Source of the DNA: Malacoraja senta
Lineage: Eukaryota
Length of the DNA: 64,000 bases
Direction of reading: 5' to 3'
NCBI GenBank assembly: GCA_038087875.1
Contig: CM075978.1
Coordinates: 41,664,001-41,728,000, forward strand
This document shows, piece after piece, positions 1-64,000 of this stretch. How positions within the stretch are numbered: the stretch's first letter is position 1; each line of letters begins with the position of its first letter. Below the pieces are notes generated by a model. That model had not been told where the DNA came from and did no database searches. It saw only the letters and a program-made list of their open reading frames with translations. A program made the translations under genes and the position numbers.

Positions 1-26
1 ACTAACTATTCCACCTCCTTAACACT

Positions 27-755
27 CATGAAATCATAAGACATGCAAGCAGAATTAAGCCATTCGTTCGGCCCATCGAGTCTGCCCCACCATTCACTCA
101 TGGCTGATCTATTTTTCCCTCTCAACCCCATTCTCCTGCCTTCTCCCCGCAACCTTTGACGCCCTTACTAATCAGGAACCTGTCAATCTCCACTTGGCCT
201 CCACTGCCGTCTGTAGTAATGTATTCAACAGAATTCACTGGTCGACTCTATCTCTGCCTCAGCTCACTCACACTGTTCCATGTCCAGATCCTAAGAACAT
301 AGAACAGTTGAGCACATGAACAGGCCCTAATCTCCTTGCCTGCACATAACTCATATCTGTCCATTACCTGCATATTCATCTGCCTATCCAAAAGCCTCTT
401 AAACGACACTATTGTCTCTGCCTCTTCACCCCTGGCAGTACTTTCTGGACACCCACCACTCCTTGTGTAAAAAGCCTGCCCCACACATTTCCTTTAACCA
501 TGTTCCCTCCCACCTTAAAAATATGCCCTCTAGTCTTTGACACTTTCATGCTGGGAAAAAGGTTCTATCTATCCTGTCCACTCTACTGTATGCCACTCAT
601 AATTTTATAAACTTCTATCAGGTCTCCCCTCAGCCTCCGATCCTCCAGAAAAAGCAAACCAAGTTTGTCCTATCAACCCATAGCTAATACCTTCCAATCC
701 AGGCAGCACTCTGATAAACCTCTTCTGCACAGTCTTTAAATCCTCCTTTGTAACC
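27..755 (-). mobile_element. Two CR1/HER1-type LINE 3' fragments (~27-240 and ~293-755)
   Basis: Same 3' UTR as 1389-1730 and 15598-15938; remnants of the CR1 ORF2 C-terminus. Confidence 0.75.
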
Positions 756-1059
756 TCTACACTTGAATATCACATTCCTGTCCATTATTCCTTGTTCTAA
801 CCTCCAGAAATTAGTTCATCCAAAGTTCTATTACCTAATGTTGTCGTACAGACAAGTCCCGTTTGCTCAATATCCCTGTTCAGGCATTAGCTCCTGGCTG
901 TGCAATGCCTCAATTGTAAAGTTCTTATCCATGTATGCAAATTCTTCAATACCCTCGATCCTTCCTACATCTGTAATCCCATCCATTTCGAGTCCTATGA
1001 TAAATGTGTGCTGTTTCAATTTTTGCCCCTTAGTCATCCCCAAACGTAATTGCTCCACA

Positions 1060-1261
1060 AATGGTTGTCATGCCTTCAACTGTCAATGCTCTAAGTTTTG
1101 AAATCCTTTCTGGAATCTATTGAGACCTTCCTTGAAACCTATATATGTTTTTGAACAAGCTTCTGGTCTCTTGTCCTGGAGTCTCTCCCTAAGTTGTTAG
1201 TTCCTGTGAAGTGAGTTGGAAATTTTGTTATGTGGAAGGTGCCATATATTGTTGTTGTTGC
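1060..1261 (+). mobile_element. L2-type LINE 3' end, degraded
   Basis: gccttcaactgtc...aaacctat...ttgaacaagctt...cctgtgaag...aaggtgccatata and (ttg)n tail. Confidence 0.55.
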
Positions 1262-1388
1262 CTTGATTAACACAGGACATGCTTGACATTTTGATTTGAA
1301 ACATCAGGAACAGTAAAGCACACTGGCGTGTGATTATCTGAAAGCTAGACCCGTGCTGTAAAATCCAACAGGTTTCTTGCATTTAAAG

Positions 1389-1730
1389 AGTTCATAAATT
1401 CATAAGTTATAGGAGCAGAATTAGGCCATTCGGCCCATCAAGTCTACTCTGCCATTCAATACTGGCTGATCTTTCTTTCCCTCTCAACCCCATTCTCTTG
1501 CCTTCTCCCCATAACCCCTGACACCTTTACTAATTAAAACAATGTCAATCTCTGACTTAAAAATATCCATTGACTTGGCCTCCACAGCCGTCTCTGGCAA
1601 TTAATTCCACAGATTCACCACCCTCTGACTAAAGAAATTCCTCCTCATCTCCCTTCTAAAGGTATGTCCTTTTATTCGGAGGTTGTGGCCTCTGGTCCCA
1701 GACTGTCCCACTAGCGGAAACATCCTGTCC
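1389..1730 (-). mobile_element. CR1/HER1-type LINE 3' end
   Basis: Encodes an ...RRNFFSQRVVNLWN... remnant; (ttatgaac)n-like tail. Confidence 0.88.
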
Positions 1731-3480
1731 AGAGCTTTAGTCTTTAAAAAAATATTCTTTATATTTTATTGAGAACATTGAGAAACGGGTATTTTTTTTA
1801 GCAGGAAGAAGTTTTACTAGTGCTCAAAGAGTTGTAGGCGTGGTATAAATAACACCTCCGATATTGAGCATAGCAACCTTCTTCATATACGAGACTCACT
1901 AGCAGGCTAATGTGTTGTGTCCCTTTGGGAGTTGATTCAAAGCTCTGTAGCCACACTCCCTTTTATCAATCAAAATATGGCCAATTGAGATTATCAGACC
2001 AGGCAGATAAGACTGTTTTCTCTCCTCCCAAGAGCCACTAATGGTGTGGGCACATGGGGAACAAAAAAACCCCTCCAGATGAGGAGCGCTTCATGTGCTC
2101 CTATATCACATCACTAAGTAATGCACCCTCCTCTCACCCTTCCCCCATTCATTTCTCCCTGGCGTACTCCGAGTAATGGGCTGGACTAAATTACTAGGTT
2201 TTTCTTTTTACCCCCAACCATTTTTATTATTTACATCTGGTAGTCTCCTTATTATAAAGTCTCTCTTGCTCCCCTTGTACACAATTGCACACAGAGCTGC
2301 AAACCATTATAGTCCCTCTCAGCATGAGAACTTCATACTGTCTTCAAACAAATAATTACAGGCAAGGTTAAGGGGTCACATGGAGGTCATATCTTTGGAT
2401 ACTCATCAGAATGTTTACATTAGTACCAACAGAGGCTCATTTAACATGCAGAGATTTAAAAAATGTTTCTACTGATGTACAAAGGTAAATTGAGCAATTT
2501 TAAAATACGGGACAAAATTTGTAAGGCCAACTTCCAAAACCATAATACTGAAAAGTTTCCATATCCTCGTGTTTAATGTATTCACCAAATGATCTCGACA
2601 ACACTAATAGTTCCTCTGCCATTACCATTAAAAAGGAACACACAAATCTGTATGGTGCCTTTCTCTGTATGTAGGGTTAACATTCCCATACATTTGTGCC
2701 CAACTTTTATTGAACTTAAATCTCCTACCACCCTGTTTTCTGCTTCACTGACTCCACACCACACCTGGCAACATGCTTGTATTTTTAGCAATCTTGCCAT
2801 GAGAAAACTTTTTTTTGCCAAACCTTATTTATCTGGAACAGAGCCCAAATTAGATAGTCACTTCTTAAACAAACCCTCTTCCAAAACTAGTTGTTTAACC
2901 GGTTTGTCAAATCTTGCTGATAACTGGAATCCAGCCTACAAATACTATGTTAATTAAGTTCTATCACAGAATGAAAAGCTTAAACCGATGTGCTTTGATA
3001 TTTTAAACAGCACTGTGGTAAGCAAAATCTATGGTAAGCAAAAATGTTAACTGATCATGTTAAATGTTAACGCAAGCTGATTTCTTGTTACACTAAAATT
3101 GAAATGTTTGAAGTTGAAGGAAAGTGAAAGAATTATTGATTTTTTTTGGTAAATTTTCTACTGTACAGGCCTAAATGCAGTTCAAACCAAAATGACATGC
3201 AAATATTATTTGCAGATTTAACAGCCTCTGGAGATGGCTGCACCTGTCAACTTAATCCTTCTTGCTGCTTCTTGGAGAATTTTTTGAGAATTAGGGATAC
3301 CCAGACTCAGATATATTGTGCAGAGTGGACAGTCTTTCCAAATGTCCATCCTTGTAAATTATTTCACAAAAATTTGGGGATCTCCACTGAGATTGATTGC
3401 TCCAAATTCCCCTATTTGTTATACCCGTGTCATCCAATACGTCCAACAATCTGTTCTCACAAACTTGCCTTGCAATTTTC

Positions 3481-3751
3481 TTTAGACTTTAAAACTTAAT
3501 AGATACAGTGCGGAAACAGGCCGTACACTAACACTATCCTACACGCTAGGGACAATTTTGATCAAAGCCAATTAACCTACAAACCTGCACGTCTTTGGAG
3601 TGTGGGAGGAAACCGGAGGGCCCGGAGGAAGCCCATGCGGTCACAGGGAAAACGTACAAACTCTACACAGACAGCACCCGTAGTCAGGATCAAACCCGGG
3701 TCTCATGCGTTGTAAGGTAGCAGCTCTGCCACTGCACCGTTGTGCCACCCC
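3481..3751 (-). mobile_element. tRNA-derived V-SINE (HE1-like)
   Basis: tRNA-like head with A/B boxes, V-domain gtttgtacgttttccctgtgacc...ccggtttcctcccacac, tail cctgtttccgcactgtatct. Confidence 0.88.
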
Positions 3752-4569
3752 AAGTAACCCTGTAGTCTGAACAGATAGGTTGCATAAATAAGCATCCTAC
3801 CTAGCAAGACAGGCTAAAAGAGTTGGGACTCCACATGTTAAAGATGCATAATTTTAGGGGTGAACTGTTCAACTTTTATAAATAGACTTTTGGGTTATGG
3901 CGGACTCAAGGTTTAAAGGGGTCAGACAGGCAATGGAACTTAGATCATACCAGCTACGATCCTACCAAATGGTGCAGGTGCCTTGAAGGCTTTCTTGGCC
4001 GATTCCGAGCCCTACCTCTTAGTAGACCAAGCAACTACTATGGTCAACTATATGGTTCTTGTAATTGCCCAATATGGACCATATAGTTGTCCATATTAGA
4101 AACTAAGTTGAACGCTTGTGTGCCTGTTGACAGTTGATTAAATCTTTATAGATAAATCCAATGGAAACACTGCAAGGGTTGCTTCTCTCTGGAAGGCATT
4201 ATTTTGCTCTGCACCATTTAACTTTTCTCTCCCGTGGCCGAGCACCCTCATGTGAGTGATTTCAGTCACTTTGACAAGATAGCTCAGGTCGATCAGGAAT
4301 CCAAAATGTGGATTCCATTTTCCCTGTTTCCCAAGAGAAAAAGGAATAATATGCCAAACTTTCACATCATATTTAAGAAATATGCCCTTCTACAATTATA
4401 TAAGGTTTTGGTGATAACACACCTGGAGTATTCTACACAGTTTTGCTCTCCTTATATAACAGAAGAAAATGCTTGCGACAGAGAGAGTGCAGCAAAGGTT
4501 CACTAGATAGGTTATCGGATTGCAACTGTCAGAAGAAGAGAGCTTGGCGGTTGGCTTCCATTCTCCTCC

Positions 4570-4918
4570 ACCCCCCCCCCCCCCCTCCACTCTCCCTTCT
4601 GGACTCACACCTAGTTCTTCTGTCCCCCTCCCTTTCCACCAATATTCCTTCCTCTAGCTTCACATTTCAAAATTCTTCAATCGCTTTGTCTCACACCTTC
4701 TGTCTTTTCATCTCTAACCTATTACCTGCCATGCGTTGTCCTGCTCCTCCTTTCTTCCCGCTTTCTTTTCCCACCCATCGACAATCAGTCTGAAGAAGAG
4801 TCCCGACCTGAAAAGTCACCTATCCATGTTCTCCAGAGATGCTATCTGACCCGCTGAGTTACTCCAGCATATTGAGTCTTCTTTTGCAAACTAGCATCTG
4901 CAGTTATTTTTTCCTACG
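4570..4918 (+). mobile_element. Penelope pLTR fragment
   Basis: Pyrimidine-rich tract, then cagtctgaagaag...ctccagagatgct...gagttactccagca...gcatctgcagtt. Confidence 0.75.
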
Positions 4919-5169
4919 TGTCTTTGTTCTCCATACATCATATCCAAATAGAACTCCTGAATCACAATAAACTGCTAAATATTATTTGAGTTTGAGAGTA
5001 TGCTCTAACGAGTATCAAGCTCATCACTGTTATTCTAGGGTTGTATAGAATGGATTTCATTTACCTGGTGCTTTTTTCCCTTGTTACCCAGAAGGGGGGT
5101 GGGGTGCCTGTAGTCATGTGCAGTGGCAGGCCTGGTTTGCTGCTGTGAGAAGATAAGACTGTTCGAAGA

Positions 5170-5320
5170 GCTTTTATAACTTAGTGGGCACCAGAAATGT
5201 GGCGACTCTTTGTATACTGCCTAGGTGAGGTCTGCTGTATGATTTCACCAGATTGTATGCAAAAACAAAGAATGTCACTGTACCTAGATACATGTGGTAA
5301 TAAAACATCATTGATTCATT
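5170..5320 (+). mobile_element. Short Rex1-tailed element, related to 45745-45887
   Basis: gcaccagaaatgtggcgac...tactgcctaggtgaggtctgctgtatga...tgtatgcaaaa...cactgtacctagatacatgtg. Confidence 0.6.
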
Positions 5321-6994
5321 GGAGATTGAAATACGAGGATGAGGAATTCGCTCCTGGTTCGCTGAGGTAAGGGATTAATACACTTTTTCACACCCATCTC
5401 TAGCAATGACCCAGAAGGTGTTGTGCACTGTAAGTGATTCCCTACATGCCCGTTGTACATTACACCATCTCAGTCATAGCCCCCACCACGGCAACCCGGT
5501 GGCATCCAAAGGTCCAAACCAAGGTTAGTGGGGGTGATGTGGGGTGGAGCTCATTGGGGAGGGGTTTGAAACAGATGTGGCATCAGAGGATCAGAGATCA
5601 GAGAGGGCTGCTTGTGGAAGTGGCTGGTGACTGCAATCAACCTCAATCAGGTCCAAGGGTGAGTGGAGTTCAGCTGACTGGAGACCAGCACCGGGTTAGT
5701 AGGAAGTTGGTTAAGAATGGGCTCTTGGGTGTAATAGTGTTAGAAGATGTTGTTAATTTAAGTGGTTAAGGTGTTTGTGAAAGATATTGGGGTATTTGGA
5801 GATTTGGGGAGGTGACAATTATGGAATCAACTAAGGAATCAGTGAAATGCTGGTCAGAATTTCAGATGATTGTGGGAATGGGGCCAGGGGATGGGGAATA
5901 GGTTGGCAGAGTCCAAAAAGCAGAATGTAATGGGACTGCTATCAGTCCAAACCCAGTCGGCCACAGATGAGCATAACTAAGGCAGTCACTTCTCAGAATA
6001 ACCACGTGCAGGAGAAACATTTGACGCCATTCAATTGTTCATGGCACCCTGGTCCTTTGCATAATGAATCTTGCAGTGAATGGTTCTCCAGCATAACATT
6101 GAGTAGGCCTATTGCAGTTTAACTATTTAATGCCCCGTGACAGTCACTGCTCAATGTCTGGCTAGGGGTCCCAAAACCATGCAATGAACCGATCAGAATG
6201 AAATAACTCAGACCATAACAATTTTCTCCTCAGGAAACAAGGTTGCCGGTTTAATGAAAGAGTAGGATGCATGCTGCAATATTCTCAGACTGGAGACTGA
6301 CAAGGCACAGCTTTGTTGTTTTGATCCCCCTTTCTGCCGTAGTTAAGCAGCCTTCTTGCACCAAACCGGCGCCTGACTGAGTACTCCTATTCATTTACTG
6401 CAACTTTTTGATGGACTGCTCAGTATTAAGGGTGTATCATATTTCTTGATCCAAAGTTAGGATGTTCTGCGCTCCTGTTAGTTGCTGGGATACATTCAGT
6501 TTTGACACTAATAACAGGTCAACACCAATAGTGCCTTTTTGCGGAATGCCAGATGTACATTTTAAACAAACTACAATCTAATTTGCTCTAACACTTGATG
6601 CCAAATCACAAAGGGGGAGGTCCACCCACGGAGCAGGAATCCCTGGAGCCACTTCTAAACCAACGCAGGTTTGAGTTTTAAATGTATTTTTTGAAAAGTA
6701 AAAACTGGCTCATGAAGGCTACAAAGAAGTGATTTAATTTTGGTGTTGTTGCTTATGTTATGCTTTTATGTGGCCATGAACTCTTTGACACAGGTTAACA
6801 CAAAGCTAGCAACATCTCCAGAGACAAATACCTTCTACGAGGGTTTCCCACCACCACACAAATCATTACTGGAAAGTGCCGGGGAATCAGTAACCGTTTC
6901 TCCAAGGACTAACAGTATGGTTCACACTACTGAGTACTGAAGGGTAATTATCAATGGGAAAAGGCAAGAATAAAACAACAGCAACAATTTCAGG

Positions 6995-7331
6995 GATGAG
7001 GCCTCGGCGGCGGCAGCGGTGAAGCCTCGCGACGATGATGCCTCGGCGGTGGTGAAGCCTTGCAGTGGCGGTGGCAATGCCTCGAGGGTCGACTTGTGGT
7101 CGATGGTCGATGAGAGCGTGGAGAACCACCGTGAGGGGAGAGGGGAAGAACAATGGGGACCCAACGTGGGGGGACTGCTGTGGTGGGGGGGAGGGGGAAC
7201 AAAAGGGGGAGCCGGCGTGCTTCGTAACTTTGTCAGCGCCGTAGGTGGCTGCTATTTGTATACATTGTGTATGCAAGCAAAGAATCTCATTGTGCTTAGT
7301 CACATGTGACAATATTCCTATTCCTATTCCT
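6995..7331 (+). mobile_element. Non-autonomous retroelement with GC-rich internal repeats and Rex1-like 3' tail
   Basis: gcctcg-anchored repeats, cgtaactttgtcagcgcc block, tgtatgcaagcaaagaat...cacatgtgacaata and (attcct)n tail. Confidence 0.6.
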
Positions 7332-7454
7332 TGGGCAGATCCATGGGATAGCAGAACATTCCGCTCATTCGTGGTTATAAAGGCTGACCCCAAATATGGT
7401 AGATACTGTAGTCTACATCATGACTGTATGATTATGCATTTTCCTACATAAATA

Positions 7455-7767
7455 TAGACTTTAGACTTTAGAGATACAGGGCGGAAGCAGGCTCTTTGGC
7501 CCACCGAGTCCACGCCGACCAGCAATCACCCCATACACTTACACTATCCTACACACGAAGGACAATTTAAAATTTTTACAATTTTACCGAAGCAAATTAA
7601 CCTACACGTTATTGGAGTGTGGGAGGAAACTGGAGCACTCGTGGAAAAGCCACACCGTCATACGGAGAATGTAAAAAATCTGTGCAGACGGCACCCGTAG
7701 TCAGGATCGAACCCGGGTCTGTGGCGCTGTAAGGCAGCAACTCTGCCGCTGTGCCACTGGGCCACCC
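7455..7767 (-). mobile_element. V-SINE (HE1-like)
   Basis: Full head, V-domain and tail with (ctaaagt)n end. Confidence 0.88.
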
Positions 7768-8799
7768 GTGCAAAGTACTAAAGTACAAACGGTGACAATA
7801 TACAAGTTTACGTATAGAAAGGTGATTTTGAATCGCTACGGTGGTGCTTCACGTAACAGACACAGATAATTAGTTCCAAAGTCTATTAACAGTCTTGGGC
7901 TTGCATTTTCTCCATAAAAGTTGTTTGCGAAGTTCACTCAAGACGATGGGTGTACCGCCAGTATGATTGCCCCATTCAAAGGAAATGTGAGAAATTGCAC
8001 CACGAGTTTTTAAGTGCAGAATGCCAGAATCAGAATCTGTCAACAGCCCCAATGCTAACAGCAATTTCTCCTATATTTGTCAATGCAGCAACAGGGAAGG
8101 TACCCCATTGTAATCCATCATATATCCCGAGAGACGAGACAAGGTGCTATATAAATGCAAATTTTTTTTATCTTTTACTTGTGATATATATCAAGCAAGA
8201 AATCAAGATGACTAGCATACTTTGGTCAGGTCCCAACTTGTTCTTGATTCATTCTGGTACAGCCTTTCCTGTTTTGTGCAAATCTGCGTTTGAGCAATGA
8301 TCCTGTCTGTCTTCCCCCTGGGATATAGGGTGAAACTAGTGTATGTCAGCAAATTCTTTAACTCATTGTGGGTGCTCGAATTTTTTAAATCAAAGTTAAC
8401 ATGGGATTATATTGAGAAAAGATCAACTTAAGCACCTGAAAAATTGAAGTAATTTCCAGGCAAATATTTAGCATTTTTTAGTTTAGGGAGATAGCATGGA
8501 AACAGGCATTTCGGCCCACTAGGTTCACGCCACCCCATTCACACTAGTTCTTAAACCTGTTTTTTAAAAAAAATTATTCCCTTACCCTGGTTAAAAGACA
8601 TTCATCCTATTCCCCTCATGAATTTATACACCTCTATAAAATCACCCCTGAGCCCCTTATGCCCCAAGGAATAAAGTCCTAGCCTGTCCAACCTCACCCT
8701 AAAGCTCAGGTCCTCTGGACCTTATAACATCCTCATAAATCTTCATAATATTCCAAATGTAGCCTCACCAACATCTTGTACGACTGTAACAGAGTTTTA

Positions 8800-9252
8800 C
8801 TTTAGTTTATTGTCACGTGTACCGAGGTACAGTGAAAAGCTTTTGTTGCATTTCACCAGTCAGCAGAAAGACTATACATGATTACAATTGAGCCATCCAA
8901 TGTGTACAGATACATGATGAAGGGAGTAATGTTTAGTGCAAAGTAAAGTCCGGTAAAGTCCGATTAAAGATAGTATGAGGTACCAATGCGGTAGATAGTA
9001 GCTCAGGACTGCTCTCTAGATGTTGGTAGTATGGTTCAGTTGCCTGATGACAGCGAGGACAAAACTGTCCCTGAATCCGGAGGTACACGTTTTCACACTC
9101 CTGCACATCTTGCCTGATGGGAGAGGGGAGAAGAGGGAGTGACCAGAGTGAGACTCGTCCTTGATTGTGCTGGTGGCCTTGCCGAGGCAGAGTGAAATGT
9201 AGATGGAGTCAATGGAAGGGAGGTTGGTTTGTGTGATGGTCTAGGCTGCGCC
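8800..9252 (-). mobile_element. Rex1/Babar LINE 3' fragment
   Basis: Minus strand ...TITQTNLPSIDSIYISLCLGKATSTIKDESH...FSPLPSGK...FRDSF; tail tgtacctcggtacacgtgacaataaa. Confidence 0.82.
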
Positions 9253-10091
9253 TATAATTCTTCGCAATCCCACCTTCTATACTCAGTATCCTCACTAATG
9301 AATGTACCAGCAGCCTTCCTAGCTGTTTGTAGATTAGGGAAGAAACGTTGGCTTATGGAGTATATAAGTGTGTGCTGTGAGCAAGCTCACTGGACTTCAC
9401 CTTGGGCTGGGACTGGAATGGTGCCAGGACCCTCGAGTTCTCTATGCCAGGCTACTGTGAAGGAGTCCATAGTGTGCAGAAGATTCGGGACTTGTTGCTA
9501 CCAACTGCCACTCCTATCAGTGAAGACCGAATGAGCAAAAGACTTGCGATTAATTTAACCCTTTCTAAACCTTTTACTGTATTTCACTATACTTTAATAA
9601 CCTGAATTTCTTAGTAACTTTGGAGTGTTCTTGCTCCATTATTGACCCAAATCCGCAAAACCTGCCTGTATGATTACAAAGCCCAAGTCCTAATCATTTC
9701 TACATTCAAAGGAGTGGTCCCGTTACCAATCTTTTGGTAAACTCCGCTGAACACTTCCCTCCAGACTGTGACACAATCTTTCATGGATCACATCTTGTTT
9801 CCTATTACCTGGCCAATTTTCCATTCCTATTGCCACCGTCTCTTTTACACCACAGACTTCAATCTTGATCAGGTGCCTATTATGTGGTATCTCTCAAACG
9901 CCTGATGGACTAATATATACCATATCAACCACATTTCCCTCATCAACACTCACTGTAACTTCATCAAAAGAACCTATCACGTTAGTTGAACATGATTTGT
10001 TTTAAATAAATCCACGTGGCTTTCACACATCAATCCACACCTGCCTAAGTGACTGCTAATTCTGTCTCTGATTAATATTACTGTTCAGCTT

Positions 10092-10376
10092 CGAGATATA
10101 GCTTCAGCCCACCGAGTCGATGCTGACCATCGATCATCCATACACTAGTTCTGTTATCCAATTTTCACAACCTACACACAAGAGGCAATTTTACAGAAGC
10201 CAATTAACCTAAAAGGTTGCACGTCTTTGGAGTGTGGGGTGAAATCGGGGCACCCGGAAGAAACCCACGCGGTCAGAGAGAGAAATTACAAACTCCATAC
10301 AGACAGCACCCATGGTCGGGATGGATCCAGGTCTCTGGCACTGTAAAGCAGCAACTCCACCGCCCTGCCACTGTGC
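10092..10376 (-). mobile_element. V-SINE (HE1-like)
   Basis: Same family features. Confidence 0.85.
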
Positions 10377-10569
10377 ACTGACACTGTTATTGCCAGAACC
10401 TTCCTGTCATCCGATCTTAAGCTGCCCGGTCGGTTATAGTTCCTGCGGTCATCCTTTTTATATAAGGCTGTAATATTTGCAGCAAGTCACTGCTCAGCCA
10501 TCACTTGCCTGGTAGTGTATGACCAGAGCCTCTGCAACTTACTCCCTCAGTTCGCTCAACAAGCCCAGG

Positions 10570-11310
10570 GAAGCACAGTGGCGCAGCTGGTAGATCTGCC
10601 TCCCACAGCGTCAGAGACCCGGGTTCGAACCTGACCTCAGGTGCCGTCTGTGTGCAGTTTGCACTTTTTACCTATGTAGTGACAGATTTGTATATCGTTT
10701 CAAGGATTTAGTCCTTTAGTCACTTTAATTGAAGACAGGGGATCAGAAGATAATTGATACGCACCCACGAGATCTCCACGAGACATTCAATGCCGTCGAA
10801 AGAGAAATCTTCCAAACACAGTCTCTTGATTAATAGTTTCTTTATTGTAGTAGTAAAAACAGTAAGATATTCATCCAAACTTCTTCTTGTGTAAGTACAT
10901 TTCAATTCAATCGTGGTCATGCTCGTGCATGGTCAAAAGCTATGACCTCTCCCCCATTCTTCTTCAAACTAAACTAACTACTAGGGAGTCTGCACGAGAA
11001 TCCCAGCCGCAAACACGCCTCAGACTACGTATAAATCCCACCCACATAATTACAGGCAGATAAAATTTAAAGGTAACTGGTTATAGTTATAACATACTGA
11101 GTTAAGCTAAATGGCTACAACAACCTATGTGACCGTGTGTGTTTCCTTCAGTTGCTCCAGTTTCCTCCCACATCCCAAAGACACAGCCCAAAAGGTCGGT
11201 AGGTTAATTGGCTGCTGTAAATTGCCCTTAGTGTACAGAGTAGATAAGAAAGTGGGAGAACATAGAACCTGTGTGAACAGGTGATCGATGGTTACTGTAG
11301 ACTTGGTGGA
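10570..11310 (+). mobile_element. V-SINE interrupted by a solo LTR
   Basis: Head 10570-10674 (tggcgcagctgg, ggttcgaacc); remainder 11123-11310. Confidence 0.85.
10675..11122 (-). mobile_element. Probable solo LTR (448 bp) inserted in a V-SINE
   Basis: Termini tgtagt...acaaca (TG..CA); 5-bp TSD accta at 10670-10674 and 11123-11127; minus-strand AATAAA at 10846-10841; excision restores the SINE. Orientation is tentative. Confidence 0.72.
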
Positions 11311-11331
11311 ACGACCAGATCTTTAGACTGG

Positions 11332-11688
11332 TTTAGTTAATTACTGTCACGTGTACTGAGGTACAGTGAAAAGCTTTTTGTTGTGTGCTATCCAAACAAG
11401 ACTATACCTGTGTACCACTGGTGTACAGATAAAGGATAAATGGTACAACATTTAATGCAAGATAAAGTCTGATTAAAGATACTTCAAAGGTCTCAAATTA
11501 GATAGATGTGGGAAGGTCAGAATTGCACTCGAGCTGGTGAGAGGACTGTCCAATTGCCTGATAACAGCTGGGAAGAAAATGTCCCTGAATCAGGAGGTGT
11601 GCATTTTCAAACTTCTGTGCTTCTTGACTGATAGGAGAGGGGAGAAGGAGTGACTGGGATGAGATTCATCCTTGATTATGCTTGGCCA
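11332..11688 (-). mobile_element. Rex1/Babar LINE 3' fragment
   Basis: Homologous to 8800-9252. Confidence 0.8.
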
Positions 11689-11978
11689 GTGCCTTCTCAT
11701 TACAAACATTTAGCTCATCAAGAATCTCAATCAGTTTCTTTTGTTGAGACTCGAGCTACATTTTATTCCTTGACTACTCATTTGGAACCATAGTCAATGT
11801 CCTTCATCTCCACGATTCAATTTCCTGTCCAATATCTTATCAGCTCCACAATACTTTTTTACAATACTTTTTTATTTACTTACCTATATAATATTTTGGA
11901 TTCCCTTTTATGTTTGTGGCCAATCTTTTCACATGCCTTCTTTCCTATTTCCTTTTTCACTTCCCCATAAATGTCTCA

Positions 11979-12118
11979 CTTGTAAATTGCCCCTATTGTA
12001 TAGGATGCGAAACTAGGATGACATAGAACTAGTGTATAGGTAATCGATGGTGTGGATTCGCTGGGCCGAAGGGCCTGTTTCCATGCCGTATCTCTAAACT
12101 AAATTAGAAGTAAACTAA
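11979..12118 (+). mobile_element. V-SINE 3' fragment
   Basis: tgtaaattgcccct...gggccgaagggcctgtttccatgccgtatctctaaactaaa. Confidence 0.8.
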
Positions 12119-12886
12119 GTGGAGCAAGTACTTGGTTTTCACTTTCATCATCAAGCCTGGCATCTGCTGTGCGCTTCTCTTCTCTGTTCTGATTTAATCT
12201 CTACTTCTGTTTTGGTCATCCACTGAGCTCTGACTTCAGTTTCCCTCATGGGAATGTAATTCAATTGTGGCTGAAACATCTGCACTTTAACAGGCTTCCT
12301 CTGTTCAATTACACTTTTTGCCTGCCCAGCACTGAATTCAATTCATCCAAGCTAGATTTGTTCTCATGCCAATGAAATTGGCCTTTATCCAATTGATTAG
12401 TTTTACCTCAGAGAGGCTGAGATTATTTCCCATGGCTATTCTACACGTGATATTATGATCGCTCTTTCCTAGATGCTCCCCCAGTGGTACTTGTTCCACT
12501 TGGCCTGGCTCATTTCCCAGAAACAAGTCGAGCAGTGCTGTCTTCCTCACTCAGCCAGAAACACACGAAAGAGAATATTCTCCTGAACACCCTTCAGAAT
12601 CTCATCCCTTACTTAGTTCCTTAAGTTATTGCTGCTCCAATCTATATTAATGGAGTTTGGGGTGGCACAGTGGCGCAGCTGGTAGAGTTGTTGTCTTGCA
12701 GTGCCAGAGATCCGGGTTCGATTCTGACTACGAGTGCTCTCTGTATGGAGTTTGTACGTTCTCCATGTGATCACATGGGTTTTCCCCGAGTACTCTAGTT
12801 TCCTCCCACACTACAAAGACCTATAGCTTTGTAGGTTAATTGGCTTTGGTAAATTGTAAATTGTCCCTAGTGTACAGGATAGTGTT

Positions 12887-13020
12887 CTTCTTGTGTATGG
12901 CGTGCACAGCCTAAAGTTGTAGGTCAACTTGTTCTATTTGATCTATTTGTTTGTGCACGTCGGGTTGATTGCATTAGTCGAAACAGGGTGGACCACGTGA
13001 AGGTTCCAATCTCCCACCCC
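12887..13020 (-). mobile_element. Short non-autonomous retroelement (134 bp) with ribozyme head and (AAG)n tail, inserted in a V-SINE
   Basis: TSD aggatagtgtt at 12876-12886 and 13021-13031 (12 bp if c12875/c13020 is counted). Tail ...gccatacacaagaag. Removing the insert restores the host SINE. Confidence 0.9.
12967..13020 (-). ncRNA. Minimal HDV-like (CPEB3-type) self-cleaving ribozyme, 54 nt
   Basis: GGGGUGG GA GAUUGGA ACC UUCACGU GGU CCACCCU G UUUCGA CUAA UGCAAUC. P1 7 bp with G1.U36 wobble, P2 6/7 bp, P3 3 bp, L3 UUCACGU, single-bp P1.1 (C22-G37), J4/2 C-U-A-A with putative catalytic C at 12977. Confidence 0.85.
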
Positions 13021-13457
13021 AGGATAGTGTTAATGTCCAGGGGTGATTGCTGGCCGGCGTGGACTCGGTGGGCCGAAGGGCCTGTTTCCATGCTGTATTG
13101 CTGTGATGCACTAATGGAATGACCTTAGTGACTTTAAAGTCTCTTAACATTCCCATCACTTTAAACTTTCAAGTCTCTAAAGTCATTCCATCATTGCTTC
13201 ACTGTGTCCATTGTGCATCTCGGCAATTTTCCTGCAGATTTGCTTATCAATATCCCACCAGCTGGTGATCTACAGAACAATCCCAATGATCGTAATGATC
13301 CTTAACCAGTGAATATGAGGTCCACCAGAGGGTCCAGGCATGATGTGATGACAGACTAGTGTAGATGGGGCATGTTGGTCGACGTGGACAATTTTGGTTG
13401 ATGAGCCTGTTTCCATGCTATCTGACTCTATGGCTCTATTGATGTATTCATTGTAAG

Positions 13458-13682
13458 TGACCAGTGATCACCCCGTACACTAGCACTATCTTACATACAA
13501 TTTTTACCAAAGTCAATTAACCTGAACTTCTTTGGAGTGTGGGAAGAATCTGGAGCAGAGAAAACCCATGTGGTCACAGGGAGAACATGCAAACTCCATA
13601 CAGACAACACCCGTAGTCAGGATTGAACCCGGGTCTCTGCCACTGTAAGGCAGCAACTCTACAACTATTCCAATATGCCGCC
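13458..13682 (-). mobile_element. V-SINE
   Basis: Family head and V-domain. Confidence 0.82.
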
Positions 13683-13695
13683 TCGAACCCAATCC

Positions 13696-13972
13696 TACCT
13701 GCCCATTTCATTTCCCCCACATTCCCATCACTTCCCCACCTCTAGATTCTACCCTTCATTAGCATACTGGGGGCAATTTACAGTGGTTAATTAACGTACC
13801 AACCTGCACGTCATTGGAATGGGGGCTGGAACTGGGGCGTCCAAAGGAAACAGAGTGCACAGTCACAGGGTAAACACGCAAACTCCACACAGACTACACC
13901 AGAGGTCAGGATTCAACGCAGGTCACTGGAGCTGTGAGGCAGCAGCTCTACTAGCTGCACCACTATGCTGCC
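13696..13972 (-). mobile_element. V-SINE, older subfamily
   Basis: Head aggcagcatagtggtgcagctagtagagctgctgcctcacagctcc; same subfamily as 56840-57172. Confidence 0.78.
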
Positions 13973-14194
13973 TAAATAGGGATGAAGTGAATGTTTGAAC
14001 AACCAACTATGTCTGTAATTCATTTGTAGCATAATAATGTAGCCCAATAAAGAACACAGTCTCCCAATTGACGATTGGGATAATTAATCAGCATTCAGTC
14101 CTTAGCTGGAACTACAATAGTGGATGCTAAAGTCAGTCTTGTGACACTCGGATTAAAACTGGAAATTTTGTCCAATATTGTCTGTAGTCCAGTG

Positions 14195-14725
14195 ATATCC
14201 ATGGGATAATGTACATTTTCATTTCACTGGAGCAGGCGATTAGCTACAATAATGGACAAACCCTGAGAAAATTGGGCAGGAATGACATAAGTACATTAAT
14301 ACAATAAGTGGCAGGACCCTGAGGAGCATTGATGTACCAATAGATTTTGGGGTGCAAATCTATAGCTCCCTAAAAGTAGCAACACAAGTAGATAGGGTGG
14401 TAAAGAATCTGGATGCTTACTTGTCCAGCAGTCAGGGCACTGAGCATAAAGGTCGGGAGAATCTGATGCAGCTCCATAAAACTTTGGATATACATTTGGA
14501 GTATTGCGTTTAGTTTTGGTTGCCCCACTTCAGGAAGAACATGGAGGCTTTGGAGAGGATGGTTTGCATGATATTGTCTGAATTAGAGAGTATCAGCTAT
14601 AAGGAAAGGTTGGACAAATTAGTATTGTTTTATTTGCAGTGTCAGAGACTGTGATTCAACTGATGATCATATATAAAATTATGAGGAACACAAATAGGAT
14701 AGATAGTCAGAGTTTTTTTCCCCAT
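14195..14725 (+). mobile_element. Degraded CR1 ORF2 C-terminal fragment
   Basis: LGVQI..., HLEYCV.FWLPH.RK and YKIMR...DRVDSQ.FFP-like remnants. Confidence 0.7.
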
Positions 14726-14735
14726 TTTTACATTT

Positions 14736-15001
14736 TTAGCGTTAGTTTTTGTTTTAGAGATACATCGTGGAAACAGGCCCTTTGGCCCACCAAAGACATG
14801 CCAACCAGCGATCACTTGTACACTAGTTCTATCCTGTAACCCAAAAACCTGCACATCTTTGGAATGTGGGAGGAAACCCAAGCAGTCACAGTCAGGAAGA
14901 ACGTACAAACTCCGTACAGACAGCACCCGTAGTCAGGATTGAACCCGGGTCTCTGGCACTGTAAGGCAGCAGCTCGACCACTGCGCCACTGTGCCGCCGC
15001 C
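14736..15001 (-). mobile_element. V-SINE
   Basis: Family head, core and tail. Confidence 0.85.
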
Positions 15002-15102
15002 TCGAAGTATCTCAGTAACCCCACTGGCCACCCTTCCCTCAAGATCCCTCAGTGACCTCACTGATCGCCCCTCACTCAAGTTGCTTCAATGAGCCCAATC
15101 AT

Positions 15103-15208
15103 TAGTCAAGTCAAGTCAAGAGAGTTTATTGTCATGTGTCCCAGATAGGACAATGAAATTCTTGCTTGCTGCAGCACAACAGAATATTGTAAGCATAAAT
15201 ACAGAACA
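15103..15208 (-). mobile_element. Rex1-type 3' tail fragment with (cttga)n end
   Basis: gcaagaatttcattgtcc...acatgacaataaac followed by cttga repeats. Confidence 0.65.
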
Positions 15209-15232
15209 TTACTTTAATAGTAATGAGTAATT

Positions 15233-15284
15233 GGGGTCAAGGAAAGAGCGTTCACGTCACGGCCCTGTTTCCACCAATCTTTCC
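15233..15284 (+). ncRNA. Second minimal HDV-like (CPEB3-type) ribozyme, 52 nt
   Basis: GGGGUC AA GGAAAGA GCG UUCACGU CAC GGCCCU G UUUCCA CCAA UCUUUCC. P1 6 bp with G1.U wobble, P2 7/7 bp, P3 2/3 bp (A15259 looks like CpG decay of CGC), L3 UUCACGU, putative catalytic C at 15274. Confidence 0.82.
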
Positions 15285-15407
15285 ACCACCACGCACAAGA
15301 AGCACAAGATGCGACAAGACAGACACCATTGTGTGGAGATGCCGAGAAGTGTGTTCAGCTCTGGCTGAACAACTTCTAATCTTGTGTGTGGACTCGATAA
15401 GAAGAAG
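15233..15407 (+). mobile_element. Short non-autonomous retroelement (175 bp) with ribozyme head and (AAG)3 tail
   Basis: TSD aatgagtaatt at 15222-15232 and 15408-15418; ends ...gactcgataagaagaag. Confidence 0.9.
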
Positions 15408-15597
15408 AATGAGTAATTCCCATGGAGGTTGATGCTAGTCACATGCTTGTTCTGTTGTTTCCTGTTCGCCAGCTCCGGGGGCTTTATGGGTGCTGTTGAA
15501 TAGAGTTGACTGCTGCCTATGTTGGGAATTCTGCTCCTTTGCTTCTGAGAGTCCCATCGGACCTTCACATGCTGAGACCTGCAGAGAGCGGTTCTAG

Positions 15598-15938
15598 GTT
15601 CATAAGTTCATAAGTTATAGAAGAAAAATTAGGCCATTCGGCCCATCAATTGTATTCCACCATTCAATGGCTGATTTCCCCCTCAACCCCATTCTCCTGC
15701 CTTCTCCCCATAACCCCGACACCGTACTAATCAAGAATCTGTCAATCGCCGCCTTAAAAATATCCATTGACATGGCCTCCACAGCCGTCTGTGGCAATGA
15801 ATTCCACAGATTCACCACCCTCTGACTAAAGAAATTCCTCCTTATCTCCTTTCTAAATGTAGGTCCTGTTATTCTGACTCTGGTTCTAGACTCTCCCACT
15901 AGTGGAAACATCCTCTCCACATCCACTCCATCTAGGCC
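15598..15938 (-). mobile_element. CR1/HER1-type LINE 3' end
   Basis: GLDGVDVERMFPLVGESRTR...RNFFSQRVVNLWNSLPQTAVEAMSMDIFKAAIDRFL. Confidence 0.9.
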
Positions 15939-18900
15939 TTTGTTTTGTTTCGGATTACTTGAAGGTTGCGGCACAACAGAATCTAACATCGCTGCTTGTG
16001 AAAGGTTGTTCTAATGTATTTCTTCTGGACCTTAATCTTCAACCAAATTTCCCTCCCACACGGAGCAGCTCTTTAACCATGATACACTTTGCTGGTAGTA
16101 CACAGCCCTGTTGCAGGGATTTGGGATAGGATGGAGACGATGGGCTGAATGGCGGATTGTTCTGTTTTACCCCGAGGCATTTTCCATGGATTATTTCCCT
16201 CGTGGAATATTCAGCCTGTCTGCAATCATTTGATAGGTTTATATCTTGATATAATTTTTATTGATCAGTGTTGAAAATGCACAACTGTGCCACTCGATGT
16301 GAATGAAAGTTTGTGAATTGGCATGTTCGATTTTAACAACTGCATTTATCTGCATATTCTTGTCATCTTCATATTTAATCTCTTTCATTCATAAAGTAAT
16401 TTTCTACCTCCCTAATGTACTATACCATAAATTAATCAGAACAATTTGGCTTGTTTAAAGAAAATAACTTTGAACGGCTATTATTTAATTGATCTTTTAA
16501 TTAAATGTGTTAATATTTATCTCCCTAAATTTATCAATACTTAGATATTTTCAAATTAGTTATTTTTTAATTGGTGCATAATTACAGCTCAAATTAGACT
16601 TATTTTAATAAATATTTTGTGCTCTAATAACTACTTGAACTAAAGTAATGAAAAAAATCATATGCAACAGTATTGAGGTAAAGTTAATTAAACTGTAATC
16701 AAGGGTTTTAGCATTAATTATTAATACGTTTTCAAAGAAAACAATGCGTTTCAAAACTTCAACACAACTTGTAATTCGAACCAGTAAACCTTACCCTAGA
16801 CTTGAAATGAAATATTTTTAATAAGAATGGTTGCAAAATAGACTTTTGTCTGTCGCTTATTATCATTTAAGTGGAACCTTTTGCGTGGGCAAGTAGATAT
16901 TTTTAAAATCTTGCCAAAGAATAGGAAGGTGAGACAGAGTAATTACAGTTGTAGGGAATACAACAAATTAAATAATGCCTTGACTGTGAAAGCGTGGGAG
17001 TTGGTTGACAAGTGAATAAAATAAAATAATTTGAACCTTAACGATTGAACACCTTGCTTCATTCCAGAGGTAAACTTGACAATGGTTACAGTATGGCTCA
17101 ATAAGAGAAGAATCACCTATTAGCAGACTAAGTTTGGAGAGAAAATAAAACAAGCTCAACTTGATGGTGCAGTAAGGGTTTCACATACTGTAATTTACGC
17201 TTCCAATTTTCCTTCAGTTATTCCAATTAAAGTCATAGTACATTTTATTATTAATCCTCCCAAAGATAATATGGTCCAGTTATCATCAGCAGTAGGCCAG
17301 CTGTTAGCTGTCTATCAACCACCTGAAGTGGACAAGCTGAGCAGGAGCAAGAATGTCATTCCTTTGATCTGGCAAAGAGCAGCTGCTGATTTATGTACTA
17401 GGACTTTGTTCTTCTGTTCTATTTTACTTTCTTTCCTAAGGCAGAACCATGAAATCTGGTGGAAAACTGCATTGTTCATTGCAACATCAACAAGCTCTGA
17501 CAACTGCAACAGGCTTTCGTTGGCTTCAAGACAGCTCTCAGGCATCTCTTCTGATGCTCACCTTTCGAGATTCAGTTGTTATTGTTCAATTTAACTTCTG
17601 TACATTGAATGGACTGTGGCCAACACGCCTGGGGCATAAACACACCTGTATGAAAGGAGCCTTATTGTGGCAACTATCTCGTCCAAACTACATACATACT
17701 CCCCATTTCCATACTAAGAAAGAATGCTCCATCCTCCCCTATGGCACTTCTTGCCTGAAGTGCACTTCATATTTCTGTTGACCTGTAAAGCCTTATCCAC
17801 AGTCAAGAGCATTTTTCCTTTTTTATTTATTAAGGCTATAAGACCTAAAGAATGGGGATTAGAGAGGTAACTTTATATTTGGCTGTCTGTCAGTCACAAA
17901 ACAAAAATTCTCTCAGGATCCACAGAGCAAATCAGAGTGAAGTTTCCTTATTGGGATTAGTTCCATTAGCCCAGACCCAAACATTTTAGTTTGACATGTA
18001 TATTGCTGAAGTAAATTCAGCTCTTCACCCTCCACACATATCACCAGCATACAGCATTCAGTAGATGCAGCGTTAGGCTGGCTTCTCATTTACAGAGTGC
18101 ATGGTAGATGTTTTTGCAAAAAGATTTCTGGATGGTCCAGTGAACGATTATCTTTGTAGATAAATCTGATGTGGTTAAGATGCTTTGTTATTAATCATCC
18201 ATGATGATAAACTCTTAACATAATCAATACCTCACTTTTATGCGACGGTGTTAGATTACTTGATTGAATTAGAGATTATATTAATGGACTTAATAAATCC
18301 TGAACTCAACATGTAGAGCGATGAGTCTCAATTTTTATATCAAACACAAGACAATCTGGAGGTAATTATAGTTTTAAAAAAACATTGTGCACAATACAAG
18401 CAACTTGAAAATAGCTTATTATTTTGAACATGGCTCTTCATATTACGGAGAAGTAAACCATATATTTGATGCCATCTTATAGTCAGCTGCTTGGTCTACC
18501 TTACAAATCTTTGAAACCACTAGTTCAGGTCAATAAACTGAAGTGCCTGACCTCCAACTACTCTTGCAAGTGTCATTTAGAATAAGAGCAGTGAATCACG
18601 AACCAAGTAGAAAATATCTCAATTATGGGACTGATTGACTCCATAGAGAGTTGTTGCTCTGTCATTACTGTAGACAGGGAGCAGCCTGTATTGTGTATTA
18701 GCAGAGTTTAAAATTATTTTCAGTGGAACAACAGCAGGGCAATTCTATACAAGGGTAGAGTGATAATTATTTAATCAATATTGTCTAACATCATTCCTAC
18801 ATTCAACAGCCCCCACTCAGAGATAACACAAATACCAATTTCATTCTGCCTTAGTTTCTGCACTATTTACATAAGGATTTGTCTACAAGTTCTGATCTTC

Positions 18901-21189
18901 AATAACCAAATCAAAATGTGCAACCACCGTTTTGCAATGGAATTAAACGAAACTTTTTTTTTTAATGTGCACAATGTGAAATGTATTTTAGGGCACATCA
19001 TGTAAAGCAAACACTCAACATGGGATTTGAATCTGAGTTAAATCTGTACCTACTGGTAGAGCACTGGATCAACCTGACTTCTTGCAGATCCCAAGGCAAA
19101 ACCCACAAAGCCTAACTGTCAAGAAAACGCAAATGAAAGGAGATACTGGTTGTAGAGTGGTGTGTCAGGTTCATCCCTGAGGCCAGCGAATTGTGTTTTC
19201 TGAGTCGTCTGACATTAATAGTGCATAGAGCTCTCCCTCCCTTACACTCATGTTAAACCTCAAGTATGTTTGTGCGAAAGCCTCTATCGTCTGACTATTT
19301 GTTTCAATTTATAATGGAATTAATTGAACAGACGAAGTTCTACTTTAAATTATCCATAGATAGCACTCTTTATATGCCCAACCGCGGGGTACTTCTAAAT
19401 AGAAAATCATTCCCTTGTGTGATTTACATCACACATGATTTTACAATATTTTTCTTACTTGTACTCTCCAACCTCTGTCACTAAATCCCAAGTTTAACAA
19501 TTAAACAAAAATCCATGTTAGTCTGAAGTGACTTGCCCAAATGACCCAGTCCCAGAGCAGAAGGATAAATGTGATATAATGCGCTATCACTGGTTTCCTA
19601 ACATCTTTATGACTGATGTGCATTTTTCAAAACAGCTTCTTCTCCACTTGCTGAAGTTGTATACAGTGGATTTACATAATACTGCCAAATATCAACATAA
19701 TTAATGTGCACGTTCAATATCAATGCCATTAAACTATGTCAATACATTAGCTTTCCTCAAAAAGCATGAATAATTTGTGCACATTTAGGCAAGGTTAAAT
19801 GATGGTAGCACAACTAACCTAAAGAGGGTGCTATTTTAAACTTGTCAACCTTCCCCACTGGATTTTTCAACTTTCTTTATCCCCATTGTGGCCCTGATTA
19901 TCGAACAAGTAACTTATCTTTCAGCATTTACAGAGAGACAGAAGGAGTTGACCTACTTTGATAAAACTTTCATATCCAAGCAAAGATAAAAGATAATGGA
20001 TAACCTTGGTGCTCGTTCCTAAATTTCTCAATATTTAACGATGTCAATTTTTTTTGCTGAAGAAAAGGGACCTGTGTATAATGAGAGGACTGATTAGTAC
20101 TTTTTAAAGCAAATTCTAAAATATAGTTAATCATTAGGTGCGCAACAAGATTGGAATATAATTTGAACATTTGGCTCGTATTTATGGGAATATTAAGCTG
20201 TTCCATTCCCCTTTGCAGACCTATAATGGTTTGACCAATAGAGACCAAGGTTTCACACACAGGGGATCAAAAACTGATGTCTAGACCTAACCACTTAAGA
20301 CAGGTGACTATTAGTCCTAGTCCCCATGGTGACTGCCTCTTAACTGTCTGTCTGGTCTACATTAATATCTTAATTTTTTTTATTTATAAACTCCAATTTA
20401 GAAAAGGTGCCAACTTAAGCCATTCCAACTGTGCTGCAGAGATTAATTTTCTGTAATACAAACATTTTATTTTAGTAACTGGCAGTCTTAAGCAAAAGTA
20501 AAGACTTCTCGAAGCAGCCAATGACAGTAGTTTTCCATTCCTGATATTTAGAAATTATAGAGCAAATCTCAACCATTAATTGGCACATTCACAAATTACC
20601 ATCCATATCAGAGGATCCAGTGAGGTTTGATAACATTAGCCCTTCTGTGGAATCTTCTTTAATTCAATTTATCTTCACCTACCAAATATGGTGTTCCACC
20701 TTAAACGTCTGTATGCCACAAGCAGACTATATCGCTGCTTTGAGTGTTACTGATAGCCTCTATGAAATGTGTTCTCGCCTGTGAAGCCAGCAGGTCTTCT
20801 GTTTGGTAAACAACTACAAGCATTTCAAATCCCTTTTACACAATTTTCTCTCCTTTCTTCCTGACATAGTGAGTGCTAATTGCATTCCTTTGAAAATATA
20901 GTATTTTTGCACTATCTATACCACAGGAACGGTGAAAATGTATAACATGCCACGTATAATGGAAGGAATCTAAAAGTGAATTGATCGTTCTGGGAATTCT
21001 GTCCAATTGTACCCCAGGAGCGGGAGAGACTTGAAACGTTGCCAACTAGAACAGGTCAGCCAATGGTTTTTGCCCTGCCAGTTATAAAGAAGTCTTGCTA
21101 AACTCCCAGGGCTGTAAAGATGAGCGCTGGCTCGGAATAAAGTTTAACCATATTCTACCAAGGGCAAATTAAACAGGAAAATAAGTTGA

Positions 21190-21550
21190 GTTTAGTTTAT
21201 TGTCACATGTACTGAGGTACAGTGAAAAGCTTTTGTTGCCTGTGAACCAGTCAGCGGAAGGACAATACCATGATCACAATGGAGCAATCCACAGTGTACA
21301 GATACAGGATAAAGGGAATAATGTGAATAATGTTTAGTGCATGATAAAGTCCAGTAAAGTCCAATCAAAGATAGTCCGAGGTTCTCCAATGTGGTAGATA
21401 GTAGATCTGGACCGCTCTCTAGTTGGTGATAGGATGGTTCAGTTACCCCATAACAGCTGGGAAGAAACTGTCCCTGAATCTGGAGGTGAGCGTGTACTTA
21501 TGTACATTTTGCCCGATGGGAGAGGGGAGAAGAGGGAGTGGCCGGGGTGC
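21190..21550 (-). mobile_element. Rex1/Babar LINE 3' fragment
   Basis: Homologous to 8800-9252. Confidence 0.82.
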
Positions 21551-21835
21551 ACTCAGGTCTCTTCAACAGAAAAACTACCACCAGTAAAGCTTACTCGCAA
21601 TTCTATCATGTTTTGGAAAAGGAACATCAGCAACAGGAGAAAGCCATTCAGCCCATCTTCACTCCTACATTGCCCTTTGGTTAGATCCTATCTGGTCTTC
21701 ATTTCAATTCCATTTATTTGACTTGGCTCCGTTTTGCTCAATTTACACTTCCCTTCCAAAGTTCTACCAATCTCAGTATTCAAACTTAATTGGTTCACTT
21801 TCACCCCTTTGAGGACAGAGAATTTCAGGTTTACA

Positions 21836-22106
21836 TTAGCTTTAGTACTTTAGTTGAGAGATACAGCGCGGAAACAGTCTCTTCGGCGGTCTGCACCGAC
21901 CAGCGATCACTCCGTATACTAATACTATTCTACACGCTAGGGACAATTTACAATTTTCTGAAGTCAATTAACCTACAAACCTGTACGTCCTTGGAGTGTG
22001 GAAGAAAATCCACATGGTCACAGGGAGAACGTACAAACTCCGTACAGACAGTACCTATAGTCAGGATCAAACCTGTAAGGCAACAACCTGCGCCACTGGC
22101 CGCCCC
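21836..22106 (-). mobile_element. V-SINE with internal deletions
   Basis: Family core and tail. Confidence 0.82.
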
Positions 22107-22380
22107 TCTACCACTCTTTGATTTAAACATTTCCCGATTTGATGGTTTTAATTCTGGGTTCCCTCATTTTCAATACCCTCTATCAATGGACATAATTTTC
22201 CTACATCACGTCTGTAAGCTCCTTCCAACATTTTGAACACTTCAATTGTCCGCATGCCCATTTATACCACGGGTCCTTGTATCCTTTATAAAGGATAAAC
22301 CCTAACAAGTAAAAATTGGAATTTAAAGTTACAGTGCTTTTTAATGCCAATCTATTTGAGCTTTGTGTTAAAAATGGAAT

Positions 22381-22499
22381 TAAATGGTTTAGAGGGATAT
22401 GGGCCAAATGCAGGCAGGTGGGGCTAGTGTGGATGGGGAGTCTTGATCGGCATGGGCAAGTTGGATCGAAGGGCCTATTTCCATGCTGTATGACTATGA
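22381..22499 (+). mobile_element. CR1/HER1 3' tail fragment
   Basis: ggtttagagggatatgggccaaatgcaggc...gaagggcctatttccatgctgtatgact; tail shared with the V-SINEs. Confidence 0.75.
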
Positions 22500-24072
22500 A
22501 TGTACAGTACCATGTACTACTGACCATGTAGATGCTCTGCATAAGGCGTCACCTTAAACTAACGTTATACTGCAGCAGATGTGAGTCTAAATGATGGGTG
22601 CTTCACTGCTAGGAATGGGCATACATCACAGGGTAGATTGGATTTGATGGCACCTTTAAATTATAGAGTGCAATTTGTGTTGAGACTAAGTTAGACCCTG
22701 TGTGCACTGAAGCTAACTGGATGGCTTAAACTATAAATCTTACACGATGGGCAGGTGCTGCCTTGAAGACTTCTGTATTCTGCATATAAAAGGGAACAGT
22801 GAGTGGGAGTTGCTTCAATTGGCGATTCAGTTAGGTAGTTCCTAAACTCAAGTGCAGAATACATGAAGACTTGTGATAATGCAGACACCATCAAAAAGAA
22901 CATTTTATTTTACAAAATGTAATGCAGAATGCACACACAAGTGAAAATAGATGCTCATTCCCCCTCACTTAGCTGTTTAAAAGCGCAGCCTACCACATTG
23001 TTCTTTATATCTGCTTTAGCGAGTTTTATTTTGACATTGTTTTTAGTGATTTGCTGTGAAATATCAGACTTACTGCTCACTCCAACCCCCTCCTCAACCA
23101 CTTCCCCCAACCTCCACCCCCCCACTCCACCCCCATTCCCAGCCCCAATTGCTCCTTTTTATAGCCTTCGATGGCCTTTTCATCTCAGTGATGCTGTCGT
23201 TGGTCACAAATCTCACTGCTATTCCACTGTGACATCTTCACTCGTTTGCTGCTGCTCATTAACAAACAATACTGCTGTGAAATTGGTTTAATGACAAAGT
23301 AATAAAATTGCTATTCAACTCACAGATTGCCCGAGGCTCCTCGAGCTCCTACAAGGCTTACACTGTGTGCCAAGATGCATTAAGCTGCTTATTTGTGTAC
23401 ACTGCATCCTTCACTCTGTTTTAGTCTATTTTTCTCTGTCTATATTCAATACTGTTTCCTTGCTGCCTCCCACCTTAAAATTAACGTTGATTTATGCGTG
23501 TAACCTGTGCCACATTGACTCGGTGTGCTACATCACACGGCTGGTACTATAGATATTCATAAAGGAAACATGGGCCCTCAAACAAAGGAAACAAACCATT
23601 AAATATACAATTCTCTCTTTAGATTGATCACAATATTAGCAGATAATTTTGACCTTATCTTCTCAAATATGTAATGTTTCCAATCTTACTTTTTTTTACA
23701 TCTTAATACCTTGCTCACAAGTATTAAAGGGCCTGTGTTAGAAAAGGCTTCATAAATTTGTGTTTACAGAACAGTGATTTGTGCCATTGATGCCATCAGA
23801 TTAACCATAACATAAATTTATGGTTTTAAATTAAGTCATAATTTAAATGGTTAAATTAAACCTTTTAACCATTTGTAAGAGTTTAAAATGCCACCATTTC
23901 TTGCTTGGCAGGGAATGTTGATGTTGTATTTACTATGCCTTGACAATTTTCTTTACAGTAGAAAGTGAACGTAAATGCATTATGGCTAAATCCCTCCAGA
24001 GAATGTTAAATATACACTGTTGTTCGGTGATGGATGAGGCTTCTCTGAACTGTCCCCACCATCATATATTGG

Positions 24073-24162
24073 CACAAAATGCTGGAGTAACTTAGCTGGT
24101 CAGGCGGCATTTCTGGAGAAAAGGAATAGGTGACATTTCGGCTCAGACTCCTTCTTCAGACC
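24073..24162 (-). mobile_element. Penelope pLTR terminal fragment
   Basis: cacaaaatgctggagtaac...ccttcttcagac. Confidence 0.75.
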
Positions 24163-24811
24163 ACTATCACCTCCCCGCTATCACCTCCACAAGATGACAT
24201 TGCTTCTTTAAATATCAGTTTGCCTTCTCGCTTGGGCTATTTGAAGATTTTATTAATACAAGATGTACGTATACCTACAAAGCTATTTTTGCTGCCACCT
24301 GTTTTTCATAACGAGTGCCCATTTTCTAAAACGACTTGGTTACCATTTCTAGAGGCCACCACCTCCCCCCTGATTTACTGTTGATGGACAAGAGTGAAAT
24401 AACCAAACAGCTATGTAACAGGTGGGTAATTCTAATTATAAGCAGCCAACATTTTTATTGCTATAATGTAAGGAACTCTTACGAGTTATTTGAGCTTTTT
24501 TTTTTGCTTGTTTCCCAAAACAAGCCTTTTGACTTTTTTGAAGCAGTGGTTTGGTTTGGAACAGTTCTGTTCAATGTGCACAAGGAATGCCTGGCAAGAG
24601 CTTAATGGGGGAGTGAAATACTGTAGTCATGTGGCCACAAGAGGCAAATGGTTAGTGTGGGGGGAGCGGCTGATGGGTAGGCATTGAAGAAAAGGGTTTT
24701 ATAAGCAGACAATGTGAGAGAGCAATCTGAGAAGGAGGTCACAAATAGTCTGGAGGAGGTGGTTCGAGAAGAGACAATTCATGGTGGAAATGGAGGAACA
24801 AAAATTAAAGC

Positions 24812-25011
24812 GCAGCACACAGTGGTGCAGCACCGGAGACCCAGGTTCGATCCTGACCTCGGGGTGCTGCAGTGATGAGTTTGGGCGTTCTCCCTGCGAC
24901 CGTGTGAGTTTGCTCCGGGTGCTCCGGTTTCCTCCCACATCCTAAAAATGACCGGCACAGACCAATGACCGGCACGGACTTGCTGGGTTGAAGGGCCTGT
25001 TTCCATGCTGT
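24812..25011 (+). mobile_element. V-SINE, shortened
   Basis: ggttcgatcctgacc B box, ccgggtgctccggtttcctcccacat core, gaagggcctgtttccatgctgta tail. Confidence 0.82.
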
Positions 25012-25074
25012 AGGGAGGATAGCTGAGGCAGGATATGATGTTTCCAAGGAGCTATCCAACTGCCGGATCTTGTC

Positions 25075-25290
25075 TATGTCTTTCTACATGGACTGCCTCA
25101 TGTACTGTGGAATTACAATGGAATCAAACATTGTGCAATCATCTGGGAACATCCCCACTTCTGACATCTTGTTGGAAGGAAGATGGTTGATGAAGCAGCT
25201 GAAGATGGCTGGAGCTAGGACATGGCTACGAGGAACTCCCATCATCATATTGGCAAATTGGCCTCTGTAGCCACAACCATTTCCCCTTGT
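25075..25290 (-). mobile_element. CR1-group RT remnant
   Basis: GVPRSHVLAPAIFSCFINHLP...VGMFPDDCTMF resembles degenerate GVPQGSVLGP...FADD RT motifs. Confidence 0.75.
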
Positions 25291-25412
25291 GTGACACATT
25301 ACGCCAAGTACGCAAGTGTGCGCTGCCCACTTTGATGCAACTGCAAAATTGCCATAACTCAAATTCCTCTGTAGCATCCTGGATAATATTTATCCTTAAA
25401 CTGATGTTATCG

Positions 25413-25707
25413 GAAAATGTGGATAGGTGATGTTTCGGGTTGAGACCCTTCTTCGGATGGATTGTAGGTGGAGGGCAGCGAAAGAAAACTGGGAGAGAGG
25501 AGAGGAAGGATAAATCACGGCATGTTTTGTCCTGCCTCTCCTCTCCCAGTTTTCTTTCCCCCTTCTCCCTACCAGCAGTCTGCAAATGTTATCCAGACCA
25601 GAAACGTCATCTATCCATGGTCTCCAGAGATGCTGCCTGGCCTGCTAAGTTACTCCAGCACTTTGTGTCCTTTTGTGTCAACCAACATTTGCAGTTCCTT
25701 GTTTCTA
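25413..25707. mobile_element. Head-to-head inverted Penelope pLTR pair
   Basis: Minus arm ~25413-25514 and plus arm ~25525-25707 are imperfect reverse complements. Confidence 0.75.
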
Positions 25708-26800
25708 TTTGTTAGAAAACATATTTTCTGATGATATTCAAAAGGCAATTTTTGGGAGATTGTCAAATGCAATTAACTAACATGTTTCCTTCATAACAAC
25801 AGCAACAAAGAGTAGTAGCCAATTTTTTTCAGATGGCCTGATTTTGGAAGAGGTGCCAGTTAAGGGCAGAAAGCATTGGTACAGGGTTAATGTTTCAAGT
25901 GAATGATCTTTTATCTGACATTTCATCAGTTTGGATTTGAACCGCGTGTGGCTTCACTTTGCAGGGGTTCGTTGAGATGGGAAGACGGACTATGTCCACC
26001 AATTGTCTGCAGAAACAGTTCACATCCAAAGACAGTTCTGCTGATGCTGCACTATTTTGGATTAAAAGTTTGGCTCATGTAAGGCTTATTTTCAGACAAG
26101 CAGAGGAAATAACTGCCAGGGGTTTGGATAAAGAGGATGAAAGATGGATTTGAGTGTTATATAGTTGATCTTAGTTTTCTGGATAGCATCATTGAGGGTC
26201 ATAACACAAACGGCAACAGCAGAAGTAAACCACAGAAGGAAGGTAATAGTAACTAAAATGATTGACTCTTCCTTACGAGCTACCAATCTTGTATTCAGTG
26301 ATAATGTCTGTGCCTCTGTCAGAAGACTATGGGTTTGAGCAAATAATGATCTCAGGTGGAATTTACAAAATTTCACAATCATAGATTAGCCAACAAAGGC
26401 AGTAAATGTCTTCACATAAACGAGCCAAAATGCATCCCTCAGCCTCGACACCAAGTAGATTAGCTGGTCACTTATGTCAAAGCCCTTTCAGTCAAATTGA
26501 CAGCCACATTTCCCTAACATATTCAAATGCAGGCAAGGTCTGAGCTTCACGGGTGGAGAGCTATAGTTTTGATGAGGAAGTCTTGGTATGGATCAAATCT
26601 CAGCACACATGAGCAGTTAGTTGGCAGGATGCAGCAAAGATTTCAAAAGTGGCAATGCTCGGGAGATGCGACAGAACATAATAAGCATCTGGACTAGCTA
26701 AGATCAGATGCTACGTTCTGAGAGAAAAAAGCACTTGAATTATGTCAACTCAAGGGAAAATTAGAACAGGAGCCAGCAACTGATTTTTTACCTTTTTCTT

Positions 26801-27106
26801 TGTTTAGTTTAGAGATACAGCATGTAAACAGGCCCTTCAGCCAACTGAGACTACACCAATCAGCGATCCCCACACACTAGCACTATCCTACACATTAGGG
26901 ACAATTTGCCTTTTAACCAAAGCCAATTAACCTACAAACCTGTATGTCTTTGGAGTGTGGGAGGAAACCGGAGCACTAGGGGTAAACCCATGCGGTCACG
27001 AGGAGAATGTACAAACTCCATACATACAGCACCCGTAATCAGGATTGAATCCGGGTCTCTGGCGCTGGAAGGCAGTCACTCTTCCGCTGTGCCACCGTGC
27101 CGCACC
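26801..27106 (-). mobile_element. V-SINE
   Basis: Full-length family copy. Confidence 0.88.
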
Positions 27107-27127
27107 ATCTGACTCAGATCACCATTA

Positions 27128-27436
27128 AGGGCCTGTCCCACTATACGAGTTTACCCAAGAGCTCTCCCGAGTTAAAAAAAAAAAATCGAACTCGTGGTAA
27201 GTACGTAGAATGTACGTAGCAGGTACGTCGGAGCTCGGGACGTCTCTTAGCGGATCGTAATGCTAACGGCAGGTACTCGGGAAACGCTGTAAGCTCGAGA
27301 AGTTTTTTCAACATGTTGAAAAATGTCCACGAGAGCCCCGAGTACCTACGAGCGGCTATTACCGTAATTCTCCGAGTTCGAATCAGGGGAAACTCGGGAG
27401 AACTCTTGAATTACCTCGTACAGTGGGACAGGCCCT
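27128..27436. mobile_element. PIF/Harbinger-type MITE (309 bp)
   Basis: Perfect 15-bp TIR agggcctgtcccact / agtgggacaggccct, imperfect extension to ~45 bp, TTA TSD (27125-27127, 27437-27439), CpG-rich. Confidence 0.85.
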
Positions 27437-28739
27437 TTAAGATCAGTATTTGCGAAGTAGTGATTACAATGATATTGGATGTGTTATTCAAAAGAGAATG
27501 AATAGTCACTTGTTGCTACAGTATCTTCGTAAAAAAAGTCAGAGCTATCCCTTGGACAGCACAACAACCCAACAACAATGTTGGCAACATTATCAGCACA
27601 ATGTTTCAATTTTACCAAGTGCCTTCAGGTCACACAAGACACTAGTGTACAATTAAGGCGGTTATTATAACCTTTTGTGACTTTCCTCGCTATATGTTCC
27701 TACTTGGCAAATTCTGTAGTTGCAGCTCAGAAGTCAGTAAATGGAATCCATGTGCTGTTTGCATCATCTCAAGTTCGAGATGTAGCAGATTGCAGTATAA
27801 ACACACTGGAATATAAGTCACTGAACTCTAGTGTTCCTCTCATAGCAAATTGATAGCATAATTTTATTATGCTATGAACAATGACTACAGGGAATGTGCA
27901 AGATCTGCACAGCTCTACATATAATCCATTTGACTAAATGTAACACTTCCATTAGATGAGTGTATAATGAAAGCAGTACTGGATGCCAGCAAGGACTATA
28001 ACATTTCAGTTTTCAGATCTTGTCAAAAGGGCACACAATAAATCATACATATAGCTTATTAAATGTCATAGGCAGGTGATCCAACAGGGAGGACAAGGGG
28101 GGTGCTTATATTGCAAGATGACTTCGCTGTCATGTGATATGTATTCTTCAGAGCGCTAAGGTCAGAAATCCTTCACATGGATTTTAATAAGCTACTTATT
28201 ACCGTCTTTCAATGCTAATTATTTGATATATCCTTTCGGTAACCATCTATTAATATTGAAGTGGTAGCCATATTTTAACAATGATTGGGTAATAACAATC
28301 ATTGTTCATTTTTATATAATTGATAATGTAATTCCACTGAAGAAGTGGGAAGATTCTACTGTTGGGGCAGAATAAAAATCTAGAAAAATTTGGCTATTAA
28401 TTTCCACTCTCGATTTTAATACATTGTGAGGATAAAAAGGACCATTTTACTTTCATAATGATATAAAGTGATTTCAAATTGCCAATGCAATAGCATACCC
28501 TTGTAGGAGATCACAAAATACGATTAATTACAACATTAAGTATTAAAATAAGAATTTATTATAAATATCTAAAATTTCTTAATGAAAGCCAAATTTAAAA
28601 GTAAATCAAACATTAATTAAAAATTATATAGTGGAGAAAGGTAATCTCGTAAGTTGAATTATCAACCAATATGTATGCTGAATGAGGCACGTGAATATTG
28701 TGGCTCTATGGACAGCTCGAAAGATTGGTGTTCTGCAGT

Positions 28740-29355
28740 GAATGATTCCCCAAAGCCTTTTCACCATATCCTGTCCACAAGTCAGGAGTGTAATGGATAT
28801 TCTTCTCATGTCTGATTAACTTAGCCCCAACAACATTTAAGAAATGTAACATCCTCCAGGTCAAGACAGACCACTTGATTGGCAACCTATCCATAACAGT
28901 CACTTCCTGCATCACTAGTGTGCTGTGAATGAATGTACATCATCTGTAAGATACACTGACGCAACTCACTGTGCCTTCTGACACGGCACCACCCAAGTCT
29001 GCAGCATCTTCTAGCAACTTGAAGTACAAGGTCAACAAACACATAAAAACACCACCACCTCCAACTTGCCCAACAAGTCACACACCATGTTTAGCGGGAT
29101 ATGAACCGTACCCAGGTAGGTGGGACTAATGTAGATGGGGCGTCTTGGACGGCATGGGCAAGTTGGGCTAAAGGGCAAGTTTCCGTGCTCTGACTCTATG
29201 ACCATCTTGACTTATGCAGCTTGGATCAATATTCTGTAACCTCCTTCCCAACAACTCTGGGAGCACCCTCACCAAACAGAACGCAGTGATTCAAGAAAGT
29301 GGCTCACCATCACCTTTTCAAGGGCAATTAGGGATGGGCAAATATACAATAAATT
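28740..29355 (+). mobile_element. Old CR1-group LINE 3' portion, interrupted by a HER1-type tail (29088-29202)
   Basis: caagtcaggagtgt...ttcaagaa...gctcaccatcacctt...caagggcaattagggatgggca. Confidence 0.65.
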
Positions 29356-30840
29356 AATAAATAAAGGTCCTGTCTCTTGTGTCATGTCAGCACTATTTTA
29401 GGCCATTAGCAATTCTGTTAGTATTAACGGAGACAAATACAACTGCAAGCCTTTAAAAAAAAATCATTTCATGATATGCAGTTTTACACTCAATAATGTA
29501 CAGCACGTAATCCAGAAAGATAAACTGAATCTGTACATTAATGCAAAATTTGGCATCTGTCATCATTCATCATATAGGATAAGATAAATTTCACACCAGA
29601 TGTTGATTCTTGCCAAAAGCCACCACAATATTTTCCCATGAGTCACAACTGAATCCAAATATGTTTTCACAACAATCAGATAAACTTAAAGAAACAGTAA
29701 TTTGACACTACAGAGGAAAACCTCAGTCTTCAGGTATCATGTGATTTCAAATCCCATTCAGTACTAAAATTCCTCTAAGTGAGAGTGCCCCAGAGAATTA
29801 AGTAAACCTTTCTTTCTAAATTTAGAACTGAAACAAAAGACAAAGCTAAAAATGCTGTTCATTGTACATAAAGTAGCCTTTTATCTTGCTATTTATCATT
29901 GCCCAGGAACATTTGCAACATTTCTAACCACTTTATCCCGAATATTGTCTAATATTCTTTTTTTTATTATTGCCTCTAGCAAATGAAATTAAGTAAATGG
30001 TAAGGAATCGCAAACACGTTTCCTGCTGATGGGAATGATGCGCCACTTGCTGTATCAAAACAGAGCTTCCTTCTGACCTCTCCAAGCCTTGATTGTGCTG
30101 CTGAGACAAAGGAATGATTCAGCACATGCCCTTTCATGTGGCTGCCTCAAACTAACAGCGTCAGACCACTGGCACTGACCATTAATTTGCTGATATCAAA
30201 GAAGAAAATTCTACAAATTAATTGGGGCACTTCTGCAAAACACCCTTCTACTTGGGAAACAAGAACTTAATTTGACTGATTTTGGTTGAAGCTATTTATT
30301 AATCCTTTCCCATTTTTAATAGTGTGCAGTCCCTGCACTTTACGATGTCTAATGGGACTATGATCTGGCACTTGGTACCCCATGTCGAGTGTTTACAAAC
30401 ATAAATCCTTGCGTCCCCTTCGACTTTCGGTCCTGTATATCTAATTCTTGCTTCAAAATTGACAATGTCAGCTGATAGCTCCGAAGCTTTTGATGTTTGG
30501 GTGGCTGAGCTCTTAACGTTGTCATTTCTTTAGGAAACATTAAATTATTAAGTTGGAACAAAATGTACCATATCTAGCATAACATAAACTGGCAAAATTA
30601 AAATACTCAACTGAAGCAGTAGCTTTAAATGTTATCTAACTCACTGGCTTCACGATACCCTTTCAAAGAAGGATACAAATATTGTACTTCACAAAATGTG
30701 TTATTCTGATATAAAACAATTTGGTAATTTTTTGATCTTCAATACAGCAGTTTATTTCTGCATAAGTCAGCCTGACAGAATGTGGGCAACTCAATTTTCT
30801 GCACTGTAGCTAGGCACATTGCCTTTTACGTAGTGCTAGC

Positions 30841-31099
30841 NNNNNNNNNNNNNNNNNNNNNNNNNNNNNNNNNNNNNNNNNNNNNNNNNNNNNNNNNNNN
30901 NNNNNNNNNNNNNNNNNNNNNNNNNNNNNNNNNNNNNNNNNNNNNNNNNNNNNNNNNNNNNNNNNNNNNNNNNNNNNNNNNNNNNNNNNNNNNNNNNNNN
31001 NNNNNNNNNNNNNNNNNNNNNNNNNNNNNNNNNNNNNNNNNNNNNNNNNNNNNNNNNNNNNNNNNNNNNNNNNNNNNNNNNNNNNNNNNNNNNNNNNNN
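30841..31099. other. Assembly gap (259 N)
   Basis: Run of n. Confidence 1.
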
Positions 31100-31830
31100 C
31101 AGCCACGGAGTCCGATAAACCTAAAAGCTTCGTTAATGTCTGCCTGCCTGTATCCCATAGATAGAGCACTTTGTAAATGAACCTGCTTTGATAAATATAT
31201 TAAGGAAAGCTGCGAATAAAAGGAAAGTCTTCTCATTTGTAAATACAACCTCTGCTACATGGAATTATAATGATAAAATGGGGTTCCATGTAATTAAGTT
31301 TGTATAAGACCTGAAATCCGTGCAAATACCTTCCCTGAATTTTGAAAGGAAACTGTCAGTTCAATTAATCTGAACATCACCCGAGAATGTACTGAACAAA
31401 ATTAAGCTGCAGATAAAGCCCGGGCCAGTATTTTGATAAGTAATTCCTGTATCATTTCTTTGGTACTGTGATCATTTCATTTAATCCAACCTCCCCACAT
31501 CTCCCCCACTCCCATTCAAAGTTACTTGTTAAGCCATCTACAAAGGGACAACTAGTATTACTACTGTGGCAGTAATCCATCGTATCGCACATGTCAAATG
31601 GGAAAAAAACATATACTTTTTTAAAAAATGATCAAAAAGGAAAATCAATATCCTATTCTAAATACAGTTCTGAAATGGGACAATGCAAAACCTTCTATCC
31701 AGGCCGCCACAACCAAAGTTGCATGTTTGCGTGTTAAATAGTTTCGTATCACCCCAAAAAAATAAGGGGGTTCGTTACAAAGCAAAGCACCTTTCCATAG
31801 AGAGAAAGCATAGGAGAGATAAGTCACTCA

Positions 31831-32046
<216 letters not shown>

Positions 32047-34089
32047 CTAATATGGATTTTTTTTTTAAATGAAATAAATTATTTTGATTGCTGGGTGTTG
32101 ACACGTTTTTGGATCAGCCTCCAGCCCTTTTGAAAGCCATGTAATTGCAGGAGGTTTTCCTCATCTTACCTTGTCCATATTAGTAATGACCCCTTGCTAC
32201 TACTAAACCACTAATAGTTTCAGCAGCAGCGAATGAAATGAATAGGATGAATCTAAATTCACAGTTGGTAATTTGCATTGTATAAGGCTTCCTTAGCCTC
32301 TTGGACAGCTCTTGGTCATCAATCCTTGGCTGTCAGTTGCTGCACTATGCCACAGTGATAGATATGCTTCCTAACACCAGAATTCATCCAAACAGTGTGA
32401 TTGTCCTTTATTTTACACTTAGTAATGAAGATAATTAATGGCTCAAAAAAAGTACAAGGATATTTTTTTGTGGTAAGAGTAGGGAGGGAACTCAAAAGGC
32501 TTACATCATAATTTGTGAATGGTTGAAATGCATGTTTTGGAATCATTTCTTAGTAAACCTCTAGTGGCTCAAGTTTGCAGCCTCAAACATACTGGTTATT
32601 ACGTGTTGTCAAAATATGCATTTCCGCTTTCCATCTAATCCATCAATATTAGCTCTTGCTGCAATGGAGCCAGTATGGATGACAATGAAGTGTCGGTATG
32701 AAACCAAGACCAGTGATTGTAGGAGAATCAAGGCATCGTCAGGTAATGCAGTTCTGCTATGCATATGGCCATTTGAAATCTCTAATCCAGTCATTTCTGG
32801 CATAGCCATCCTGTAGCAATTGAGGTCTCCCAGTGGAATACATGCTAGAATATAGCAACAATGATGATGGATCACTTCATCACTGTGGAACCAGACTGTG
32901 GTGAATTAAGGACACAGGTCGTAGGTTTGGCTGTCCTGAAACCACTCTGTACTGATGAAGCTTTCACAGAGGTGTAAAATGGTAGCTACTCAGAGTATGA
33001 CATTTTTCTTTTAACCAGATATTAATTTTCATCTTTCCTGCTAAAAATTAAAACCTCTATGCCTTAAGTAATTTTGCCAACAATAGTTACAAATGATTTT
33101 TGCTCTAAATACATTCTATTGGATTCCACATTGGAATTTTTTTGCACAAGATTAATTGTGTAGTCAATGTAAGCTGCACTGAATGTGGATCTAAGTGTTA
33201 CTACTTCCTGACAACAGCCAAAACAGGCAGGAATGCATGACTCACTTGGGCTCACAGACATGTACTACTAAACATGGAGAGAGAGCAAAGCACAGGCATT
33301 CAGACTGCAGCAAATGGCTCTACTTGCTCGCTGCCTTACCAGGGCTACAGGCCGCACAATGACAATAATGGAAGCTCCAGTGAAAGGCCATCGTGACGGT
33401 GGGTCTGGAGGAATGAAACCGTTATCATTTCTTACACTTCAAAGGTCGGGATCATAAGCCAGTGGCTGTGTAATGTTACTGTGAACAGGGTTCCCCCACA
33501 GAAACCAGTCGCTGCCCCCTCAACAATAGCTGGCTTTCGCTGCTTCTTTTCTCTGGCTTCCAGCCAGATGCCGGTTTGGTACACCATTAATTTATGTTCA
33601 GTGAATTGATGCGGGTCTAGAGAAATGTTTTTTCATCAATTTGCCTTCCAAGTTGAAACTGCGTCCTGCCAGGTTTTGAGTTGATAATGTTAAAGGCATT
33701 ATATTGAAGTCAAACGGTGAAGTTGAGGTAAGTTTTGTCGTTTCAAAAAGGTGCTAATGCATGTATAATGTGATGATATTCAAATACCCACTTATTTCCC
33801 TAACATGCATCTCTCACAAAGGAGATTCTTTTTACTGAATGTGGGTGATAATCTATAAATTGCTACTCTTGTCATAAATTCATGGAAATAAACAGAGATA
33901 GCCCTCTGTCTAAACATCAATGCCAATGCAATGGGCTGTGCATGCGTTGTAAACCAGAGTGTCAGCAGAGTCAAATCTAGATACATCAGACAAACCCGAC
34001 GTCACACATGCACAAAGAAATTGACCTTACATCATGGGTAGTTTATTCCATAAAATAATCACAACTTTTCACTGTAAACTTGAACAGGA

Positions 34090-34447
34090 TTTGCCTGGAT
34101 AGAGTGGATGTGGAGAGGATGTTTCCACTAGTGGGAGAGTCTAGGACCAGAGGCCATGTCCTCAAAATAAATGGACGTACTGTTAGAAAGGAGAGACGGA
34201 ATTTCTTTAGTCAGAGGGTGGTTGGTGAATCTGTGGAATTCATTGCCACAGAAGGCTGTGGAGGCCAAGTCAATGGATATTATTAGGTAGAGATTGACAT
34301 TCTTGATTACAAAGGTTATCAGGGGATATAGGAAGAAGGCAGGAGAATGTGGTTGAGAGGGAAAGATAGATCAGCCATGATTGAATGGCGGAGCAGACCT
34401 GATGGACCGAATGGCCTAATTCTGCTCCTATAAATTAGGAACATGAA
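34090..34447 (+). mobile_element. CR1/HER1-type LINE 3' end
   Basis: LDRVDVERMFPLVGESRTRGH...RNFFSQRVV plus 3' UTR. Confidence 0.88.
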
Positions 34448-35749
34448 AAAAATGTATAACATGAAAACATTGGTAGAATTAAATTTAATGAATGCTGAAA
34501 ATTTCCCTACAATATTAACAAATAATCGCATTTTGTTATGAATGGCAAAATAGTTTGTTAGCATGCTTGGACACAAACCCAGATAAAGATTAAAATATTA
34601 TGTGCATAATTGATTACAACCAAATACCTTGTGTCCCAGTTACACCGCATTTGATATTCATATGGTCAGATCTTTCACACCATACCAATATTAACTATGC
34701 AGTGGAACGTTGCCAATTTTGCAGAAACTGCTAATTCAGTATAAGTAGCAAATTCACTAGAGCAACGACAGAACAAATGGAGGGTGTAACCGTAACTGTT
34801 CCTTACAACTATGTTTAAATTCTGCTCCACTTACGCAGTTTGACAGAGACCACTATGTTAAGCGCCATTCTCTACACAAGATGGAATGAAAGGTGCAAGG
34901 AAAGATTATCCACAGGAGTAAAAAAAATAGACCAGTTTAAACCACCTACTGCTCCTCACTTTAAACAAAACTGCTAAAAAGCACTCAATAGAAAGAATCA
35001 GCATAATTGATCCCAAGCACTGATGACCAGAGATGACAGTTCCATCCTGTCCCCTAAATTACTGGATCACTGTAGCCAGAATTTATGAGAGTCAGACAGT
35101 GGACCTCACATAGCTCACATATTAGACCATTAGGCATCTAACTACCTCTGAACAATTTCAATGCATTATCTCTCTTTCTCCCTGGGGCACAAACTTCACT
35201 CTTCCATACTTTTAATATATTTTGTCGGCACGAAGCAGATCGAGTTATTACATGCCAGCAGAACGCAGCAAACACTAGTACCCTGGCTGTGTGTGTTGCA
35301 GTTGTGGTCTCAGCATATCCACGGACTGTAAAATAGGATAAATACTCACACAGTAAACTTTATCTCGAGATGATCGGTATACTCCAGAGCTAGAACTTGA
35401 TTTGTTTTCACACTGACCGTAGATCAATCTCTTTCCTAGAAAGAGGGCTCATTATTTTTGTTTACAAGTCAAGCGCACAAAAATCCACTTATCTTAATTT
35501 CATAGAAAAGCCTGCAGAAACCACAAGTAGATGAGTGGTTTCCACATGAATTATCTCAAGTCAGTGGTTACAAGGCGTCCCATTAAAAATCTTTGCATAC
35601 AGCTCGTGAAAGGAAGAATCCAGTCAGACGACGGAACAATGGACTGTCAACAGAAAAGGATTGACACATCACTACCGAGCCAAGAAGTTATTGGTGGATA
35701 GTTTGCCTCCCGAGATGGGAGACAGGGACATCCAGGAAAGGAAGAGAAG

Positions 35750-35899
35750 TGTGTAGGAAGGAATTGCAGATGCTGCTTTACACTGAAGATAGACACAAAA
35801 TGCTGGAGTAACTCAGCAGGACAGGCAGCATCTCTGGAGAGAAGGAATGGGTGACGTTTCGGGTCGAGACCCTTCTTCAGCATTTTGTGTCTATCTTCA
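35750..35899 (-). mobile_element. Penelope pLTR fragment with a 22-bp inverted extension
   Basis: tgaagatagacacaaaatgctg (35784-35805) and its exact reverse complement (35878-35899). Confidence 0.82.
35853..35880 (-). ncRNA. Minimal type I hammerhead ribozyme-like motif in a Penelope pLTR
   Basis: CUGAAGA-A-GGGU(CUCG)ACCC-GAAA-CG-UC; the 5' strand of helix I is lost at the truncation junction. Confidence 0.55.
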
Positions 35900-36029
35900 A
35901 ATGAAAGTAAGTGTCAGAAATAGTCCAGGTGAATTTGAGAGAAAGGGTGGAAGATGGTGCTAGATGATAAAACTTGATGGGAATGCAGCACCAATGGAGA
36001 TATCAATGGCTTGAAAAGGAGTTGTCCAT

Positions 36030-36274
36030 GTGACTACAGGCGCTGTCTGTACGGATTTGTATGTTTTCCCCGTGACTCACGTGGGGTTTTTCCAGGATCG
36101 CTAGTTTCCACCCACACTCCAAAAACGTACACGTTTGTAGGTTAATTGGCTTGGTATAATTGTAAATTGTCCCTAGTGTGTGTAGGATAGCATTAGGGTG
36201 CAGGGATTGCAGGTTGGCGTGGACTTGGTGGGCCGAAGGGCCTGTTTCCGCGCTGTATCTCTAAACATCTCTAA
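36030..36274 (+). mobile_element. V-SINE, 5'-truncated
   Basis: V-domain and tail. Confidence 0.85.
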
Positions 36275-37693
36275 CAATCAAACAAGCATCAGCAGCCTCT
36301 TGTGAAGAAGTCCATCAAATCAGATTGAAGAAAGTTATTAATTATAAATGATTAAATCATGGTATCAGGATTGATTGTTTTTTAGGGGAAGAGATGCAGA
36401 GAGAAACTAAAGAGGTAATTTGGATAATTCTTCAACATTAATTTAACGCGGCAATTAGTTCAACTTGGCATCATGTTCCGCATGGCCACTGTGGACCAAA
36501 GGGTCTGTTCCTTTGCTGAACTGTTCTATGAGAGGTGCAGTGTAAATGCTGGTGGTATTTGCCAAGACAACAATGATATAATATGTGCTGCATACACCAT
36601 GAATACTGGCAGGGAGCATTTGCGCTGAATGACCTAATCTATGTTGCACATTCGAAGTTCTGGGATTGAGGGAGTCCAATTTGAATCTGCGAATTACAGA
36701 GTGTGGTAAATGCACTGATACTTAAAAACTTGGCTGAAAAAAAATTATATAAAGCTCACTCCAGTTCTTCTGGCCTAAATGTTGGCAAACAGGGATGAAC
36801 GAGCTGAAATTGGCAATAAAAGTGTAGCAAGAGATCATGTTTAAGTCGAAGAACTGGGGGAGGGGAGTCAGCATTGAATCTAAATTCAGCAAGATTTAGC
36901 CAAATATAAACCATTCCAATCTTTAACTATTATGTGAACTCACTAATACCTGGCATGCACGTACCTGGAATGTACACATTTGTTCTTAGCAGAAGGGCTT
37001 GAAAACCCTTTTTCTATAGTCATAGCCACTGCACAAAAAAAAGCACAATGCTGGAATGTTAAAGACTAAATATCCCCCAACGTGAGAAATGACAAAATGG
37101 TGATGATAAGCTTTATCCAGTTGTTGGTGCCTTATATAGTAGGACTGAAATTATACTGAAGTATCACAGGAGAGAGGTACTGGTCAGTGAGAACGGAGGC
37201 ACTGTAGAGGGAAAGAGCACACAAGGAAGTCTGGATCAGGGAGACTGTAATGGATAGCGGCCAGAAGTGTAGAGATATCTTGAGAGAGGCACAGTTGAAA
37301 GGTGGCTGGCCCTGGGAGTTGATTGAGAGAAGTGCTGGTGATTGCGATGAGGAGCTTTAGACAATGTTAAAGCTCACCACAGATTTCAGGAATTCCAGAT
37401 GCAATTTATTGCCGAAACTGTTTTAAATCTACGTCAAATTATCCTGGTTCAAAAGCTTCAAGCTTGTGACACTCATCTCCAGTAATGAATCCCCAAGCTT
37501 GTCAACAGTAAAGCAGAATTCAGAAAAAAGCATAAAAGTAATAGCAAATAACAATCCCAGTAATCAGTGGAATATGTAAAATTTAACCCCAAATACCGAT
37601 AATCACAACATGAATTTGGGATTGCAAATTCTGGGTGCCAATACAATGGCACCGTTTATATGACGGCACTGCACACTATTATAACAACTTAAT

Positions 37694-37977
37694 TTTAGTT
37701 AGTTCCATCTAGAGATACAGCATGGAAACAGGCTGTTCGTCCCACTGAATCCGCACCAACCATCGACTAACGATACACTAGTTCTATCCTACACACGAGG
37801 GACACTTTAAAGAAGCGAATTAACCTATAACCTGCAGGTTTTTGGAGTATGGGAGGAAACCGGAGCACCCGGAGAAAACAGAGAGAACATCCAAACTCCG
37901 TACAGACAGCATTCGTGGTCAGGAACGTACCTGGGTCTCTGGCGCTGTATGGCAACATCTCTGCCACTGTGCTGCCC
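37694..37977 (-). mobile_element. V-SINE
   Basis: Full-length family copy. Confidence 0.87.
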
Positions 37978-40398
37978 TTTAGCACTACAACTTTAGGAAC
38001 AGTATTGAAGAAAGTGGATCTGATCACTAATAGTAAACATCCTCATAAAATGCAGCTTTTATGTTTGATATCATTTTGTTTGGTAGAAATGCAATGCTTG
38101 TTCTTGTGCTAAATGGGAACTATTTAGCATCAGTGGAGGAGTGGGAGTTGGACTAGTGTGCAATGAAAATTTGTATTCTTGGGCCTGGTACATGTGATCC
38201 TAAGGAGACTCATGAAAGAGATGCACATAAGCCAAAGTCCTTAGATACAGAAGGATTAAATTTCAGAAGATTATGTTTCTATTGGGGATATCAAGATATA
38301 AAAGCCTAGAATGATCCAACCATTTATCATAGCTGTGTAGCTATAAAGCTAACGACCTTTTCTACATCAAACGCTAACTTCAACTGCATGTGAAAAGTCA
38401 GCACATACTGGACAAGCTGCTTAGCACCCTACTGATGGAGCAATTCTCAAGTAAACCCAGGAGACACTGCATTTAAATCAGAATGAACCTTACGTACTGC
38501 ATTCTCTGTGGATCTATAAACATAAATGGTGATTTGGATAAGGGTTAGCCAGCTAAAACAAATGTAATTTTGTATAAACTCAATTTGTATTTTAAGTGCA
38601 CTTCAGTATTAAAGAAACGGCTCACCAACTGTCATTCCGACCACATAAATGCTACTAAAAGGAATAAGAAACAAAATATTTTTGAACATGCATGCAGAAC
38701 ATATATTTGAGTTCTTACCTATTATCGCTGACCTGAACTAACAGCATTTGCTTCTTTTCTTTCACTAGTGGTTTTCCCAGTCTGGCCTAACAGGAAGTCT
38801 AAAGTGATCCTGACTCCTCCCTGGAGGCTGTTCATCAGCTAGCTCAGCTTACAGCAATAAAAAAATTGGTAATGTGCAAGAGTAATTGGTAATGCGCATT
38901 GGTTTCTATCAAATTATCTTTTATTACAAAAGATAATAAAAGAGCAACTGTCCTACCACATCGTGGCGAAAGCTACTGATCTTTTATGTCTCCTTGGCAT
39001 TAGCATGACAATACTCATGTTCAACCATTGTAATCATTACCAATTCCAGTAATGCTGACTAAATTGTTGCGCACACCAGCGGGTCATTAGCCTTTGAGCT
39101 GGATATATAATAGGTCTGAAACAGATTTGATAAACCCCAAGTTCTTTCTTGTTGACAAGTGTCTTCATTCTTTTCAACAACTCTCAGAGCCGTACAGGAA
39201 GAATGGAGGGGTAGGCGCTAACTGAAGCAGCCCTGAAAGCTTAGTAGGCATATGCTGAATTGCTGTCGACTAACAGTGGAAGACAGCTGTTGGTTTTTAC
39301 TTGGCATCAGAATAATTAATGCAGTAATCAAGCTATCAACTGCAGGCTTTGACCAGCAGGCACTATCTTAACTAATGCCTTCAAACTACGCACCAGTTGT
39401 AACTGCTACCGGGGAGAATAATCCTTTTTTTTTAAATATTAGAGAGTAAAGGAAACTCAATTGCCTCAAACTGTTACCCCTGTTTCCTCTGCTGTGTTGA
39501 ACAGCATTTATTGTGCTCTTAATAGTGAAGGATTATTGGGATGGTGTGGTGGTGAGGCCACAAGACAGGATTTTCAGCATTCTTAGATCTGTTCCTCTTG
39601 CTTGAGCCAATGTCTGACCTGGCTGTTACTAATATTCATGTCTAGTTGCTCCAGAAAGCTGCATATAATCTTCCTCTCCCTAATTAACATCGACACATTC
39701 GTTATTCAAATCTGCACATTCCGTCAGCACTGTTGTAACAGTTTTATATCTGTGTGCTGAAAATATTTTCCAATGCATCTTTTAACCATATCCTTTTAAT
39801 AACTAAATCTAGTCTAAATCAGATGCTAATCTGATCTATCAGTCTTCAGAAAGATGCTGCATGGCCAAGGGTACTACGATTTGTGATGTGCAAGGTTGTG
39901 ATCCTACTTGCTCAGGTTTCAGATTAGTTAATTGTCATATACACCAGGGTGTGCAATGACATTCTTTGTACACATGAAGATCACACTAAACAGTATACAT
40001 AGAAGTAATGATCAATACAACAATGACGAGTGCAAAACAGCAGAATGGGGCAAGATTGTAGTGCAAAATCTAAGAAGAGAACAAGAATATTAAACTACAA
40101 AACGGAATACCTGAATGAGGTTGAGTTAAGAGTGAGTGGGCTGAAGGGCCGATTCCTATGCTGTATCTCTAAAGGCTAATTCTGTACTCAGTCCCTGGTG
40201 CAATCAAGGCAGTTTGTAATTTCAAGTTTACATCGGAAACAAGCCGGCAATGGCGGCGGTGCTTACCCAGAAGGCCAGGCGTCGCAGAAATTGCCCCGGA
40301 TGCAGCTGAGACAGTTAATACTACTGGTGAGTTATTTCAGGCAGGGGATAGGGGTGGGGGCGATGGGGGGGGGGGGGGGGGGGATGGGGAGGGGGGGA

Positions 40399-40490
40399 TT
40401 CCGACTTACGTTAAATCTGATTTACGTTCAATCTGATTTACGTAAGGGTTCACAGAACGTGACCCTTTTATAAGTCGGGAAGTGCCGGTA
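40399..40490. mobile_element. Probable right end of a Tc1/mariner Tigger-like DNA transposon
   Basis: ccgactta / taagtcgg inverted motif, 16-bp subterminal tandem repeats, ends ...gaagtgccgg-TA. Confidence 0.45.
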
Positions 40491-41337
40491 GATGGTCGCA
40501 CCTCTGGAAATGGGGAGTGAAAGAGGTGATTGGTTCACGTCGGATAGCAGTGGGAAAGAAGCTGTTCTTAAGTTGATGCATCTGAGCTTTTCAGCTCCAA
40601 GTGCATTGTCTGCGGTCAGTAAGAGGGTTTCTTTGTACCAAAGGCTAAAACTGAACTAAGTGGGCTGGCGTGCATCAAAAACAAATCTTCAGCTGAGCCA
40701 GGAATGGGACATAGCAAGCGCGGAGACGCAAATCCGGCAGCCAAGTCTGGTTGACATTTGAACTTAGGCTTCCCCTCGGGGGCGAGTTTTCCAGTTCTTG
40801 GCCAGCAGTCTGCAAAAGGGAAGTAAAACTACTTGGGCTTGGCATTGCTCAAGGGTGCCTCCAGGTAAATCAACTAAGGAGAAAAACTGACAGCATCTGT
40901 TTGCAGCATTTTATCCTCCCCGCTGATATAGAAGGTGAGGAGGAGGTAGAAAAGATCTTTCTTTTACTGAAAATAATGTTGGGTTTTTTCTGTTCCAAAA
41001 CATGCTATATTTTTCACAAATCGTACAGTTGTGATCGTTAAAGAACAGGGGGAGATTCACATGAGGTCTTGTAGAAGGATTTCACCATACCGCACAGAAA
41101 AATCTGCTTTTTATGTAAGTTATCAGATTCAGGCTGAAAATAAAGGCAGAACCTAGGCCTGATAAAAGCCAGAGCAGCTTTTTTCTGCTTTTCACTGTGT
41201 CAACTTCCTTTGTGTGACCCTGCCTTCTTGGTGCTGTAATAGGATATCATAGAGATTCTCCCCTGGAATTGGCAATCATCACCTGAAAAGCAATTCTGTT
41301 GACTCTGGGAAGCACTTCAGTGGCTAAGGAAGTTTAG

Positions 41338-41510
41338 CTCTCTCTCTCTCTCTCTCTCAAGCGCACACACATGCACACACAGAAAACTATTTACCCACCT
41401 GCACAAAACATACAGACACACACAAAATGCACACATGCTCACAGCACTCAGCAGCACAAGCTGACATGCGCAGGAAAATACGCAGCCACATGCATGTGTT
41501 CATACACACA
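41338..41510. repeat. (CT)n run followed by degenerate CA-rich low-complexity sequence
   Basis: Directly visible. Confidence 0.8.
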
Positions 41511-41534
41511 ACTCAGAAGCATGCAAGCGCAGGA

Positions 41535-41726
41535 AAACACAAAGTGCTGGAGCAATTCAAAGGGTCAGGACATGGATAGGTGACGTTTCAGGTCGGATCC
41601 TTTTGAGTCCCGACCCGAGATGTCACCGATTCATGTTCTCCAGAGATGCTGCCTGACCCTCTGAGCTACTCCCGCACTGTGTGGCCATTTTTTTGTAAAC
41701 CAGCATCCGCAGTCTCTTGTATCCAC
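41535..41726. mobile_element. Inverted Penelope pLTR pair
   Basis: Minus arm to ~41600, plus arm from ~41605. Confidence 0.7.
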
Positions 41727-41804
41727 ATGGGAAACACAGATGGTGAAGTAAAGGGATCAAGTATTACACGTCTGAAAGCCAATACCAATGTGCAGTCATC
41801 AAAA

Positions 41805-41895
41805 TGCAGTTTGCAAAAACAACGTGCTGGAGTAACTCAGCGGGTTAAGCTGCATCACCGGAGAACATGGATAGGTGATGTTTTGGGTTGGGATT
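41805..41895 (-). mobile_element. Penelope pLTR fragment
   Basis: gtgctggagtaactcagcggg...ggataggtgatgttttggg. Confidence 0.7.
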
Positions 41896-42074
41896 CGTCT
41901 CCAGCTTGTTCTTCTACAACACACAAGCTCACATGGTCTCGCAAACACACACATGCACACGCACGTACACATACAGACACACACACGCGCACAACACCGA
42001 AGCACGCAAGCAAACATGGTCAAACGCATGGTCACAGAGCAGCATGGATGCTGTCTGTACAAAGTGTTCGTGTA

Positions 42075-42257
42075 CTGTAGAAGGGTCTCGACCCGAAACG
42101 TCACCCATTCCTTCTCTCCAGAGATGCTGCCTGTCCCGCTGAGTTACTCCAGCTTTTTGTGTTTATCTTCAGTGTTAGTGTACCGGTTGATCACTAGTCG
42201 GCACGGACTCGGTGGGCCGAAGGGACCCCTTTCCGCGCTGTATCTCGAAAGTCTAAA
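42075..42257 (+). mobile_element. Penelope pLTR fragment fused to a V-SINE 3' end
   Basis: gaagggtctcgacccgaaacgtcaccc...tttatcttcagtgt joined to tagtgtaccgg...gggccgaaggg...ccgcgctgtatctc. Confidence 0.78.
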
Positions 42258-43907
42258 GCATGCACGTATACCTGCGCATGAGTGACATTTGCCGTTTCCA
42301 CCCTCCCTGCCTCCAAAACTAAACCGAATATGATACACACCAGGACACTGCAGGGTGGAGAATTGCTCAACCCTACCTCGGTAGGCCATGGCTTTTAGTC
42401 TTCATGTAAATCAGTGCCTGTCACTGCATGCATGATTCACTGCTCAGAGTGAACTGTTCTGTGACGAATGAGTCCTGCTTAATTTGGCAGTGATTATGCA
42501 GGCTGCTAGCCCCCTAAACCCCTTTGAACTTGTAATTGCTGCTGGTTTAAATAATGAACATTAAGGTGGGGGGGGGGGATCTCAGAAAAGTGTGGATAAT
42601 TACAGTTTTTTTTTCTTTTCGCTGGCAAAGGGTGGCTGAGGTGACTCTGACCCGTCGGTATCAAAGTAGCCTGCGCAAGATTGCTTTGACACCAGGAAAT
42701 CTCAAGAGCCCTTGAGAAAGGAGGAGCAATGGTGGCAATGAATATTCATGTCAGACCCTGCTTCCACCTCTGTTGCTGTCTTGCTTTCTATTTCTTTTGT
42801 GGTAAATTAAAGCAGCTCACAAATATGTAACGTACAGAAAAGGAGCGCTTTAGGATTTGCACTCTGTGACCTGCTCAGACGTCCAAAATTATTGTACCAT
42901 TGAAAAGAAAATCTGTCTAAGTTTGAGGTAACTTGTACTTACATAGTTTTGCATGACACGTCACAACTGATGTAGAATGCACCCAAATCAAAAAACCTTT
43001 CAATGCAATAGGGCCGTGTTTAATTTCCAAGTTAATCAGTGAAGATTTATAGCAGCACAGGCAAACTAAACATTAAAACTCTCTGTGTCTGTTTTTGATT
43101 TTACTACTTGCCTCCCCTTCATTCGACTCCCCTCCCACCCCACAGAATCCTTCTTTGTCTATTTGCACTTTTGCTCTGGATTTTCTTTATCCTGGTGTGA
43201 GACGAATATCAAAGACCTATGCTATTTGTAGGCCTCCAGCGCATAACAACATCTCAATGGTACATTTTTAGAACCTGCGTCAAAACATGGCATCCAATGA
43301 TTAATGGCCACTACATTGAAAGCAGTAGCCCGTCAACGACGCCCTCCAGCAAGGCTGCGGAAGAGTACGCAACCTTGCTCTGCTAAGGTTGGCGCTGCCA
43401 AAGCATCCAGACCCAGAGGATGACTGACACAAAGCAACACAGAAAAACACTCAGCTAAACTACCAATCCTAGCGCACGTTGCCAATTCAGGCGCACATCG
43501 CCATACCTTCTCATTATATTCCACATAATCAATAGGGTCCGTGTGATTGAGAGAGGAACATAGTCGAAACGATCTGGGGTTTCAGTGCCGAAAATGAAAG
43601 GTCATCGTGGTAAAGTCGTTTTCTGGCTATTTCACGTGAGGGCTGGTGAATTCTTTATCTTAATCTTTTCTATTTTGATCTTGCATTGTTGGAATATTAA
43701 GTGGCAGACACTGCCAGGAAGGTGAAGATGGATTAATTAAAAAGCACATTTAGGTGCTAGGTGAAAATTTATTAATGTGAAACTACATAAATTGTACAGA
43801 AGCTTTTCTGAAAGCGTTTCTCCTGTTACTTTTAGTTCCGTTTAAAACACATCCTACAAGAACTATAGAGGATCCAAATAGAGGGATAGCACCGATTTTT
43901 CAGCAAC

Positions 43908-44188
43908 TGAAAACAGGCCCTTCGGCCCACCGAGTCCACGCCGATCGCCGATCCCCGTACTACCGCGTAGGATAATACACGAGCACTATCCCAGGGACAA
44001 TTTACAATTTTTTTTTTACAAAACCAATTAACCTAAAAACCTATATGTCTTTGGAATATGGTCATACCGTAGCACCTCGAGAAAACCCACGTGATCCTGG
44101 GAAGAACGTACAAACTCCATACAGACAGTCAGGATCAATCTGGGGTCTCTGGCGCTGTACGACAGCAGCTCCAGTTCACTGGGCGGCC
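43908..44188 (-). mobile_element. V-SINE
   Basis: Family core and tail. Confidence 0.8.
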
Positions 44189-44420
44189 ACAGATGACATT
44201 GCGTGCTGCGGACGCTCCTTCAGGACGTGTGCCTCCTTCCCAAAAGAGTTCATTCACATTTTATATTTGTTCTATTTAAGTTCTAGTAATCTATGGAGCT
44301 ATAGAGATGCAGGAGGGGTATAATTAGTGGGTGAGAGGTGTATTGTAGAATTATAATTACGTGACCTCTGTTGGTCTGGCAAAATGGACTAAGGGTGCCA
44401 GAAAAATCAGTGGTGGGCCT

Positions 44421-44740
44421 TTAGTTTAATTTAGTTTAGGGATACAATGCGAAAACAGGCCCGACAGTCCACTAAGTCCAAACTGACCAATGATCATCAC
44501 ACACTAACACTATCCTACACACACTAGGGACAATTTGCCATTTTACCAAAGCCAATTACCCTACAAGCCTGTACTTCTTTGGAGTGTGGGAGGAAACCAG
44601 GGCACTTGAAGAAAACCCGTGCAGGTCACGTGGAGAATGTACAAACTGTACGATCATACAGACAGCACCCGTGTTAGGGTCGAACCCGGGTCACTGGCAC
44701 TTTAAGGCAGCAACTTACCTCTGCACCACCGTGCCGCCCC
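44421..44740 (-). mobile_element. V-SINE
   Basis: Full-length family copy. Confidence 0.87.
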
Positions 44741-45744
44741 AACCTGCAGCTGTTTAGAAAATAACGTCAATGAGAAGCTGACATTTTAATAATTCTGCAC
44801 TCTATATTTTTAACAACCAGTCTCTTTGAGGGACATATTCTATTGACACGGAAAGCACAGATTAGTCTTCTCAGGTTTTACAGTAAGTACTCTATTGTAG
44901 GAAAGGGAACTGCAAGCCTTAGTTTCAAAAGCCTCTGAAGGAAAACCAATTCCTTGCAATGCTCAGCAGTTCTTATGCTGTCTCCTCTTTATGTTTCATG
45001 GATAAAGTCATCAACAAGCAGAGTTTTTGACTTCTTCTAGTTCAAAAATATTTATTCTCTTTGAAGTGTAGCTAATCTAGGTTTGGGATTTACCTAGGAT
45101 AGCACTTGATAAAGAAAATGATCTGTAAAGCATGAAAAAAAAGCATCTTGCTATTAAATGAGAAAGAAATGCTCAAGACATTGTAATAATTCCAGCTGTA
45201 TTATAATTCAAGCCTTTGCCAATCTTCTTGTAGTAGTCTCTGTACAAATGAATCATATATTAGAAGCCACGGTAAAGCGATAGCCATTTCAAATATGTCA
45301 CTTAACCTGGTATAAGCCAGCCTCTTCTCTGAGAATGCATATTTATACTTTTATTGTGGCAACCAGCTGAACACTAGGATCAAGCTAAGCTGAGGAAATG
45401 CGGCAATGACCAATTTTTTTCCTCTTCCAGCTAAAGATATTTCACACCAATTAGAAGCAAAAAGGTGCTCACTATTGGTGTCATCAGCCTATAACTGAGC
45501 TCATTGAGAAGAAAATAATGAAAATAATGTCAAACCAGTTGCAAAACTAACTTAATTCTGATATTTAAAGGCACTGAAAAAAAAATTGAATTAAAATAGT
45601 TTTTGACAATAAGCTCGGAGTTTTGCTTTTTTCCCCCAACTAAGTTGACCCAATTATTTTAAAGAAAGACATTGGGGACAGGATCAGGGCTGTGTGGACT
45701 GGAGATGCTGGGGGGGGGGGGGGGGGGAAGCACCATTTGTATTC

Positions 45745-45887
45745 ACCAACACCGTAACTTTGTCAGCACCAGAAACGTGGCGACATTTGCGTACTGCCCA
45801 GGTGAAGTCTGCTGTATGACTTTACTGGGTTGTATGCAAAACAAAGCATTTCACTGTACCTAGGTACATGTGACAATAAAGTATCAT
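45745..45887 (+). mobile_element. Short Rex1-tailed element
   Basis: cgtaactttgtcagcaccagaaacgtggcgac...cactgtacctaggtacatgtgacaataaag. Confidence 0.65.
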
Positions 45888-45997
45888 CCTCCGAACTACA
45901 CTGTGCTAAATAAATGATCGTTCTGGCATCACCTGAGTCCTCACGATTGCCAAGGTGTGATTTCCTGCAACTTGGATCTAAGAGGGTTTAAATGCCA

Positions 45998-46244
45998 AAG
46001 ATAGACACAAAAAGCTGGAGTAACTCAGCAGGCCAGGCTCTGGAGAAAAGGAATAGGTGATGTTTCAGGTCAAGATCCTTGCTCAGACTGAGACTCAGGG
46101 GAGAGGGAACCAAGAGATACCACAAGGTACATGGAGCAAATTAATGAAAGATATGCAAAAAGACAGATCAAAGCCAGGAACAATGATCAAGCTTTTTGTG
46201 TCCATCTTCAGTGTAAACCAGCATCTGCAGTTCCTTCCTATACA
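45998..46244. mobile_element. Penelope pLTR fragment with an inverted terminal piece
   Basis: aagatagacacaaaaagct at the left, agctttttgtgtccatctt...gcatctgcagttcc at the right. Confidence 0.75.
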
Positions 46245-49200
46245 TTTTTCATGCCTGATGACTTCTGGCCCTGTAAAATATGTAGCTGGATACCCTGGAG
46301 CAGTTCAAGTAACTTGATTCAAAACGAGTAGATTTCTAAACTCGTTGCAGTTCTGTTTAATTTCTCTTTTTTTTTGTGGTTAAGAAAGGTTAATTACTGC
46401 AATCTAGGAAGGGTTAATGGCTCCCATCTCCTAGCTTCATGACTTCATGTGAGAGAACAGGACAAAGACAACAGATGGCAGACAGTGTTTGACTTCTGTC
46501 CTTTCCATTGTTACTGAAAAGGCTGCAGAACCTTGATTGATAAAAAGCAAAGGCTTTGGTGGCCTTGGCCATAATTATCTGATAGCTCTGTGACGGATGA
46601 GCCCTAGAACATTTAGTTTTCTATAGACATGGTCTTTGACAAGTGAACTGTCCCTAGGTTGCTATGGGTGACCAAAGTGCTGACATCGAGCCCCTTCACC
46701 AAACAAGTACATGACAAATGAGGCTAGCGGCCTCAATCCATTTTGAATCTCGGGGACTATCACCCCTCACCCACTGCCCAACAGAAAATAATCTACCCAA
46801 TGGACATCAATGGGTTAAATTGAGACTACTGATTCCAAACTTAAATTTGCATATGTTTAAAAGAAAGCAGACATTCATAATAAGTCGAGGTACAGCTGCT
46901 TTTCACAATCTTGGCAGATTGTACCATCTCGTCAGCAACGCTGCTTTTATTTACTTGTTTCTCCCACCCGGCAAAGCCTGATAACTGTACAAAACAACCT
47001 TAACTTTGGCAATTATTGAAGTAAACAATAAGCTGATGTGTTCCAGCTGCAGAAGGTGCAGCAGCAGCCTCGCCAGTCGAGCTGCTGTCCACTCTAATGC
47101 AACATGGCAGGACACAAAAGAGGCCCTGCTCCACCACTGCTGCAAAAGAGCAGCTCATCATCAAGGGTGTGCTATAGCCTGTGTCCCCACTGTATTGGGC
47201 GGCCTAGTCTTTGTGTCAGGCAAACATCCTCCCCTTGGTTAAGGCTGCCTATAGTCATGCTGTAACATGGTTCACTGTCAGCCTAACAGCTCAAAGGCCA
47301 TGTGTGTTGCATCAAACTTAATGATAATTTTCATCACCAGAGTACTGCCATGGCAACAGAAATAGAACTGTGCCTATGACGAAAATTGGCTATAACTTAT
47401 GTTCACAAACTATCAATTGTTTTTTTTTCCTCTCTTTGCGAATTACATTTACATTTTGGTGATCTTCCAACTTACCTCTCCACTCCTTCAATTTGATTCA
47501 GGCTGGGTTTGAATAAGAAACTATTTGAATTTCAACTTCCAGCTTTACACAAAGGACTAATTTCAAGGAACTCGTTGAGGCATTTCATTTGGGAGGGATT
47601 TTTCTTTTAACCTCCTGAAAAGGAAACAATTTTGTTCCAACAAAACCCCCCACTTTCCAAGGGGAAGCCCAAGCGCTTGAAATAAAAGGCACCTCAATGC
47701 GCTGTTGCAACAAAGATAAGGACACCTCTGAAATTTGATGAGAGTGTTTACAAGGGAAGGGTCTTTGTGTCTGAGCACTTCCTGCTTCCATTCTGTGATC
47801 AAATATGTTCTTTGCAAATCATGTAGGAGAGTACTTGAGTGCAAAGGCAAAGGGAACTAAGGGCTAATTGAGTGGTTTGAGGGCTTATCAATGTATCTAA
47901 TTTAAGGACCTCTCTCTCTTGCAGCCAATAAAAATCACCCTTGGCAAGATATCTCTCCTGCTTGCTTTCGAATGTAGTTTAAACCGAGTCAAAGCAATAA
48001 GAGTTCGCTGATTATACTCAACGGCAAGGTTGCTGAGCAAAATCGATAAAGGAATGTGCCAGGTTCAATTATGTTCCATTGTGATTTAATTTGCATGGCG
48101 GTGTGGTGAGGGGATGTAAATGTAAAATACCTGCATTTCCAAGTGCCCTCCGAGTGGCATGTGTGTTAAGGATTGCTACTCTATTCACAAAATGGCGCAA
48201 AACTTAAGTTACTTGCAATTCAGTGTTTAGAATTCAAATAAACAACACATTTGCACGTGAAATAATCGCCTCTATATTTCATTAGTGTTCACTCCCCTTC
48301 ACCCATTATAAGATGCAACACTTGAAAAACGCTCTGCAGCAGCAGAAAACAAAAGTCTGTAAAAAATGAATACAAACTACTTTTTTCCCCCTCTATGCTG
48401 CATTAAACTAACTGCCTGATATTGTTGTGGCTGGCCTTTGTTGTTTTTGTCCCTTAGAGTTGTCCAGAGGAGGTGACAATGGCTCAGAGTTGAGAACATA
48501 TGTAAAAAGACCCCTGTGGCTGTTGGAAAAGTTGCTCATGCTGCTTGGTTGTTTGAAAAATAACAACCAATGTTCCTTTCTTTCGACAAAACTAATGAAT
48601 GCATGAATGTTAGAATGCAGCAGCGACCCATTCAGAGTGGAAAGCCTGAGCACCTTCCCTGTAAGAGTGCATTCTGCATTGGTGAAATACATTTGCTTAA
48701 CAAATTAAATTAATGAGATAATTCAATTAGTCTTTTTGATGTGAAAATACTGCTTAAGGAAAGGATTACTGTAGTGCAGGGATAGTTTGGCCTCTACAAA
48801 GAGGTGAATGTTGAAATAATGCATTAAAAATAAGAGGGGGACAATGATGTGAGTTTTGCTCTGAATTCTGCAGCGACTTGAGTTGTGCACTTGTTTGCAT
48901 TTGCACGGGCCAGATGGGGAAATTCTCACATTACTCCAGTTGCACGGAAACAAAATCGTTCGTCAATAAACTGGGAAATGTCAAGGCTGAGTAGGAGCCA
49001 AGCAAAGTAAAAGTTTCTGACTTGCGTGTGGAAGGAGTGCTCTGTTCAGCGCTCCTGCCAAGGCTTTTTACATAAACAGGCAGCCATGCTCTTTAGGACA
49101 GGGAGAGAAAACCTCCCGGCAACTTCCTCTGCAATGCTCGCTCCATTCCAAATTAAAAACATTTTACAGGTTACTAAATCTCCAGCTGAGGTGATGTAGC

Positions 49201-49259
49201 AAAGAACAGCTGTGAAGTAATTTTGATAATGATGAGAATAATAAGCACATGGCAAGGTT

Positions 49260-49423
49260 NNNNNNNNNNNNNNNNNNNNNNNNNNNNNNNNNNNNNNNNN
49301 NNNNNNNNNNNNNNNNNNNNNNNNNNNNNNNNNNNNNNNNNNNNNNNNNNNNNNNNNNNNNNNNNNNNNNNNNNNNNNNNNNNNNNNNNNNNNNNNNNNN
49401 NNNNNNNNNNNNNNNNNNNNNNN
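49260..49423. other. Assembly gap (164 N)
   Basis: Run of n. Confidence 1.
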
Positions 49424-50317
49424 CATGTTCTGTCTAATTCCTCTGTGCAAATGGGCACAGGGCACCTGACCTCGAGAAAGGCCATAGCTGCAAGGCAGAA
49501 TACCCACTGCTTCCACAGAGCAGTGACCATTCTGGTTAATCCTGACCCCTGAGCCACAATCAATATACCTTCATTTACTAATAATGTCTTCACATCAAAG
49601 TGACAGATAAGAAACAGGGATCCAATATTCACCATTTATTTCGCTATCTCTCTCTCTCTCTCTCATTTTATTTTAAGTTTCAAAATAGTTTTGAGTTCCA
49701 ATAAGAGTTTTAAATGATCTGCTTTATTTTGCATCCATCATCGAAACAGGAAAGCATTTTGCTCTCTTAGAGTTGTGATTCCGCCTTAGTATGTGCATTG
49801 AGAAAGGATTAAACCCAGAACCTTACAGCTGAAAGGTTGGTAAACAGATTTCTGTGAGTTGCTTGTTCTCTCCTTTCTAAAGTTCTCCAATAAGAACAAA
49901 CATTCATACAAGTTCTGAACACTTACACAGTCAACACTTCACAAGGAAAATATCTGGAGGCCAACAAGTTGCTCCATTACCCTATTAGCCTGGTTTAGTA
50001 CTGCTGATTAGAGGCAGCTCAGAGGGAAGCATTTTAATATATACCTGCCCTTCATGTGATGTTATGACTACCCACTGAAGTGGCAAAGTGAATGGAGAAT
50101 ACTGTCATTAATCCAATCTACTCAAATGCCGGATGCTACAAGAGTGCGTCTACCTCACATGATGGGAGGAAGAGTTCACACGTTGGTTATTCCTGGATAA
50201 TTTCGATGCAGCAGTGTCACAGCATAATAAAAGGTAACAAAAAGTTACACAACATGCTGGAACAGCACCTCATACAATATTTCGCTTGGGCAGTTCACAA
50301 CCCAGCAGTATGAATAT

Positions 50318-50812
50318 GATTTCTCTAATTTCAGGCATTCCTTGCATTCCCTCTCTCTCTGCCTCACCCCCAACTTAGTCATCCTGCTGGTTCCACTGTT
50401 CGCATTCATATACCCTTTCGTGATCACCTCTTCCACAGCCAACAATGGACCATTGTGGCTCCATCTTTCCTTGGTTATTGGTGCCGGCTCTGATTTGTTT
50501 TGAACCTTTTCATACCTCTAGTTTCATGTTCCCCTGACTCTCAGTCTCAAGAAGGGTCTCAACTGAAATGTCACTCGTCCAAGTTCTCCAGAGATGCTGC
50601 CTGACCTGCTGAGTTACTCCAGCAGATAGACACAAACTGCTGGAGTAACTCAGTGGAGTCAGGCAGCATCTCTGGAAATAAATAGGTGTCATTTCCGTTG
50701 AGACCCTTCTTCAGACTGAGAGTCAGGGGAACATGAAACTAGAGGTATGAAAAGGTTCAAAACAAATCAGAGCCGGCACCAATAACCAAGGAAAGGTGGA
50801 GCCACAATGGTC
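50318..50812. mobile_element. Tail-to-tail inverted pair of Penelope pLTR fragments
   Basis: Arms 50448-50625 and 50637-50812 are reverse complements separated by an 11-nt spacer. Confidence 0.88.
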
Positions 50813-50818
50813 TGTTGT

Positions 50819-51763
50819 GGGTACACAAAAATGCTGGAGAAACTCAGCGGGTGCAGCAGCATCTATGGAGCGAAGGAAATAGGCAACGTTTCGGGCCGAA
50901 ACCCTTCTTCAGACTGATAGGGGGTGGGGAGAAGAAAGGAAAAAAGGAAAAAGGCGGAGGAGGAGCCCGAGGGCTGGGGGAGGGGAGGAGACAACCAGAG
51001 GGCTGATGAAGGGGAGGGGACAGCAAGGGCTAGCAGAATTGGGAGAATTCAATGTTCAAGCCCCCAGGATGTAGACTGCCCAAGCGGAATATGAGGTGCA
51101 TTTCCTCCAATTTACGGTGTTGCTCGCTGTGGCCATGGAGGAGACCCAGGACAGAGAGGTCAGATACGGAATGGGAGGGGGAGTTGAAGTGCTGAGCCAC
51201 CGGGAGGTCAAGTTGGTTACTGCGGACCGACCGGAGGTGTTCGGCGAAACGATCGCCAAGCCTCCGCTTGGTCTCACCGATGTAGATCAGCTGGCATCTA
51301 GAGCAGCGGATGCAATAGATGACGTTGGAGGAGATGCAGGTGAACCTCTGTCGCACCTGGAACGACTGCTTGGGTCCTTGAATGGAGTCGAGGGGGGAGG
51401 TGAAGGGACAAGTGTTGCATCTCTTGCGGTTGCAAGGGAAAGTACCAGGGGAGGGGGTGGTATGGGAGGGAAGGGAAGAATTGACAAGGGAGTTACGGAG
51501 GGAGCGGTCTTTGCGGAAGGCAGACATGGGGGGAGATGGGAAGATGTGGCGAGTGGTGGGGTCACGTTGGAGGTGGCGAAACTGACGGAGGATCACTTGT
51601 TGTATGTGACGGCTGGTGGGGTGAAAGGTGAGGACTAGGGGGACTCTGCCTTTGTTGTGAGTGGGGGGATGGGGAGAGAGAGCAGTGTTGCGGGGTATGG
51701 CAGAGACCCTGGTGCGAGCCTCATCTATGGTGGAGGAGGGGAACCCCCGTTCCCTGAAGAATG
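50819..51763 (-). mobile_element. 5'-truncated Penelope-like element (Neptune-type): RT thumb/linker, Cys motif, GIY-YIG endonuclease and 3' pLTR
   Basis: Uninterrupted frame 51763-51030 with CNRKRCNTC, VIYCIRCSRCQLIYIGET, RFAEH, HFN and GLN motifs; 3' terminal repeat carries a hammerhead motif. Confidence 0.92.
50885..50912 (-). ncRNA. Minimal type I hammerhead ribozyme-like motif in a Penelope pLTR
   Basis: CUGAAGA-A-GGGU(UUCG)GCCC-GAAA-CG-UU; palindromic AACGUU replaces helix III; helix I pairing weak. Confidence 0.6.
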
Positions 51764-51840
51764 TTGTGGATTGGATGTGGAAGAGGCAAAGTGAATGGAG
51801 AATACTTTGCATCTCCCATTATCATCATATTTGCCTCATC

Positions 51841-51942
51841 CATCTGTGTTCCCCAGAGATGCTGCCTGATCCGCTGACTTACTCCAGCACTATGTGTCCT
51901 ATTGCGTATTAACCAGCATCTGCAGCTCCTTGTTTCCACACA
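51841..51942 (+). mobile_element. Penelope pLTR terminal fragment
   Basis: ccagagatgctgcctgatccgctgacttactccagcac...aaccagcatctgcag. Confidence 0.75.
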
Positions 51943-52784
51943 ACAAGAAGTTACCAACCTTTCAAACATTCAGGGCAATTAGTGGAGAATATGGGCGATT
52001 AAAGATTTGTATGCAAGGCAATTAGTGGGGAAATTAACGCTTACAAAGAAATAAATTTCAACGGTGATGCAAGTCTGTGTGTGAACACACACAGGGCCTG
52101 GCTTAACCGTGCTGTAAAACTAGAGCCTACTAAAGTCACCGTGAAATTAGATGCTGGATAAAAGTTTGAGAGTGAGTTCTAAAGGGATAACAATCCCAAT
52201 ATTTCTGGGGTAGGTGCAGGGGAGGGTGAAAATACGAGTTCTGAAGAGGTGCTGATGAATTTAACAACAGCTCTTTATTCTGGTTAATTTCTTCATACTC
52301 CAAGTTGACCGATCAACAGAGTAATGCGCTAACCAGCTGTAGGACAGTCACAGAAAGCCAGCCAGGGAGATGCTGGGCACCCTTAGCAACCTGGAGGGAG
52401 GTGGGGTGCAAGATAAAGTCTGGGATGAATGGGAATCAGAGGGTATTATTAGCCAGGGGGGTGAAGAAAGAAGCACTCAGGCTGAGAAGGAAAAATAATG
52501 TTCTGGGTTGGGAAACAAAGCAATCAGGAGAGAGATTGCTGGAATTCATGGGGGTAAGAGATGGGAAGAGAGAGACTTTTTTGGAAATGGCCAGAAATCA
52601 CATTCTGCTGTGAAGAACTGGAGAGGAAGAGAGAATTAACAAAAAGAGTGAAAGGAATGCTGATTCTGGAACTGGAGGGTAGATGGCCTCCATCATGGCG
52701 TGGTGCAGAGATTGGCGATTGGGAGGGAAGAGTTGTTGGGCGGTCTGGAGCTGGAGTGTTGGAGAAGAGAGAATATTCCTCCCC

Positions 52785-53199
52785 ATGCAACTGAATCCTT
52801 GACCTCATCAGTTGCCCTCAATTGTTATGAATTGAGAACAATATCTCCTCGTTGCTGAACATCGGCACAGGGCCAACTCAGGGCTGTGTGCTCACTCCCC
52901 TATTCTACTCTCTCTCTCTCTACCCATGACTGTGGAGCCAGATGCAGCTCCAAAGCAGTCTTTCAATTTGCCGATGATACCACCAGCGTTGGAAGAATTT
53001 TGAGTAATGACGAGTCAAAGTAGAGGAGGGAGATCAATAACCTGGTTGAGTGGTGCTAGAACATTAGCAAGACCAAGGAGCTGACTGCTGACTTCAGAAA
53101 GGGAAACCTGAGAAAACGTCCACCCATCCTCATTGGCGGGACAGTTTTGGAGAGAGTCAACAGTTTCAAGTTCTTGAGCGTACACACCTCTGATGATCT
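52785..53199 (+). mobile_element. Rex1/Babar RT fragment (decayed)
   Basis: TG..QGCVLTPLFYSL..THDC...FQFADDTTSVGRILSNDES..RREINNLVEWC with stops. Confidence 0.82.
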
Positions 53200-53582
53200 C
53201 ATAGGTTCATAAGTTCTAGGAGCAGAATTAAGCCATTTGGCCCATCAAGTCTACGCCGCCATTCAACCAGGGTTGATCTATCTTTCCCTCTCAACCCCAT
53301 TCTCCTCCCTTCGCCCCATAACCCCTGATACCCTTAGTATGCAAAAAGAATTTCACTGTGCAGTTGCATATGTGACAAATAAAGCACCTTTGAAACATTT
53401 AAGAATCTGTCAATCTATGCCTTCAAAATATCCATTGACTAGGCCTCCACATCTGTCTGTGGCAATGAATTCTACAGATTCACCACCTTCTGACCAAAGA
53501 AGTTCCTCCTCATCTCCTTCCTAAAGGTACGTCCTCTTGACCTTCCTCTGGAAACATCCTCTCCACATCCACTCTCTCCTGG
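53200..53582 (-). mobile_element. CR1/HER1-type 3' end with a ~60-bp Rex1-type tail inserted (53337-53395)
   Basis: Same 3' UTR family; insert gtatgcaaaaagaatttcactgtg...tgtgacaaataaag. Confidence 0.8.
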
Positions 53583-53763
53583 CATCAACCATGATCTGAG
53601 GGAATACAGCACTGTTGAAGAAGCTGTATTGACGATGAGAATTTAAATCCTGGTGCTGTCTGTCCTCTTCAGTGGGGTTAAGACATTTCAGGTTCACTTT
53701 GAAGAATAGAAAAATTATGTTGGTCCCCTGGCCAATATGTAGGAACAATCAATATCACCAAGG

Positions 53764-54370
53764 CATAGGAAGGAACTGCAGATGCTGGTTTAAACCAAAG
53801 ATGGACACAAAAAGCTGGAGTAACTCAGCGGGTCTGACAGCATCTCTGGAGAAAAGAAATACGTGCCATTTCAGGTCGAGACCCTTCTTCAGACTGAGGG
53901 GAAAGTGAAACAATGGATATAGACGGTGATATTGAGAGATATGGAACAAATGAATGAAAGATATGCAAAAAAGTAACGATGATAAAGGAAACAGGCCATT
54001 GTTAACTGTGGGCAAGGTGAAAACGAGTTACCGACAATGACACTCACCAGGGCAGCAATGAAACCAGGGTGCAGCGACTAGGGTGGGTAAAGATGGAGAG
54101 AGAAGGGATGAAAGAGTTAGTTGAAATTAGAGAAATCAATAGTTATACCGTTGGGTTGTAAGCTGTCCAAACAAAATATGAGGTGCTGTTCCTCCAATTT
54201 GCGTTTGGCCTCTCTGACAATGGAGGAGGCCCAGGACAGAAAGGTCAATGTGGGAAGGGGAAGGGGAGTTAAAGTGTTTGACAACCAGAAGATCAGGTAG
54301 GCCCAGGCGGACTAAGTGAAGGTGTTCAGTGAAATGGTCATCCAGTCTACGTTTGGTCTCGCTGATGTAT
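53764..54370 (-). mobile_element. Penelope-like element 3' fragment (GIY-YIG C-terminus plus pLTR), degraded
   Basis: Minus-strand YISETKRRL... and KLEEQHLIF remnants followed by the same terminal repeat family. Confidence 0.85.
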
Positions 54371-54701
54371 GAGTCTTAGGTTGTTTTTGGTCTCCTAATT
54401 GCCTTTGTCAGTTTCTGGTTTAGTTTGGAAAAGGCCTTTGGTCCACCAAGTCCATGCTGACCAGCAATCACCCATATACCAGTTCTATCTTGCCGGATTG
54501 ATATAAAGGAGCATAACTCCATGAGGCCCTGACATTATGTTTTGTTACAACAAAATAAATAGAAGTTAAGCATGTCCCACTGGGTTTCATTTTTCAAGTA
54601 GATCTTCCTTTTACGTGAGAGTGTGCAACGGATGGCAGGGACAAGACTGACTGTTTTAGACCTCGCCCAACTTTAATTTCCTTTGACTCCAATGCAAATT
54701 G

Positions 54702-54977
54702 TGGGCTGCACAGTGTCGCAATAGTAGAGTTGTTGCCTCAGTGCCAGAGACCTGGGTTCGATCCTGACTACTAATGCTCATCTGTACAGAGTTTGTACGT
54801 TCTCCCTTTGGGCTTTCTCCGGGTGCTCCAGTTTCTCCCCACATTCCAAAGACAAGTTAATTGGCTTCTGTAAAATTGTCCCTAGTGTGTAGGATATAAC
54901 TAATGTATGGAGATTGCTGGTCAACGAGGACTCGGTGGGCCGAGGGCCTGTTTCCGTGCTGGATTTCTAAAACTAAA
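54702..54977 (+). mobile_element. V-SINE
   Basis: Head, core and tail. Confidence 0.85.
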
Positions 54978-55609
54978 GGGGATTGTCTCCTCTTACTCTG
55001 ATTTATCATATTTACCTCAGTCTGCCGGCAGATCCTTTCTCCATCTACTAAATCAGCAAGTACTTACAATTATAAGCCAAAAATAATAGCAATAATCAAT
55101 GAGCATTTACAAAAAAAAGAAAAAAACATGGAATATCGTTGAAAATCTATGTCTACACCATGTTATTCAAACCATTTTTTTACATTTCTGCACCTGTAAC
55201 TTCTCATCATAAATCTTTGAGCCCTTTGTAAAATCTCTCATAAAAAGTACCGAGAGATTGTAATGAGGGTTTAAAAGGAAGAATCGCATTGAGAGAGTCC
55301 AAGATATAAAGTTGCAGTTGCTGTTAAACAACTGTAAGTTTCTGTTTAAGTAACCATATCTATATGATTCAGATACCAAAACCATTTCATTAGCAGTCTC
55401 ATGCCTTATGTTAACTGTGTAATTGTGAAATATTGCCATGGACTAAAGGTATCAGGTGAAAGCATTAACCACCTGTAAGGCTTTACTTCAAATGCTAATT
55501 GCAAAAGGTAGTACAGAAGACTGACTAATGTATCAAAATCTTTTTGACCTCTTTCTCTTTTACCTTGTCCTGAAGCCATGTTTCCTTGATAGAGTTGACA
55601 CAAAGTAGC

Positions 55610-56689
55610 CTACTGACCGACTACTGATAGACTACTGACCGACATCCACTATAAACCCACTGACTCCCATGGCTATCTGGACTACACTTCTTCCCACCCT
55701 GCTTCCTGTAAGGACTCCATCCCCTACTCCCAATTCCTCCGTCTACGCCACATCTGCACCCAGGATGAGGTGTTCCACACCAGGGCATCGGAGATGTCCT
55801 CATTCTTCAGAGAATGGGGGTTCCCCTCTTCTACTATAGATGAGGCTCTCACCAGGGTCTCTTCTATACCCTGTGACTCTGCTCTCACTCCCCATCTTCC
55901 CACTCGTAACAAGGGCAGAGTCCACCCTTGTCCTCACCTTCCACCCTACCAGCCATCACATACAACAAATAATCCTCCGACATTTTCGCCACCTCCAAAG
56001 TGATTCCACCACTTGCCACATCTTCCCATCTCCTCCCTTGTCTGCTTTCCGCAGAAACCGCTCCCTCCGTAACTCCCTGGTCAATTCGTCCCTTCCCACC
56101 CCCTCTCCAGGCACTTTCCCTTACAACCGCAGGAAATGCTACACTTGTCGCTTTACCTCCCCCCTTGACTCCATTCAAGGACCCAAGCAGTCTTTCCAGG
56201 TATTCACCTGCACCGCCTCCAACCTCATCTATTGCATCCGCTGCTCTAGATGTCAGCTGCTCTACATCGGTGAGAGCAAGCGTAGGCTTGGCGATCGCTT
56301 CGCTGAACACCTCCGCTCAGTTTGCAATAACCAACCTGATCTCCCGGTGGCTCAGCACTTCAACTCCCCCTCCCATTCCAAATCCGACCTTTCTGTCCTG
56401 GGCCTCCTCCATGGCCAGAGGACCACCGGAAATTGGAGGAGCAGCATCTCATATTTTGCATCCCCGCGGTAAGAACATTGACTTCTCTAATTTCAGGTTG
56501 TCCCTACTTTCTCCTCCCCTTCTCAGCTCTCCCTCAGCCCACTAGCTCCACCACTTCCTTTCTTCTTCCCGCCCTCTCCCCCACCCTCACATCAGTCCAA
56601 AGAAGGGTCTCGACCCGAAACGTGGCCTATTTCCTTCGCTCCATAGATGCTGCCTCATCCGCTGAGTTTCTCCAGCATTTTTGTCTACC
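55610..56689 (+). mobile_element. 5'-truncated, frameshifted Penelope-like element (RT C-terminus, GIY-YIG, pLTR)
   Basis: YKPTDSHGYLDYTSSHP...IPYSQFLRL...; LIYCIRCSRCQLLYIGES; clearly homologous to the 50819-51763 copy; frameshifts near 55920 and 56420. Confidence 0.92.
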
Positions 56690-56691
56690 AA

Positions 56692-56787
56692 CAGACACAA
56701 AGTGCTGGAGTAACTCAGCGGGTCAGGCAGCATCTCTGGAGAAAAAGGATAGGTGACGTCTCGGGTCAGGACCCTTCTTCAGACTGA
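56692..56787 (-). mobile_element. Penelope pLTR fragment, tail-to-tail with the 55610-56689 copy
   Basis: cagacacaaagtgctggagtaactcagcgggtcagg...acccttcttcagactga. Confidence 0.8.
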
Positions 56788-56839
56788 CCGTTTGAGTCTG
56801 TCAGGAACTGACTGTTCCTGGTAACGGACAGCACATCTG

Positions 56840-57172
56840 ACAGCTGGCAGACCTGCTGCCTCACAGCTCCAGCGATCCGGGTTCAATCCTGACTTCAGGT
56901 GCTGTCTCTGTGATATGTGCAAGTTCTTCTTCACCCAAGTTTCTCCTGGGCACTCCAGCTTCCTCCCACATCCTAAAACATCTGGACTGGCAGATTATTT
57001 GGGAATTGCTAAGTGCACCTAATTTATAGGAGAGTGGTAGAATCTGGAGGGAATTTCTGGGAATATACGGAGAATAAAGTGGGATTAGTGTAGGATAAGT
57101 GCAAATGTGGGTTTGATGGCCACTGTGGACTCAGCGAGTCCAAGGGCCAGTTTACATGCTGTATGACTCTGT
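56840..57172 (+). mobile_element. V-SINE, older subfamily
   Basis: ctgctgcctcacagctccagcgatccgggttcaatcctgac head and family tail. Confidence 0.78.
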
Positions 57173-58057
57173 AAGCATAAGGTGAGTTCACGACTGGATG
57201 GGTTGGGGAGGGAAAGTGAGAGAAATTTAAACTTGCTCTAGCTCTCAGTGCACCATGCAGTGGGGATTACGAGATCAGGAAATCAGGAGAGAAATCTCTG
57301 GCAATTTTTTCCCTCCCCATGAAGGCCTCAGGATGCTGAAGTCATCTGCACTGTCTGAATACCAGGCTGCTGTAGATAAAATACAAAGCCACTGCAGCTG
57401 GAGGTTAAACCTGGAACCTGATCAGCGTTCCTCGCTTCCACATCCATGTGGTATATTAACCCAGCCGGCTATTAAGATTTTGCATTTTATCAATCTCTGA
57501 CAACCACACAAATATTTGTACATGTACCATGAATTATTCAGCGCAATTGTTCAAATCCAAAGACACCCACGTTAAATGTCATTTAGGGAGAAACAATCAA
57601 ATCAAAGACTGGGTCTTACTTCTAAGAATCTACATTGACATATGCTTCAGCAAACCCATCCAGTTAATGTTACATTCCCCAATTTAATATCCATAACAAC
57701 TCAATGAGATTTGATATTACATTCATGACTTTGCAAAAAAAAGGCTGTTTACCAACCAAGCGTTTGAATTTGCAGGTGGAAAATACTGTTGCCATAGTTT
57801 GCTTGCAGCAGGAATGAAATAATACATTTTGATTAAAGGTATTCAGGTGATGACAAGAGCTGTACACTTCAGCGCACATGCTGTTATAAAGGAAGCAGCT
57901 GCTTCACAGCTGTAGCTCTGGACCCATATACAGTACAAGGCATCTCTGATCTTTCAGTAGATGCAATGACTCAACAACTACATCTTGGTTCACATTAAAG
58001 CCAATGTGACTAAACAAATGTTGCAACTTTTTGTTTCAGATAGGAATAATCTTTATT

Positions 58058-58256
58058 TGTGTATATATAATCTTTATATATATATATATGTGAGTGTCTG
58101 TGTGTGTGTGTGTGTGTGTAAACACACACATTTATAAATTTATATATGTGTGTTATAATCCACACACATATAATACACATACGTAATACACATATAATAT
58201 GTATACATTTATATATACATGCATTTATATAACATTTATATCTATATGTGTGTTTA
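58058..58256. repeat. Compound (TA)n/(TG)n/(CA)n microsatellite
   Basis: Directly visible dinucleotide runs. Confidence 0.95.
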
Positions 58257-58711
58257 CAGTTATTTTAGCAGAAAATCCTTCTTGTTGTTAGCCGGCAATG
58301 AGAAAATGTAAGAAAATTAATAGGTGATGGACAAAAGTCTCCTTATGGGTGTATGGGAACCAATAGTTTTTGAAGGCATTGATGATAAAAAATAAATAAC
58401 TAAAGGAAAATACAGAAGGCAAAGAATGACAATTAAGGGGCTGAATGCTCCCATGTACTTGCTGGTCTCAATGGATTGGGATGGAGTGGGGGTTGCTGAT
58501 GTCTATTACACCAGAGCACATCATTTACCTCCATCTTGCCCACTAATATGTAAGGCCTTGCTTGGGACACCGTATGGTCAATGATGGCAGGGACAGGCAA
58601 GTCCAGGATAAGTGGTACTCATTTTTTCCGTTCACCAATATATTAATTTGACATGAGTTGAATTTCACATAAAACGATCCTCTGCTGAATATCAGGCTTT
58701 TCTTTCTCATG

Positions 58712-58941
58712 TTACACAAAGGGTGGTGGGTATATGGAATGAGCTGCCGGAGGTGGGTGTTGAGGCAGGTAATATCGCAACATTTAACAAGCGTGTTGAT
58801 AGATAAATGGATAGAATAGTTTTAGAGGGATACGGGCCAAACACAGGCAGGTGAGACTAGAATAGATGGGCCATGATGGTCGGAGTTGGCAAGTTGGGCC
58901 AAAGGGCCTGTTTCCACGCTGTATGATTCTTTGTCTATGAC
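58712..58941 (+). mobile_element. CR1/HER1-type 3' end
   Basis: TQRVVGIWNELPEVGVEAG...; tail gggcctgtttccacgctgtatga. Confidence 0.82.
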
Positions 58942-59199
58942 TGGAGCCCTAGAGGATGAGCTGCACCTATTTTAGGATTGGTGAAATCTTGTTGTGTTTG
59001 ATACAACTACTAAATTGTGCTCTCAGAAAAATCACAGTAAAATTGGTTAATGGCCACAGACATGGGTTAAACAGGACATCTGTTTCTCAATTCAGATCAG
59101 CTCCAAAAATATTGTTGCACATCAGGGAAGTACATCACACTTTTATAGCATTTCACTGCCTCCTTGATACTTGTGTGACTATTGCACTCCTCTCCGCTC

Positions 59200-59397
59200 C
59201 TCTTATCCGACACCCTTTGTCTCTTACTCCAACCATCTGCCAATCAACTCCCCCTCCCTCACATGTATGCATCTATCACTTGGCAGGCTTTCACCTGTAC
59301 CCACCTCTTTTTTCAACTTTCTCCCCCCCCCCCCCCCCCATCCAATCAGTCTGAAGAAGGATCCCAGCCTAAAGCATCGCTTGTCCATTCCTTCCAC
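59200..59397 (+). mobile_element. Degraded Penelope pLTR fragment
   Basis: Pyrimidine-rich tract, poly-C, then aatcagtctgaagaagg. Confidence 0.65.
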
Positions 59398-59747
59398 CAA
59401 TGGGCGGCACAGAAGCACAGCTGGTAGACCCCAACTTCCATGTGGAGTGATGATCCCACAGCACGGCTGTAATCATCCCACTGATCGTCACTCATCTCCA
59501 TGGCAAAAGCCTTGGAAAACCAATTGATCATGTGAAACTTCCCATGGGAAGTGGTGGCCTCTAAAATCTCTGTGTTGGAGTATGCTTTTCACTGATGGGC
59601 CCATTGTTGCTTCCCACTCTGACGTCCCACAACCACACAGAGTGGGCAGCCATGGCTACCACACTGCCTCCAGCCATGCAGTTTGCCAGCGGAGTTGCCA
59701 CCAACTCACCTACTGCATGAGTATCTTGTGAGCTAAATGTTGATGGT

Positions 59748-59970
59748 TTGGCACAGTGGTGTGGTCAGTAGAGCCGCCCGGTTGCAGTTGCTGCCTCAGA
59801 TCGCCAGAACCAGGTTCGTCCCTGACTACGGGTGCTGTATGTAAAGAGGTTGTATGTTCTCCCTGGGATCGTGTGGGTTTTGCCCAAGTGATCCTGGATC
59901 GTCCCACGTCCCACAGATGCATGGGTTTGTAGGTTATTTGGTCTCTGTAAATAACTTAAACTAATCCCCG
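59748..59970 (+). mobile_element. V-SINE, 3'-truncated
   Basis: Head and V-domain. Confidence 0.8.
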
Positions 59971-60337
59971 TCAGTGTAAGCACACCGAGCGGAGCTTCAA
60001 AGGGGCTTGAGCAGTTTATAGTTCATTTCTGAAACTGCTACTATGAGCAGGATCTCCCTTAAAATAGTAAGAAAAGCAACAAATGAACCCAAGGTGCTTC
60101 TAGTCTGAGTGAGACTGTCCCATAATTGTTGGGGAGTTAAGCTTTAAAGCTTCAATTTGTGTCACGCTGGGCAAAAATTTTGTCGACAGGATAATGGATG
60201 TCAGCGTGTGCTCCCTTCATACCTGCCTATGGTCAGGTCTGCAAATATCATTCAGATTGCCGATTGGTACGATTTCACCCAGAAGTAATCACCACCATGA
60301 TCCCTTCCTTGAAATATCAAATTGTTATATTAATATT

Positions 60338-60619
60338 GGGGCAGCACAGTGGTGCAGCGGTAGAATTGCTGCCTTACAGCACCAGAGACTTGGGTTTGAT
60401 CCTGACTATGCGTGCTGTTGGTAGAGTTTGTATGTTCTCCCTGTGACTGCGTGTGTTTTCTCCGGGTGCTCCGGTTTCCTCCCACATGCCAAAGATGTGC
60501 AGATTTGCAGGTTTATTGGTTTCTGTAAATTGTCCCTAGTGTGTAGGATAGAGTTAGTGTATGGAGTCATAGCTGGTCAGCGTGAATTTGGTGGGCCGAA
60601 GGGCCTGTTTTCAAGCTGT
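60338..60619 (+). mobile_element. V-SINE
   Basis: Full-length family copy. Confidence 0.88.
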
Positions 60620-61143
60620 AAAGACATCTATCTGACCCAGTTGCATAATATCTTCACTTTCCTATTGACTCAATGCTGAATTCAACATCCAAGATTGTCT
60701 CATCACAAAATGTGCAGTATTTGTTAACCTCTGTGTAAGAAATGCCCAGGAAGATTGTATGTAATGGGTTAGCAAAAATGAAATAGAAATTAGCAATATT
60801 CACAACTGAAGTATACATCTAAGCCAATAATAAAAAACAATAGATTGGAAACTTGACAGAAAATGACACCCCTGACCCTCTTGTTCGAAAAACATGCTCT
60901 CCCAGAAGCAGTTTTCAAAAAATATTTCTTTAACATTCAAGACCAGAAGTAATGTTGAATGATATTGAAAAAATGCTTCACTGTCTTATGTTCTTGTGAA
61001 GTTTGTCATCTGAGAGAGTATGTTTCGCAATGCCCATATAATCTCGCGCAGAGCAGTACTTTAATGAGTTGAACATCCAAAGAAACCAAAGAAAATGGAA
61101 CTCAATGTTCGCAGATTACAGAAACGTTTTCTCTTGAACTTTA

Positions 61144-64000
<2,857 letters not shown>

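What the first reader, a model, noticed from the sequence alone, without database searches (positions are those of the whole stretch)
12887..15407. Ribozyme-headed mini-retrotransposons: two different TSD-flanked elements start with co-varying minimal HDV-like ribozymes
Seen in sequence: elements 13020-12887 (minus) and 15233-15407 (plus) have unrelated bodies but one architecture. Each is an 11-bp TSD, a ~53-nt nested double pseudoknot starting at base 1, an 80-120 nt body and an (AAG)n tail, with no tRNA/5S/7SL head or Pol III A/B boxes. Their single-stranded core is nearly the same (L3 UUCACGU; CCCU-GUUUCSA-CYAA-U). The stems differ yet stay paired: P1 GGGGUGG/CCACCCU vs GGGGUC/GGCCCU; P2 GAUUGGA/UGCAAUC vs GGAAAGA/UCUUUCC; P3 ACC/GGU vs GCG/CAC. 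P4 is reduced to a ~6-nt linker. Established: HDV-like ribozymes process the 5' ends of R2, RTE and Ingi/L1Tc-group LINEs and of R2-derived short internally deleted elements. Inference: this genome carries at least two families of promoter-independent SINE-like elements that cut themselves out of host read-through transcripts and are copied by a partner LINE. I cannot tell from here whether these families are already catalogued.
Basis: partly seen in the sequence, partly recalled or inferred. Interest (0 to 1): 0.93.

Follow-up and report, generated by a model that had tools for sequence, protein, structure and literature searches.

The report
Ribozyme-headed short retroposons, P4-less HDV type
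Two small retrotransposed elements each begin, at their very first base, with a stripped-down HDV/CPEB3-type self-cleaving ribozyme fold and end in a shared LINE-type tail. They look like promoter-less parasites of a LINE, which is a known design, here with an unusually minimal ribozyme.

Summary
Element 1 (13020-12887, minus) and element 2 (15233-15407, plus) are each flanked by a perfect 11-bp target-site duplication. Other copies of element 1's host SINE show the uninterrupted site.

Each element starts with a 52-54-nt nested double-pseudoknot:
- a G1·U wobble, and helices P1, P2 and P3;
- L3 UUCACGU, with P1.1 formed by GU pairing to AC;
- a 5-nt linker in place of P4;
- a catalytic-position C followed by NAA.

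A strict fold descriptor finds 2 sites where 0.1 is expected. Seven base pairs differ on both sides between the two heads yet stay paired, while the unpaired core is nearly identical. Element 2 scores 26.7 bits on Rfam CPEB3_ribozyme (cutoff 35); element 1 has no hit.

Corrections: each copy carries one helix mismatch. The bodies are not fully unrelated, because the 3' ~45 nt are homologous.

Best reading: these are bipartite non-autonomous LINE derivatives, like R2 SIDEs or NARTc/RIME, with a P4-less HDV-like head. That makes them a new variant of a known kind.

Not shown: catalysis, copy number, and the partner LINE.

The scan's first readers noted similar elements many times elsewhere in this genome (137 notes, unchecked).

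The parts
13021..13031 (.). Element 1 target-site duplication, copy next to the element's 5' end (AGGATAGTGTT on the + strand)
   Evidence: Identical to 12876-12886. Other copies of the host SINE run straight through this site.
12967..13020 (-). Element 1 head: a 54-nt minimal (P4-less) HDV-like ribozyme fold. G1 is at 13020 and the catalytic-position C at 12977.
   Evidence: Helix and core parsing. Passes the strict descriptor. No Rfam hit at E<=10.
12893..12966 (-). Element 1 body. The 3' ~45 nt form a hairpin-containing module homologous to that of element 2.
   Evidence: Local alignment score 31 against 13.8 +/- 2.7 in shuffles. Predicted long-range stem and inner hairpin.
12887..12892 (-). 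Element 1 (AAG)2 tail
12876..12886 (.). Element 1 target-site duplication, copy next to the tail
15222..15232 (.). Element 2 target-site duplication, 5' copy (AATGAGTAATT)
   Evidence: The flanking bases differ on both sides, so G1 at 15233 is unambiguous.
15233..15284 (+). Element 2 head: a 52-nt minimal HDV/CPEB3-like ribozyme fold. G1 is at 15233 and the catalytic-position C at 15274. P3 carries a C.A mismatch (CAC where CGC would pair).
   Evidence: Rfam CPEB3_ribozyme 26.7 bits (gathering 35), E 2.6e-5 in a 241-nt search, with G1 aligned to the CPEB3 cleavage site. Passes the strict descriptor.
15285..15398 (+). Element 2 body: strongly structured RNA (outer stem plus long inner hairpin). 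Its 3' ~42 nt are homologous to element 1.
   Evidence: MFE -42 kcal/mol, z = -4.24, 0 of 200 shuffles fold as well. Alignment.
15399..15407 (+). Element 2 (AAG)3 tail
15408..15418 (.). Element 2 target-site duplication, 3' copy

Best explanation
Both elements are ORF-less, LINE-dependent retroposons of the 'bipartite non-autonomous LINE' design. Each consists of a 5' module, a short body and a 3' module. The 5' module is a minimal, P4-less HDV/CPEB3-type self-cleaving ribozyme. The 3' module is a hairpin plus a conserved terminal stretch plus (AAG)n, and an APE-type LINE reverse transcriptase recognises it.

Inferred life cycle:
1. A copy with no promoter of its own is transcribed as part of a longer Pol II transcript.
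2. The ribozyme cuts immediately 5' of G1 and so defines the RNA's 5' end.
3. The partner LINE protein binds the 3' module and nicks the target at TT^A.
4. The (AAG)n tail anneals by AA/TT microhomology and primes reverse transcription.
5. A full-length cDNA gives an insertion that starts exactly at G1 and is flanked by an 11-bp duplication.

Shown here: the insertions, the TSDs, the fold at base 1, compensatory stem changes, the shared 3' module, and the absence of Pol III signals. Inferred: catalysis, read-through transcription, and the partner (unchecked scan notes suggest a Vingi- or RTE-type LINE). The two copies themselves are probably decaying, since each has one helix mismatch.
For: Perfect 11-bp TSDs, and element 1 has an uninterrupted paralogous site in other copies of the host SINE.

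The fold parses into P1, P2, P3 and P1.1 with a G1.U wobble, L3 UUCACGU and C+NAA in J4/2. The strict descriptor gives 2 observed against 0.1 expected. The core pattern is expected <=0.02 times per window.

Between the two heads, 7 pairs are changed on both sides yet still pair (one in P1, four in P2, two in P3). L3, P1.1 and the catalytic C are identical.

Element 2 aligns to Rfam CPEB3_ribozyme at 26.7 bits, with G1 on the known cleavage site.

A phage theta-type P4-less ribozyme, L012:226-283(-), abuts a tRNA 3' end and has almost the same core as element 1. Such P4-less ribozymes self-cleave in vitro (PMC10879173).

The 3' modules are homologous, both TSDs begin with AA, and both tails are AAG repeats.

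No tRNA, A box or B box is present, while the positive control in the neighbouring SINE is found.

Element 2's 31-mers are held by DNA runs of six organism labels (0.72-0.89) and by RNA runs of three (0.44-0.61).

There is precedent for ribozyme-headed bipartite LINE derivatives (PMC5786205, PMC3414825, PMC4035085).
Against: Each element is single-copy in the window, so there is no family consensus, copy number or 5'-end pile-up. No partner LINE lies in the window.

Rfam gathering thresholds are not reached, and element 1 has no HDV-family hit even at E<=10.

Each copy has a helix mismatch: P3 C.A in element 2 and P2 G.G in element 1.

G1 of element 1 is ambiguous by one base.

The run index cannot separate an orthologous locus in close relatives from a dispersed family.
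Confidence: 0.72

Rival explanations
1. The pseudoknotted head is kept as a binding or recruitment module for the LINE protein, or as a stabilising 5' structure, and not as an active self-cleaver. On this view the exact 5' end at G1 reflects a transcription start or the end of the LINE's own 5' UTR.
For: R2 protein binds a pseudoknot within its 5' ribozyme region independently of cleavage (PMC6765202). Engineered Vingi and RTE systems flank donor RNAs with both the 5' and 3' UTRs (PMC13708176). Both copies here carry a helix mismatch.
Against: Every catalytic hallmark is conserved in two heads that are otherwise diverged: the G1.U wobble, P1.1, L3 and the C+NAA junction. The same core occurs in a phage theta-type ribozyme, a class shown to cleave (PMC10879173). 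The elements contain no promoter signal of the kinds searched: Pol III A/B boxes, tRNA-like heads and a sigma-70-type consensus scan.
Confidence: 0.13
2. These are sporadic, one-off internally deleted copies of a ribozyme-headed LINE, or two deletion variants of one LINE lineage. They are not two established SINE-like families that amplify on their own.
For: Each is single-copy in 64 kb. The 3' modules are homologous. Internal deletion is the known origin of such elements (PMC5786205).
Against: Element 2's words are held by runs of many organism labels and by RNA assemblies. The heads differ by many compensatory changes, which implies long separate evolution under selection. Unchecked scan notes report many ~135-140-bp copies elsewhere in the genome.
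Confidence: 0.1
3. The resemblance to an HDV-like fold is chance, or the elements are Pol III SINEs with an unrecognised promoter.
For: A loose structure-only descriptor gives about 2 chance sites per window, and 3 junk hits were seen. 32 of 33 exact matches to the linear core in bacterial and metagenome collections do not form the fold. No Rfam gathering hit.
Against: Two independent occurrences each lie exactly at a TSD boundary, with an identical 7-nt L3 and near-identical junctions. The strict descriptor expects 0.1 sites and the core pattern <=0.02. No A or B box is present.
Confidence: 0.03

Closest known systems
R2 SIDEs (short internally deleted elements) of Drosophila (PMC3414825)
   Same: ORF-less derivatives that keep the 5' HDV-like ribozyme and the 3' end needed for target-primed reverse transcription. 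The 5' end is defined by self-cleavage from a co-transcript, and the element is mobilised in trans.
   Different: R2 and its SIDEs insert site-specifically in 28S rDNA through a restriction-like endonuclease, and they carry large ribozymes (about 184 nt). The elements here are dispersed, have 11-bp TSDs, TT^A nick sites and (AAG)n tails (APE-type behaviour), and carry a 52-54-nt P4-less ribozyme.
NARTc, RIME and SIDER, the non-autonomous elements of the L1Tc/Ingi clade with the Pr77/L1TcRz head (PMC3185411, PMC4035085, PMC3383444)
   Same: Dispersed non-autonomous derivatives of an APE-type LINE whose first ~77 nt are an HDV-like ribozyme. The autonomous and non-autonomous elements share 5' and 3' ends.
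   Different: Those elements are from trypanosomatids. Their head doubles as an internal promoter (Pr77), they have poly(A) tails and a full-size ribozyme. Here the host is a vertebrate, no promoter signal was found, the tail is a microsatellite, and P4 is missing.
Bipartite non-autonomous RTE and Vingi derivatives (Bov-A, WALLSI3, Vingi-1_EE derivatives; PMC5786205)
   Same: The design of 5' end plus 3' end of a LINE in vertebrates. Kojima explicitly links this design to 5' self-cleaving ribozymes.
   Different: [quoted passage not shown] I found no description of a P4-less head in the library I searched. Homology of these elements to any of those families could not be tested here.
Mammalian CPEB3 ribozyme (Rfam RF00622)
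   Same: Element 2 shares P3-L3-P3' (GCG UUCACGU CGC in CPEB3, CAC in element 2), a near-identical P1, GU for P1.1, and a C-N-A-A junction. G1 aligns to the cleavage site.
   Different: CPEB3 has an ~18-nt P4, is a single-copy intronic sequence, and is restricted to mammals. Element 2 scores 26.7 bits, below the cutoff of 35. The same core also occurs in a phage ribozyme, so the likeness may reflect functional constraint and not descent.
Minimal HDV-like / theta ribozymes of gut phages (PMC10879173)
   Same: P4-less architecture of about 55 nt. L012's core ACC-UUCACGU-GGU...CCCU-GU-UUCAAC-UAA is nearly identical to element 1's. Members of this class cleave in vitro.
   Different: Theta ribozymes sit 3' of phage tRNAs and process tRNA trailers. 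That study found ~99% of minimal examples in phages and none in the eukaryotic genomes it searched. The elements here head retroposons in a vertebrate genome.

Membership tests
HDV-like (delta-type) self-cleaving ribozymes | Nested double pseudoknot: P1 and P2 interleaved with P3 and P1.1 | tested here: met
   P1 6-7 bp, P2 7 bp (element 1 has one G.G mismatch), P3 3 bp (element 2 has one C.A mismatch), P1.1 GU/AC in both. Strict descriptor: 2 observed, 0.1 expected.
HDV-like (delta-type) self-cleaving ribozymes | Cleavage site 5' of G1, with a G1.U wobble closing P1 | tested here: met
   G1 pairs with the U that ends P1' in both elements. G1 is the first base after the TSD, with one base of ambiguity in element 1. 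In element 2, G1 aligns to the CPEB3 cleavage site.
HDV-like (delta-type) self-cleaving ribozymes | Catalytic cytosine in J4/2, just before P2' | tested here: met
   C at 12977 (element 1) and 15274 (element 2), followed by UAA or CAA and then P2'. CPEB3 has CGAA at this place.
HDV-like (delta-type) self-cleaving ribozymes | P4 helix | tested here: not met
   P4 is replaced by the 5-nt linker UUCSA. The minimal and theta subclass also lacks P4 and is still active (PMC10879173), so this feature is not strictly required.
HDV-like (delta-type) self-cleaving ribozymes | Mg2+-dependent self-scission, abolished by mutating the catalytic C | not testable with these tools
   Needs an in vitro transcription and cleavage assay.
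Rfam CPEB3_ribozyme (RF00622) | Score at or above the gathering cutoff of 35 bits | tested here: not met
   Element 2 scores 26.7 bits. Element 1 has no hit at E<=10. Nothing in the window reaches gathering.
Theta ribozymes | Directly adjacent to the 3' end of a phage tRNA | tested here: not met
   No tRNA in 12600-15700. The context is a vertebrate retroposon with TSDs.
Bipartite non-autonomous LINE (SIDE / NARTc-like) | Retroposed insertion with a TSD and a LINE-type 3' tail, and no ORF | tested here: met
   11-bp TSDs, an empty paralogous site, (AAG)n tails. The elements are 134 and 175 nt long. The read-through frame of element 2 finds no protein relative.
Bipartite non-autonomous LINE (SIDE / NARTc-like) | 5' and 3' ends shared with an autonomous LINE in the same genome | not testable with these tools
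   No related LINE in the window. Other parts of the genome cannot be read. Scan notes naming Vingi- or RTE-like partners are unchecked.
Classical SINE (Pol III) | Head derived from tRNA, 5S or 7SL with an internal A/B-box promoter | tested here: not met
   No tRNA. No Rfam small-RNA hit. No A or B box within 1 substitution, while the flanking tRNA-SINE control is detected.

The most novel reading that the evidence does not exclude
A vertebrate genome carries abundant, actively selected retroposon families whose only 'promoter substitute' is a ~53-nt P4-less HDV-like ribozyme. That minimal class has so far been documented almost only in gut phages. The element-2 type, which is the closest non-mammalian match to the CPEB3 ribozyme core, would then represent the kind of retroposon head from which the mammalian CPEB3 intronic ribozyme was exapted.
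Probability: 0.12. Interest if true: 0.85.

Novelty: new variant of a known kind. Interest (0 to 1): 0.58.

Why it matters
If the family consensus cleaves, this would be a eukaryotic (vertebrate) home for P4-less minimal HDV-like ribozymes. The theta-ribozyme study found those essentially only in phages.

It would also be a very compact example of a mobile element (about 135-175 nt). Such an element needs neither a promoter nor an ORF, only a 53-nt ribozyme to set its 5' end and a ~45-nt tail to borrow a LINE's enzyme.

It would add one more LINE lineage to those with 5' ribozymes. It would give a natural minimal 5' UTR + 3' UTR template design, relevant to current RNA-templated gene-insertion work with RTE- and Vingi-type enzymes. 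It would also give a concrete comparison point for the unexplained origin of the CPEB3 ribozyme.

The general principle, ribozyme-headed non-autonomous LINE derivatives, is already established. The advance is therefore a variant and not a new category.

Tried and rejected
- Rfam at gathering thresholds over the whole window: nothing.
- MFE folding of the heads: uninformative, because pseudoknots are not modelled (z about 0).
- blastn and nhmmer of both elements against the window: no further copies or LINE fragments.
- Degenerate core-pattern scans with 3 mismatches: only the two known sites.
- A third (AAG)3 site at 10880-10888 (minus): no ribozyme head or TSD seen, so I dropped it.
There is therefore no read-level test of empty sites or RNA ends.
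- Looking for other copies through spuriously called ORFs, using the protein search with element 2's open frame: no candidates.
- Core pattern in viral contigs: 0 hits.
- Core pattern in JGI metagenomes and prokaryotic genomes: 33 hits. Only one forms the fold, and it is a phage theta-type ribozyme, not a relative of these retroposons.
- Pfam on the window's long ORFs: only Penelope-type GIY-YIG domains, with no APE or RT partner.
- MAFFT alignment of the three ribozymes misplaced the 5' strand of P1. Pair counts were therefore made by hand, and no covariance model was built.
- Kojima 2011 (Vingi) and Ruminski 2011 are not in the held library.
Full report
**What is there.** Reading both strands and checking coordinates by script confirms two short insertions.

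- Element 1 occupies 13020-12887 on the minus strand (134 nt). It lies between two identical 11-bp copies of AGGATAGTGTT, at 12876-12886 and 13021-13031.
- Element 2 occupies 15233-15407 on the plus strand (175 nt). It lies between two copies of AATGAGTAATT, at 15222-15232 and 15408-15418.

Element 1 sits antisense inside a tRNA-derived SINE. I aligned that SINE with seven other copies from the window. They run straight through the site, so the window supplies paralogous empty sites for this insertion.

For element 2 the bases outside the duplication differ on both sides, so the element starts unambiguously at G 15233. For element 1 the duplication could be 12 bp, which leaves G1 ambiguous by one base.

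Both duplications begin with AA and both tails are AAG repeats. This fits annealing of the RNA tail to a TT-ended nick (bottom strand TT^A) during target-primed reverse transcription.

**The heads.** Threading the first 52-54 nt onto the HDV-like scheme gives the following.

| Feature | Element 1 | Element 2 |
|---|---|---|
| P1 | GGGGUGG/CCACCCU, 7 pairs, first is G1.U | GGGGUC/GGCCCU, 6 pairs, first is G1.U |
| J1/2 | GA | AA |
| P2 | GAUUGGA/UGCAAUC, one G.G mismatch | GGAAAGA/UCUUUCC, perfect |
| P3 | ACC/GGU | GCG/CAC, a C.A mismatch |
| L3 | UUCACGU | UUCACGU |
| P1.1 | GU with AC of L3 | GU with AC of L3 |
| Linker in place of P4 | UUCGA | UUCCA |
| J4/2 | C then UAA | C then CAA |

The C.A mismatch in element 2 is what CpG decay of CGC would leave.

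Between the two heads, seven pairs differ on both sides and still pair: one in P1, four in P2 and two in P3. The single-stranded core is almost invariant. That is the signature of a constrained RNA structure.

**Is it chance?**

- A loose structure-only descriptor finds five sites in the window where about two are expected. On its own it proves little.
- With the linker limited to 8 nt and P2 to at least 6 bp, it finds exactly these two sites. The mean in 40 Markov-1 random sequences (first-order Markov model of the window) is 0.1.
- The shared linear core is expected 0.00-0.02 times per window.
- As a further control, the same 19-base core was scanned in the JGI metagenome and prokaryotic genome collections. 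Of 33 exact hits, 32 lack P1 and P3 pairing.
- In the window, both occurrences have the full fold, and both start at the base next to a target-site duplication.

**Database recognition.**

- Rfam reports nothing at gathering thresholds.
- In a local search, element 2 matches CPEB3_ribozyme at 26.7 bits (cutoff 35, E 2.6e-5). G1 falls on the CPEB3 cleavage site, and the P3-L3-P3'-P1' stretch is nearly identical.
- Element 1 matches no ribozyme family.
- Neither element shows a tRNA, 5S or 7SL match or an A or B box. The neighbouring SINE's boxes are found as a positive control.

**An unexpected comparison.** The one structured hit from the collection scans is L012:226-283(-).

- It is a P4-less HDV-like ribozyme that starts at the base after the 3' end of a tRNA-Thr, inside a nine-tRNA array. 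That makes it a theta-type ribozyme.
- Its core is ACC-UUCACGU-GGU...CCCU-GU-UUCAAC-UAA, almost the same as element 1's.
- Theta and other minimal HDV-like ribozymes lack P4 and self-cleave in vitro. The study that defined them found about 99% in phages and none in the eukaryotic genomes it searched (PMC10879173).

Two things follow. The P4-less core seen here is plausibly competent. And its likeness to CPEB3 may reflect a narrow functional sequence space and not common descent.

**Bodies and tails.**

The segments just after the ribozymes are indeed not significantly similar.
- The last ~45 nt do align: score 31 against 13.8 +/- 2.7 in shuffles, with 0 of 500 reaching it.
- In both elements the region folds as an outer stem that encloses a hairpin. 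Element 2's body folds far better than shuffles (z = -4.24).
- The two elements therefore share a 3' module, the part a LINE reverse transcriptase would recognise.

**Family size and expression.**

- Each element is single-copy in this window, and no LINE with a matching end lies here. The long ORFs give only Penelope-type GIY-YIG hits.
- The run index shows that 72-89% of element 2's sampled 31-mers are held by DNA runs of six organism labels, and 44-61% by RNA runs of three (wider stretch).
- This is compatible with a conserved, transcribed, multi-copy family. It cannot exclude an orthologous locus in close relatives.
There is therefore no read-level evidence on RNA 5' ends or empty sites.
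- First-stage notes from the same genome mention 'HDV ribozyme' 137 times. They describe ~135-140-bp copies elsewhere and suggest Vingi- or RTE-like partners. These notes are unchecked and I use them only as leads.

**Interpretation.** The best reading is a bipartite, ORF-less, LINE-dependent retroposon. Its 5' module is a minimal HDV-like ribozyme that sets the RNA's 5' end by cutting it out of a longer transcript. Its 3' module recruits an APE-type LINE enzyme.

The design is known:
- R2 SIDEs (PMC3414825).
- NARTc, RIME and SIDER with the L1TcRz/Pr77 head (PMC3185411, PMC4035085).
- RTE and Vingi deletion derivatives. Kojima explicitly connects these to 5' ribozymes (PMC5786205).

What looks new is the combination of a vertebrate host, dispersed APE-type insertion, a microsatellite tail, and a ribozyme pared down to ~53 nt without P4. 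Possibly a LINE clade not yet credited with a ribozyme is involved too.

I therefore rate this a new variant of a known kind. Catalysis, copy number and partner remain unproven. Whether Repbase or Dfam already list these families could not be checked.

Noticed in passing
window 51033-51812 (-), 55840-56469 (+); motif copies near + 4793, 50549, 56600, 59354 and - 56779, 53889, 50909, 50711, 35877, 25453, 24156: Penelope-like elements. Two ORFs give weak GIY-YIG hits (both below Pfam's 22.6-bit cutoff: 22.3 and 19.4 bits). A recurring motif, CTGAAGAAGGGTCTCGACCCGAAACGTC, looks like a minimal hammerhead core (CUGANGA...GAAAC). Rfam's gathering scan did not report it.
   Followed up: partly
L012:226-283 (-), JGI contig Ga0310691_10500004: A P4-less HDV-like (theta-type) ribozyme starts right after the 3' end of a tRNA-Thr in a nine-tRNA array. 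Its unpaired core is almost identical to that of element 1 of the window.
   Followed up: partly
window 12600-13110 and 14 other sites (e.g. 12064, 36231, 58897, 60594): An abundant tRNA-derived SINE (A box at 12663, B box at 12715) with a conserved GGCCGAAGGGCCTGTTTCC core: 15 copies in 64 kb. Its GGGCCTGTTTCCA stretch matches element 2's P1'-linker stretch at 13 of 14 bases. This is not significant (blastn E 4.4) and is probably a coincidence.
   Followed up: partly
window 10880-10888 (-): A third ...ACACAAGAAGAAG end resembles element 1's terminus, but I recognised no ribozyme head or target-site duplication. It may be a 5'-truncated relative or chance.
   Followed up: partly
window 15223-15432 (+): One reading frame stays open across the whole of element 2, from TSD to TSD (69 aa). 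A protein search found no relative, so it is probably fortuitous.
   Followed up: yes
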